Below, one piece after another: positions 1-64,000 of a DNA stretch of 64,000 bases. The stretch spans positions 24,566 through 88,565 of IMG/VR virus record IMGVR_UViG_3300028549_001530. One strand, given 5' to 3'. Numbering within the stretch: position 1 is the first letter of the stretch; each line of letters begins with the position of its first letter. This DNA comes from a virus. Lineage: Duplodnaviria; Caudoviricetes. The translations under genes and the position numbers were made by a program. The notes beneath the pieces are model-generated. The model searched no databases, was not told the DNA's origin, and was given only the letters and a program-made list of their open reading frames with translations.

Positions 1-84
1 ATAAATTACCTAGCTAGTCACCACTTTCTTGATAAGTATTACAGGTACCTAACAAGATATCAAGCACTATTTTTATATAGAAAT

Positions 85-1668
85 ATGCTATACCTAGATA
101 ACCATTCTGGTAAGATAGATACCTTTGAGACACTAATTGATAAGTTATTTACACCTAGAAATATCTCTGTGGTTACTTACAACTATAAACAAAAAAACAG
201 CGTAGATGATATTAACAATATAGAGTATAAGTTTAAACAAAAACTCCTTAACAATAAAAATCTAGTTTATTCTAACAATGATTACACTTTAAAGAATTTA
301 GATGACAAGGTAAGAGATTTAGTTATAGGTAACCCTAGAGAAATAGACACAAGAGAAGAGTACATTTCTGATAAATTTAAAAATTCATTATTTAACTTTC
401 TAACAACTAAAGATATAGAGTTCAGTGTTATTGATAACACTGATAACGTTAGATATAAAATAATACCTACTATAATTGATTATTGGGCTTATTTACTTAA
501 ACAAAACAAAGTAAACTTTATATTAAGTATTGTTGACCCAATCACTAACCAAGATTTAAGGTTAAATACCTCAGACGCTTTTAAACTATTTACTATTTTA
601 CTTTATAGAAGTAACAACAGGATTTTATATGAATTCCCGCCATACACTATTAAGCATGCGTTTCATAAAGAGTTACCTTTAACTGAAAACTTATTAAAGG
701 TTTGCTACGATAAAAAATATTGGTATAAAGATACTATAACTACTATTAAAAATGCTATACCAAGCTACACAACAGTTGTAACGAGTTATCAGTTTGAACA
801 ATATGTCTTTGGTATATACAAGCTTAATTTAGGCTTGTCACTCTTTCTAAATAACTTAAGTGAAAAAGATGATCATGGTCAGTTTGAGTTGATTGTAGAT
901 CGTTTAAACACGTCTGAAGATTATACCTTTAACGATGAAACAGTAGAGCATTTCCTAGACAAAATAGGTTTAAGTGGTATAGATACCTATAACCAACAAA
1001 TGCTAGAAAACTTTTGTTACAATATACTTAATAAACTTTTTGATAGTAAACTTGATTTCATAAATAAGTATAAATATATTCAAGACGCCTTGATTGGTAT
1101 TTTTGAAAAATTTAATAGTTATACTATACAGATCATTCACAATTACTATAGCAATAGTACAGTAGTAGCTGGTCTTCGTGATACAAGATACGCTGTCAGC
1201 GAAGATATACATAACAGATATTACTACTTTAATGCATACACTATGTCTGTTGATATGGAATATAAGATACTTGACACAACAAGTATAGATTTAAATGTCA
1301 ATGGTTATTCTAGTTATAGTTATTATTGTAAAGAGATAATTGATATTAATACAGAAATTATTACTGGGGTTAGCTACTACGATAATGTTATTATTGATTT
1401 AAATAATCGTATTATTAAAGATGTTAATACATCTACAGATATACTTATTAAAGAATCTGTTAACTTAAACGTTAATGGTTATTACAGTTTTAGTGAGTAT
1501 AGTTTTACATATGCTGATTTTAGTATTGACATCAAATGTAACTCTAATTTATTAAATAAAGCTAGTGTTATTTTTAATACTACAACGTTAAATGATTTAG
1601 GAGATTCACAATGGCTTATTACTCAATCTAGTGAACCAGATCTTTTGTTCTTAGCATCTAATTTATAG
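85..1668 (+). CDS. Hypothetical protein, probably virion structural (phiKZ-like)
   Basis: 527-aa ORF. It sits directly upstream of a conserved structural-type gene and has no recognisable catalytic motif. Confidence 0.4.
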   Translation: MLYLDNHSGKIDTFETLIDKLFTPRNISVVTYNYKQKNSVDDINNIEYKFKQKLLNNKNLVYSNNDYTLKNLDDKVRDLVIGNPREIDTREEYISDKFKNSLFNFLTTKDIEFSVIDNTDNVRYKIIPTIIDYWAYLLKQNKVNFILSIVDPITNQDLRLNTSDAFKLFTILLYRSNNRILYEFPPYTIKHAFHKELPLTENLLKVCYDKKYWYKDTITTIKNAIPSYTTVVTSYQFEQYVFGIYKLNLGLSLFLNNLSEKDDHGQFELIVDRLNTSEDYTFNDETVEHFLDKIGLSGIDTYNQQMLENFCYNILNKLFDSKLDFINKYKYIQDALIGIFEKFNSYTIQIIHNYYSNSTVVAGLRDTRYAVSEDIHNRYYYFNAYTMSVDMEYKILDTTSIDLNVNGYSSYSYYCKEIIDINTEIITGVSYYDNVIIDLNNRIIKDVNTSTDILIKESVNLNVNGYYSFSEYSFTYADFSIDIKCNSNLLNKASVIFNTTTLNDLGDSQWLITQSSEPDLLFLASNL

Positions 1669-1677
1669 GAGTTTTTT

Positions 1678-2511
1678 ATGGAATCATTAACGAGAACTAT
1701 TTTCTCAGCACATTTGCAAACTACTAAGTTACTCAATCGTCCTTTTACTTTACTACCTAATAGTACTTTAAATCAGAAATTTAACTTATATCCTAATGAA
1801 GTTTTAGCTTCAAATCAATACCCTTTCTTAGGATATATTGGTATTGGAAATAAAGGAGCAAGTTATGAGATGACCTCATCGGGTTATGTTTTAACTACAC
1901 CTGTACCTCACCTACCAAGAGACGCAAGCCTTTATAACTTTATTCCTTTCGTTATCAGAACTCCTGATAATGATCTATCAGCTACTGAGCGTCTTCTCTA
2001 TAGAATGCGTGTACCTTTGAGTGTTGGTGGTGTAGACTACATTGCTTATTACTTAAGAGTTTTAGATTTATCTACCGTTATTCCAACGGTAGAGCTTCGT
2101 AATGTTGATGATGGCTTAATCACAACAACTTCTTTTGAACCAGTATTATCTGATTTATCACCAACGCCACCTGTTATTGCTGCTAGCAATCTAAATAACC
2201 CTAATGGTGATTATCTAGTATCTACAGCTAAAGTTATGTTTACTATTTCACAACAAGATGTTGGTGAAATTATGGACGCTTGTAATATTCTTTACGGAGA
2301 TGTTCGTTATGCTGTTATTAACGAAATTGCTTTATGTACTGGTGTAGATAAGATTGTACAAGGAACTTTTGGTAGCGTCACCAGTAATTACACTGATGTT
2401 ATTGCAACTCAAGTTGCTGCTTATATTTCTCAATATCACGCCTTGTCTTCTAACACAACACAAGTACAGATCGAACTAGATTTGGGTTCAGTAGAAAGCT
2501 TATTGGTTTAA
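1678..2511 (+). CDS. Conserved phiKZ-like virion structural protein
   Basis: 277-aa ORF with RBS AGGAG. N-terminus (TIFSAHLQT..TLNQKF) and YYL/INEIALCTG segments resemble a recalled phiKZ-like structural family. Confidence 0.55.
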   Translation: MESLTRTIFSAHLQTTKLLNRPFTLLPNSTLNQKFNLYPNEVLASNQYPFLGYIGIGNKGASYEMTSSGYVLTTPVPHLPRDASLYNFIPFVIRTPDNDLSATERLLYRMRVPLSVGGVDYIAYYLRVLDLSTVIPTVELRNVDDGLITTTSFEPVLSDLSPTPPVIAASNLNNPNGDYLVSTAKVMFTISQQDVGEIMDACNILYGDVRYAVINEIALCTGVDKIVQGTFGSVTSNYTDVIATQVAAYISQYHALSSNTTQVQIELDLGSVESLLV

Positions 2512-2523
2512 GTTGAGTTTGTT

Positions 2524-2560
2524 AAACACAGTCTAGCACTAATTTGCTAGACTGTGTTTT
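2524..2560 (+). terminator. Intrinsic terminator-like hairpin
   Basis: aaacacagtctagca-ctaatt-tgctagactgtgttt after the stop codon at 2511. Confidence 0.7.
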
Positions 2561-2610
2561 CCTTTAGTTTTCAAGAATTTGCTAGACTGTGTTTTCCTTT
2601 AGTTTTCAAG
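2541..2610. repeat. Perfect 35-bp tandem duplication
   Basis: aatttgctagactgtgttttcctttagttttcaag at 2541-2575 and 2576-2610. Confidence 0.95.
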
Positions 2611-2682
2611 ACACTCGTTCAATAGTTTGAAGTGTACTATAAAAGGTATCTACTAATACGCTATGAGTCAAAGGAGTTAATC

Positions 2683-3240
2683 TTGTTACTTTCTATCGAC
2701 CCAGGTATTAACAATTGTGGAATTGTGGTTCTAGATACCTCAAACCAATTCACTGTTGTTGAATCTATTCTTGTTAAAAATGCTAGAAAATTTACTGACG
2801 ATGAAAAAACAATAGAAAAAGAGTACGGTACACGTGCTGTTAAAGTAGATTATATTTTAAAAGCTATTCGATCTTTATTACTCAAGTATGATATAGACAC
2901 TGTTGTTGTTGAAGCTCCTTTTTATAATGCTTTAACACCTGTTGCATATGGCTCTTTACTTGAAGTTATCTTTGCACTTAAGTATGATATTATTGTTAAA
3001 GGTAAATATATTTTTAAACTGATAGAGCCCCTTTTAGTTAAGAAAATGTTTACTAGTAAAGGTATGGCTGCTAAAGATCTTATTAAAGATTTTTTAATTA
3101 AGAAAAAAGAAGATGGTAGTATACTGATAGCAATTGATATAGACACTTTATCTGAACATGAGATAGATGCTATAGCTGTTGGTTTTGTTTATAATCTCAT
3201 GTTAAAAGAAGGAAATAAAAATGTGGACAACAATTCTTAG
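2683..3240 (+). CDS. ruvC: RuvC-like Holliday junction resolvase
   Basis: Motifs LSIDPGINNCG, VVVEAPF and HEIDAIAVG. TTG start at 2683 follows AAGGAG (the ORF track starts at 2632). Confidence 0.85.
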   Translation: MLLSIDPGINNCGIVVLDTSNQFTVVESILVKNARKFTDDEKTIEKEYGTRAVKVDYILKAIRSLLLKYDIDTVVVEAPFYNALTPVAYGSLLEVIFALKYDIIVKGKYIFKLIEPLLVKKMFTSKGMAAKDLIKDFLIKKKEDGSILIAIDIDTLSEHEIDAIAVGFVYNLMLKEGNKNVDNNS

Positions 3241-3790
3241 TTTTATTAAGGGTAAACTGTTTTCAAATAGTGGTATATTCTTAAGTATTTTTGGTATTCT
3301 TTTTATTTTATTTTTATACTCTAATAGTAATGTCGTTCTTAGTAAGTTTGGGTTTGAGACAACAACTACTCTGAAATCTCAGCTCACTAAAGCACAAGCT
3401 GATTTGGTTACATTGAAGTCAGTAAACGATGACTTAAATAATACTATAAAACAACTCAACGATAATCACGCTAGAGATATTAAAGCTATGAATGAACTTC
3501 AAGTTAATAAGGAAATATCAAAGGAAGTTATTACTTTTGTTACTCGTAAGAAAAAGGATGTAGAAAATAAGGTAGAAAAGTCTTTAAACGACAATTCTAT
3601 TTACACCTTAACAACTGTCACACTTCCTTTAAAAGAAGTTAATGAACTCTCTTCTAATAACATCAATAGTTTAAATGAAACTTATACTAAATTGTTCGAG
3701 AAAGATTTAAAAATGAGTGAAACTGTGTCAGACGTTAGTCCTGATATATTTAAACAAGACCTTCAACAAACTGAGATACTATCATGTTAA
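3221..3790 (+). CDS. Putative inner-membrane spanin (Rz-like)
   Basis: N-terminal TM helix (GIFLSIFGILFILFLY) followed by a long coiled coil. Its 3' end overlaps a lipoprotein gene. Confidence 0.6.
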   Translation: MWTTILSFIKGKLFSNSGIFLSIFGILFILFLYSNSNVVLSKFGFETTTTLKSQLTKAQADLVTLKSVNDDLNNTIKQLNDNHARDIKAMNELQVNKEISKEVITFVTRKKKDVENKVEKSLNDNSIYTLTTVTLPLKEVNELSSNNINSLNETYTKLFEKDLKMSETVSDVSPDIFKQDLQQTEILSC

Positions 3791-4089
3791 AATTTAAATT
3801 CCTTTTATTATTTAGCTTTTCTTTGTTTTTAAGTGGATGTACAAGCGGTCCTAAGCTTAACAGTATTGATGTAGTAAAAACTGAAATAGTGTACGTTACT
3901 ATACCGGACAATATTTTAGCTGAATGTATTCCGGAAAAGCCTATTGAATTAGAATCTTATTTACAGCTTACTTTACCTAAAAGAGAATCTTATTTAACAG
4001 ACTATTCTATATCGTTATTAGGAACTTTAAAGACATGTAATTTACAATTAGAACAAGCAAGATCTTTAAATAAAAAACCTAAAGACTAA
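3784..4089 (+). CDS. Putative outer-membrane spanin lipoprotein (Rz1-like)
   Basis: Signal peptide with lipobox LSGC, a Pro/Cys-containing body, and a 7-nt overlap with the upstream TM/coiled-coil gene. Confidence 0.7.
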   Translation: MLKFKFLLLFSFSLFLSGCTSGPKLNSIDVVKTEIVYVTIPDNILAECIPEKPIELESYLQLTLPKRESYLTDYSISLLGTLKTCNLQLEQARSLNKKPKD

Positions 4090-4106
4090 GTTAAAAAGAG
4101 GCTAAT

Positions 4107-5090
4107 ATGTCAACAGTTACTTTTCAATATTCATTAGCTAATACATCAGGTTATAAATTCAATATCACTAAAATCGGTTTTAATAATTACGATGACCTAG
4201 CCTATTACAATAAAGAAAATTTTCCTGATATTGAAATAACTAGACCAGCAACAGATACAGATTTAAAGTCTCTTGATAGTAAAGCTTTAATAACTGTTAA
4301 TGGTTACGTACACAATACAACTGTTATAGAAAATAGACTTTATGTCGCTAACGCCACTAAAAGTATGTTAAGGTCTAGAGAAAATAACATAGGTATTTTT
4401 AGTTTTAACAGTCTGCCTGGGGTGTTAACTAAGACTCCTATCACTGCTGATATGATTACACCAGAGGCACCTTTTACCCTATATGAAAAAGCAGTCATCA
4501 CCTTTAACTCTCCTGTTAATTGTCCTATTCTTGTTGTTTGTGGTTACCTTATATTTGAAAACCCAGAAGTTTTCTATAGAGTTTCTCCTAACGCATATGT
4601 ACTTAGAATGGATAAAATCAATTATATAGAGAAACTCTATGAATTAAAAAGGAGTAGGGATATTTTCACTGAGTTAGATATTCCTATTTCACCTAATAAT
4701 GTAAGCATGATAGATGCTAATACAGTTAGGTCTGAGGTAGCTATTACTAAATTCTTAACTACGTTTAATTCATTTTTAGTAGACTTACCTGTTAACAACC
4801 TATCAGTAGATAGAGTCTATCTTGAGCATAGCAATATACCAGGAAACTTTAGAACTGAGCTTGAACCAACACTACCAATTATGGTAGGATATGGTAAACT
4901 AGCAGAATATAGTAAAAGAAAAACTACAGAAAATAAATACACTGTTTATGTCAATGACGCTTACTATAATAAACATTTATTTTCTAATACTAGTTATGGT
5001 AATATAAATGTTTATAATGACCATAGGCAAGTTGGAAGTACTTATGCCTTGACTCAAGCATTTTTCTTAAAAGTGTCAACAACAATTTAA
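4107..5090 (+). CDS. Conserved phiKZ-like hypothetical/virion protein
   Basis: 327-aa beta-rich ORF (LITVNGYVH, PILVVCGYL) resembling a recalled phiKZ-like structural family. Confidence 0.45.
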   Translation: MSTVTFQYSLANTSGYKFNITKIGFNNYDDLAYYNKENFPDIEITRPATDTDLKSLDSKALITVNGYVHNTTVIENRLYVANATKSMLRSRENNIGIFSFNSLPGVLTKTPITADMITPEAPFTLYEKAVITFNSPVNCPILVVCGYLIFENPEVFYRVSPNAYVLRMDKINYIEKLYELKRSRDIFTELDIPISPNNVSMIDANTVRSEVAITKFLTTFNSFLVDLPVNNLSVDRVYLEHSNIPGNFRTELEPTLPIMVGYGKLAEYSKRKTTENKYTVYVNDAYYNKHLFSNTSYGNINVYNDHRQVGSTYALTQAFFLKVSTTI

Positions 5091-5095
5091 GTTAC

Positions 5096-5125
5096 ACATA
5101 CCCCACAGTTTACTGTGGGGTATGT
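5096..5125 (+). terminator. Terminator-like hairpin
   Basis: acataccccacag / ctgtggggtatgt inverted repeat after the stop at 5090. Confidence 0.65.
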
Positions 5126-5156
5126 TAATTTTTTGAACATTTAAAGGAGATTTAAA

Positions 5157-5246
5157 ATGGCCACTAGTAATAAAATACTAAAAGTACAGCTGGTGGATTT
5201 AGTCCACCAGCTGTACTTACTCTTGTTTTGGGATACTATTCAGTAA
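5157..5246 (+). CDS. 29-aa micro-ORF or truncated gene remnant
   Basis: AAAGGAG RBS, then ATG MATSNKILKVQLVDLVHQLYLLLFWDTIQ*. Contains a perfect 16-bp hairpin (5182-5218). Confidence 0.35.
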   Translation: MATSNKILKVQLVDLVHQLYLLLFWDTIQ

Positions 5247-5264
5247 CATATATATTAATTGTGA
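5247..5264 (+). promoter_or_regulatory. Putative phage early promoter (CATATATA-N5-TGT)
   Basis: catatatattaattgtga; motif recurs nine times in intergenic DNA. Confidence 0.65.
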
Positions 5265-5368
5265 CCTTAGTACTGATTACATTTTTTACTCTGGTTCACA
5301 TACCTTGGTTGCATTCTAAGTAACCTTATGTTTCTTGTAATTTTTACATTCCTCAATAGGAGAAAACC

Positions 5369-5854
5369 ATGTCAGTCAATTTTAAATCTGAAAATATCGC
5401 TAAGTATAAAGAACTCTCGGACAGTATCAAAGATACTTTAGAAGTTAATGATGCTACGATTAAAGAGAAAGAACCACATTCAGCTTATTATAGCAACTTG
5501 CCAGAAGACATCAGCAAAAAGCAAGTAGAAGAACTTGCTAAATATAACAGCAAATTTGTTACAGCTACACACGTAGCTGTAGGTGAACTTGCTGCTGATA
5601 TTTTCAAAGGTAAAAAGTCAATTGAAACAGTGGAAGCTGAGGTAGGTTATTTCGGTAAAGCTGATTCTATTAGCGTTAGTGTGGTTCGTAGTAAGACATA
5701 TCAGAATCATCTCGCTAAAGAAGAAGCTGACAAAGAAGTCACCAAGCAACTTGTTATGCAGACAACTGTTACATCACAGTCCGCTAAAGGTTATGGTCTT
5801 AAAGCTGTTCGTGAGTCGATGTCTGAGGAGTTTGCTGGTATGTTTAAAAAGTAA
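5369..5854 (+). CDS. Hypothetical protein (probably early)
   Basis: 161-aa ORF with AGGAG RBS downstream of the promoter motif. Confidence 0.7.
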   Translation: MSVNFKSENIAKYKELSDSIKDTLEVNDATIKEKEPHSAYYSNLPEDISKKQVEELAKYNSKFVTATHVAVGELAADIFKGKKSIETVEAEVGYFGKADSISVSVVRSKTYQNHLAKEEADKEVTKQLVMQTTVTSQSAKGYGLKAVRESMSEEFAGMFKK

Positions 5855-5866
5855 ACTTCTTCAATA

Positions 5867-5902
5867 AAAGTACCACCCTCAATCACTAAAGGGTGGTACT
5901 TT
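5867..5902 (+). terminator. Terminator-like hairpin
   Basis: aaagtaccaccct / agggtggtacttt. Confidence 0.65.
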
Positions 5903-5919
5903 CTAAAAAGGAGTTTATT

Positions 5920-6582
5920 GTGAAAAAAAGTAAAGATCTAGTAAAACTCTCTAATGTAACATCATTAGGAAAATATTTATATTGCTACTCTGATAAGTTT
6001 AATATATATTTATTTTTTAGTGATTTTACAGATCACGTTATATACAAAGTAACGTGTGATAAGTATTTCTGTGTAACAGAAGTAGATGAAATAACACTAC
6101 CATTTGAGTACAATAAAAACTTAGATATTAGATTTTTTAAACCTATAGAAAGTACAGATGGTGTGTATAAGTATGTTGGTATAGTCGACATAAATAATAC
6201 TACTAGTAAGTTTGAAATTGATAATAGTAATAATCTCAAACTGTCTACCACTACAGTTAAAAATAATAGAAAACTTTTTACAATTATAAGTTGTTTAGAT
6301 GATATAGAAGTGGATACTTACATACAAAGTAAAAATAAAATATATATTATTGGGTTTGATACAATAAATAAAGTAAATGCCTATGGTGTGGTTGATATAG
6401 AGAGTAATAAATTCTTGGTTTACTATCTATTATATAGTGATCTAGGTGACGTTGAACCTATAAGTATAAATCTTGATAGTTCTGAAGAAAAGGTTTATAT
6501 TGTTGGGTCAATTAATAAGTACGATGATAAAGATAATTTAACTGAAACAATACCATACTTAGAAGCATTCATGTTGGTTTGA
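5920..6582 (+). CDS. Hypothetical protein (beta-rich)
   Basis: GTG start after AAAGGAG, within the 229-aa ORF of the track. Confidence 0.6.
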   Translation: MKKSKDLVKLSNVTSLGKYLYCYSDKFNIYLFFSDFTDHVIYKVTCDKYFCVTEVDEITLPFEYNKNLDIRFFKPIESTDGVYKYVGIVDINNTTSKFEIDNSNNLKLSTTTVKNNRKLFTIISCLDDIEVDTYIQSKNKIYIIGFDTINKVNAYGVVDIESNKFLVYYLLYSDLGDVEPISINLDSSEEKVYIVGSINKYDDKDNLTETIPYLEAFMLV

Positions 6583-6616
6583 AACAAACACCTAGAAAAA
6601 AGTCTAGGTGTTTGTT
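6583..6616 (+). terminator. Terminator-like hairpin
   Basis: aacaaacacctaga / tctaggtgtttgtt. Confidence 0.65.
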
Positions 6617-6639
6617 AGTTTTGGAATTAATTTCAAACA

Positions 6640-6657
6640 CATATATATTTGTTGTAA
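6640..6657 (+). promoter_or_regulatory. Putative phage early promoter, upstream of omegaRNA/IsrB
   Basis: catatatatttgttgtaa. Confidence 0.6.
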
Positions 6658-6705
6658 GTAGTTTTAGTAGTACTTTCCCCAGCTACTAAAACTTTCGTTT
6701 GGGGT

Positions 6706-6929
6706 GTCAACTACCTTGGACTGAAATCCAAGGCTTGGAGAGGGTTACCACATAACCCAACCTGGGACTAAACAGTTGTACTAGCCAAACTCTTAAATGA
6801 GTAACTAAGTCACCTTGCCGTGGAAGGCAGCAACACGTTACGGATGCTCCCCTAGTCTGTATCCTCTGTGGTGGTTAGTGGCGAAGGGGTCCTCACTTGT
6901 GTCAAACGAAGTTCCGTAAGGTAACCAAT
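6706..6929 (+). ncRNA. omegaRNA (HEARO-like) of an IsrB element
   Basis: Starts GTCAACTACC with the hairpin ccttggactgaaatccaagg. Contains ggatgctcccctagtctg..ctct and ggcgaagggg segments typical of HEARO/omegaRNA, and lies directly upstream of a PLMP-domain ORF. Confidence 0.75.
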
Positions 6930-8057
6930 ATGCATCCTGAATCAACTCAACCCTGGGTACCTGTAGTTTCCTCTATAGGTATCCCTCTCATGCCTTGCCA
7001 CCCGGCAAGAGCTCGTAAACTCATAGCAGCTGGTAGAGCTATCCCTCGTTATAAGAAAGGTCTATTCTACATTAAGTTACTAGATCGTGAAACTGGAGAT
7101 ACTCAACCCATCGCGCTTGGCATCGACCCAGGTAGTAAGATGGAAGGCTACACAGTTAAAAGTGAAGCTCACACCTATGTCAATATTCAGAGTCACGCAA
7201 GGGATGGTAACGCTATTAAAAAGACAATGGAAGCTCGACACAATACTCGACACACTAGACGTAATAAAAACACTCCTTGTAGAGCTTTTAGACCTAATAG
7301 AGCACGTTCAGCTAACTGGGTTCCACCTTCTACTAAAGCCAGGTGGCAACTCAAGTACAATATCTTCAACTGGCTATGTCAACTGTACCCTATCACATGT
7401 GTAATCATAGAGGATGTTAAAGCCAGAACCAAAGCCGGTGACTACAGGTGGAACAACAACTTCTCACCTATACAAGCTGGCAAAAACTGGCTCTACTCTA
7501 GGTTACGTGCTACAGGTGTAGAGCTAAGACTGGTAGAAGGTATGGATACTTACAACCTTCGTCAGTCCTTAGGGCTTCAGAAGTCTAAGAACAAATTGGC
7601 TACTATCTTTTCAGCACACTGTGTAGATAGCTGGGTGCTAGCTAATAGTTACGTTGGTGGTCATATCTCACCAGAGTTAATAGAAGTCTTAGTCCTTAAA
7701 CCACTTTCTATCTGTAAAAGACAACTTCATAGATTCAATCCTTCTAAAGGTGGTAATAGACAAAGATACGGTGGATCTATGTCTACAGGTGTTAAAAAAG
7801 GAACATTAGCTATCCACCCTAAACATGGTAAATGTTATACAGGTGGATACCATAGTAAGACTGGTTTAACACTTCATACTCTTATAAGTGGTCAACGTTT
7901 ATGTAGAAATGCTAAAGTATCTGATTTACAACTTGTAGCCTACTCCCCGTGGGTGTTACTAGTACCATCAACTCTCTCTAACCATAAGGAACAACGTGCA
8001 CAACGACGCAATTATTACAGATTTCATCAGAGTCTATCACTAACTAAATTTATATAG
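6930..8057 (+). CDS. isrB: IsrB-like RNA-guided RuvC nickase (IS200/IS605, RRXRR/PLMP family, no HNH)
   Basis: PLMPCHPARARKL; RuvC-I LGIDPG; Arg-rich bridge helix; WVPPS; RuvC-II IIEDV; RuvC-III HCVD. No HNH between RuvC-II and RuvC-III. ATG at 6930. Confidence 0.85.
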   Translation: MHPESTQPWVPVVSSIGIPLMPCHPARARKLIAAGRAIPRYKKGLFYIKLLDRETGDTQPIALGIDPGSKMEGYTVKSEAHTYVNIQSHARDGNAIKKTMEARHNTRHTRRNKNTPCRAFRPNRARSANWVPPSTKARWQLKYNIFNWLCQLYPITCVIIEDVKARTKAGDYRWNNNFSPIQAGKNWLYSRLRATGVELRLVEGMDTYNLRQSLGLQKSKNKLATIFSAHCVDSWVLANSYVGGHISPELIEVLVLKPLSICKRQLHRFNPSKGGNRQRYGGSMSTGVKKGTLAIHPKHGKCYTGGYHSKTGLTLHTLISGQRLCRNAKVSDLQLVAYSPWVLLVPSTLSNHKEQRAQRRNYYRFHQSLSLTKFI

Positions 8058-8094
8058 AAGTTTTAGTTTATATCGTAACAAAAGGAGTATTTTC

Positions 8095-8619
8095 ATGAAT
8101 TTTAAAGAAATGGTTAACTTGTATTCAGAAGAAGGAACTGAGCACTTTCAGCTTTCTCCTTTGAGCTCTAGCATTGTTGGTAAGTTTCTATCTCCGGAAT
8201 GGAGATATAAATTTTTCATACCTCAAATTGGTAATTTCAATTCGGCTATCGGGTTCTGTAACTGGATTGCTGGAGCTGGTGAGGAGGCTAGGTATAATGA
8301 CCGAGTTAAAGGTCACATCACCATTCCTTACAAGATGCTTTTAACTGTGGGTAAATACCACCAGTTAAAAGCAATGGTGAATGAACTTAGAAAGTTTCCA
8401 GAAGACTGGGATAGTCTTCCGCTGGTTCGTTATAGGGTTCACCAAAACGGTGTCAAGGAGCTTACACCTGACAATGATTGGTATCCTCGTAATGTCCACA
8501 TGCTGGCTCTGTGGGTGAGAGCTGAAATGGACCCAGAGTGGGATACATTTGACGCTAACACTAATCCATACGAAGTTATTGATAACCTTGTGAATGTTAA
8601 CATTTTACGTAAAGGTTAG
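8095..8619 (+). CDS. Hypothetical protein, distant NADAR-like family
   Basis: EEGTEHFQLSP..SIVGKFLS..F..GNFNSAIGFCNWI resembles the recalled jumbo-phage pattern EDGxxHINIYS..LGRxLSNF..F.S.EG.W. Confidence 0.4.
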   Translation: MNFKEMVNLYSEEGTEHFQLSPLSSSIVGKFLSPEWRYKFFIPQIGNFNSAIGFCNWIAGAGEEARYNDRVKGHITIPYKMLLTVGKYHQLKAMVNELRKFPEDWDSLPLVRYRVHQNGVKELTPDNDWYPRNVHMLALWVRAEMDPEWDTFDANTNPYEVIDNLVNVNILRKG

Positions 8620-8655
8620 TGAAGGCCACGGTCTTCAGGCCGGGAAGGATGTCAA
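8620..8655 (+). mobile_element. 36-bp IS200/IS605 end remnant (PATE-like)
   Basis: After TTAG: tgaaggccacggtcttcaggccgggaaggatgtcaa. The last 25 nt nearly match the TnpB element right end at 30276-30300. Confidence 0.7.
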
Positions 8656-8676
8656 GTAAGTCGGTTTAAACACAAC

Positions 8677-8715
8677 AAGAAAGACACTAACTAACCACTA
8701 GTGTCTTTCTTTTTT
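8677..8715 (+). terminator. Terminator-like hairpin with U-tract
   Basis: aagaaagacacta / tagtgtctttctt followed by T-run. Confidence 0.7.
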
Positions 8716-8732
8716 CTTTAAAAGAGAAACTC

Positions 8733-9095
8733 ATGGTAAAACACGGCGATCCGCCTTATCTAGAGTGTAGCTCAAAAGGTGACAAACGTTTTAGTGCATT
8801 TTGTGCTAGGATTAAAGCGAAAGACAATAAGTCTATAGAAGAACTCTACCAAGCTTTCAAGATCTTTGAAGATGGTAGCACTAACTTGTCTTGGAAGCAA
8901 GCTAAAGGTAAAACCCCAGTTAATATCTCAGATTGTATTGTTTTCTACAATAGACTTTGGTTAGAATATCTAGAAGAAAATCCTCAGCTCAAAGATGTTG
9001 TTAAACAAGCCAAAGGACTCTCAGATATCTTTGGACAAAAAGGTAGACAATGTCAAGCAACAAGTCTTTGGAACATAAGGAGTACACTTTTTTAA
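8733..9095 (+). CDS. NADAR-like protein (DarT1-associated NADAR/DUF6977-like)
   Basis: LECSSKGDKRFSAF...SIEELYQAFKIFEDG...AKG matches the ExSSKS..SAF..svE..fQ.sKvf pattern. Confidence 0.6.
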   Translation: MVKHGDPPYLECSSKGDKRFSAFCARIKAKDNKSIEELYQAFKIFEDGSTNLSWKQAKGKTPVNISDCIVFYNRLWLEYLEENPQLKDVVKQAKGLSDIFGQKGRQCQATSLWNIRSTLF

Positions 9096-9159
9096 TTGGA
9101 TTGTCATTATGTGGATTTTCACAACATAGTTTTTAGTCTAATCAATTTAGGAGTTTAGT

Positions 9160-10068
9160 ATGAAAGAGGCACTTTGTATTCGTTCTTTGAAAGAGTTGAG
9201 TGAGTTAGTTAGTGGTGAACGTGAAACCATTGACTCACAAATGGTCGACCGCGCTGTTTGTGAGATTGTGGAAAATGGTTATCTACAAGTTATTCCTTAC
9301 GTTGTTTTCTACACTACAGATATTTCTGAAGGTAAAGTTCGTTTTGTACAATACCTTCGAGCTGCCACAGGTGGTGAAGACCGTCTACTGTCTAAAACTA
9401 GTATTGGGTTTGGTGGTCACATCGATGCATCAGATGAACTCAAATTTGGTAGCTCAACTGACATAGATGGTGTTGTTACTTACTCTATGAGTTTGAACGA
9501 TATTGTGGAAACAACTATCGGTTGCGGTGTTCGTGAAATTATAGAAGAGCTTGGTTCTAATTTATTTGAAACTTTAGGTATTAAGGTTATTGCGCAAAAC
9601 ACTGCTTTCTTTATGGGTAACCCTGAAGAAGAAGTTAATAAAGTTCATCTTGGTTTATTGATTCCAGTTAAACTAACACAAGAACAACTAAACATATTAA
9701 TTAAAGAGGTTGTTATCAATAAGGATGAAATTTCTTCTATTGATGTATTAGGTATCAATATTAACACAATTATTGAAGAAATGGATGTAACAATTACTTT
9801 AAACAAAATTGAAAATGAACTAAGTTATAAACTTAATCTTGAAGACTGGAGCTGCAAAGCTATGAGTTTTATTGTTAAGAAAGAAATCAACTCTTTAATG
9901 AAGAATGTCAGTTATACTGATATCGTTAGTCTCATTCATATGAAAGAAGAAGAAGAAAAGATTAGTGATGTAGTGTACTCAGTAGATCCTGAAACTAAAG
10001 CGGTCACTAAAGTTCAAGAACAGTCTGAGGCTGAAGACTTAGAAGAACAATGTGTAGCTCCGGTTTAA
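9160..10068 (+). CDS. Nudix-family phosphoesterase (COG4112-like)
   Basis: QVIPYVV..YLR..GGEDRL..SIGFGGHID..REIIEELG..VHLG. Confidence 0.75.
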   Translation: MKEALCIRSLKELSELVSGERETIDSQMVDRAVCEIVENGYLQVIPYVVFYTTDISEGKVRFVQYLRAATGGEDRLLSKTSIGFGGHIDASDELKFGSSTDIDGVVTYSMSLNDIVETTIGCGVREIIEELGSNLFETLGIKVIAQNTAFFMGNPEEEVNKVHLGLLIPVKLTQEQLNILIKEVVINKDEISSIDVLGININTIIEEMDVTITLNKIENELSYKLNLEDWSCKAMSFIVKKEINSLMKNVSYTDIVSLIHMKEEEEKISDVVYSVDPETKAVTKVQEQSEAEDLEEQCVAPV

Positions 10069-10080
10069 AAATAAATAAAT

Positions 10081-10114
10081 AAACCCTCTCTGGACTAAAA
10101 TCCAGAGAGGGTTT
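10081..10114. terminator. Bidirectional terminator-like hairpin between convergent genes
   Basis: aaaccctctctgga-ctaaaa-tccagagagggttt. Confidence 0.7.
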
Positions 10115-10206
10115 AAAACGTCTTTTAAGCCATTCTTTTCTTTTTGTGTGTAAGTTTGTTGCCTGCTATTTTTAAAAGGTACCTAGAGCATTTTAAGAGC
10201 TTTTGG

Positions 10207-12366
10207 CTACCTATTTGTGACGTCCTGGATAGCTGCTTGATTGTTACCTAATATATTTTGTAGTAGTCCGCTAAACGGAACTTTATTAACAGTAAAAGCA
10301 GCAAACGCAGCTGGGTCTGGATTAGCAATTGCTTTTAATGCCATATATCTTTCTGCTAATTTTAATCTCATCATAGGAACTCTATAAATCATTGTATACA
10401 CATCAACAGCCATAACACTGTTTAAATAAGAAATAAAAGGTGTATCTGCAAATTTTGGACTTATTTGTGCAGCTATATTGGAAATAATACCGCTGCTTGC
10501 TATATCCACAGAAATAACTTCATCCATATTAGCTATAGATAAATCTATATCAATAGCGTTAGGATGACCACTCTTACTAAAACCTAGATTAGAAGTACCT
10601 CTTGTAATAGAGACAGTCTCTATCATACCTAGTTGAATATTAGATCTACCTCTATCAAACAACTGACACATAAAAGGAGATGTGTAAGAAGAATTACCTG
10701 TTGACCTAGGTAAACTTCCAGCTAATATCATAGATAAAGGTAAATAGATATTAAAAAGTTGCGAATAAGCATTACCATATGGAGATATTAACTTTATTTT
10801 ATAACTAGATCTTGGCAGTGACGCTGAGCTAGATTCCCATATTTTTGGCATAGATACATTAACACCATAAGCTAAAGCTAATAACGGATTAGCTAAACCA
10901 AAAGTAGATTTACTTAAGATAGTCGCTCCTGTGTCTGCAGCTAACTTTAAAGCATCCCCGATAACAGGAATACTTGCAACTGATTCAAGCATATTACCTA
11001 TGTTTCTGGACTTAGCACTTAACGAATTAAAGGTAGATTCAATAGGATTGCTTCCAGATGAACTAGAAAAAGATTCCCCCACAGACCCAGTTGAGTCAAC
11101 ATTAAAAACAGCAAAAGCAGCACCTTCTGATAGTTCTGCTAATAAGTATTCTTTATACTTATCAAAAGTTGGTTTCTTTTTCTTAGCGTTGTCTTCTAAA
11201 AATTGATCTACTTTAATATCAGATGTTGGGTCTAGTGTAAGTATTTCACCATTCTCATCAGTATATAAAGGATCATAAGCAACTACAGATTTTTGTGTTC
11301 CTTCTTTGCTATCTAAATTCTTCTGCTCGGTCTTATCATCCTTAATTAATAAATTGTAAGCTTTATCAAATAAGTTTTTTGTAAAAAAACTAGCTCTACC
11401 TTCCCTATTAGTAAAATAAGTATCATGTACACCAGCTTCATTTATAGGATAACCTGAAAAGTCTTTATTAGTCATTTCATCAGAGACTTTAGCATTAGCG
11501 TTTTTATCGTAGTCAGCTTTTTGCATTTTATTAAAAGCAGATTGTGATTTTAATGCTAAAGCAAACACACTTATTCTACCAGTTTTTGCGTCTATAACAT
11601 CTGGTAATAATGTGTTAAGTTCTGATATATAAGTAGATGTAGGTTTTTGTGTCTCACCTATTTTGTTATCTAGTTTAAAAGTAAAGTCTTGAAATACACC
11701 TGGAAGCATTGTTCTTCTTGCTACCATGTTGTTTAACATGTTCTCTACAGTTGACCAGTAGATATACATAGTAGGTTTAACAGAATAGAAACGACTACTC
11801 TCACTTAAAGCTGTTGCTACAAACATACCTAAAGCTAATAATTGAGCAGCAGCAACAGCAAAAAAGGTAGAAATAACTCCAACAGCTTCTAAGAATGTTG
11901 TTGTTATAACACCTCTATTTTGTAATATAGTCTTATCGATGTCAAAAGACTTTGTTATCCATAAAAGTAAAGGCATAAACTTAGGTACACCAAACCTTAA
12001 ATAGATTCTTTGTTCATTGTCGTCTATAGCTTCAGAGTAGTATCTACCCATACCTAGACCATTAGGATCACCTTTTCCACTCAAACTTACATCAGGTCTA
12101 CCAGGGAGTTTACCCTTACTTCTTATATCAGCATACCTCGTAAACTGTGGTTTAGGGTTTACAGCTATATTCATACCTGGTGTTGTAGATGTAAACTTAT
12201 AGTCAGCTGAAGAATGATACCTATTCTTTCTAATCCATTTTTTATACTCTGTACCTTGTACAATATCTTTATCAGCTATAATGAAAGTAGATTTAACCCA
12301 TTCTCTATCATAAACACCATCAGTAGCATTCCTTGTTTGATCTGTTTTAACTGATACATCCACCAT
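10207..12366 (-). CDS. Conserved phiKZ-like virion structural protein
   Basis: Long ORF, probable ATG at 12366 (MVDVSVK). Contains RIYLRFGVP and P.IW.SS....P..SY.I.L..PYG segments seen in phiKZ-like tail/baseplate proteins. Confidence 0.55.
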   Translation of the reverse strand: MVDVSVKTDQTRNATDGVYDREWVKSTFIIADKDIVQGTEYKKWIRKNRYHSSADYKFTSTTPGMNIAVNPKPQFTRYADIRSKGKLPGRPDVSLSGKGDPNGLGMGRYYSEAIDDNEQRIYLRFGVPKFMPLLLWITKSFDIDKTILQNRGVITTTFLEAVGVISTFFAVAAAQLLALGMFVATALSESSRFYSVKPTMYIYWSTVENMLNNMVARRTMLPGVFQDFTFKLDNKIGETQKPTSTYISELNTLLPDVIDAKTGRISVFALALKSQSAFNKMQKADYDKNANAKVSDEMTNKDFSGYPINEAGVHDTYFTNREGRASFFTKNLFDKAYNLLIKDDKTEQKNLDSKEGTQKSVVAYDPLYTDENGEILTLDPTSDIKVDQFLEDNAKKKKPTFDKYKEYLLAELSEGAAFAVFNVDSTGSVGESFSSSSGSNPIESTFNSLSAKSRNIGNMLESVASIPVIGDALKLAADTGATILSKSTFGLANPLLALAYGVNVSMPKIWESSSASLPRSSYKIKLISPYGNAYSQLFNIYLPLSMILAGSLPRSTGNSSYTSPFMCQLFDRGRSNIQLGMIETVSITRGTSNLGFSKSGHPNAIDIDLSIANMDEVISVDIASSGIISNIAAQISPKFADTPFISYLNSVMAVDVYTMIYRVPMMRLKLAERYMALKAIANPDPAAFAAFTVNKVPFSGLLQNILGNNQAAIQDVTNR

Positions 12367-12754
12367 AATCTTTCCTTTTAACTTTAACCTGTTTCTAAAA
12401 ACACTCAAAGCATCTACACTTGAATGAAAAAGCATTCAAGTGTAGAGTAGGCTTTCTGTATACTTTCTTTCACATTCCACTAAATATCTCAATCTCGTTT
12501 TTCTCACCACTATTAACTTTTTTACTATTATATATCTTTTGGAAAAACTGCCAATTTTTCCCCAGGCAATCCCTCTATCCCTATATTAACCTAAACCATA
12601 ACACCACTACTAAAAAGAAAAAGAAACAAACACAACCTAAAGAAAAGAAAACAATACATTAAACAAGTAAGAACACAACCACCATAAGCCCTGGTGGGGG
12701 ATAGATAGATAGATAGTTCACAAGATTAATGTATATTAAAAAAGTTAATAAAAC

Positions 12755-12794
12755 AAATCCAATAACCTACAGCTAATAGTAGGTTATTGGATTT
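12755..12794. terminator. Hairpin upstream of nrdJ
   Basis: aaatccaataacctac-agctaata-gtaggttattggattt. Confidence 0.55.
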
Positions 12795-12854
12795 TAATTT
12801 TTAGGCAAATGTTTTGCGAGTAAATAGTAACTTTTAAATAGGACACTTTAAAGC

Positions 12855-15800
12855 ATGGAACCACAAGGCATTACAACAGACGTACTTTTAGAAAAATATG
12901 CTAAAGGTAATGAACAAACAGAAGATGAGATTTTTAAGCGAGTCGCTAAAGGTATTGCTCAAGCTGAGAGTGACGTTTACAAAGAGTATGAATTTCTATT
13001 AGATGATGTTATTGTTAGAAAGAATGTATCAAATAAAGATTATTGGGAAAGTAAGTTTTACGAGAATATGAAAGCTGGTGCTGTTGGCGCTGGTCGTATC
13101 ATGTCAGCAGCTGGCACAAATGTTGATGCTACACTTATCAACTGTTTTACTCAACCTGTAGGTGACTCCATCACCTTTGATGATAAAGATGGACATATTA
13201 GTATTTATGGTGCTTTGGCTGAGTCAGCTGAAACTCTACGTAGGGGTGGGGGTGTCGGTTATGACTTCTCTTACATTAGACCTAAAGGTGCTAAGGTAGG
13301 TAAAGTGGGAGCTATGGCTTCAGGACCTTGTAGCTACATGAATATCTTTAATGCCAGTTGTGAAACTATTGAATCAGCTGGTTGTTTTACAGGTGATACT
13401 CTTATCAACACGACAGATGGTCTCTTAAGAATTAAAGACATAGTTGAATCCGATAAAGACTATCAAGCCATTACACATCTTGGTCCTAAGAAAATTACAG
13501 CTAAGTTTAATAATGGTTTTAAAACTATATGGAAAATAGTTACTAAATATGGGTTTAGTGTTAAAGTTACACCTAATCACAAGTTTGCACAATTTGAAAA
13601 TGGTAAAATAGTAACAAAAGAACTTTGTGAGATAATTAAAACAGACAATAATTCACTACTAATTTCTGTACCTTTAAATGAAAAATTAGTACCTAAGCAA
13701 ACAGAAGAAGAAATGTTTGCTTATGTAATCGGAGCTTTTCATGGTAATGGTAGTTGGATAAAAAATGAAAAAGGTTTAATTAAAGGTATTACAATTAGTA
13801 ATAACGTAACTAAATTCAACATAGTAGAAGATATAGCTTTTAAAATGGCAGGGCTTGGGTTTAAAGGGACTCTGACTAAAGTGCCTAATGAAAATACAAT
13901 AACACTTGATTGGTATGATTCAGATTTTTTTAGAAAATTAGAAACATATGGTGTAACTAAAGGAGATATGTCTATTCCTTTTTTTATTTTGGAAGGTTCT
14001 AAAGAAATAAGAGCAGCTTATTTAGCTGGTTTATTTGATGCAGATGGTTATTTTTCTGAGGGTAAAAGTAATATTAGGTTACGTTTAATTACGTATAAAT
14101 TGTTACAAGAAGTACAAACAATGTTGACAAGTCTTGGGGTCATGACTAAATTGTTTTTAGAAAGAGAAACTATAAACAATTGGCAAACATTATATGCACT
14201 CAATATCTATGGAAAATATGCTCAAGATGCATTTTTAAGAACTGTTGGTATGTTTACCACACAAACTCTTTTAAATGTAGCTAGTAAAGATGGTGTAGGT
14301 TATTCTCATAAATGGAAAGACATAAAAGAATTTGGTATTTCTAAATCTACATTCTCTAGATATTGGCCAGGTAACGAACTACGGAATCCAAATATTTCAA
14401 TGAATGCTATAATTAATTCTGGAGTAACCATTCCTGAGTTAGTAAACACCGTGTCTGATACTATCTTATATATTAAAGAATTACCAGAAGAAGAGACATA
14501 CGATCTAGAAGTAGAAGATGTTCATCTTTTAAGTGGTAATGGTATATATACAAGTAATTCTCGTCGCGGAGCTCAATTGGGTGCTTTGTCTATTACACAC
14601 CCAGACATTGAAGAATTCATTACAGCTAAACGCACACCCGGTAGGTGGAACAACTTTAATGTGTCTGTTTTTGTCACAGATGAATTCATGCTCGCTAAAG
14701 ATCAAGACTTAGAGTTGGAACTTACTCATAAAGCTGAGCCAGGAAAATCTTTAGTTGATCAAGGAGCATATAAACGCTCTGATGGTTTATGGGTCTATAA
14801 AAGAGTAAAAGCTAAGTATCTCTGGGATATCATCATGAAGTCAACTTATGACTTTGCTGAGCCTGGTATTTTATTTGCTGACAATATTAACAACGATAAC
14901 AACCTTAGGTATTGTGAATATATTAGGACAACCAATCCGTAAAATCCATGCGGCTATATTGAACAATCAATATAGAAAATCTAATCTGATTGACTTGGAA
15001 ATCCTGAAGAGGATGACAGGGCGGAACTTTTAACTAAGACCGTGAACGACTAAGTGATTAGACATCCTGTAATAAGGATGGTGCGATAGTCTGAACTCTT
15101 GTATAACAAAAGAAGCAAGAGAGGAGATATGAAGAGATCTCCCGCCATTAAATATTTAATGGTCATAAAAGTAACAGATTTGGTGGTGAGCAGCCTTTAC
15201 CTGATTACGGGTGCTGTGATTTAGGTCCTATTATTTTACCTAAGTATGTAACAAATCCTTTTAAGAGTAACGCACAATTTCAATTTGATAAATTTAAAGA
15301 GTCAGTCAGTACTCATGTTAGATTTTTAGATAATGTGTTAGATGTAACTCTATGGCCTTTAGAGAAACAAAGACAAGAGTCTGCTAGTAAAAGACGCATT
15401 GGTGTGGGTTTTACTGGTTTAGCTAATATGTTGTCTATGATGGGTTACGCTTACAACACACAAGAAGCTTTGTTGTTTACAGAAGCTCTTATGAGAACTA
15501 TGAGAGATACCGCTTACAGGGCTTCTGTTGAATTAGCTAAAGAAAAAGGACCTTTTCCTTTACTTGATGTTGATAAGTATTTAGAAGAAGGAACTTTTGC
15601 ATCAAGACTACCTGAAGATATTAAAGCAGATATCCGAACCTATGGTATTCGTAACTCTCATATTCTCTCAATAGCCCCAGTAGGTTGCGTCACACCAGAC
15701 ACTTTGGTAATTACAGAAAATGGTTTACATGAAATATCTGAAATGGGAAAGAATAATAAAGATCAGTGGCAAGATATAAACATCCAGGTCATGACGGACG

Positions 15801-18800
15801 AAGGTTTTAAAACCTCTGATAAGTTTTTTAACAACGGTGTTAAACCAGTTAAAAGAATAACAGATAACTATGGTTATAATATAACTGCTACAGACAACCA
15901 TCAATTAAGAGTCATCACAGAAACAGGTGACTATATTTGGAAAAGGTTGGATCAATTAAAAATTGGTGATATATTGGTTAAATGTGTTAACACATATCCT
16001 AACATTAACACATTACCTATTCCGAATAATGAAACTAATGTAAATCATAAATCTATTAACAAGCTGAAAGAAAATATTGTTTATACTAAAGGGATAGCTG
16101 AACTTGTTGGATTTTTAATGTCTAACGGAAATGTTAAAACAGAAAGACATATTAGACTTTATCACCACATCGATTACGCAGAAAAAACATTTAGTAAAAT
16201 TATTAAAACCTTAGAAGAAGATTTAGGTATAGTAAATTCTAAAATTTTTGTATCAGCTAGAGTTAATAATCCTAATTTAGCTGAATTAAATATATATTCT
16301 AAAGAGTTAGTTACATGGTTAACTATAAACGACTCCATTAAAAAAGGTGCTTCTTACTTAAAAATACCAAAATGGGTATTAAATAGCAGCAGGGAAATTG
16401 TATATTCGTTTTTACGTGGGTTATATGAGGGTGATGGTTCTGGTGGTTTAACTAGTGTAACATACACTTCTATAGATAAACTTTTTATTAATAAATTACA
16501 ACAGGTTTTAGCTTCTATCGGCATTGTAACTAGAAAAGACATTTCAGGATATGGAGGAGCTGTTGGGAGATTTGGAAACAACGACGTTTACAGATTATCG
16601 ATAGGTAACAGAAAAGATAAATTTAAATACTATAAAAATATTGGTTTTATGTCAGATAAGGGTAGTCAAATTTTAGTTAACTACAATGAAGAATTAGATT
16701 ACAGAACTTATTATCAGTCAGTGCGAAAAACCCTAACTAAAGCTTTTGGTTGTATAGATTATAAAAACAAAGTTTATACTAAATTAAAAGAATTAGGTGT
16801 AACAGAAGAAATAATGTTTACAGAAATTATTAACATTGAGGATTTAGAACCAACATTAACTGTAGATATTTCTGTTCCTGACAATGTTACTTATATTGCT
16901 AACAGTTTTGTTAGCCATAACACTATTTCTTTAGCTTTTGCTGACAATGCAAGTAATGGCATTGAGCCACCGTTTAGTCTTGCTTATACACGTAAAAAAC
17001 GTATGCAAGATGGTACTAAACAAGAGTATGCTGTTATTGACCACTCTCTAAGAGTTTACTTAAACACACTAGAGAAAGACTACTCTGATAAACTCTTAAA
17101 TGCTATTGTTAATTATAAGACTACATTTGAACATAATGGTAAGAGTCTCTCTGTTAAAGAAGCAATTCCTAAGAGTATTGTGACCGCTTTAGAGTTAACT
17201 CCTAGTGAACACATTGCGATGATGAAAGTGGTACAGCCCTATATAGATTCATCGCTAAGTAAATGTGTAGCAAAAGGAACACCTATTATCACTAATAAAG
17301 GTATATTACCTATTGAAAGTTTAGGTTATGCTAATATTCCCGATAAGTTTGATAAACCATTAAATGATCTATTAGTACTTTGTCCAGATGGTGAATGGCG
17401 TGAAGTTACTTCTCACTATTACGGTGGATTTAAACCTACAATAACTATTAGTTTAAATAACGGTCAGACTATAGAAGCATCTGAAACACACATGCTAATG
17501 ACAGATAAAGGTTGGGTTAAAATGCCTGATCTTAGTGTGGGTGACTGTATAAAAGTAAGACGAGAAGTTAAAGTTAATTACAAGGGTGGTGCTTTGTTAC
17601 CAACTATTGATTTTTATTGTAATAGCAAAGATTACAATATACCTACACACATGACTCCATCTTTAGCTTTATTTTTAGGAATGATGGCAGCAGACGGTCA
17701 TCTAGAACTAAATACAGGTATGGTAAATATAACTAAAAATGAACCTTTAGTTGGTGTTTTATTTAACAATCTTTCTGTAGAGTTGTTTAACGCTAAAGAT
17801 GTTAAACATTTAGTAGATCCAAGAAACGGTGTTAATTCGTGGTATTTTACATCAAGGTCAGTCTGTAGATGGCTTACAAATCTTATCGGATATAGAGCTG
17901 GTGATAAACATGTACCAACTGAAATTTTATCAGGTTCTTATGATGAAATGAGAATGTTTTTATCGGGACTTAGTTTAGACGGCTATAGAGCAAGACCGGA
18001 TAAAGGTACAGATGCTACATACATTTATTTTGGTAAATCTAAACAGTTAGCTTTAGGTGGTTTTAGTTTACTTAAAGCTATTGGATATAATCCAAGACTT
18101 ACTAGTAAAAAAGTTATTGGATATGACTATATAGCTCACGGAGTTTCTGCTAAAGGTGTTGATTTTTGTATAGAGCAAAGAAAAAACACTGAAGATAGTT
18201 TAGCTGTTGAGTTTATTAAAATACCTGAAGAAGTTTTAAATGGAAAACTTCTATGTAAAGATCCTAATTATTCTACTCATAGAAATTGGCGGCAAAGAAA
18301 TAATACAATATGTAAAGAAAGTCACTACATAAATAATTTTAATAATTATTATGATAAAAATTTTATATACTATAAAATAACAGAAATCACTAATACGGCT
18401 AATGAAATTTATGATATAGAGGTTAAAGATAGTCATGACTATCTTATTGATGGTGTTGTGTCACATAACACTGTTAATATACCAGCAGATTATCCTTTTG
18501 ATGACTTTAAAACAGTATATGATCAAGCGTGGGTAGGTAAACTCAAAGGTGTAGCTACCTATAGACCTAACGATACACTAGGCTCAGTTTTAAGTGTAGG
18601 TGTAGAAGTTAAAGAAGAAGTTAAAGTAAAGGTAGAAACTGATACCACTACTACGACAGTAACTACTATCGTTAAAGAAGAAGATCCTTTCAATACTTTT
18701 ATTATTAAAAGACCAAATGGTACTTTAAGTTCTAGAACTAAGAAGGTTGAATACCTCTCGTCTTCTTTTGTTAAGGATGATTTCTACGTAGGTGTGTCTT

Positions 18801-19279
18801 TTCTAAATGATATTAAGAGACCTATTGAAGTATTCTTTACAGTGTGTCCAGATGGTGTATCACAAGAATGGTTAGACTCATACGCTATTAACTTATCGCT
18901 ACTTGCTCGGGGTGGATTAGATCTTTTCTGTAAAGCTTTAAGAGCTGATCGAAGGATTAAGTCTGACAAAGGGCAAATCCGTTATGGATGGTATACTAAG
19001 TCAGATGGTAGTAAAGTTCCACGTTACCATACCAGTGAGGTAGCTTGTATGGCTTATGCTATTCAAGAGTTACTCGTAGAGGAAAACATTATTACAGAGC
19101 AAGGTTTTCCTATTTATAGTGAAGATGCAAAAGAAGTACATAAATCAACTCAGGTAAGTACAATTCAATCAGGGTTTATTCCTGGTAAACTATGCACAGA
19201 GTGTGGTGCTAACGCGGTAATAAAAAAAGATGGATGTACATACTGTACTAATTGTCATGCTCTGGGAGAGTGTGGTTAA
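12855..19279 (+). CDS. nrdJ: Class II (B12-dependent) ribonucleotide reductase, two exons (12855-14940, 15183-19279), three inteins; about 854 aa mature
   Basis: AGRIM..INCF; RRGGGVG; splicing restores TNP-C-GEQPLPDYGCCDLG; intein removal restores APVG-TIS and SK-TVN; C-terminal TSCPD-like domain and Zn ribbon CTECG..DGC.YC.NC. Confidence 0.93.
13383..14558 (+). mobile_element. Intein 1 in NrdJ (392 aa, LAGLIDADG-type)
   Basis: AG|CFTGDTLI...YLAGLFDADG...GIYTSN|SRRGAQ. Penultimate residue is Ser rather than His. Confidence 0.92.
14941..15182 (+). mobile_element. Group I intron (242 nt, no ORF) in the catalytic Cys codon of nrdJ
   Basis: The 5' exon ends in U (CCG T) and the intron ends in G. 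Joining gives TGT GGT GAG (CGE). Core-like segments gtgaacgactaag and gatagtctg are present. Confidence 0.9.
15686..16921 (+). mobile_element. Intein 2 in NrdJ (412 aa)
   Basis: APVG|CVTPDTLV...FLRGLYEGDG...FVSHN|TIS. Confidence 0.93.
17264..18469 (+). mobile_element. Intein 3 in NrdJ (402 aa)
   Basis: SSLSK|CVAKGTPI...FLGMMAADG...VVSHN|TVNIP. Confidence 0.93.
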
Positions 19280-19339
19280 TTAACATAAGAACCACAACAA
19301 CCTATTAATACTAGGTTGTTGTGGAAATTCTTTTAATCA

Positions 19340-19357
19340 CATATATAGTTATTGTAA
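19340..19357 (+). promoter_or_regulatory. Putative phage early promoter
   Basis: catatatagttattgtaa. Confidence 0.65.
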
Positions 19358-19421
19358 ACAATCACTGTTTGTATTACATCTGTTGTAGGTGTAAGCAGTT
19401 GTTGTTAATTAGGAGTTTAGT

Positions 19422-19787
19422 ATGAATACGAATAAAAATGATAATAAAAATTTCTCTAATCAAGATTATTTCCTTAAGGAGTCTAATCTAAATTTAAGCT
19501 TTCCTAAAAAAGAAGAAATATCGGAATTTAAAAATAAAATTTTAAATAAAAATCAAAACACTGAATTAAACAAAAGAATACATGTGATAACAACACGTGT
19601 GACAAGTAATAATTTAAGTGGATATTTGTTGTTAGCTGACGACATACAAGAAAAAGAAAAAAAGGATAAAACAGTCATTGCTTTTGTTATTATGGTTCTT
19701 GTTGCTATATTTATACCGCTTCTACCTTTAGTGGTTGAAGTCTTTAAAGACTTAGATTTTTGGTATAATTTCATCCTCATTAATTAA
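19422..19787 (+). CDS. Hypothetical membrane protein
   Basis: AGGAG RBS and a C-terminal TM segment (VIAFVIMVLVAIFIPLLPLVV). Confidence 0.65.
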   Translation: MNTNKNDNKNFSNQDYFLKESNLNLSFPKKEEISEFKNKILNKNQNTELNKRIHVITTRVTSNNLSGYLLLADDIQEKEKKDKTVIAFVIMVLVAIFIPLLPLVVEVFKDLDFWYNFILIN

Positions 19788-19799
19788 AAAGGATTAAGT

Positions 19800-19991
19800 A
19801 TGAGTAATGGTGGAAAGGGTAGTAAGTCAAGACCACTAAGCGTGAGTCGTGAAGAGTATAAGTCTAATTGGGATAGAATCTTCTCTAAGAAAGAAGAAGA
19901 ACCACAAGAGCTTGAACTTAAAGTTTTAACAACAGAGCAATTGTCTGAACTTAACAGAAGTTATCAAAACAAGAGGTTAAAATGTTTATAA
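19800..19991 (+). CDS. Small hypothetical protein (GGKGS.PRP..V....Y..NWDRIF family)
   Basis: Recognisable short phage motif in a 63-aa ORF. Confidence 0.65.
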   Translation: MSNGGKGSKSRPLSVSREEYKSNWDRIFSKKEEEPQELELKVLTTEQLSELNRSYQNKRLKCL

Positions 19992-20191
19992 CTAAAAAAG
20001 CATTAGAGTTAACAAAGTCATTAGATGACTCTATGAATAGCGACAATATAAAAAGATATATTATCGCGTTAGAAAATGCTCTTTTAGAAGTAATTTCTAG
20101 CGAAGAAAATGAATTAAGATATGGTGGACAAGTTTACACCAACGCAGAGTCATATCGTAAAATTATGGAGTTAGGACCTAAAACAGATTAA
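19982..20191 (+). CDS. Hypothetical protein
   Basis: 69-aa ORF overlapping the upstream stop codon. Confidence 0.5.
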   Translation: MFITKKALELTKSLDDSMNSDNIKRYIIALENALLEVISSEENELRYGGQVYTNAESYRKIMELGPKTD

Positions 20192-20212
20192 ACTTAAAAG
20201 GAGAATAAAGTC

Positions 20213-20512
20213 ATGCAAAAGCCACTAGGAGCCGGTGATATTTGTATTGTAATTGAAGGATTAGGTGGTAAATCTAGTCCTAACATTGGTAAACTTGTCA
20301 CTATAGATAAGAGAGTTTATGGTGAATTTGGGATGGACCATCGTAAATATGGTGCTATATTTTCTTGTATCGGTAAAGACTTAAGTGTGCTGAAAGATAA
20401 CGGAACGTATGAGCTTACATCTAAATGCGATATCCCAGGTATCTGGCTTAAACGCATAGATCCAAAAGAGCTTTCTAAAGAGACGACTAAAATCTTAGAA
20501 GTTCAAGAATAG
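20213..20512 (+). CDS. Hypothetical protein
   Basis: 99 aa, AAGGAG RBS. Confidence 0.65.
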   Translation: MQKPLGAGDICIVIEGLGGKSSPNIGKLVTIDKRVYGEFGMDHRKYGAIFSCIGKDLSVLKDNGTYELTSKCDIPGIWLKRIDPKELSKETTKILEVQE

Positions 20513-20597
20513 TTTTTTTACTATAAATGCCATTAGGTGAGTGAAAGATATACTTGCCTAATGGTTTTTAAATATATTCACTATAAAGGAGTTTCTA

Positions 20598-20825
20598 ATG
20601 AATAACGATGTATTTGAACCAACTAATGCAGAGATATCTGTAGAGTGTGCTAGAGATGTCGAATATCTTCGCACTCGTCAGCGTCATACACAGAAACTTG
20701 AAGACGAACTCATTGCACTTCATAAAGCAGGTAAACCACCTAACATGAATGAATATGGATGTACTAAAGAAACAGGTGAAGCACTAATGAAAGAAGCAAT
20801 TAGTCTTTTAAATAAAAAGCATTAA
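20598..20825 (+). CDS. Hypothetical protein
   Basis: 75 aa, AAGGAG RBS. Confidence 0.6.
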   Translation: MNNDVFEPTNAEISVECARDVEYLRTRQRHTQKLEDELIALHKAGKPPNMNEYGCTKETGEALMKEAISLLNKKH

Positions 20826-20874
20826 TTGACAAAGTGAAGTAAGTTTTAGGCTTTAACTAACAAGGGGGTAATTC

Positions 20875-21087
20875 ATGCTCAATATTGAAATCTCAGGTCC
20901 AGACAAATCTGGTAAAGGTCACGCTATTGCTCTGATTGCTAAGAAGCTCAGAGAACTAGGTCTTAATGTAGTTGTGCAATCTGAAGAGACTCACAATGCA
21001 GTTAAGATGGAAAAGACACAAGAAGAACTTGTAGAGCGTCTTAAAGATATCGAATTTAGAGTAATGGAACTTCAAACTGGGTTTTAG
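20875..21087 (+). CDS. Small P-loop-like hypothetical protein
   Basis: IEISGPDKSGKGH resembles the Walker A start of nucleotide kinases, but the ORF is only 70 aa. Confidence 0.5.
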   Translation: MLNIEISGPDKSGKGHAIALIAKKLRELGLNVVVQSEETHNAVKMEKTQEELVERLKDIEFRVMELQTGF

Positions 21088-21143
21088 AAAGTAACCTATA
21101 TTGGGAGTCTAGCATAATTGGATGTACTGAGAAAAGGAAAAGT

Positions 21144-21478
21144 AGGATGTTAGCTCAGTTGGTTAGAGCAGGGTACTTAGGAATGGGTCATTAACGAAAA
21201 ATGAGTTGGTAGTCTAACGGCATAACAATTCAATCGAAAGACGTTAATAGTATTTCCGTAAATTCGGTGAACTCTAAGTTAGTATACAATACTAATATGA
21301 CAATGCCGAGCCAAGCCTAATATTAGGAAGGTGTAGAGACTAGAGACGGAATACCTAAAATATAGAAATATATCATGGTGATAGTATAGTCCAGACCACA
21401 AACATATAAAATAAGGTAGTGAAAACTATAGTGGTAAGCATAATGCCTTGGTCACTGGTTCAAGTCCAGTACATCCTA
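21144..21478 (+). tRNA. tRNA with CAU anticodon (Met or Ile2), split by a group I intron; exons 21144-21177 and 21439-21478
   Basis: The spliced sequence folds as AGGATGT/ACATCCT acceptor, GCTC/GAGC D-arm, GGGTA-CT|CAT-AA-TGCCT anticodon arm, ACTGG-TTCAAGT-CCAGT T-arm. No encoded CCA. Confidence 0.9.
21178..21438 (+). mobile_element. Group I intron (261 nt) after U33 of tRNA-CAU
   Basis: Follows U and ends in G. Contains ccgtaaattcggtgaac, gccgagccaagc, gtagagactagagacgg and tatagtcc core segments (IC3-like). Confidence 0.9.
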
Positions 21479-21507
21479 CTTTTCCTTTTTAGAAATAAAG
21501 TTAATTG

Positions 21508-21525
21508 CATATATACTATATGTAC
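21508..21525 (+). promoter_or_regulatory. Putative phage early promoter upstream of tRNA-Arg
   Basis: catatatactatatgtac. Confidence 0.55.
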
Positions 21526-21543
21526 CATAAGAGTGTTCATTTT

Positions 21544-21618
21544 ACGCGTGAAGCTTAACTGGATAAGCAGCGGATTTCTACTCCGTAGTTAGTGCAAGTT
21601 CGAATCTTGTCACGCGTA
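21544..21618 (+). tRNA. tRNA-Arg (anticodon UCU)
   Basis: ACGCGTG/CACGCGT acceptor, GCTT/AAGC D-arm, GCGGA-TT-TCT-AC-TCCGT anticodon arm, GCAAG-TTCGAAT-CTTGT T-arm, 7-nt variable loop, no CCA. Confidence 0.85.
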
Positions 21619-21814
21619 AAATGAACATTTATAGTTTTCAGGTAGATCTTCTAGATATGTAATCATCGTTCTTCAGTTGTCTCCCTACGCTGGCATCGTA
21701 CAGCACTTCATATATCTATTCACTTTAAGTGGACTACCTCTTTTACACCAACCCACACATAGAAAGCTCACCACTTTCTATGTGTGTTCTTTTTCATTTC
21801 TCACAAAGGATCAT

Positions 21815-22012
21815 ATGTCAAACTTAATAAAAACAAACCTAAACACAAAACTAAACACAAAACCAATAGTTGATAATAATATATCTGTTAAACCAACTTA
21901 TGATTTTAACGAGACATCATTACAAATTGCAAAAGTGATGGCGTTAAAAGGAACTGATAAACAAAAAGAAGAAGCTCGTAGCTTCTTTAAAGAGTTCTTA
22001 ACTAAAGTTTGA
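21815..22012 (+). CDS. Hypothetical protein
   Basis: ATG after AAGGA; the upstream part of the track ORF overlaps a terminator hairpin. Confidence 0.5.
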   Translation: MSNLIKTNLNTKLNTKPIVDNNISVKPTYDFNETSLQIAKVMALKGTDKQKEEARSFFKEFLTKV

Positions 22013-22037
22013 AATAATTTATCCAAGGAGTTTTAAT

Positions 22038-22442
22038 ATGGCAAAAGCATTCATTGCTTCAGTGCGTTCTTGCGATTTCGTGCTGTTTCAGTATATCGAC
22101 TTAGATACGGATGCGGTTACCTTTTGTGAAGATCTCTCACCCGATAAGCAAGTTGACATTTTCACCATGGAGTCAGACTGTACAACGTACTGTCTTACAA
22201 CTAAAGGAGATAAACTACTCCTAGGTAAATTCAAGTATATCGATAAAATTAACTACAAACAAAACATCAATACACAAGTGATCTCTTTTGAGTTTGATAT
22301 CAAGTTTTTAGAAAAACACAAGAATGTAACGATGCTAGATGTTACATTTGCAACCAATGACTTTCTTAAAGCTGAGTGTCGTCTGGTTGAATTGCTACTG
22401 AGTATGTATCCAACCATTTTCATGCTCAGCAATAAACAATAA
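22038..22442 (+). CDS. Hypothetical protein
   Basis: 134 aa, AAGGAG RBS. Confidence 0.65.
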   Translation: MAKAFIASVRSCDFVLFQYIDLDTDAVTFCEDLSPDKQVDIFTMESDCTTYCLTTKGDKLLLGKFKYIDKINYKQNINTQVISFEFDIKFLEKHKNVTMLDVTFATNDFLKAECRLVELLLSMYPTIFMLSNKQ

Positions 22443-22517
22443 CTTTCTAATCGTGAAAATTTTAAAAATATTGTAACACCTAATGTGGCTGCTTAACAAC
22501 TAAAGGTAATTTAAAAA

Positions 22518-23447
22518 ATGTCTAATATAGTCCTATATCACGGCGGTGGGTGTAATGATGGTATGTGTTCAGCATACCTTATGTATTTGTTTTTCAAAGA
22601 AAGAAAAGAACCTGTAGAATTTATTGCTGTTAATTATAATGAAGCTATACCAGATGTCACCGGTAAACATGTGTACATTGTAGACTTCTCGTATTCGCCT
22701 GATGTGTTAGAAGAAGCTCGTACTAAAGCTTTGTCTATTGTGATGTTAGATCACCATCTAACCGCAGCACAACAGTGGGGTGGTTATTATAATTTATATT
22801 ATTTTCAACCAACTGATACCAAATGTCATTTAACTATTAAAATTGCTGAAGACAAATCAGGAGCTGGACTTACATACGACTTTGTTTTGGCATGTTCACG
22901 GATAGATTCTATTCATAATGTTTTTGACAATCCTGATGATGATAGGCTTTTTCGTGTTGTTAATTCCGTACAAGACAGAGATCTTTGGAAGTTTGCTCTT
23001 AAAGATACTCCCGTTATACACGAAGCTTTGTCTTTTCTACCTAAGACGATTGAGGCTTGGCATCACTTCATCTCAGAATCTTCTATATCAGAATTTAATG
23101 ATAAACTAGCAGAAGCTCAAGCTTTTCTTAAACTTAAAGAACATTTAGCACAAACCTATGCTAAGTTGTTTCAGTTAATCAAGTTCCAAGGATATGAAAT
23201 TCCTGTTGTGAACTGTCCATCTAACTTTGCTAGTAGAGTTGGTGAGATTTTAGCCGAGCAGTATCCATTTGCTCTAATGTATTGTTTAAGCACAACTAAG
23301 GTATATTGTTCACTCAGAAGTAACACTAAGTCAGAGGTAGATGTGTCCGCTATTGCTAAGGTATTTAAAGGCGGTGGGCATTTTCATGCCGCAGGCTTTG
23401 GTCTTATACCAGAGCAACTTCCTATTTTGTTTAAAGGAGAACTATGA
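22518..23447 (+). CDS. DHH/DHHA1 phosphoesterase (NrnB-like nanoRNase)
   Basis: YH..CNDG, IVDFS, LDHH, SLRS, GGGHFHAAGF. Confidence 0.88.
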   Translation: MSNIVLYHGGGCNDGMCSAYLMYLFFKERKEPVEFIAVNYNEAIPDVTGKHVYIVDFSYSPDVLEEARTKALSIVMLDHHLTAAQQWGGYYNLYYFQPTDTKCHLTIKIAEDKSGAGLTYDFVLACSRIDSIHNVFDNPDDDRLFRVVNSVQDRDLWKFALKDTPVIHEALSFLPKTIEAWHHFISESSISEFNDKLAEAQAFLKLKEHLAQTYAKLFQLIKFQGYEIPVVNCPSNFASRVGEILAEQYPFALMYCLSTTKVYCSLRSNTKSEVDVSAIAKVFKGGGHFHAAGFGLIPEQLPILFKGEL

Positions 23448-23671
23448 TAGAAGAACCACTAAAAATTATCTCTCTGTTTAATGGGAAAGAAACAGAGAAT
23501 AAACCTAAGTTTGCCAGGATGTTTGAAGATCAGTCTAAAATAGATGCTTGTGCTCTATTAATTGAACCTGATAAAATGCAAAGGTATAAATCTTTCTTAA
23601 CCAAGTATCCGGGACTTAAATATATTAAATCTCATGTAGAGTTTCTTCCACTTAAGGGTTTAAAGCTATGA
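23444..23671 (+). CDS. Hypothetical protein
   Basis: 75 aa, ATGA overlap with the upstream stop. Confidence 0.55.
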   Translation: MIEEPLKIISLFNGKETENKPKFARMFEDQSKIDACALLIEPDKMQRYKSFLTKYPGLKYIKSHVEFLPLKGLKL

Positions 23672-24000
23672 ATGTGAATTGGAAACCTGACTACTCTGTA
23701 ACACCACAGAGAATAGTTTGTGCTGCTTGTCAGCACAAAGATGGCGCTATTGTCATTGGTATACGTCATTTTGACGGTATTATGTCTGACACCATTATTC
23801 TAAGGAGAGAAATAGACCCATATGAGAATTGGGATGGTTGTGATCAAGGCTTTGTAGATCAATTTGGTAATTTTTTAACGAGGCGTGAGTCTTGGATCAT
23901 TGCTGTTAAAGCCAATCAAATATATCGTTTAGTTGGTAACCAGACTAAAGATAGTAAAACAAGAGAAGATGTTGAACTTTTTAGTGAAAATTTATACTAA
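23668..24000 (+). CDS. Conserved phage hypothetical protein
   Basis: RIVCAA..GIRH.D..QGFVDQFGNFLTR.E pattern common in lytic phages. Confidence 0.7.
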   Translation: MNVNWKPDYSVTPQRIVCAACQHKDGAIVIGIRHFDGIMSDTIILRREIDPYENWDGCDQGFVDQFGNFLTRRESWIIAVKANQIYRLVGNQTKDSKTREDVELFSENLY

Positions 24001-24048
24001 ATCTATTATTTAAGATTTTAGTTTGTATATCCTAAGGCATACCTATTA

Positions 24049-24095
24049 GAAGAAACACCGTCTACTGACTAAACATCAGTAGACGGTGTTTCTTC
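24049..24095. terminator. Bidirectional terminator-like hairpin
   Basis: 20-bp perfect stem with loop ctaaaca, between convergent genes. Confidence 0.75.
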
Positions 24096-24098
24096 TTC

Positions 24099-24497
24099 TT
24101 ATTTTTTATTTTTTACAAATTCGGCTATTTGTAAATCCATACTATCTACATGTTGTAAAAATATAGAATCTAATTCTTTAACTATATAACACTCCAGTAT
24201 ATGATTATATTTTTCACAATTAACAGTTAGAGACATTATAGTTTCTAACTTTTTTAATAAAGATAAATGTTTTTCTTTATGATAAAGAAAATAAGGATAT
24301 TCTATACTGAGCATATAAGTTTCTTCAGATAAAAAATGTTCTTTAAGTTTTGTTTTATATAATTCTAATAACCCTGTTACATCAGAAGAATTTCTGATAC
24401 CTTTCTCTATTTCTGATGTTATTTTAAATAATTCTATATGTTCTTTATCTATATTTTCTATTCCTGTTTTGTAGTGTGTTAATTTATCATTAGACAT
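24099..24497 (-). CDS. Bacteriohemerythrin
   Basis: YKTGIENIDKEH..LF; HFLSEETYM...YP...HKEKH; HV...D: the complete di-iron ligand set. Confidence 0.9.
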   Translation of the reverse strand: MSNDKLTHYKTGIENIDKEHIELFKITSEIEKGIRNSSDVTGLLELYKTKLKEHFLSEETYMLSIEYPYFLYHKEKHLSLLKKLETIMSLTVNCEKYNHILECYIVKELDSIFLQHVDSMDLQIAEFVKNKK

Positions 24498-24515
24498 AAT
24501 AGGCTTCTTTTAAAA

Positions 24516-24836
24516 TTAATTGTAAAGTTGTAAATATGCTTGTTCAATAGTTAAATCTAGTTTATATTTTAAAAGCATATTAGCTGCATTGTGAATAGAT
24601 ATACCGTTACAAGCTATTTGAACTTTATAAGCTCTCACCTCTGCTTCTAGTCTAAATTTCTTCGAGAGAAAATACCGAGCTAACCAAAACAAAGATAGAA
24701 AACCTTGTTCATTGTAGTGAACCATCTCGTGACTAATCAGACCAGTATTACCAATCATAGACGGTCTAATAAAGATAAAAGGCCAACACGTGAAAGCAGC
24801 AAAATCCCTAGGTAACCTATTTGTTTTAACCAGCAT
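24516..24836 (-). CDS. Small HExxH putative metallopeptidase-like protein
   Basis: PFIF..LISHEMVHYNEQ..FRLEAEVRAY. Confidence 0.55.
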   Translation of the reverse strand: MLVKTNRLPRDFAAFTCWPFIFIRPSMIGNTGLISHEMVHYNEQGFLSLFWLARYFLSKKFRLEAEVRAYKVQIACNGISIHNAANMLLKYKLDLTIEQAYLQLYN

Positions 24837-24915
24837 AATAGACTCCTTTTAATATGGCTTCAATACATTATTTATTTTTTTAATAGATAAATTGAGTTTA
24901 AAAGGGGAACACACG

Positions 24916-25428
24916 ATGGCTAAGTACTATGCTGGAGTTGGTAGTAGAGAAACACCTATTGACATTTTAGAGTTAATGACAAGTATTGCTAAACGTTATG
25001 AGGAAAGGGGATTTACACTTAGATCAGGTGGCGCTTATGGTGCTGATAAAGCTTTTGCTGACGGGTGTAGTAATAAGGAAATCTTTGTACCGTGGTCTGG
25101 GTACAATGACATACCGTTAAAGTATATCATACCAGATGAAGCTTATGTTGTAGCAGCTAAACACCATCCATTGTGGTTTAAGCTGCCACAAGGTGCTAAG
25201 AAAATGATGGCTCGAAACGTGATGCAGGTACTAGGTCCAAACCTAGATGAACCTTCTTCTTTAGTAGTGTGTTGGACAAGAGACGGTTGTACAACAACTG
25301 CTGAGCGTAGTTGGAAAACAGGTGGCACAGGACAAGCTATATCTATCGCTAACACCTACAACATACCTGTGTACAATTTGGCTAGAGAAGACCACCATAA
25401 GAAATACTTAGAAATGCTTCGAGATTAA
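24916..25428 (+). CDS. SLOG/DprA-like Rossmann-fold nucleotide-binding protein
   Basis: YAGVGSRETP, LRSGGAYGADKAF, RN..QVLG, CWT.DG, GGTGQAI. Confidence 0.8.
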   Translation: MAKYYAGVGSRETPIDILELMTSIAKRYEERGFTLRSGGAYGADKAFADGCSNKEIFVPWSGYNDIPLKYIIPDEAYVVAAKHHPLWFKLPQGAKKMMARNVMQVLGPNLDEPSSLVVCWTRDGCTTTAERSWKTGGTGQAISIANTYNIPVYNLAREDHHKKYLEMLRD

Positions 25429-25432
25429 TCTT

Positions 25433-25542
25433 AGTTAAGATTCACTACGTTCATCTTGTTCTCAAGAATTAGTGAACGTAATTCTAAGATACAGCTTGCT
25501 GTATCGGAGATTCTTTCAGTTAAGATTCACTACGTTCATCTT
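25433..25542. repeat. Two 25-bp direct repeats 60 bp apart
   Basis: agttaagattcactacgttcatctt at 25433-25457 and 25518-25542. Confidence 0.9.
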
Positions 25543-25595
25543 TTACTCGATAGCTGTTACACCTAGTTAAGTTGCCTTGGAAATAATCTCGGTTA

Positions 25596-25613
25596 CATAT
25601 ATATTACATGTAA
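25596..25613 (+). promoter_or_regulatory. Putative phage early promoter
   Basis: catatatattacatgtaa; contains TATATTAC like the phiKZ early consensus. Confidence 0.7.
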
Positions 25614-25676
25614 ACAAGCATTGCTTTATTCATAGTTATAACAACTGTGGGTAGTGTTTGTTAATAGGAGATTATT

Positions 25677-26045
25677 ATGAGCGCTAAAATGTCAAACTAC
25701 GAAGTGATGATGCAAGCTATGCGGATAGAGCAAGGACTTGCCTCATTCTCACAAGTTGCTGACGTCATTTTGGATAGTATCAAACCCAAGTGGATGGGGT
25801 CATACCTTGCGGGTATGATGGTCCAAGGTAACTGGCCGGTAGATGCAACACACGGAGTATGTGTGGTCACCAATCACCGGTCATTCGGTAATATTGAAAA
25901 TCAACAGCGTTACTTCTTTTCCTCAAAAGAAGAAATGGATGGTTGGCTTAGAGAGTTGAATTACGACTGCGATATTGCCGTTGCGGTTCATAAGTTCTAT
26001 TGGGATTTAGGTCCCAATAAGGACGGCATAGACTACTTAAACTAA
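25677..26045 (+). CDS. Hypothetical protein
   Basis: 122 aa, AGGAG RBS. Confidence 0.65.
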   Translation: MSAKMSNYEVMMQAMRIEQGLASFSQVADVILDSIKPKWMGSYLAGMMVQGNWPVDATHGVCVVTNHRSFGNIENQQRYFFSSKEEMDGWLRELNYDCDIAVAVHKFYWDLGPNKDGIDYLN

Positions 26046-26130
26046 AGGTGTTTAGGTAGTCGTAAGAAATTAGCTTAACAGCTTTTTTCTTTTAATAAGG
26101 GCGACATTTGACAAAAATGGGGAAATTTTC

Positions 26131-26400
26131 ATGAATGCTAAACAAAGAAAAAGTAATAGAGCAAATGCTTATATGTTAAAATCCATTAGCCGTAAGAAAG
26201 AACTCTCTATAGTTGTTTGTGAAAACTGTGGAGAGTTTGGTGGTCACTGGGTTTCTATAAGAGGAACTAGTATATTTAGTATGATTCATGGTTTAGATGA
26301 TCAAGAAGGTTTTTGGACTTGTTCTAAGTTATATCGTGAAGACGGCAGAAGATTATCTGGGGGTTTAAATGCTAAGATTAAACAGACTAACGACACCTGA
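26131..26400 (+). CDS. Hypothetical protein (CxxC..H..C)
   Basis: 89 aa containing CENCGE.GGHW. Confidence 0.55.
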   Translation: MNAKQRKSNRANAYMLKSISRKKELSIVVCENCGEFGGHWVSIRGTSIFSMIHGLDDQEGFWTCSKLYREDGRRLSGGLNAKIKQTNDT

Positions 26401-26596
26401 GCTATTGAATCATTTAGATTCTATCAAATACCACAGTCCTATCATCTTAGAACTGTGTAAAAGACTCGAAGATGTAGAAGATAAGATAAATCTATTAACA
26501 GATAAAGTAGAGTGCCCTGTTTGCCAAGCTAAACTTCTAGCAGACAAAGATGTCATGAATGGTTTCTATACTCTTAAAATAGACAAAGACACTTAA
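26369..26596 (+). CDS. Hypothetical protein with CPVC motif
   Basis: 75 aa. Confidence 0.5.
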   Translation: MLRLNRLTTPELLNHLDSIKYHSPIILELCKRLEDVEDKINLLTDKVECPVCQAKLLADKDVMNGFYTLKIDKDT

Positions 26597-26706
26597 TTCT
26601 AACTCATCTCAATACCCTTTCTTTGGGTATTGAGATGAGACTTAAATCCCTATACCACTAACGATTTTTTCTATTATTTGATTTAAATTTAAAAAGGATT
26701 TTACAA

Positions 26707-27111
26707 ATGGGAAATAACATAGAACCACCAAACAGCGATGAACTAATAGTTAGACATGCCTTTTATTCTAAGGTTAGTTCAGAATTATCAGCTAACAGTA
26801 AAGATATAAATAATCTTGGTAATAATCTTAGAACTTTTGTATCTGACTTTGAAACTATAAAAGATGAAGTTAAAGCCACTGAAACTAGAAATAAAACAAT
26901 TATAGCGGTTGCAGCTTTAATATGGACAGTTTTAGGTGGATCTATAGGAATGTATATACAAAAAGGTTTTTCTAGTAATGAATTACATGAACAAAAAATA
27001 CTTGCTCTAGAGAACACCATAGAAAAACAAAAAATAGATTACGAAAACTATAAAGCTAATACTAAAAGGGATTTTTCTGATATCATGAATATCATAAACA
27101 GTAAAAAATAA
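26707..27111 (+). CDS. Single-TM coiled-coil membrane protein
   Basis: TM segment IIAVAALIWTVLGGSIGMYI flanked by coiled coils. Confidence 0.65.
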   Translation: MGNNIEPPNSDELIVRHAFYSKVSSELSANSKDINNLGNNLRTFVSDFETIKDEVKATETRNKTIIAVAALIWTVLGGSIGMYIQKGFSSNELHEQKILALENTIEKQKIDYENYKANTKRDFSDIMNIINSKK

Positions 27112-27120
27112 GGAATAATT

Positions 27121-27906
27121 ATGGATATCTATTTTTCTTATATTTTTATATTTATTTATTTTTCATTTACAACTATAGCTATTTATGTGTATATACACTA
27201 CATGTATAGTAAGGACAAAATTAATGAAAATTTTAAGTCTACTAACTTAAAATTAATAAATAAAAAGTTATTAACATCTAATAAATATAAAAAATATATT
27301 ATTAAAAATAGAATTAAATTTCCTAAAGATCTTTATAAATATATAAAAAAACCTGATTCAGGGGAAATAGCTAATTTATTACTCACTATGCCTCCAAATA
27401 TAAATAATACCACTGATAACGACATACAAGATATATATAGAGCTATCACTATCTCTTCTTTAATATTTAACGAAGAGATACCGTTATACTGTTATATTCT
27501 TGACGATAGAACAAAAGAACTTTATCATATGGTTATGCTTGATTTAAAACCTATCTATGTTATTATCTTAGATTTTTTCAATGAAAAGATAAAAGAAATA
27601 GTAAGTAATGATATAGAAAATTATAATTTTCAAGTAGAGACATATAATAAAGAATTAATTGTTGTTGGAACAGAAATTATAGAAGAAAGTAAAAATAATT
27701 CGTTCCCAAGTTTAGAATATTTTACAGATAAAATTAATAAGAAATATAATAAGTCATTTAATGATTATGAAGTTCAGTCTATAGCTACTGCTTTTTCAGC
27801 TATTTCTAATATAAAAATACCAGCTATTTATATAAATTTAAATATAATATCTTTGTCTTTAATAAATTTTACAATTTTTAAATTTAGGGGATTAAATGAA
27901 AAATAA
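27121..27906 (+). CDS. Hypothetical protein with N-terminal TM
   Basis: 261 aa, very AT-rich; stop overlaps the HDOD gene start. Confidence 0.6.
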   Translation: MDIYFSYIFIFIYFSFTTIAIYVYIHYMYSKDKINENFKSTNLKLINKKLLTSNKYKKYIIKNRIKFPKDLYKYIKKPDSGEIANLLLTMPPNINNTTDNDIQDIYRAITISSLIFNEEIPLYCYILDDRTKELYHMVMLDLKPIYVIILDFFNEKIKEIVSNDIENYNFQVETYNKELIVVGTEIIEESKNNSFPSLEYFTDKINKKYNKSFNDYEVQSIATAFSAISNIKIPAIYINLNIISLSLINFTIFKFRGLNEK

Positions 27907-28738
27907 CAATATATCAAAAATTACTTTAGCTGATTTACCAATTATACCAGAAATTATATCAGTCCTCTTAATTGAACTCAATAAAGAAGAACCAGATAGT
28001 AAGATAATATCACAACTTATTACTAAAGATGCCTTTATAACAACTAAGCTTATATCTTTAGCTAATTCTTCTTATTTTAATTTATTTAGAAAAATAGATA
28101 ACGTTGATGATGTTTTAAAGTATATTGGTTTTAAAAAAATAACTAATATTATTTTACTTATAGGATTATCTAAAACCATTAAAAATATTAAAGGTTTAGA
28201 TATGTACACGTTATGGCGTTTTAATTTAAACACAAGTAAAATATGTGAACACATTGCTTCACTTTATAAACACAATATGACTACAGCCCTAACGGTTGGC
28301 CTTCTTCACGGAATAGGTGAATTTATATTGTATTTAAAAATGAATAAAGAATTAATAGAACTTGATAACCATTTTAATTTCTTAGATTTAAATAGAGTTG
28401 AAGTAGAAAGTGATAAACTAAAAATTAACTATTTAGAGGTAACTACTTGCTTTTTAGAAAAAAATAATTTTTCTAAAGTTATTTTAAACCCACTTAAAGA
28501 ACAAATGATAATATATAACAATAGTCTTGAATATAAAGATATAAGTGATATGGGTTTAATACTACATCTAGCTATATGGATATCTAAAATAAAGACTAAG
28601 GATCAAAAAACTAACCTGTATGAATTAGATTATCCTAAAAAAATTATTTCACATTTAGGTTTAGAAGAGTGTGATGTACTAGTTCATGATGACTCTTTTT
28701 GGGTTACTAAAGATGAAGTGATGATGCTAGTAAACTAA
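27896..28738 (+). CDS. HDOD-domain signalling protein
   Basis: LP.IP....L; I..D..IT.KL..LANS.YF; A...IG; LWR; A.TVGLLHGIG. Confidence 0.88.
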   Translation: MKNNNISKITLADLPIIPEIISVLLIELNKEEPDSKIISQLITKDAFITTKLISLANSSYFNLFRKIDNVDDVLKYIGFKKITNIILLIGLSKTIKNIKGLDMYTLWRFNLNTSKICEHIASLYKHNMTTALTVGLLHGIGEFILYLKMNKELIELDNHFNFLDLNRVEVESDKLKINYLEVTTCFLEKNNFSKVILNPLKEQMIIYNNSLEYKDISDMGLILHLAIWISKIKTKDQKTNLYELDYPKKIISHLGLEECDVLVHDDSFWVTKDEVMMLVN

Positions 28739-28741
28739 ATT

Positions 28742-28785
28742 AAGAGACTCACCAACAGCCTTAAACAGCTGTTGGTGAGTCTCTT
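28742..28785 (+). terminator. Terminator-like hairpin
   Basis: 18-bp stem with loop cttaaaca. Confidence 0.7.
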
Positions 28786-28915
28786 TATCTAAGATTTAGC
28801 TAAAACCCCGGCCTTTAATTCGTTTCACTCATTGCTCTTCGAGTAGGCCGGGGATACAGCGTAAATACTATGGTTATACAACCAGGCTTCCAGAACTTAA
28901 TGAAAGGGTTACAAC

Positions 28916-30148
28916 ATGGAACAGTCTCCTAAAAAGCCCTTTGTTAAGGGTTACAAATACCGCATCTACCCAACAGACGAACAAAAGCACTTCTTAGCTA
29001 AAACCTTCGGTGCTTGTCGCTTCCTCTATAACAAAGTCCTGGCAGACACCCAAAGGGAACATCAAGCCTACGTTTTTGCCAAAGAAAATGGCACACTCAC
29101 TGATACCATCAAAGAGCCTAACCTCTCTTCTAACGCCCTAGCCTACAGAGTATCCACACACCGTAATAACCCAGAGACTGCTTGGCTACAAGAGACATCC
29201 TCTGTGGCCTTGCAGCAAGCTCTTATACACTTAGGAGGTGCTTATGAGCGCTACTTCAAGTCACTCAAGAGTGTGCGTAAAGGCCGCTTCTCTAAGCCAA
29301 CCTTCAAGAAGAAAGTAGAGCGCCAGTCGTTCAACCTGATGGGAAATGGCTTTCGCCTTAAAGACCACCAACTCTATATCGCTAAGCTAGACACTCCCCT
29401 TAAAGTCATTTGGTCCAGAGAGTTGCCAAGCTACCCCACTTCTCTGGCTATCTCCAAGACACCCTCAGGGGAGTACTACGTCTCCTTCACCTGTGAGTAC
29501 ACTCCTCAAAAGACTGCCGGTGAGACCAACGTAGGCATCGACCTAGGCATCAAAACCTATGCAACTCTCTCTACAGGTGACAAACTAGAGAACCCACGGT
29601 GGCTTCAAAACCACCTTAAATCCCTTAAGCGTCACCAGCAATCCCTCTCAAGGAAAACCAAAGGAAGTAAGAACCGCACTAAATCTAGAATCAAAGTAGC
29701 CAAGCTACACCAAAAGGTCACCAACGCCCGTCATGACTGGCAACACAAGGCAACTCGTACACTGGTTAACAATAGCCACGTAATCGGTGTAGAAGCCCTA
29801 GCTGTCGCCAACATGATACGTAACCGCAAGCTCAGTAAAGCTATACAAGACGCAGCCTGGTCTTCGTTCTTTCAGAAGCTTCAGTACAAGGTGGTGGAAT
29901 CCCAACATGCTACCCTCATCTATATGAGCACCTTCTACCCAAGCAGCCATATCTGTTCACTAACAGGTAAGCAGCTTGAGAGGAAGCTCTTACTAGACGA
30001 GCGCACTTGGGACTGTCCGTTCTGTGGCAACACACACGACAGAGACCTTAACGCAGCAGCTAACATCGAGAATAAGGCTATGGAGCTCTATGCTACACTG
30101 CCCGTCTCGAAGTCACACCACGGTGAAGTAGCCGTCGTAGCTGGCTAA
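28916..30148 (+). CDS. tnpB: TnpB RNA-guided endonuclease
   Basis: GYKYRIYPT HTH; GIDLG; VEAL; DRDLNAA. The first Zn-finger pair is degenerate (CSLT), the second is CPFC. Confidence 0.95.
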   Translation: MEQSPKKPFVKGYKYRIYPTDEQKHFLAKTFGACRFLYNKVLADTQREHQAYVFAKENGTLTDTIKEPNLSSNALAYRVSTHRNNPETAWLQETSSVALQQALIHLGGAYERYFKSLKSVRKGRFSKPTFKKKVERQSFNLMGNGFRLKDHQLYIAKLDTPLKVIWSRELPSYPTSLAISKTPSGEYYVSFTCEYTPQKTAGETNVGIDLGIKTYATLSTGDKLENPRWLQNHLKSLKRHQQSLSRKTKGSKNRTKSRIKVAKLHQKVTNARHDWQHKATRTLVNNSHVIGVEALAVANMIRNRKLSKAIQDAAWSSFFQKLQYKVVESQHATLIYMSTFYPSSHICSLTGKQLERKLLLDERTWDCPFCGNTHDRDLNAAANIENKAMELYATLPVSKSHHGEVAVVAG

Positions 30149-30299
30149 TCTAACAACACCTGAGAGGGCACTCAGGTTCAGACCATGGAGAGTTCTTCAC
30201 CTCTACTATCAGGCAACTGGTAGCATGTACCTCTTTGAAGTGGTAACCCCTAATGGTAACCTTAGGAATCCCCGGCCTTCAGGCCGGGGAGGATGTCAA
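30149..30299 (+). ncRNA. TnpB omegaRNA/reRNA scaffold (guide from about 30300 onward)
   Basis: Structured 150-nt region between the tnpB stop and the right end. TnpB guides are established to derive from the DNA flanking the right end. Confidence 0.65.
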
Positions 30300-30300
30300 G

Positions 30301-31935
30301 TTACTCAGTCATATAGGCTAAAACAGCATCTAATGTATCAATACTGGCACTGAAAAAGAACTTGTTTTCAGCTGATATGTAGTATTCCTTCTTCTTTAGC
30401 TGTTGATTTACCTCGGCTATTGAATCATCCGTAAGCAGCGCTATAACGGAGATGGTGTCACCATCAACGTCAGAACCAAGACCACCATAATGACTTGTAT
30501 GGACTGCAGTTGTATTGAAGAAATCAGAGTCTCTAATAGGGAATGAGTAAGCTAAACTGCCAGTAGGAGTCCAGTCACTTCCAAGCTCCTCTAAAGACTC
30601 ATACTTGTTAGTTGTTTTAAGCTTCATCATACTTGGGTAAATACTACCATATCCAGTAATAGGGTATCGAGTAATAAGTCCAGGAATCTTACCACTTAAA
30701 TGATAGATAGAAATATACAAGAACTCTGCCATTGTGATAGGAGAAACACGCTCTTTACTATAACCTTCTGGCAACTCATCGATATCTTGCATAAACCTAA
30801 AGTACTTCTCATCCTTATAGATCAAACCAAGGTAGTGTTTACCTTTATTAAGAACAATAGGGGTATGGCGAATATCGAGGTTACCAAAGTTTGCTAATAC
30901 CTTCTCCAAGCCATCAGAACTCGTCCAGAGGTCATAATCTTTCTGGATGTGTGTATTGAGTACCTCTTCCTTCTTTAACGTCTTAGCGTTCGTTAAAATA
31001 GCAAAGGTGGTATTCTCAATAAAAATGTCTTTGATGTACCTACTCTTAATCTCGTACAAAGACTTAGGAACAATAGCTCTTAAGAATTGGTGCAGTCCAA
31101 CATAGCACTCATTGTACCCAAGTCTATTAGGATCGTTGATGTTATTGACTTTCTCAATACTGCCTGAGAGAACATTACGAGTAGAATTGAAGACTTTACG
31201 AGAAAGCCACTTACTAAGAATAAGTTTATGCTTGCCTTCTAGTAGAGACTTAATATACTCAAATAAGTCTAAAGTTATGTTTTGTAGACCTTTACGGATA
31301 TTGTCATACACTTCTGGTGTTTTACGAGCGAGTTGTTTATCAATTAGAGAGGTTTGAAAGAGAAGTTTTCTATAGAAGGTGTTAACTTCATCTTCTTGGG
31401 GTTTGCCTGAAGCATCAATAGTATAGTCTCTGATACCTGCTGGAAGAACTAGCATATACTTTAAGATGTACTTATTTTCTTTGATGGCTTTTTTGTAAAG
31501 CTGAATAAGGAAAGATCTCTGTTCAGACTGTGTTTCTTCAAAGACGAGTTCATGTGCATGTTTAAAGAAGAAAGAGTAACCAGTATCGGCACCTTCTTCA
31601 TTAGACTTAATGAAAGCCTTTGTTTTATCATCCCATAGTGCTAGAGTGGTGCCTTGTGCTATATCTTTGTAGAAAGACTTTAAACTAACAATAGTATCAT
31701 AAATAAGAGGGTGGATTAACTCTACTTTTAAGTCTATATAAGCAAAAGCAGTCCCACGGTATGAGGTACCTACGGTACCCCAAATACGGTTAGAAAATAG
31801 TCCATCTGGCGCAAAGTTACCAGACTGATCAAAGATCTGAACGTCTGAGACTTGTTGAAGTTTTTGAATACTGTTATCATCTACATAAAGTAATTCTATA
31901 TTGACAGGCAGTTTTTGTAATGTGGTTAAGTCCAA
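30301..31935 (-). CDS. Virion RNA polymerase beta-prime N/catalytic subunit (phiKZ gp180-like)
   Basis: DGLFS..IWG, VLPAGIRD, L.GK...RKVFNSTRNV, RYPI, GSDVDGD metal-binding motif. TTG start after AAGGAG. Confidence 0.85.
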   Translation of the reverse strand: MDLTTLQKLPVNIELLYVDDNSIQKLQQVSDVQIFDQSGNFAPDGLFSNRIWGTVGTSYRGTAFAYIDLKVELIHPLIYDTIVSLKSFYKDIAQGTTLALWDDKTKAFIKSNEEGADTGYSFFFKHAHELVFEETQSEQRSFLIQLYKKAIKENKYILKYMLVLPAGIRDYTIDASGKPQEDEVNTFYRKLLFQTSLIDKQLARKTPEVYDNIRKGLQNITLDLFEYIKSLLEGKHKLILSKWLSRKVFNSTRNVLSGSIEKVNNINDPNRLGYNECYVGLHQFLRAIVPKSLYEIKSRYIKDIFIENTTFAILTNAKTLKKEEVLNTHIQKDYDLWTSSDGLEKVLANFGNLDIRHTPIVLNKGKHYLGLIYKDEKYFRFMQDIDELPEGYSKERVSPITMAEFLYISIYHLSGKIPGLITRYPITGYGSIYPSMMKLKTTNKYESLEELGSDWTPTGSLAYSFPIRDSDFFNTTAVHTSHYGGLGSDVDGDTISVIALLTDDSIAEVNQQLKKKEYYISAENKFFFSASIDTLDAVLAYMTE

Positions 31936-32038
31936 GGGATTCTCCTTTAAAGGTATTCACACCATTTTAAGAAGTGTGAAAAAGAAAAAGATTTGTTGGA
32001 GACATGCTGTGAGTGTGTATTTCCTTAAGGAGTTTAAT

Positions 32039-35000
32039 ATGGTCGATAAGAAAAAAACTAAGAGCAGCAAAGTCGGAGATGATATGGATTTTGGTGATCT
32101 AGAGGACATGGGTCTAGATGAAGATATGGAGTTTGGTGATGAAGCTGGATTAGATAGTGGAGGTAGAAAACCATCGGCAACAGACGTAGCTAAGGATTTA
32201 AGTAAAGAAGCTAGTAAGGGTTTCTTTGATTCTGTTTTAAAGGAAACTGCTAAAAAGTCCCTTCCTGAGGCATATATTTCCAACTATTCAGAGCTTTCTG
32301 ACTATGCTGATTTTACTAAAGAGACTTTTGATAGAAGTAAAAATAAATTAAATAAGAGTCTATATAGAGCTGGTAAAGAAGTTAAGAAAATACTTCCATT
32401 TCACTTTAAAGCTTTAGATAGTTATTTAGAAAAGTATGAATCTGACTTTGAGACGTTTAAACAACAGACTCAAGAGCAGATGCAAGATGCTAGTACTAGT
32501 AGTGCTATCAGTAGTATCTTTGATAAACAACTAGAAGTACAAAAAGCTCTAGTAGCTAAGAGTGACTCTGAAGACAATGTTCGTCATAAAGAGACAATAG
32601 CAATTAATAAAGTTAATTTAGATACTTTAACGAGTATAGATAACAACGTTGCTAATCAGACTGCTTTTACTTTACAAATTAGTAAAGAGTACTTTAAGAA
32701 ATCTTTGGAATTACAGTTTAAGAGCTACTATATCCAGGCTGATCAATTAAAGACAATGAGAGACTATTATAAGGGTTTCTCTATTCAATTTGATAGTATT
32801 GCTAAGAATACGAGTCTTCCTGAATTTGTTAAATTAAAGAACACAGAGAGATTGCAAGAAATTATGCGTACTCAGATGGTTGAGAGTACATATAAGACAA
32901 TGTTTAGTAACTCTAAGTATATTGAAGGTGTGAAGAAGAAAGTGGGTCAGTTAGTTGACGAGAAGATTGGTAGTATAACTGATATTATTGACAATGTGAC
33001 TGGTCAATTGGAGATGATGAACTCTGCTGGTGAAATGGGTGGTGGTGGAGGTAGTATACTTGCTAGCGCTTTGAGTGGTATGTTAGGAAGCACTTTAGGT
33101 GAGAAAGTTGCTGGTAAAATCTCACCTAAGATTATGGATAAAATAAAGGATAATAAGACCATTAATGCTGGTGGTAACTTTTTATCTACATTAAGTACAT
33201 CACCTAGTACTTTATTTGGAGATTTAAGAGACAGAGCTGCTAAGAAGACTGAGGAGATGGAAGGTAAAGACACACCTACTGGATGGCTTGGTAGTAAACT
33301 CTTTGGTGGGTTGACACAGATCTTAGGAGCTACTACTCCTGATAAAATAAATACTGAAGTTAAAGGACAGAGTATATTAACTCATGGTCAACCTGCTATC
33401 TTTGACAATAAGGTGCATAGAAGTATCACTGAGATTATTCCGATGTACCTCTCTAAGATTCTAAAAGAAAATAGTGATGTTAATAAGTTACAGCAACTTA
33501 TCTTTAATGACTCTAGAAGAAACTTAGAAAAAATTGATGATCGAGCTAAAAAATATGAAAGAAGAAAAAATGGTAAGACCACAATAGTAGAAGAGAAGAA
33601 ATCAGAGTTACCTCAGTTTAATGCTAGTGAAGAAATGCATTATGATTATGAAAATAGAACTTTTGTTAATAAAGCTGACTTAATAACAAATGTACAAAAG
33701 TCTGTATTTAAAGGTCGTGGTAGAGATACTAAAGCTAAAAGAGTAGGCTCCACTATTTTAAGTAGAAGTTCAAATGAGCTTGATAAAGTTGATAAAAGTC
33801 AAATGAGTAAAGATGAAAAAGCAAAAGCTAATATAGAGATAAAACTTCTTAAAAATAAAGAGACTCAAGCTTTACTAGAAGATTACTTAAGTAAAGCTAG
33901 TGATCAATCAGATATTAATTTTGATTATACCACACTAATTGAAAATCATGAAAAAGCAACTGGAAGTTTAAAAGAAATTTTAGATAGAAGTCCGGAGTTA
34001 GTTCATATTCTTGGTCTTATTAAAAAGTCAAAAGTAGATAAAGTAGATAAAACATTAGATTCATCAATGAAAGACGTTAAAGAAGATTATCCTATTACTG
34101 CAGTTAAAGAATTATTTAAAGCAGTTTCTATGATAGCTGGTAGAAAAATCTATAATTCTATTAAGGACTCAAATGCTTTAATAGTTGCAAAAGCTTTGAC
34201 AGTATATATAACACAAGGTTGTAATAATAGTGGTGGTGAAGATATACTCCCTACCACATTAGGTAACGGTAAGTGTTTTTGTCGCCTTACTAAAGAAGAT
34301 GTATTAAAGGTACAAGATAATATTAAAGTACTTATTTCTGACGTTAAATTAATTAATGATAGTGGTGATCTACTATTACAATCATCTTTATTAGGTTACA
34401 TTACTTTAGTTAATAAAAGTTTAAAAGATAATATTAATATTGACCCAAGTGTGTTTCAAACTTTACATGAATATAATCCAATGTTTGTAAAAAAGGGACA
34501 ACTAAGTACTGAGAACTTTGTAGAAGGAATACTTGGTAATTTTAAAGATCCAGACTATATAGACTCAGACGACTTAAGATCTTTAACTAGAACTAAGAAG
34601 AATGAAAATGATCAAATTAGAAATAGAATAACACAAGATACCATCCCCAGTGGGATGGATAATTTCTTTAATGGTGTTAAAAAACGTCAAGATAAATTTA
34701 AAGCTGATTTAGCTGCTGCCGGAACTAACCCTAAAGCTTTATTTGGTGTGCTAACTAACACACTTAAAGAAGCTAAAGATGGCATAGAATCTGTAGCAAA
34801 ATCAGCTTACACTAAGAGCACACAAAAACTATCTGAACTATCAAAGCTTGTAGATGACATCACACAAAAAGGTGCTAACAAAGCTCTTCCTGTAGTCATA
34901 GGTAAACTCAGTGACATTTCTAGAGATCTTAAAGCTAGAATAGACGGTGAGAATGAATCCAGAAGAAAACTCATCGATGCAGTCACTACGACACATGCTG

Positions 35001-35281
35001 CTGCAGCAGAGTCTTTAGATATAAGTAATTTAGATGGTAAGACTGAGAAAGAAATCAAAATGATTAATAGGGTAGCTGACGCCAAGATAATGGTGTTAAA
35101 GACTTTATTAAAAGACATAGATATAACACAAGTCAAACTTAATGGTTATGCTCCAGATGGAAATGTAACTATAGATACCACTGAGCTATTTTTAACTCTT
35201 AAAGGAAGTGTTAGCACTCTGGTTAAGAGAAGTAAAGACGCTTTAGAGAAATATTCTCAAGACACGATGGATGTAACTTAA
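32039..35281 (+). CDS. Tape-measure-like virion protein, N-terminal part (phiKZ gp181-like)
   Basis: Acidic DMDF N-terminus, SLELQFKSY, SLPEFVK and SITEIIP.YLSKI resemble the N-terminal half of phiKZ-like TMPs. ATG at 32039 after AAGGAG; lies next to the gp180-like gene. Confidence 0.6.
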   Translation: MVDKKKTKSSKVGDDMDFGDLEDMGLDEDMEFGDEAGLDSGGRKPSATDVAKDLSKEASKGFFDSVLKETAKKSLPEAYISNYSELSDYADFTKETFDRSKNKLNKSLYRAGKEVKKILPFHFKALDSYLEKYESDFETFKQQTQEQMQDASTSSAISSIFDKQLEVQKALVAKSDSEDNVRHKETIAINKVNLDTLTSIDNNVANQTAFTLQISKEYFKKSLELQFKSYYIQADQLKTMRDYYKGFSIQFDSIAKNTSLPEFVKLKNTERLQEIMRTQMVESTYKTMFSNSKYIEGVKKKVGQLVDEKIGSITDIIDNVTGQLEMMNSAGEMGGGGGSILASALSGMLGSTLGEKVAGKISPKIMDKIKDNKTINAGGNFLSTLSTSPSTLFGDLRDRAAKKTEEMEGKDTPTGWLGSKLFGGLTQILGATTPDKINTEVKGQSILTHGQPAIFDNKVHRSITEIIPMYLSKILKENSDVNKLQQLIFNDSRRNLEKIDDRAKKYERRKNGKTTIVEEKKSELPQFNASEEMHYDYENRTFVNKADLITNVQKSVFKGRGRDTKAKRVGSTILSRSSNELDKVDKSQMSKDEKAKANIEIKLLKNKETQALLEDYLSKASDQSDINFDYTTLIENHEKATGSLKEILDRSPELVHILGLIKKSKVDKVDKTLDSSMKDVKEDYPITAVKELFKAVSMIAGRKIYNSIKDSNALIVAKALTVYITQGCNNSGGEDILPTTLGNGKCFCRLTKEDVLKVQDNIKVLISDVKLINDSGDLLLQSSLLGYITLVNKSLKDNINIDPSVFQTLHEYNPMFVKKGQLSTENFVEGILGNFKDPDYIDSDDLRSLTRTKKNENDQIRNRITQDTIPSGMDNFFNGVKKRQDKFKADLAAAGTNPKALFGVLTNTLKEAKDGIESVAKSAYTKSTQKLSELSKLVDDITQKGANKALPVVIGKLSDISRDLKARIDGENESRRKLIDAVTTTHAAAAESLDISNLDGKTEKEIKMINRVADAKIMVLKTLLKDIDITQVKLNGYAPDGNVTIDTTELFLTLKGSVSTLVKRSKDALEKYSQDTMDVT

Positions 35282-35290
35282 ACTAAAAAC

Positions 35291-35321
35291 CCCTAGGCAT
35301 CCATGTTTTGGATGCCTAGGG
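35291..35321 (+). terminator. Hairpin between the two TMP-like genes
   Basis: ccctaggcatcca / tggatgcctaggg. Confidence 0.6.
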
Positions 35322-35343
35322 TTTAACTTAAAAGGAGTTTAAT

Positions 35344-38300
35344 ATGGGAATTTTTGACAATGCTCTTAGTAAAAGTAGAGAGTTGATAGGTGAATTTAAA
35401 GATCAGACAAACGCTTTCATTAACAAAAATAAAGACGAAGAAGCTATTGTATTTATCAAGTCTACTATATCGACTTTTGAGACAATGTTAAAAGCTATTG
35501 ATACTTTTCTAAAGAAGAAAAATGTAGATGTAGGTAAAGCAGTTGAAACTGGTAAAGATGTTATTCATAAAGCAAGTAACGTAGCTAAGAATGTTGCTAA
35601 AGAAGCAGCTAATAGTAGTTTAGGTCAGAAACTTAAAAGTAAAGGTGAGGAAGCTTATTCTAAAGTTAAATCACTTTTTGCGAAAAGTGATAATAAGGAT
35701 ACAGCGCCACCTGATAGCAAACCAAGTTTTATTCAAAGAGCTATAACTGAAGGTAATAGAATACTTTCAGAAAATAAGCTTGATAGGTTTCGTAGTGATA
35801 ATAAAGAAGAATCACCAATTAAACCAAAAGGAATATTTGCTACTCTTAAAGAAAAAGTTAAAGCAAGAGCAGCTAAAAAAGACACAGAGGTAGCTGAAGA
35901 AAAGAAAGCCGTTAAGGATGTAGTAGAAAAGAAAGAAGTTAATAAACCTAAGGGTGGTTTATTAGGTGGATTACTGTCAGGAGGTGTTGGCTTATTAGGA
36001 AAAGCTGCATCAGGTATACTTACTAAAGTTGTACCAACAGTAGCGTCCGGTATAGCGAAAGGCACCACAACAGCAGTAGGTGGGTTAGCTAAAGGTGCAG
36101 CTAAAACAGCTATAGAGACAGTTAAACCAAATAGTAAAAAACAAAGAAAAGCTGACAGAAAACTAAAAGTTAAAAAAGCTACTTTTGATAAAGCTAAAGA
36201 AAGAGATGATAAAAACGACAAAGAAGTAGCTGAGGAAAAGAAAGCAGTATTAGAACAAGCTGAAAAAGACAAAGCAAAAAAAGACGAAAATGCAAAAGGT
36301 GGATGGTTAAGTAAGATACTAGGAGCAGTTACATCTTTAGGTGGAATGCTTATGGGTGGCTTAGGAACTCTTGGTAAATTTGCTGTAGGTGGAATAGGTA
36401 AAGTTATTAAATTTGGAGCTGGTTTCCTATTTAAAGGGTTGACTAAAACTTTATTTTCAATTGTACCAAAGTTATCTGGTGGTATAGCTAAATCACTACA
36501 AGGTTTAGTTGGTAATGTCCTTAAAGGTGGGTGGGGGTTAGCTAAGACTGGTTTAAAAGCTGGTTTAAGGGCTGCTCTACCTTTTGCTGGTAAAGCTTTA
36601 GCTATGGCTGGTAAAGGTCTTGTCACAGCAGCAACAGCGATAGGACCAGTTGGTTGGGTTGTTCTTGGTGTAGGTGCAGCACTTTTTGGAGGTTATTTAT
36701 TATATAAATACCTTAGTAAAAATGATGTAGCTGATGATTTTGCTGGTAAACTCACAAGACTACGTTTATTGATGTATGGTTTTAATGATACAAATAAAGA
36801 ATATTACTCTAAGATCTTTGATGTAGAAATGCTACTTAAGGATTTCATTGAATACAAAGAAGGTAAACTTCTTATGAAACCTTTTGACAAAGAGTTTAAA
36901 GAAAAGATACTAGAGATCTTTAAAGTAGAGGCTTCAGAAAAAGAAAAGTTCGCTATATTACAGACTTGGTTTATTAAGAGAATGATACCTGCTTATAGAG
37001 CTTTTATGACAGCTTTTAAAGGTATCAATCCAGCTTTATACTTAGATGACTTAGATAAACTCAAAGATGGTGATATACCTATACTGTTATCTAAATTGAA
37101 TATACCATTATCAATCTATGATATTAAACAAGCACCTACATTTGATACAACTAATACCAACATTGTAGTCAATAAACAAGAAATTGATAATTATATCTCT
37201 AACATACTAACATCAGCTAAGTCTAAAGAACCTAAAGTTAAACCTGTAACACAAGTTCAAACTAAACCTATAACCACACCTACCCCAATGGTAGTTAAAT
37301 CACCAGAAAAAACTTATTCATCAGCCAGAGGTTCTGCTAATGTTGATAAACAATTAAATCAACCACAAGTTCAGACTAAAGACACAATAGCGCCTTCACA
37401 CGCTGAAGGTGAAGAAAAACCAAAAGAAGAACCAACTAAATCAGATACAGTACAAACAAAAGTATCTGGTAAACTTAATGTTGCTACTGGTAAATTATCA
37501 CCTGGCACAACGAGTATGGTTGGTATAACTAGAATAAATAAAGAAAAGATAATTAGCCTTGATCCTAATGTTAAAGAACTTTTCACAGGTATGGCTAAAG
37601 AGTACAATACGTTAACAGGTAAATCTATACCTGTTAGTGAAGCATTTAGATCATATAAAGACCAAGAAGCTTTATATAAATCAAAACCTAAAGGCCAAGC
37701 AGCTAAACCAGGGAACTCAACTCACGAGTATGGTTTAGCCCTTGATATAGATACACCATATGCTAACGAATTAGACAAACTAGGTCTACTTAGAAAATAT
37801 GGTTTTACTAGACCTGTTCAAGGTGAAACATGGCATTTAGAACCAATAGGTGTTTCTTTAAATCCAGGTCTTGCTAAGAAGGATCCTAATTTTAGAAATA
37901 CAGCAGTTGTGTCATCTATAGGTAGAGGTGGTGGTGGGTTTGGTGCTAAACCAAGTCAGATAAAAGGCCATCGTGATATAGGTTATCAGAATGCTATATT
38001 TAATCAAAAGTCTGATACCCCTGTTGATGTACAAAAAGCTTTAGCTGCAATTAAAGATACTTCTCTACCAACACCTAGTACTCCTGTTAAAATAACTGAT
38101 AAAGTTGATAAACCAGAACAGACTACAACCACAGATAATAATAAGAGTAAAGTTGATGTAATAGAGAGTGTTGATCCTAAAGAGCAAGCTTTGGTTAAAC
38201 CAACAAAAACTCCTATAGTTAAACCTGAAGTTAATACTAATATAGAAACAACACCTCCTGTTGTCACAGCTAATACAAATACTGACGTCGGTAAAGTAGC

Positions 38301-39414
38301 TGACTTAAAACCTGAACAAGCGATTGAGCAAGCAGCTAAACTAACAGGTGTAGATAAAGATACATTAATGGCTTTTGCTAAAATAGAATCTGGTCTAAAT
38401 CCATCAGCTAAACCTAGCACTAGTAGGGCAGCAGGATTATTTCAAATTGTACCAAATACATGGAAAGGATTAATGTCTAAATATGGTGCTATGTATAACA
38501 TACCGTCAGACGCTAAACCAGAAAATAGTTATTATAATGCAATTTTAGCAGCAGAATATGCTAAAGAAAATTTATCAAAACTTGGTAACTATAAAGAAGC
38601 TAAACTTGAAGAGTCTACAGCTATGTATTTAGCGCATCATTTTGGTGTTAGTGGTGCTAATAATATAATTAATCAGATTTTATCAGATCCAAATAAACCT
38701 ATGGAACAAACGGTTTCTCCTAGTTCATTTAAAGCAAATAGACAAGAGCTTACAGGTCAAACAGCAGGATCTTATGCTAAAATGGTAGCTTTAAAAATAA
38801 ATAAAGCTGGTAATACTAAATATCCATCTCAAGTATCTAAACCATCAGAGCAAACCTCAGTGTCTTCTATTAAAAATGATTCTGATACTAACTCTTTAAC
38901 ACAAGATACATCATATAACAATAAACCTATTAAAACAGATACTCCATCAGTAACTGATAACACTTTTGACCAGAAAACGTATTTAAAGCCCTCAGGTGAC
39001 GTTTTAAATAAATTTAGTACAGATGCTACTCCACAGATAAATGATCGCGTTAGAAGGCCTTTAAATGCGTTTAATGACACCATAACAAAAACACTAGAAG
39101 AAATTAAGAAACCAAATCCTTCTATTAATTCAACATCATATAGTTCAATGACTAATAAAGTTGACAAAGCAGCATCACCTGTACAATCCACACCAGAGTT
39201 TAGTACAGGTAAAATGGAAGATATATTAACTGATCAATTAACTAACCTTACACAAATCGTATCTATTCTTACCAGTATAGATGGTAAGATTAATCTAGAT
39301 AAACTTAAAGAAGCTATACCTTCACAATCTAACCAATTTGCTAAACCAGACTTAGTCAATATGGGACAATCTAAAAGTGCAGTTAATTTAACTAGAAGAT
39401 CACTTACAGCTTAA
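35344..39414 (+). CDS. Tail-associated lysin/TMP C-terminal part with M15 peptidase and lytic transglycosylase domains
   Basis: Gly/Leu/Ala TMP-like repeats; AFRSY.DQ..AKPGNSTHEYGLALDI..ETWHLE (M15); KIESG..A.GLFQ...YLAHHFG (SLT). Confidence 0.85.
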   Translation: MGIFDNALSKSRELIGEFKDQTNAFINKNKDEEAIVFIKSTISTFETMLKAIDTFLKKKNVDVGKAVETGKDVIHKASNVAKNVAKEAANSSLGQKLKSKGEEAYSKVKSLFAKSDNKDTAPPDSKPSFIQRAITEGNRILSENKLDRFRSDNKEESPIKPKGIFATLKEKVKARAAKKDTEVAEEKKAVKDVVEKKEVNKPKGGLLGGLLSGGVGLLGKAASGILTKVVPTVASGIAKGTTTAVGGLAKGAAKTAIETVKPNSKKQRKADRKLKVKKATFDKAKERDDKNDKEVAEEKKAVLEQAEKDKAKKDENAKGGWLSKILGAVTSLGGMLMGGLGTLGKFAVGGIGKVIKFGAGFLFKGLTKTLFSIVPKLSGGIAKSLQGLVGNVLKGGWGLAKTGLKAGLRAALPFAGKALAMAGKGLVTAATAIGPVGWVVLGVGAALFGGYLLYKYLSKNDVADDFAGKLTRLRLLMYGFNDTNKEYYSKIFDVEMLLKDFIEYKEGKLLMKPFDKEFKEKILEIFKVEASEKEKFAILQTWFIKRMIPAYRAFMTAFKGINPALYLDDLDKLKDGDIPILLSKLNIPLSIYDIKQAPTFDTTNTNIVVNKQEIDNYISNILTSAKSKEPKVKPVTQVQTKPITTPTPMVVKSPEKTYSSARGSANVDKQLNQPQVQTKDTIAPSHAEGEEKPKEEPTKSDTVQTKVSGKLNVATGKLSPGTTSMVGITRINKEKIISLDPNVKELFTGMAKEYNTLTGKSIPVSEAFRSYKDQEALYKSKPKGQAAKPGNSTHEYGLALDIDTPYANELDKLGLLRKYGFTRPVQGETWHLEPIGVSLNPGLAKKDPNFRNTAVVSSIGRGGGGFGAKPSQIKGHRDIGYQNAIFNQKSDTPVDVQKALAAIKDTSLPTPSTPVKITDKVDKPEQTTTTDNNKSKVDVIESVDPKEQALVKPTKTPIVKPEVNTNIETTPPVVTANTNTDVGKVADLKPEQAIEQAAKLTGVDKDTLMAFAKIESGLNPSAKPSTSRAAGLFQIVPNTWKGLMSKYGAMYNIPSDAKPENSYYNAILAAEYAKENLSKLGNYKEAKLEESTAMYLAHHFGVSGANNIINQILSDPNKPMEQTVSPSSFKANRQELTGQTAGSYAKMVALKINKAGNTKYPSQVSKPSEQTSVSSIKNDSDTNSLTQDTSYNNKPIKTDTPSVTDNTFDQKTYLKPSGDVLNKFSTDATPQINDRVRRPLNAFNDTITKTLEEIKKPNPSINSTSYSSMTNKVDKAASPVQSTPEFSTGKMEDILTDQLTNLTQIVSILTSIDGKINLDKLKEAIPSQSNQFAKPDLVNMGQSKSAVNLTRRSLTA

Positions 39415-39460
39415 AATATACCCCTCTAGAGCTAAACACTCTAGAGGGGTATATATTCTA

Positions 39461-40681
39461 CTATAGCACCAATACTTTTAATAGCACATAAACATACAAA
39501 GCGTTTCTAATATTTCTGATCTGTCTATCAGCTATAGGTTCTTTGCAGAATTTATAGATTATTTTAACAAGCTTATCACCTTTTTCTTTAATATCGTTGA
39601 TGCTTATATCTGTACCACGAGCATACAAGATATTACCAACTAAAGTGTTGATCATTTTCAAAACACTGGTATTCTTATGAATAAAGATTTTGTTATCTGT
39701 TAGGTAAGTTATGCTGTTGCTAAGCACATCTTTAAAGTAAGTCATAACTTCATCATGATTGCCTTTACTTTTATTCATATACTCTAAAGTCATCTCCAGA
39801 GTTTTCTCTAACTCAGTGTAAGAGACGCTTTCAATGATATCAATGGTAACATCAATATACTCTCTCTTTATAAAGATACTCTTATCTGTGACTATACCTT
39901 CGAGTTTAATATAGTAGCTCTCAGGCGTGCCTAATCTATCCATGATGACTTCTTTACCATCAACATCATTCATGACGTTTTTCTTACTGGTAATAATGTC
40001 ATCGTTTTCCATCATATCGATAAAGTCACTATAGATGTTTTTCAGTGCATCTTTAGTCCTACCAAATAAATCAGTGATTGCGTTAGGAATAGCCGCATCA
40101 TCAGTAAACTTAACTAGAAAACTAAGGTACTTACTCTTCAAGTACTCATCACTTCTGTACTGGCAATACTCGTTCCAGTTCTTTACTTTCTTGATCGTGT
40201 ACTTGTTACTAAGCTTCTCTATCAATGTGATAGCCTTTTCTTCAGAAATAGGATATACAAAGTAGTTACTACTAATCAGTACAAGGGTTCTGTAGCTAAA
40301 ATAGTTTAATATTTCTGTTGCATATTCTAGTCTTTTATCATCACTCAAATCTTTATTACTAAGAAAGCGATGCGCTATATAAAAACAAACTAAGTTAATG
40401 TCATCTCTAGCTATCTTAAAACTCTTATTGATACTAGTAATTTTCTCTATAGCGTCTACAACATCCGATGTCTCTATGTCGAATAGATTACTGTAGAATA
40501 TGTTTTTGTCTTTAAATGTATAGGTAATTTTTGAAGAACCAATGAGTCTTGATCCAAACAGGTTTTTATGCTCTTCATCTCTAGTGATAAACTCTACATT
40601 GTTTCTAACTACTTTTTTGTAAAATGCTGTGTCAAACTTAAAATTTTTAAATAATGAATCAAAAACTTCTTTTGTCTTCAC
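39461..40681 (-). CDS. Conserved phiKZ-like hypothetical/virion protein
   Basis: 406-aa ORF (NYF.YP, L.NKY.IK...W pattern). Confidence 0.55.
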   Translation of the reverse strand: MKTKEVFDSLFKNFKFDTAFYKKVVRNNVEFITRDEEHKNLFGSRLIGSSKITYTFKDKNIFYSNLFDIETSDVVDAIEKITSINKSFKIARDDINLVCFYIAHRFLSNKDLSDDKRLEYATEILNYFSYRTLVLISSNYFVYPISEEKAITLIEKLSNKYTIKKVKNWNEYCQYRSDEYLKSKYLSFLVKFTDDAAIPNAITDLFGRTKDALKNIYSDFIDMMENDDIITSKKNVMNDVDGKEVIMDRLGTPESYYIKLEGIVTDKSIFIKREYIDVTIDIIESVSYTELEKTLEMTLEYMNKSKGNHDEVMTYFKDVLSNSITYLTDNKIFIHKNTSVLKMINTLVGNILYARGTDISINDIKEKGDKLVKIIYKFCKEPIADRQIRNIRNALYVYVLLKVLVL

Positions 40682-40683
40682 AG

Positions 40684-41115
40684 TTAATCCTTAATGTTGA
40701 GCTTGACTTTTATATAAGCGATAAAACTCTCTAAAGTGTAGAAGACGTTTGAATTCTTGTTAGGTAGGTTCATTAAGAACCACTCTTCCTTAGCTGTCTT
40801 AAAACCAGTATTGTGAATAAATACAGCGTCATTGGTTTTAATAGAGTTAAATGTATTAGCTGGGTCACTATTGATGTCCTCTGTAGACACAGCTTTAATA
40901 TCAGATAGAGCTGGGTCTTCACTTTCAATAACTTCTACTTTATTAGATAAAGTTTTGTTAAGTGCATTAGCTACAATCTCCGCAACTGTACCTGTAACAG
41001 TAATAACTAGTTTTTCATCTACTTCAGGTTCTTGCTCACCAGTTTTTTCTGCTGGTTTACTATCACCTGTATCATTCTTCTTCTCTTCATATTTCTTTAG
41101 AACAAATGTAGCCAT
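40684..41115 (-). CDS. Hypothetical protein
   Basis: ATG at 41115 (MATFVLKK) after AAGGAG. Confidence 0.6.
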   Translation of the reverse strand: MATFVLKKYEEKKNDTGDSKPAEKTGEQEPEVDEKLVITVTGTVAEIVANALNKTLSNKVEVIESEDPALSDIKAVSTEDINSDPANTFNSIKTNDAVFIHNTGFKTAKEEWFLMNLPNKNSNVFYTLESFIAYIKVKLNIKD

Positions 41116-41255
41116 CTTAATCTCCTTAAAAGTATCTTCAAAGTATCCCATGTATTGGAAAAATAAGAAACCACATATATAATATTTGCCTACATCTATT
41201 GGCAGTATTTGCAAATACTCTTTTCTCTTTTCTTAACTTTTCTAAGGATAAAACC

Positions 41256-42182
41256 ATGAACAAAAATGTAACTCTATACTGTGCAGGTGGCACTGGTATT
41301 AATATTGGTAAAATGATCAATGACCTTGATGTAACAGTCAACTATATCGATTCATCTATTTCTAACATGAAAGACATTGACCCTAAGAATGTATTTCTTA
41401 TCGAAGGGTTAGATGGTGCTGGTAAACACCGTGCTACTGCACATGATAAGTTTAAACATTTGGCTGAAGATGTTCTTATTCGCATGAAACCTTCACAGAC
41501 TTTGAACATTGTTATCTCATCACTGAGTGGTGGCAGTGGTTCCATTTTGGGACCATCCGTAGCAAGACAACTTGTTTTAGGTGGGTATAATACCATTGTA
41601 ATAGGAATTGACTCTAGAAGTTCTGTAATTGAAATTGATAATAGTATCAAAACACTTAAAACATACAAAGCTATTTCTGATAATACAGGTAAAGCTATTG
41701 CGATGATGTACATCGAGAACACTAGTCGCAAGGAAGCAGATAAACGAGCTATCTGGGCTATCAGTCTCTTTACTCTTTTGACAGATAAAAATAACACATC
41801 AGAGATGGATACATCAGACATCTCTAGCTTTATTAACTTTAACCGTGTTACTGATAATGCTCCTTCTGTCTCTATGATTGAGTTCAATGAAAACACAGCT
41901 ATTGTTCCAGAGAAGAACACTAACAACGTGGCTACTATCCTTGTTACTAAAGACCAAAACTCTAGTATTAAACCAGTTATTCCTGAATACCTGTCTACTT
42001 GTATTGTAACTGACCCTAACTATAATAATGCTGATATTCGTATCGATAGCTCTTTAGGTAAACTTAGTATTATTGTAGAAGGTTTGGAGAAAATTATGAA
42101 AGAATCTCAAGATCAGAAAAAGGTAAATAAGTTTCAAGATCTAGAAGTCAAAGGTGCTACTGAAGACGGCATCATACTCTAA
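41256..42182 (+). CDS. phuZ: Phage tubulin PhuZ
   Basis: LYCAGGTGINIG, IDSS.SN, DGAGK, SGGSGSILGP tubulin signature and an acidic C-tail (EDGIIL). Confidence 0.92.
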   Translation: MNKNVTLYCAGGTGINIGKMINDLDVTVNYIDSSISNMKDIDPKNVFLIEGLDGAGKHRATAHDKFKHLAEDVLIRMKPSQTLNIVISSLSGGSGSILGPSVARQLVLGGYNTIVIGIDSRSSVIEIDNSIKTLKTYKAISDNTGKAIAMMYIENTSRKEADKRAIWAISLFTLLTDKNNTSEMDTSDISSFINFNRVTDNAPSVSMIEFNENTAIVPEKNTNNVATILVTKDQNSSIKPVIPEYLSTCIVTDPNYNNADIRIDSSLGKLSIIVEGLEKIMKESQDQKKVNKFQDLEVKGATEDGIIL

Positions 42183-42222
42183 CCAAATATAACAACAAGA
42201 AGCCTTAAATAGCTTCTTGTTG

Positions 42223-43320
42223 TTATAGATTTTTAAGTTTGTAGAGTTGCTCTAATATATTTTTTTCTTCTTCATAGCTAAATAAGCCTTCTATATTATT
42301 ATCCCTTTCAAAACGTAAAGCAAGACGCTTCCAGTCGTTAATGAAATGGGAATTCATGTTCTTAGAGTGAGGAGATACCTCATAGAGAAACAAGAGGCTA
42401 TCAAGTCTACTAACTAATAAACTCCATTTAACCTGTCTTGTCATTCCTAAGTCAGGTAAAGACAGTAATGTTAAAGCACTATCATTAAAAGGCAGTTTAA
42501 TGCTATTTAGTAAATTAATATAATCAAGTTTCTTGGTTGTAATTATATCAAGAGTATTTTCTATATATCTTTCAAGTTGTACATTAGGCTCAAAGATCTT
42601 AAATCTATGTTTAAATCTAGGAGTGACTTCTTCTCTACCATAGAACTTATCCATAATTTTATTTAAGATACAATGGTCTACAGTATCTTCAATCATCGTG
42701 CTTAAAACATACTTAATAACAAAGTGATTCTTGTTTAAAACTATACCGTCACTATTTGAGTGAACTACTTGTTCTTTTACAAATTCTCTGTACTTTATAG
42801 CTAATTTAGGAATATTAACTACAACACTACAGGTACCGGTTCTACTTCCGTCTTCTGTTCCTAAAGGAAGAAGCATCTTAGTATCATTCCTATTGTGTTT
42901 TAATACATAGACACATTTTTCTTTCTTCCAATTAGAAACACACTTTCTTAAATTAAAATGCTCGTACCCAGCTAGTATAATTTCTTCATTTCCAAAACCA
43001 AAGAAATGTCCAGGGTGAACTATACCTTTTTCTATTTCGCTTGTAAATCTAAAATGTTTGGCTAGGTATTTGATTTTATCATTAGCAAACTCTAAATACC
43101 TATAGTCGTCATAACCTAAATACGTAGGAAAATGCTCTAAGATTCTACTAAGGATATTGGTGTTCTTAACAGAGAAGTTTCTAGTTTGGTAGTAGTCTTC
43201 TATACTGTCTTTATTGAAGGTATAAAGTTTTTTAATATAGTTGATATCCCTTGGTTCAGTTACCCCCACAACAGGAGCTTTACTTATATAACTTCTATTA
43301 AAAAGGTCAAGATATAGCAT
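42223..43320 (-). CDS. Conserved phiKZ-like hypothetical/virion protein
   Basis: 365-aa ORF convergent with phuZ. Confidence 0.55.
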   Translation of the reverse strand: MLYLDLFNRSYISKAPVVGVTEPRDINYIKKLYTFNKDSIEDYYQTRNFSVKNTNILSRILEHFPTYLGYDDYRYLEFANDKIKYLAKHFRFTSEIEKGIVHPGHFFGFGNEEIILAGYEHFNLRKCVSNWKKEKCVYVLKHNRNDTKMLLPLGTEDGSRTGTCSVVVNIPKLAIKYREFVKEQVVHSNSDGIVLNKNHFVIKYVLSTMIEDTVDHCILNKIMDKFYGREEVTPRFKHRFKIFEPNVQLERYIENTLDIITTKKLDYINLLNSIKLPFNDSALTLLSLPDLGMTRQVKWSLLVSRLDSLLFLYEVSPHSKNMNSHFINDWKRLALRFERDNNIEGLFSYEEEKNILEQLYKLKNL

Positions 43321-43401
43321 TTGTAGCCCTGGTGATTGTTCAAAAAATGGAAGCTAATTAATATTAGTATAGATGTCGTGTTTTGGGATATATATCGACC
43401 A

Positions 43402-43419
43402 CATATATACTAACTGTGA
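43402..43419 (+). promoter_or_regulatory. Putative phage early promoter
   Basis: catatatactaactgtga. Confidence 0.6.
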
Positions 43420-43458
43420 CAGTGTACATTTGTTTGTTTTTATTAAAGGAGTTCATTC

Positions 43459-43947
43459 GTGTCTTATAGTAAGTTTACACCAATTAACTTTGGGGTTATT
43501 AAGTCAGAGTTTCAAAAATTGACAGAGGAGTTTATTAAAGGAGTTCATCTAACAATTGACTTATCAAGTTATATTTACAAAGTTTTAGATAGGAGTAACA
43601 CGAACACCTACATTGACGATGTGACCTATATCAAAAAAGTTCTTGACACTTCTAAAAAAGTGTTTACCAAAGATGTCTTCTATATGAAGACTAATTACAA
43701 CCTTAGTGACAATCAAAAACAATTGATTGTTCGATTCATTAACCTGTGTCACGCTGAGAAAGATAAGTTAATTGTTATCAATGACGTTATTGTGTATCGA
43801 AGTGAAAATTTTCATGGTTATGACGATGTGGCTATTTTGATGTATATCACGAATACAATTAATCTCAACAATAAGTTACGAAAACAAGACTTAATTAAGG
43901 TTAAGAAACAACGTAAACAAGAACGCCTATTCACATTTGCTTATTAA
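43459..43947 (+). CDS. Hypothetical protein
   Basis: GTG start after AAGGAG, 162 aa. Confidence 0.6.
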   Translation: MSYSKFTPINFGVIKSEFQKLTEEFIKGVHLTIDLSSYIYKVLDRSNTNTYIDDVTYIKKVLDTSKKVFTKDVFYMKTNYNLSDNQKQLIVRFINLCHAEKDKLIVINDVIVYRSENFHGYDDVAILMYITNTINLNNKLRKQDLIKVKKQRKQERLFTFAY

Positions 43948-44054
43948 CTTTTTTACTCAGTTATACATATATTGAAGAAACCATAACTAGAAATAGTTAT
44001 GACTTTCTGACCCAGGATCTCTTTTTCTCCCCAACCCAAACCAAGGATATTATC

Positions 44055-45890
44055 ATGGCTCTGAACATTCCCTCTACACCAACACTAACTCAAGCTCAAG
44101 CAAAACAAATGAATCAACCTCAATTTCAACAACCTCAGCAACCTATCTCTATGGGTTTACCAGCCTTTGGTCTGACTACTAAGCTTGCAGCTTATGGTTC
44201 AGGTGGTGAAGTTTACGAAAAGCTGTATACGGCTATCCAAACCAAAATCAAGTATCTCAACGATGAGATGAAAACTGAAGAAAAGTATTCAGTCATTAAA
44301 CTCTTGAAACAAAATGCTGGATTGAACTACTCAGCTATCATCGTAAGCGAAACTCTGGACGGCATTACAGCCGCTCACGTTTTGATGGTCGAGAAGACTG
44401 GCGAGTACCCAGATAAGTTGGTTGAGAACATTGCTGGTACTCGTTATGAGATTGTTCGCACTCCTGGTGACGCTCTGGATGATCGTTACATCTCTCAAGC
44501 ACAAGCTGCAGTTTCCGAAGCTCTTAAGGTAGAACTCTCTACCGTGATTGTGGTGGATGGCACTCTTGTTCCTAACGAGTTTGAAGTTACTAATGAAGCA
44601 CTGGTTAATGACTTGATCAACAACACGTTTAACGCCGTGTACGCTGAAGTTGGTAATCGTGTTAAAAACTATCAAGGCTTTAATCTCTCCACCTTGATCA
44701 GCAATAACCGCAACGGTAAGTTCTTTGTGAACCTATACTTCAACGGTGATGATAGTAACTTCTTTGACCAAACAGGCATGCCTATTCGTCAAGACGTGTG
44801 TATTTCTTTGTCTTACAAACTAGCTAATGCGCAAAACAACAAGAGTATCAACCAAGGTGCAGATGTTCTTGAAATTGTGAAGACTTACGGTTACATTGAT
44901 TTTGAGTGGAGTGGTCCAGCACTTCAAGGTAACATGATGTCAACTCAAAAGTTCTTCCCGAACTTTGTTATTACACACATTGACTCCCCAGTTGCACCAA
45001 CACCTGATATCCTTATGATGGGTTTGGCTTCTGTGTTGGCTATGAATGAGGATATGAATTGGATGCAAGCATTCCGTCCTACACCTCAGAAGAAAAACGA
45101 AGTTGACTACAACGACATCGGTGCTTTAAACATTGAAGGTAATATCGAGAACAACCCAGTTGGTTTTGGTAAAAAGTATGACACTAAGTCAAAGACATTC
45201 ACAATTGCAGAGCTGAACAAACTGGTGCAAACCCTTGTTCGTCCTACGCTTACAGTGTCTATTGATATTCCTAAGGCTGGTCCTGAGACATGGTTTACAT
45301 CCGTGCTGCATTACATCAAGTTCCGTAACAGTAAAGATGCGTTTGATCGCGTCAATAACTTTGTGACGAACATGACCAATGGTGCATACCAAGCCGGTAA
45401 CATGCCTATGTTTAACGAGACCACCAACAAGATCCATGGTGGCTACTACAAGACTAAAGATGGAGTGAAAGATATTCGTCATCTGTGTTCTTACCTGTCT
45501 ATTGCTAACTTTATTAACGACACGAACCAACAGCCTGTTCTGGTATCTCAATACACTAACACATTGTATAACTCTTCTATTCCTTCAGAGCTTCGTGCTG
45601 CTGAGCGTAAGAAGTTTATTGATAACATGAGTAACAATAGTGCTGTCTATAAACAGTACTATGACCGCGTGACTTTCTCAAGTGGTTTCTTGATGAACCT
45701 GGTTGGTTCTATGAAGTCTATTGGGTTTGCTCCGATCTTCTCCAATCTTGGAGCTGTCAACGACATGTTTGTTCGCCGTAGTACTGCTGATTTCTCTAGC
45801 GCTATGCTACAGCCTGATGCACGTATTATTGGTCAGAACAATGTGTACGGTGGATTCTATACAGGTAACAACTACACTCGTAGTTTCTAA
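44055..45890 (+). CDS. chmA: Chimallin, major phage-nucleus shell protein (phiKZ gp54-like)
   Basis: 611 aa; L.YSAIIV...AAHVLMVE.TG pattern. Lies immediately upstream of the nvRNAP beta-prime N gene, as in Chimalliviridae. Confidence 0.82.
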   Translation: MALNIPSTPTLTQAQAKQMNQPQFQQPQQPISMGLPAFGLTTKLAAYGSGGEVYEKLYTAIQTKIKYLNDEMKTEEKYSVIKLLKQNAGLNYSAIIVSETLDGITAAHVLMVEKTGEYPDKLVENIAGTRYEIVRTPGDALDDRYISQAQAAVSEALKVELSTVIVVDGTLVPNEFEVTNEALVNDLINNTFNAVYAEVGNRVKNYQGFNLSTLISNNRNGKFFVNLYFNGDDSNFFDQTGMPIRQDVCISLSYKLANAQNNKSINQGADVLEIVKTYGYIDFEWSGPALQGNMMSTQKFFPNFVITHIDSPVAPTPDILMMGLASVLAMNEDMNWMQAFRPTPQKKNEVDYNDIGALNIEGNIENNPVGFGKKYDTKSKTFTIAELNKLVQTLVRPTLTVSIDIPKAGPETWFTSVLHYIKFRNSKDAFDRVNNFVTNMTNGAYQAGNMPMFNETTNKIHGGYYKTKDGVKDIRHLCSYLSIANFINDTNQQPVLVSQYTNTLYNSSIPSELRAAERKKFIDNMSNNSAVYKQYYDRVTFSSGFLMNLVGSMKSIGFAPIFSNLGAVNDMFVRRSTADFSSAMLQPDARIIGQNNVYGGFYTGNNYTRSF

Positions 45891-45911
45891 ACTGTATCTG
45901 ATGTAATGAGT

Positions 45912-45944
45912 TACAACACACAGCCCTAAAAGCTGTGTGTTGTA
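45912..45944 (+). terminator. Terminator after chmA
   Basis: tacaacacacagc-cctaaaa-gctgtgtgttgta followed by T-run. Confidence 0.75.
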
Positions 45945-45998
45945 TTTTTTTCACTATAAAGTCAATAGTTTGCACAATCGTGCAAAAGGAATACAACT

Positions 45999-47775
45999 AT
46001 GCCTGTTTCATTACAATTGACTAATTTTGATGATGTTTTTGCTAAAGTCCTTACAGAGAAAATTCTAATCAACGATATAGACATTTTTAACACAGAAAAT
46101 AAAGAGCTTCTTGACTCCATCATTCTAAAAAATTACTCAGAAGATAACCTATCAATTATCCCTGCTTGTCAGTGTGGTGAATTAAAAGGAACTTACTACG
46201 TGGGTGAGTTTTGTCATAAATGTAATACACATGTAACTTCTAGCTTAGACGATAACATATCGTTTCTTCTATGGTTAAAACAACCTAACGAAGTAGAACT
46301 ATTTATATCACCTATTGTTATAGCAATCTTATTAGCCAGGTATAAAATCACTAAACCTAATGTACCCTTAATTAAGTACATTATGTTACCTAACTTTAAG
46401 ATTGATAAGAAACAACAAAAGAAGAATTTAAATATACTAGAAAAACTTGATTTTCTTCTTGCTACAAATGGTATTAAAAGAGGTTATAATAGCTTTGTTC
46501 TTAATTTCTTTAAGATCATTGAGATTTTAGAGAATGAATTTATAAAGGAAAAAACTAGTGATTCTTACAATTTCTATAATTTTCTACTAAGGAATAAGTC
46601 AGCTATTTTCAGTAGACATTTACCCTTTCCTAACAAAATCATCTTTGCTATGGAGAGTAACGAGCTAGGTAAATTTATCGATAAAAGTATTTTAAATCCA
46701 ATTAACGTGATCAGGCGTTTAACAGGAATTGATTTATATACTAAAACAAACACAATTAAACAAAACAAGGTAGCTAATAGTTTACTTGATCTTGCTGATT
46801 TTTACAATGGGTACATGAAAACTGTATTCTTTAATAAGAACGGTTTAGTAAGACAGCACATTAGTTCTACTAGAAGTCACTTTACAGCTCGTGCTGTTGT
46901 AACTAGTATACCTGGACCACATGTATATGATGAGTTGTATATTCCTTGGGGTATAGGTTGCACACTGCTTAGAGAACATATACTTAACAGACTTTATAAA
47001 AGAGGGTATACTTATAAGAATGCCATTAACTTTTTGATATATCATAATAAGATTTATCACCCAGTTCTAGATGAGATATTTCATGAGTTGATTACTTCTT
47101 CTGAAGTTGGTATGAAAGGTTTATATAACCGTAACCCAAGCTTAGCTAGGGGTAGTATTCAAACAGTAAGAATTACTAGAGTAAAAACTGATCCTTACGA
47201 TACAACTTTTAGTATGAGTTATTTAATAGCACCAAGTTTTAATGCCGATTTTGACGGTAGATTTTGCTGTCATTGAACTGAGCTACGTATTCAGTTCTTT
47301 AAACTTCTCTAATTGCTGGGAACTCCTGTTAAACGATAGAACTAAAGCGAAGAGTGAAAACTCATGCGTCAATGTTTGAAAATCTATCGGTAGGGACAAT
47401 CAGCAGCGAAGACGCTAAATAACACTGTGAAGTGTGATACGCGTAACGTTCAACGACTATTCCGAAAGGAAGTACACCTAAGTGGGTGGAAATGGAAAGC
47501 TATTCAAAAGTAATTTTGAATAGAAGATATAGTCTGATCTACATAGAAATATGTAGCTGTATTTAAATATACGGGTAAAGTTTAACGACCTTTACTGAAC
47601 ATAATTGGATGAACTCAATCTTACTTTGGTGCTAACTGAGAAGGTGCATAAGAACCTGGATAACTTTGAGCCACACAATAACATTTTATCGTTATCAGGA
47701 ACAAATGAATTCACTAGTAACATTAAGTTTCCTAAGACAGTGATTTCGACGCTGAGTAATTTCATGTCAACTTAA
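45999..47775 (+). CDS. Non-virion RNAP beta-prime N/catalytic subunit (gp55-like), exons 45999-47258 and 47608-47775, 475 aa
   Basis: Zn site CQCG..C.KC; RSHFTARAVV; NRNPSL. Splicing restores NADFDG|DELNLTL. Confidence 0.92.
47259..47607 (+). mobile_element. Group I intron (349 nt, no ORF) inside the NADFDGD motif
   Basis: The exon ends GGT (U) and the intron ends in G. Contains aattgctgggaactcc, aatcagcagcg, gttcaacgacta and aagatatagtctga core segments. Confidence 0.92.
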
Positions 47776-47835
47776 GTAGCCTAGGTGTTTGGTGTGAACT
47801 AGACACTTTGGTTGCTTTAGTAATATCTTTGAGTA

Positions 47836-47853
47836 CATATATAATAACTGTAA
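47836..47853 (+). promoter_or_regulatory. Putative phage early promoter
   Basis: catatataataactgtaa. Confidence 0.65.
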
Positions 47854-47882
47854 ACCAATTCATTTTCAACAAAGGAGTTTAA

Positions 47883-48512
47883 ATGGGAATGGTCATAGAC
47901 TGCCCAGAATCTGGAATAGACTACGTCTTGTATGGTGATAAAAGTGGTATAATTAGTAACTACCTGTATAACCAAATACAAGCAATACCACAAGTCTTCA
48001 ATGAGTTTAGTCAGAGAGTTTATAATGGACTGCAATCGAGTTATAACTTTGTGAATGACAAATTGACACAATATGGTATTATGAATCAGATTAAAAACAA
48101 TGGTGTTAGTATAGTAGATAACTACTATGACAACATTCAAAGTTTCACTGATTTACAAGATGCTAATATGCTTATGCAAAGATGGGTTATGGCTCATCCT
48201 AGTGTGAGACAACTCTATCTTGATCAAAACCTTGACGGTTATAGTTCTACTTACAATAACGTGTTTGGTAAAGATGTCGGTGACAAAGACTATAACTATA
48301 GAAGAGTGATGGATGGCTCTGTTGTTGATCAAGAGGACAGTTTTGTGATTAAACACTATGATGAGCCATTGATGGTAGGAGATAGAGAGCTAAATCATTT
48401 TGAGAAGACAAAGGTACTCAATGCTTGGGATTGTATAGATTGGCTACTAGAGACTTCTCCTTTTGACTTTACTTGTAAGTCTAAAGAACCCGTAATCATT
48501 AACAGACCTTAA
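47883..48512 (+). CDS. Conserved Chimalliviridae protein (possibly gp59/Imp3-like)
   Basis: QRWVMAHP.VR.LY..Q.LDGYS..Y, YNYRRVMDG and GDREL motifs; syntenic position after beta-prime N. Confidence 0.55.
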   Translation: MGMVIDCPESGIDYVLYGDKSGIISNYLYNQIQAIPQVFNEFSQRVYNGLQSSYNFVNDKLTQYGIMNQIKNNGVSIVDNYYDNIQSFTDLQDANMLMQRWVMAHPSVRQLYLDQNLDGYSSTYNNVFGKDVGDKDYNYRRVMDGSVVDQEDSFVIKHYDEPLMVGDRELNHFEKTKVLNAWDCIDWLLETSPFDFTCKSKEPVIINRP

Positions 48513-48518
48513 AAAGCT

Positions 48519-48704
48519 ATGAATCTTTCACCTGAAGATCTTGTAATCCTTAACCGCATGCTTCAAAATACTAAGCTAGATATCCCTAGTTTTCGTAGAG
48601 AAGTGTGTGCTACAGGACTAAACTATAAGTGGCTACAAAAGCACATCGGTACTCGCAATAAAGAACTAGACCCTAAGCTTAAAGAGCTGTTGCGACTGAC
48701 ATAA
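48519..48704 (+). CDS. Small hypothetical protein
   Basis: 61 aa, followed by a terminator. Confidence 0.55.
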   Translation: MNLSPEDLVILNRMLQNTKLDIPSFRREVCATGLNYKWLQKHIGTRNKELDPKLKELLRLT

Positions 48705-48744
48705 AGAAACCACCAACAGACTTATCTCTGTTGGTGGTTTCTTT
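48703..48744 (+). terminator. Terminator
   Basis: 18-bp stem with loop cttatc, followed by T-run. Confidence 0.75.
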
Positions 48745-48770
48745 TTTTGCATCGGAAATTATTTCGGCTG

Positions 48771-48788
48771 CATATATATTACATGTAA
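48771..48788 (+). promoter_or_regulatory. Putative phage early promoter
   Basis: catatatattacatgtaa, identical to the copy at 25596. Confidence 0.7.
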
Positions 48789-48897
48789 ACAGACACTGCT
48801 TTTTCACAGTCATTTCGATTGTGGGTGGTGTTTGTTAATAGGAGAATATCATGGGTATGTTTTCAATCTCTTGAAGTGTACATTTAGGAGTTTAAAG

Positions 48898-49320
48898 ATG
48901 AAAGTTATACCAAGTCTAACAGAAGAAGGATGGATCACTGATAGCAAGAAAATGCTTGACTATCTCTTATCTTACTATATACTATCTGATAGTATGCAAT
49001 CTTTAGCTTATCAAGATAATATTATTAATTTACCGTTCACATACTATAAAAACATCAATAATCCAGATGGTATGATGACTGATGTTAGACAAGACTTAGA
49101 AAAATTACTAACAAACTACTTTGTAACAGTGGAAGTATCTGTGGATATTAAAGAACTAACTATGAAATCTTACGCAATACTTATAAAAGTAGCAGTGATA
49201 GATAGTGAAAATAATAGAATAGAGTTGTCTAAAATAACTGAACTTAATAACAGTAAAAGTAAAAAGGTTATTAGTTTTAGTAATTATGGGTCGGCATTAG
49301 ATATGCTAAATTCACTATAG
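48898..49320 (+). CDS. Conserved phiKZ-like hypothetical protein
   Basis: IPSL...GWI....D.LL.YY..S...QS pattern; ATG after AGGAG. Confidence 0.65.
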   Translation: MKVIPSLTEEGWITDSKKMLDYLLSYYILSDSMQSLAYQDNIINLPFTYYKNINNPDGMMTDVRQDLEKLLTNYFVTVEVSVDIKELTMKSYAILIKVAVIDSENNRIELSKITELNNSKSKKVISFSNYGSALDMLNSL

Positions 49321-49366
49321 TTTTTTCTAATTGAATGCTCTATAGTGTGAATAACACACAACAAAG

Positions 49367-49930
49367 GTGCACAACATGTCTTTAGATCAACAAGTCAATA
49401 GCGTTAAAGAAATGCTTTATAGAGAAATGGAGCATAGCAGAAATATAGTATTTTCTGGAATGTTTAATACTGATAATATTAATAAAATACCTGAGAGCTT
49501 ATTTGTAAGATATTTCTTGCCGTGTTTTTTAGGTAATGGTGTAAACACTAATTGGGTAATGGAGTGGATAAGTATTTCAGGTAGTCCTGTTGCTGAAGTA
49601 GGTATAACTGATGATAACACAAAAGAATTACTTTTTATAGTTCCAAGTATACTCAACACTAACAATCTTTTTTTAACTAAATCAGAAGGAGATATTGGAG
49701 ATATCTTTGGAAGATATGACCAAATTAATAGTAATATGCCAACTAGTGGACTTAGTTTTTTAGTCCAAGCTTTGCAAAGTAAAAATGCTGAACTAATTAG
49801 CCGAATTAACTTTAATGAAATTAACTCTAGGTGGGTTAATATACTACAAAGGTATAACATTGTTAATAATATTAATCAAGCAGCACCACAATCTAATTCA
49901 AGTAGTTTAGATGATCTTTTTGAAATGTGA
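49367..49930 (+). CDS. Conserved phiKZ-like hypothetical protein
   Basis: IPE..FVRYFLP.F..W..ISGSP..EV...LF.VP pattern. Confidence 0.6.
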   Translation: MHNMSLDQQVNSVKEMLYREMEHSRNIVFSGMFNTDNINKIPESLFVRYFLPCFLGNGVNTNWVMEWISISGSPVAEVGITDDNTKELLFIVPSILNTNNLFLTKSEGDIGDIFGRYDQINSNMPTSGLSFLVQALQSKNAELISRINFNEINSRWVNILQRYNIVNNINQAAPQSNSSSLDDLFEM

Positions 49931-50007
49931 AAACCACTAGAGAAGTTTAAACTTCTCTAGTGGTATACCATTTTTTGAATTAACCAAATGCTCAAAAGGA
50001 GAAATTT

Positions 50008-59837: not shown

Positions 59838-61310
59838 ATGTTTGCAATTAATAACGCAGAAAACTTCATTATTGAAGATCTTATCTATATACCTACAGGC
59901 GAATATATGCCTGTATTTAATAGACCTTATACAGTTAACGTCACTAAGTCTGCTATCGACACAGTAGTAGATCGTATGTATGACACCAAAGCTGGTAAAG
60001 TTACACCTAACATTGTTAACGGTGTTGCTAATGAAATCATTCAACCAAGTTCAGTTGGTTTTCAAACTTCTATTAACAGCGATTGGCTATCAACAAAGAA
60101 GTTTATCTTTATGATGAAAGTCAGAACAACTGATATGACTGGTGTTGAAATTACAAGCTATATTCAAGGTTATACTGACTATAATGGCATCACGTCATCT
60201 GGTAACATTGATGGTCAACTCAATCACTACATCAACAATGTGATTGAAACAACAACAATGATTATTAACACACCACTAGGAACTATTCGTAAAGAAAAGC
60301 TTTATAAAATCTATAACCTTTTCTTTAATAACGGTGTTAATGAAGTTTTTACACAAAGACCTACTGATATCTTAGAAAATATTGGGTTGATGAACTATAC
60401 AGCTATGATGGGAGATTCTACAGATTTAAATAGTTATCTTTCAACGGCCTTTATGAACTCTTTTGACAAGAAGAGTATATCTTCTAGTATTGATAACAAT
60501 ATCACAACAAGCTATTTAAGTAATATATTAACAGCTGGTATGCTTGATAACAAGAATAAAGAAATTCATGTTAATTCTTACAGTATAGCAGATGCGTCAG
60601 CTAGTAATATTAGTGTTAATATACCAGAACCAAGTATAAATGATAATAGATTTTTAAAGTATTTAAGCAGAAGTGGTGGTTATAACTCTGTTGTAAGTTC
60701 AGTCTTTAATTTTCAACAGCTTCTTAACATTGACCCAACTATATACGGAAGGTTTAAGCTTCTTAATATCACTAAAGATTATGTTAACCCAGTTATTCAA
60801 GCAACACCTGAAGTTGGAGACTATTGGCATGGCCAAGACCCAGTTACAATTAAGGCGTATTCTCTTATTGAGAACTCAGTCTCTTTAGCACTAAAGTACG
60901 GCTTTAACAAGATTTACTTTACTGCGTCTAATATGACTAATCCTTCAGGTATGGCTGAGGTTTTTATCACTAACTTTAACTCTTTTATTAACTTAGAGGA
61001 GCAAGACTTTAACTACATCTTGGAGATCTTTAAGAGTAAGTTTATTAATGATATCTTCCTCAATGAGAGTAATTCTGGAACAGTATCTCTACATTTAGAA
61101 GTGTACGTGGATTTACTTGGCACCACAAAGATTAATCTATCTTATGCAGGTTACCCATCTAACTGGTATACAATTCCAACATTTGCTAACAGTCTGTTTT
61201 CACCAGTTGTGACAGTAGACAAAAACGCTGTAGACTATATGTCTTTTCAGTTAAACAATGTGATTTCAACATTATCGACTGAGTTTGTGGATCAAAAAGC
61301 TTATTATTAA
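59838..61310 (+). CDS. PicA/Imp1-like nuclear import protein (phiKZ gp69-like)
   Basis: RPY, QRP.D, DYWHG, DLLG.T.I.., P.FA.SL.SPV segments; synteny. Confidence 0.55.
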   Translation: MFAINNAENFIIEDLIYIPTGEYMPVFNRPYTVNVTKSAIDTVVDRMYDTKAGKVTPNIVNGVANEIIQPSSVGFQTSINSDWLSTKKFIFMMKVRTTDMTGVEITSYIQGYTDYNGITSSGNIDGQLNHYINNVIETTTMIINTPLGTIRKEKLYKIYNLFFNNGVNEVFTQRPTDILENIGLMNYTAMMGDSTDLNSYLSTAFMNSFDKKSISSSIDNNITTSYLSNILTAGMLDNKNKEIHVNSYSIADASASNISVNIPEPSINDNRFLKYLSRSGGYNSVVSSVFNFQQLLNIDPTIYGRFKLLNITKDYVNPVIQATPEVGDYWHGQDPVTIKAYSLIENSVSLALKYGFNKIYFTASNMTNPSGMAEVFITNFNSFINLEEQDFNYILEIFKSKFINDIFLNESNSGTVSLHLEVYVDLLGTTKINLSYAGYPSNWYTIPTFANSLFSPVVTVDKNAVDYMSFQLNNVISTLSTEFVDQKAYY

Positions 61311-61322
61311 CAAAGGAAAAAC

Positions 61323-62792
61323 ATGAATAACAACGGAAATCTCAATCCCACTATCGAGGCATTTTACTTATCAATTTTAGATTATAGTGGTCTAAAAGTT
61401 GATGATGGTATTATTGCTAACATTGATGAGAAAATCGGTGACATCACTATTGACGATAAACCACTGGCTCTTCCTTACTTTAGTGTTTTGAAGAACCCAA
61501 ATGGTAAACTTATCTTTCATCCACTTAACGAGAACTACACTAACCCTGAGACGTCTGTATTTAACCTCTATAAACGTAGGCTCACTCTTGAGATCAACAC
61601 ACGTTTGGCAGCGTTGATTGTGAACTTAATTACATTAGCATCTGATGTTCAAATACAGCAGAAAGTCAAATCAAGTAAGTTAGTTGATATTATCAGTAAT
61701 ATTGGGGAAGTAGATCACTCTATCATTGAGAACTTTATGCTAGCTGCTAAGAACAGTCGTAAAGTTAACGATGTTGGATATATCTTAGATATCTTCTTGA
61801 AGAAAAATGGTTCTATAGGAGATACACCTTACCCAGCTATCGGTAAAATTAACTTTGTAATGTATAATGAGATCTCTAAATCTCTAGAAGACAAAGACCG
61901 TGAGTATAGGGTTTTTGGCAGCAGACTTCGGAAAAAAGATTTGCTTGCTCTTAACAACATCTTTAATGTGATCTTTCCCAATATCTCTGAAAAAGATGTC
62001 TATGTTGAAGGAACAGACAATAAGATCTTTAGGTATCTAAACATTTTGATTAAGACCTCTTACCTTATTACCAATAGGATCAATGAGCTCATCAAGTTAA
62101 TTAATGCCGTTAAAGAACCTACTATCAACATGGATGAGTTTATATTTAACCATGAGTGGACCAAACACTTAGAAGAGCTTTATTCTATGTCAGCACAAAT
62201 TAGGGTTATTCCTAACCAAGATGATGTAAGGGTAGAGTCTACTAAGTTAAAGATTGATGAGAGTAAAGCTTCTGTAGACCAAGCACAAAATCCACCACAA
62301 TTTATCCCACAGCCACAGCAGATCATGCAACCACAAGTTGTTCAACCTGTTATGCAACAGCCTATGCAACAGCAGCCACTCGCTCCTGAAGATATCATTA
62401 AGGCTGGAATGGGATATAGTGGTGGACTGATGCCTCAGCAGATGATGCAACCTCAGTTTCAGCAACCTATGATGATGCAGCAACCCATGATGCAGCCTCA
62501 GGTGTCTACTCCACAATGGGTTCAACAAGAACTTGTTAGATCAGGTGTTAACCCACAGCAACAAATGGTACAACCTATGATGCAGCCTCAGTTTCAGCAG
62601 CCTATGATGATGCAGCAACCCATGATGCAACCTCAGTTTCAGCAACCCATGATGCAACAACCTATGATGATGCAGCCTCAGTTCCAACAACCGATGATGC
62701 AACCTCAGTTTCAGCAACCTATGGTTGGAAATAACCAAGGGTTGCAAGTCAACCCACAGATGTTAGGTCGAATTCAACAACCTTGGCAGTAG
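61323..62792 (+). CDS. gp70-like protein with Q/M/P-rich C-terminal tail
   Basis: FHPL.E......S motif in the N-terminal domain; low-complexity tail; synteny. Confidence 0.6.
   Translation: MNNNGNLNPTIEAFYLSILDYSGLKVDDGIIANIDEKIGDITIDDKPLALPYFSVLKNPNGKLIFHPLNENYTNPETSVFNLYKRRLTLEINTRLAALIVNLITLASDVQIQQKVKSSKLVDIISNIGEVDHSIIENFMLAAKNSRKVNDVGYILDIFLKKNGSIGDTPYPAIGKINFVMYNEISKSLEDKDREYRVFGSRLRKKDLLALNNIFNVIFPNISEKDVYVEGTDNKIFRYLNILIKTSYLITNRINELIKLINAVKEPTINMDEFIFNHEWTKHLEELYSMSAQIRVIPNQDDVRVESTKLKIDESKASVDQAQNPPQFIPQPQQIMQPQVVQPVMQQPMQQQPLAPEDIIKAGMGYSGGLMPQQMMQPQFQQPMMMQQPMMQPQVSTPQWVQQELVRSGVNPQQQMVQPMMQPQFQQPMMMQQPMMQPQFQQPMMQQPMMMQPQFQQPMMQPQFQQPMVGNNQGLQVNPQMLGRIQQPWQ
62440..62725 (+). repeat. 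Coding tandem repeats (MMQPQFQQP units)
   Basis: Repeated atgatgca(a/g)cctcagttt/ccagca(a/g)cc(t/c) units. Confidence 0.9.
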
Positions 62793-62834
62793 ATTTAGTG
62801 AAAGAAATCTCTATTAAATAACCAAAGGTTTTAG

Positions 62835-64000
62835 ACGCAAGCTCCGGACTTCAGTCCGGAGTTAGTCGTAAATATTGTTATAGGGTAACATAATCAACAC
62901 AACTTAAATGAAAGGGTTACAACATGGAACAGTCTCCTAAAAAGCCCTTCGTTAAGGGTTACAAATACCGCATCTATCCTACAGACGAGCAAAAGCAGTT
63001 CTTAGCTGAAGTTTTCGGCGCTAACCGATTCCTATGGAACCAGCTACTTAAAGAGTCCCAAGAAGCCTATAAGCTCTATGAGTTTCAAAAGTCACAAACC
63101 CCAGAGGTGGAAGTCAATTCCCCTGACACCTCAGGCTACGGCTTCGTTAACAAGATACCAGCCCTTAAAGAGCTTCACCCTTGGATGAAACTCTACTCTA
63201 ATGTAGCCTTCCAGCAAACAGCCATAACTCTCGGGACAGCTTTTGCTAACTTCTTCAGAGGTCGCAAACTCCATAAAAGAGTAGGCAAGCCTAAATTCAA
63301 GAAGCGCTCTAATGACCAAGGGTTTCACCTAACCACCAGTGGTTTTCGCCTCAAAGGTAAAGAGCTCTATATCGCTAAGCTTGACACTCCCCTTAAAGTC
63401 ATATGGAGCAGAGAGTTGCCAAGTGAGCCTAACTCCATCACTATCACCAAGAATGCAAGTGGTGACTACTACGTCTCCTTCACCTGTGAGTACACGCCTC
63501 AAAAGACTGCAGGTGAGACCAACGTAGGCATCGACCTAGGTATCAAAACCTACGCAACTCTCTCTACAGGTGACAAACTAGAGAACCCCAGGTGGCTTCA
63601 AAACCACCTTAAATCCCTTAAGCGTCACCAAAAATCCCTCTCAAGGAAAATCAAAGGAAGTAAGAACCGCACTAAAGCACGCATCAAAGTAGCTAAGCTA
63701 CACCAAAAGGTCACCAACGCCCGTCATGACTGGCAACACAAGGCAACTCGTACACTGGTTAACAATAGCCACGTTATCGGTGTAGAAGCCCTAGCTGTCG
63801 CCAACATGATACGTAACCGCAAGCTCAGTAGAGCGATACAAGACGCAGCCTGGTCTTCGTTCTTCCAGAAGCTTCAGTACAAGGTGGTGGAATCCCAACA
63901 TGCTACCCTCATCTATATGAGTCGCTTCTTCCCAAGCAGCCATATCTGTTCACTAACAGGTAAGCAGCTTGAGAGGAAGCTCTCACTATCTGAGCGCACT
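62835..64000 (+). mobile_element. Second IS1341-type tnpB element (runs off the window)
   Basis: Preceded by TTAG; left-end hairpin ctccggac-ttca-gtccggag. Confidence 0.85.
62924..64000 (+). CDS. tnpB: TnpB, partial at the window edge (absent from the ORF track)
   Basis: Manual translation: MEQSPKKPFVKGYKYRIYPT...GIDLG...VEAL...SSHICSLTG, open to the end of the window. Confidence 0.93.
   Translation, partial: MEQSPKKPFVKGYKYRIYPTDEQKQFLAEVFGANRFLWNQLLKESQEAYKLYEFQKSQTPEVEVNSPDTSGYGFVNKIPALKELHPWMKLYSNVAFQQTAITLGTAFANFFRGRKLHKRVGKPKFKKRSNDQGFHLTTSGFRLKGKELYIAKLDTPLKVIWSRELPSEPNSITITKNASGDYYVSFTCEYTPQKTAGETNVGIDLGIKTYATLSTGDKLENPRWLQNHLKSLKRHQKSLSRKIKGSKNRTKARIKVAKLHQKVTNARHDWQHKATRTLVNNSHVIGVEALAVANMIRNRKLSRAIQDAAWSSFFQKLQYKVVESQHATLIYMSRFFPSSHICSLTGKQLERKLSLSERT

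Follow-up and report, generated by a model that had tools for sequence, protein, structure and literature searches.

Is the stretch that default annotation passes over beside a phage tRNA-Arg gene a genuine tRNA gene interrupted in its anticodon loop by a group I ribozyme, and if so, which codon would its product read and what keeps the intron there? The locus belongs to an 88.5-kb IMG/VR virus record, estimated by CheckV to be ~44% complete, and "the window" hereafter refers to the whole 64,000-nucleotide stretch of this record that was analysed. A split tRNA gene occupies positions 21144-21478 of the window, where two exons make up one canonical tRNA, and the coordinates given for this tRNA(CAU) gene in a preliminary description proved exact to the base. 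Judged from the sequence, the locus is very probably a genuine phage tRNA(CAU) gene, likely tRNA-Ile2, split between U33 and C34 by an ORF-less group I intron of the IC3 type. The gene and its surroundings comprise the following features.

21131-21143, + strand: 5' leader strand of an extended acceptor helix, forming 13 contiguous standard pairs with 21478-21490.
21144-21177, + strand: 5' exon with the acceptor 5' strand, D arm, anticodon stem 5' strand, C32 and U33, delimited by ARAGORN with introns allowed and by the junction test.
21178-21438, + strand: group I intron of the IC3 tRNA-intron type, 261 nt and ORF-less, recognized by RF00028, by our own model R1 and by standard pairs in all helices.
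21439-21478, + strand: 3' exon with the CAU anticodon, A37 and A38, anticodon stem 3' strand, variable loop, T arm, acceptor 3' strand and discriminator A.
21479-21490, + strand: 3' trailer strand of the extended acceptor helix, pairing with the leader.
21544-21618, + strand: uninterrupted neighbouring tRNA-Arg(UCU), called by default ARAGORN and by Rfam, the sole other tRNA on the 88.5-kb record.
21754-21786, + strand: terminator-like hairpin with a T run, downstream of both tRNA genes.

The 5' exon (34 nt) consists of the acceptor strand AGGAUGU, the D-arm stem GCUC/GAGC and the anticodon-stem strand GGGUA, followed by C32 and U33, and the intron terminates in ...GUGGUAAG at 21438. The 3' exon (40 nt) begins with CAUAA and continues through the anticodon-stem strand UGCCU, a 5-nt variable loop (UGGUC), the T-arm loop UUCAAGU and the acceptor strand ACAUCCU to the discriminator A at 21478, with CCA unencoded. 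Together, the exons fold into a flawless cloverleaf in ARAGORN with introns allowed. The neighbouring tRNA-Arg has a leader (21531-21543) and a trailer (21618-21630) that likewise pair over a perfect 13 bp; in both genes this pairing runs beyond the acceptor stem and takes in the discriminator, and neither gene encodes CCA. On these pairings, each tRNA precursor would have a helix of ~20 bp, which could act as a clamp or as a signal for RNase III-like processing.

In its default mode, ARAGORN called only the neighbouring tRNA-Arg at the locus, and Rfam at the gathering threshold reported nothing at the split tRNA. With introns allowed, ARAGORN found the split gene but put the intron after position 37 and called a tRNA-Leu(UAG). 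Permissive settings of the Rfam group I model RF00028 matched 21198-21400 with 33 bits (E 1e-6), below the gathering cut-off (GA) of 50 bits. Searching IMG/VR with two short intron core strings yielded 39 contigs, with 29 matches lying inside split tRNA genes of several isotypes. A covariance model, R1, was built from 25 related non-redundant viral tRNA introns with the window's own intron left out, and matched 21208-21446 of the window with 137.3 bits (E 5.9e-39). RNAalifold predicted 37 pairs from the 25-intron alignment, 30 of them with compensatory changes, and the changes in the relatives fall in P2-P9. The core strings of the window's intron (P3-P8 core, P7 pairing, J3/4, J6/7 and the P4/P6 strands) equal the family majority. 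A chance match is excluded for the intron. The preliminary description had placed a group I intron of 261 nt right before the CAU anticodon, after U33, and had proposed group I covariance models as a check; this check was run with RF00028 (33 bits, below cut-off) and R1 (137.3 bits), and the placement was upheld by these scores together with the junction test.

In that test, eight placements keeping a 7-nt loop were compared, and U33|C34 alone gives both U(-1) and omega-G, with the loop CUCAUAA and the anticodon CAU; it is the single legal junction. The 23-nt sequence of the anticodon arm as predicted after splicing was found in 24 other viral contigs, 23 of which carry it in an uninterrupted tRNA(CAU) gene, and two of these 23 genes adjoin a tRNA-Arg(UCU). 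In ~110 related introns the internal guide follows the pattern (A/G/U)UG|GG(U/C)N, mostly 5-14 nt into the intron, and its third base tracks exon position 31, with U opposite A and C opposite G; the guide of the window, AUG|GGU, lies at position 8. Insertion after U33 is catalogued in bacteria as fMet.2Ug (the classical case), Met.2Ug and Ile2.2Ug (Williams 2020, bioRxiv 10.1101/2020.01.27.920355).

Which tRNA is interrupted is a harder matter, as telling Met from Ile2 by sequence is acknowledged to be difficult (Silva 2006, PMC1635315). The initiator marks (C1xA72, A11:U24 and G29-31/C39-41) are absent, and the gene has A1:U72, C11:G24, U12:A23 and the anticodon stem GGGUA/UGCCU instead, which excludes an initiator. 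The 3:70 pair is G3:C70, and G3/A3 or C70/U70 were never seen in the Met or fMet genes of 234 genomes (Silva 2006, PMC1635315); G3:C70 is moreover a proven identity element of TilS in Burkholderia cenocepacia (PMC11947777). Over its full length, the tRNA matches E. coli tRNA-Ile(CAU) at 58/74 positions and metT at 54/76, a comparison with a single reference organism, and the T arm is identical to that of E. coli tRNA-Ile(CAU). The best E. coli match of the 3' exon is again tRNA-Ile(CAU), at ~91% over 33 nt and in 5420 of 5426 genomes, with tRNA-Ile annotated among the matches listed. The 5' exon was uninformative as an identity query because its D arm is generic. AUA accounts for 27.5 per 1000 codons on the record, i.e., 33% of Ile codons and more than AUG, and AGA for 54% of Arg codons; if the tRNA(CAU) is Ile2, the only two tRNA genes of the record are therefore readers of AUA and AGA. 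The preliminary description had noted an Ile2-like anticodon arm and had left the choice between Met and Ile2 open; the former is borne out, and the latter is moved towards Ile2 by G3:C70, the missing initiator marks, the E. coli best match to tRNA-Ile and the use of AUA. We thus take the tRNA to be most probably of the Ile2 type, which would read AUA after lysidine modification. No tilS (PF01171) was found on the 88.5-kb fragment, so a host enzyme would be required for lysidine.

The occurrence of such genes elsewhere was surveyed with one narrow pattern, the family 3' end followed by CAT, which matched 44 viral contigs and at least 120 bacterial species genomes, the bacterial matches listed being mostly from Patescibacteria, Omnitrophota, Planctomycetota and Accumulibacter. 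The matches listed yielded 125 clean tRNA(CAU) genes interrupted after U33, of which 31 are viral and 94 bacterial. G3 or A3, an Ile2-like feature, is carried by 28 of the 31 viral CAU.2Ug genes, and the 94 bacterial ones among the matches listed divide into 47 Met-like, 37 Ile2-like and 10 fMet-like genes. The split gene might instead encode an elongator tRNA-Met rather than tRNA-Ile2, with the reading of the intron unchanged. The anticodon itself is CAU, bacterial Met.2Ug introns exist, about half of the bacterial CAU.2Ug genes collected are Met-like among the matches listed, and the contig is without tilS. The TilS determinants of E. coli, C4:G69 and C5:G68, are also missing, with A4:U69 and U5:A68 in their place, although such determinants are frequent rather than universal and are species-specific (PMC1635315, PMC11947777). 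Against tRNA-Met stand the absence of G3:C70 from the Met and fMet genes of 234 genomes (PMC1635315), the body and T arm nearer to E. coli tRNA-Ile(CAU) than to metT, and the prevalence of G3 or A3 among the viral genes of this type (28/31). An additional tRNA-Met would also be of little use to a phage, whereas AUA is a much-used codon here and the neighbouring gene reads AGA. An elongator tRNA-Met is therefore unlikely, and tRNA-Ile2 remains the preferred identity.

All helices from P1 to P10 can be formed within the intron and its exon borders, and 13 of 13 listed helices, placed by hand with the relatives as a guide, consist of standard pairs only. The structural elements are listed below.

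ACU 21175-77 with GGU 21186-88: P1, made of the U21177-G21186 wobble, C21176-G21187 and A21175-U21188.
21183-21188, + strand: internal guide AUG|GGU, with AUG and the 3' exon CAU forming P10, and GGU and the 5' exon ACU forming P1.
CAU 21439-41 with AUG 21183-85: P10.
21190-21248, + strand: P2, 21190-96 with 21242-48, placed by homology; it begins directly after the guide and stops directly before J2/3 UAGUA.
Within P2, + strand: lineage-specific insert of ~44 nt with a predicted P2a (21202-08/21226-32) and a small UC-GAAA-GA hairpin (21234-41), from the MFE fold.
21254-21351, + strand: P3, 21254-59/21346-51, enclosing P4, P5/P5a, P6/P6a and the P7 5' strand, from covariation and the model alignment.
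21264-69/21304-09, + strand: P4, with standard pairs and family covariation.
21273-21300, + strand: P5/P5a, carrying the receptor-like motif UCUAAG..UAUGA.
21310-32, + strand: P6/P6a, with standard pairs and family covariation.
GACUA 21338-42 with UAGUC 21387-91, + strand: 5' and 3' strands of P7.
21353-21379, + strand: P8 hairpin with a GAAA loop and CCUAAA..CAUGG, a variant of the 11-nt tetraloop receptor.
21381-21391, + strand: J8/7 AUAGUA (21381-86) with the P7 3' strand.
21395-21438, + strand: P9.0 (ACCAC/GUGGU), P9 hairpin with a GAAA loop (21416-29) and omega-G at 21438.

Across the family, the introns end in a conserved GUGGUA(A/U)G. Both P5 and P8 contain a variant of the 11-nt tetraloop receptor, and P9 and the P2 region offer GAAA loops, a placement that presumably resembles that of the Azoarcus intron. 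The receptor in P8 (21354-21359 with 21374-21378) reads CCUAAA..CAUGG here and CCUAAG..UAUGG in relatives, so the classical G-U pair is replaced by an A/C opposition. Two alternative arrangements were set aside during the modelling. The guide GGUA at 21208-11, to which the unstructured 5' end of R1 was aligned, would form a P1 of 4 bp and no P10; it was rejected because the AAUGGGUC motif at 21182-89 is homologous to the guide of the relatives, lies at the usual distance, provides a 3-bp P10 and is directly followed by P2. Both candidate guides yield the identical splice site. A P2 drawn as two separate hairpins was replaced by one long P2 with an inserted branch, which is more stable and agrees with the position of J2/3 UAGUA in relatives.

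In the proposed pathway, the intron of the transcript would fold into P1-P9, and the guide AUG|GGU would pair with the last ACU of the 5' exon, with a U-G wobble at the splice site, and with the first CAU of the 3' exon. Free guanosine would attack after U33, and the freed 3' OH of U33 would in turn attack after the terminal G21438. The exons would thereby be joined at the junction ...GGGUACU|CAUAAUGCC..., giving the anticodon loop CUCAUAA. Conversion of C34 to lysidine by the TilS of the host would then let the tRNA read AUA, and tRNA-Ile2 and the adjacent tRNA-Arg(UCU) would serve the AT-rich codon usage of the phage (AUA, AGA).

Three oddities of the intron bear on how well this pathway may run. 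The third base of J8/7 is A here and G in ~96% of 131 unique related introns; AUAGUA occurs in no other intron of that set, and it departs from the J8/7 consensus A-A/U-G-G/A-N-A by one substitution, G to A, which could slow or abolish catalysis. P1 has 3 bp, and 4 bp in most relatives, because exon position 30 is U. Azoarcus-type introns also function with a 3-bp P1, and the CAU/GUG P1 of the Azoarcus-type intron is visible in the seed alignment. The 44-nt P2 insert was searched for among relatives and no homologue was found, so its fold is a prediction only. Taken at face value, the G-to-A change at a near-invariant J8/7 position, the P1 of just 3 bp, the unique P2 insert, the Rfam score under the gathering cut-off and the unencoded CCA would suit a decaying relic that splices poorly or no longer splices, with the tRNA gene effectively a pseudogene. 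A dead intron in a dead gene would, however, be expected to bear scattered damage. Here no helix is broken, the two GAAA loops, the two receptor-like motifs, omega-G and the U-G wobble have all been retained, the cloverleaf of the exons is without flaw, and the family model gives a high score (R1, 137.3 bits). Such decay is decidedly unlikely; the intact helices, loops, receptors and exons argue that the intron is still under selection to splice. The J8/7 A, the 3-bp P1 and the P2 insert leave some room for a somewhat weakened ribozyme.

Two of the closest known counterparts of this intron are bacterial. The fMet.2Ug, Met.2Ug and Ile2.2Ug introns share with it the insertion site (CU/...g/CAUAA), the IC3-type core, the (A/U)UG|GG(U/C) guide and the 3' end GUGGUA(A/U)G; it differs from them in sitting in a jumbo-phage genome and in having the 44-nt P2 insert and the unusual J8/7 A. 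The fMet intron of Synechocystis contains a homing endonuclease ORF, in contrast to the window's intron. A further counterpart is the group I intron of Azoarcus pre-tRNA-Ile(CAU) (Ile2.5Ug), reportedly described by Reinhold-Hurek and Shub in 1992. It has the same host tRNA class, subgroup architecture and 3-bp P1 as the window's intron, and the seed alignment adds GAAA tetraloops, receptor motifs in P5/P8 and near-identical P4, P6, J6/7 and P7 strands. The Azoarcus intron is, however, inserted after U36 with the guide GUG/CAU, whereas the window's lies after U33 with the guide GGU/ACU, and the P9 region also differs, with a P9.0 of ACCAC/GUGGU in the window. The intron type (in tRNA(CAU), after U33, with an IC3 core) is thus already catalogued in bacteria, and therefore nothing is new in the mechanism.

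The phage introns of T4 td/nrdB/nrdD, Twort, SPO1 and Bastillevirinae are also self-splicing group I introns, but they reside in protein-coding genes. All phage introns known by 2014 were in protein genes, despite the many tRNA genes of phages (Hausner 2014, PMC3984707), and no earlier report of phage tRNA introns was known to Devoto 2019 (PMC6784885). The "enigmatic" tRNA introns of Lak megaphages (PMC6784885) likewise came to light once tRNA finders were set to allow introns; no group I classification was given for the Lak inserts, whereas the window's is a clear group I ribozyme. In the literature searched, no published group I intron in a phage tRNA gene was found. The view that such introns are rarely described in phages, which the preliminary description had stated, therefore holds for the literature (PMC3984707, PMC6784885) and fails for sequence data, where such genes are frequent.

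Examples missing from the annotation also occur in cultured and public phage genomes. In the cultured Agrobacterium jumbo phage Atu_ph07 (MF403008.1, ~112.9-113.25 kb; 442-803 of the piece examined), a 278-nt intron of the same family divides the tRNA-Leu(UAA) gene (R1, 155 bits), at a place where the record annotates only hypothetical proteins. An uncultured 735-kb phage (LR756501.1; 601-891 of the piece examined; record unannotated) has its tRNA-Leu(UAA) split by a 205-nt intron of the family (R1, 179.5 bits). R1-matching introns were also seen in the crAss-like Kolpuevirus (547-761 of the piece) and Lahndsivirus (533-756), with 66-78 bits and between the genes of a GIY-YIG endonuclease and a replicative helicase, and the ribozyme family thus occupies protein genes as well.

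Megablast of 15 kb against cultured phages gave no match, and a search for syntenic relatives through the neighbouring DHH phosphoesterase found none. The nearest cultured relative is the 200-kb Bacillus jumbo phage AgentSmith, with 58% identity in an RNA polymerase subunit; it contains tRNA-Lys and tRNA-Arg(UCU), and neither a tRNA(CAU) nor introns of the tRNA-intron family were found in it. As AgentSmith is without tRNA(CAU), it provides no intron-less allele at the same locus. The window holds two further intervening elements. A second strong group I intron at 47249-47556 (+ strand; RF00028, 84.6 bits) interrupts an RNA polymerase beta'-like gene; the upstream ORF (45999-47276) ends in an Rpb1 domain 2 match, and in AgentSmith the homologous gene is uninterrupted. 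An intein with a LAGLIDADG endonuclease domain lies in the ribonucleotide reductase large-subunit gene (15335-19279, + strand).

The nearest intron found is about 65-70% identical to the window's. A comparison with bacterial tRNA introns, which had been suggested earlier as a phylogenetic check, was made with a quick maximum-likelihood tree of 105 introns. The viral and bacterial labels change 5 times on this tree and ~15 times in shuffles, and the window's intron falls within a set that comprises 10 viral rows and a single long-branched bacterial one (96% SH-aLRT). The viral copies thus do cluster, and the tree is suggestive of a phage-associated intron lineage; its support stays at that level because the alignment is short, the sampling is pattern-driven and the base composition of the window is unusual.

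What, then, does the intron do for the phage? It contains no ORF, the small flanking ORFs gave no PHROG matches, and no recognisable endonuclease gene was found adjoining it. PrrC-type nucleases cut tRNA-Lys at 33/34, the same position as the insertion site, and an intron there might be kept for protection, with the precursor escaping anticodon nucleases, or for regulation, with splicing gating AUA decoding by GTP level or infection stage. The clustering of viral introns on the tree is compatible with selection and also with simple phage-to-phage spread. Evasion by the unspliced precursor, which the preliminary description had offered as speculation, is weak in mechanism, since splicing leaves the tRNA as exposed as any other and only the spliced form can decode. 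The same intron family furthermore occupies a wide range of tRNAs as well as a crAss-like helicase gene and is equally common in bacteria, and phages commonly have the same tRNA in an intron-less form. A protective or regulatory role is consequently very improbable, and on these grounds the intron is read as a tolerated selfish element. It is best seen as a near-neutral selfish passenger with no function of its own, whose lineage would circulate mainly among phage tRNA(CAU) genes.

The chance that the gene is a tRNA-Leu(UAG) with an intron after position 37, removed by proteins as in archaea and eukaryotes, is practically negligible: ARAGORN with introns allowed gives this output and CUA codons reach 14.4 per 1000, but this junction would put a G ahead of the 5' site and a U at the end of the intron, the inserted sequence is a group I ribozyme, the tRNA is of class I with a 5-nt variable loop that is not Leu-like, the CAU product is found uninterrupted elsewhere, and the default intron placement of ARAGORN is known to need correction (Williams 2020, bioRxiv 10.1101/2020.01.27.920355).

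The main value of the split tRNA(CAU) gene lies in annotation, together with a further data point for group I introns in phage tRNA genes. Standard phage annotation (ARAGORN or tRNAscan by default, Rfam at the gathering threshold) overlooks the gene, and allowing introns mislabels it as tRNA-Leu(UAG); the split genes of Atu_ph07 and LR756501 have been overlooked in the same way. As such genes are overlooked or mislabelled, phage tRNA inventories and the codon-usage arguments built on them are incomplete. The statement, made in reviews, that phage group I introns occur only in protein genes is outdated by this gene and dozens like it in IMG/VR. More tentatively, and in our estimate rather doubtfully, phages may keep a tRNA(CAU) group I intron lineage of their own and ferry tRNA introns across distant bacterial phyla, and the 20-bp leader-trailer clamps may also serve an unusual precursor processing that holds the split exons together. 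If phages do ferry tRNA introns, this would account for their long-noted sporadic distribution in bacteria.
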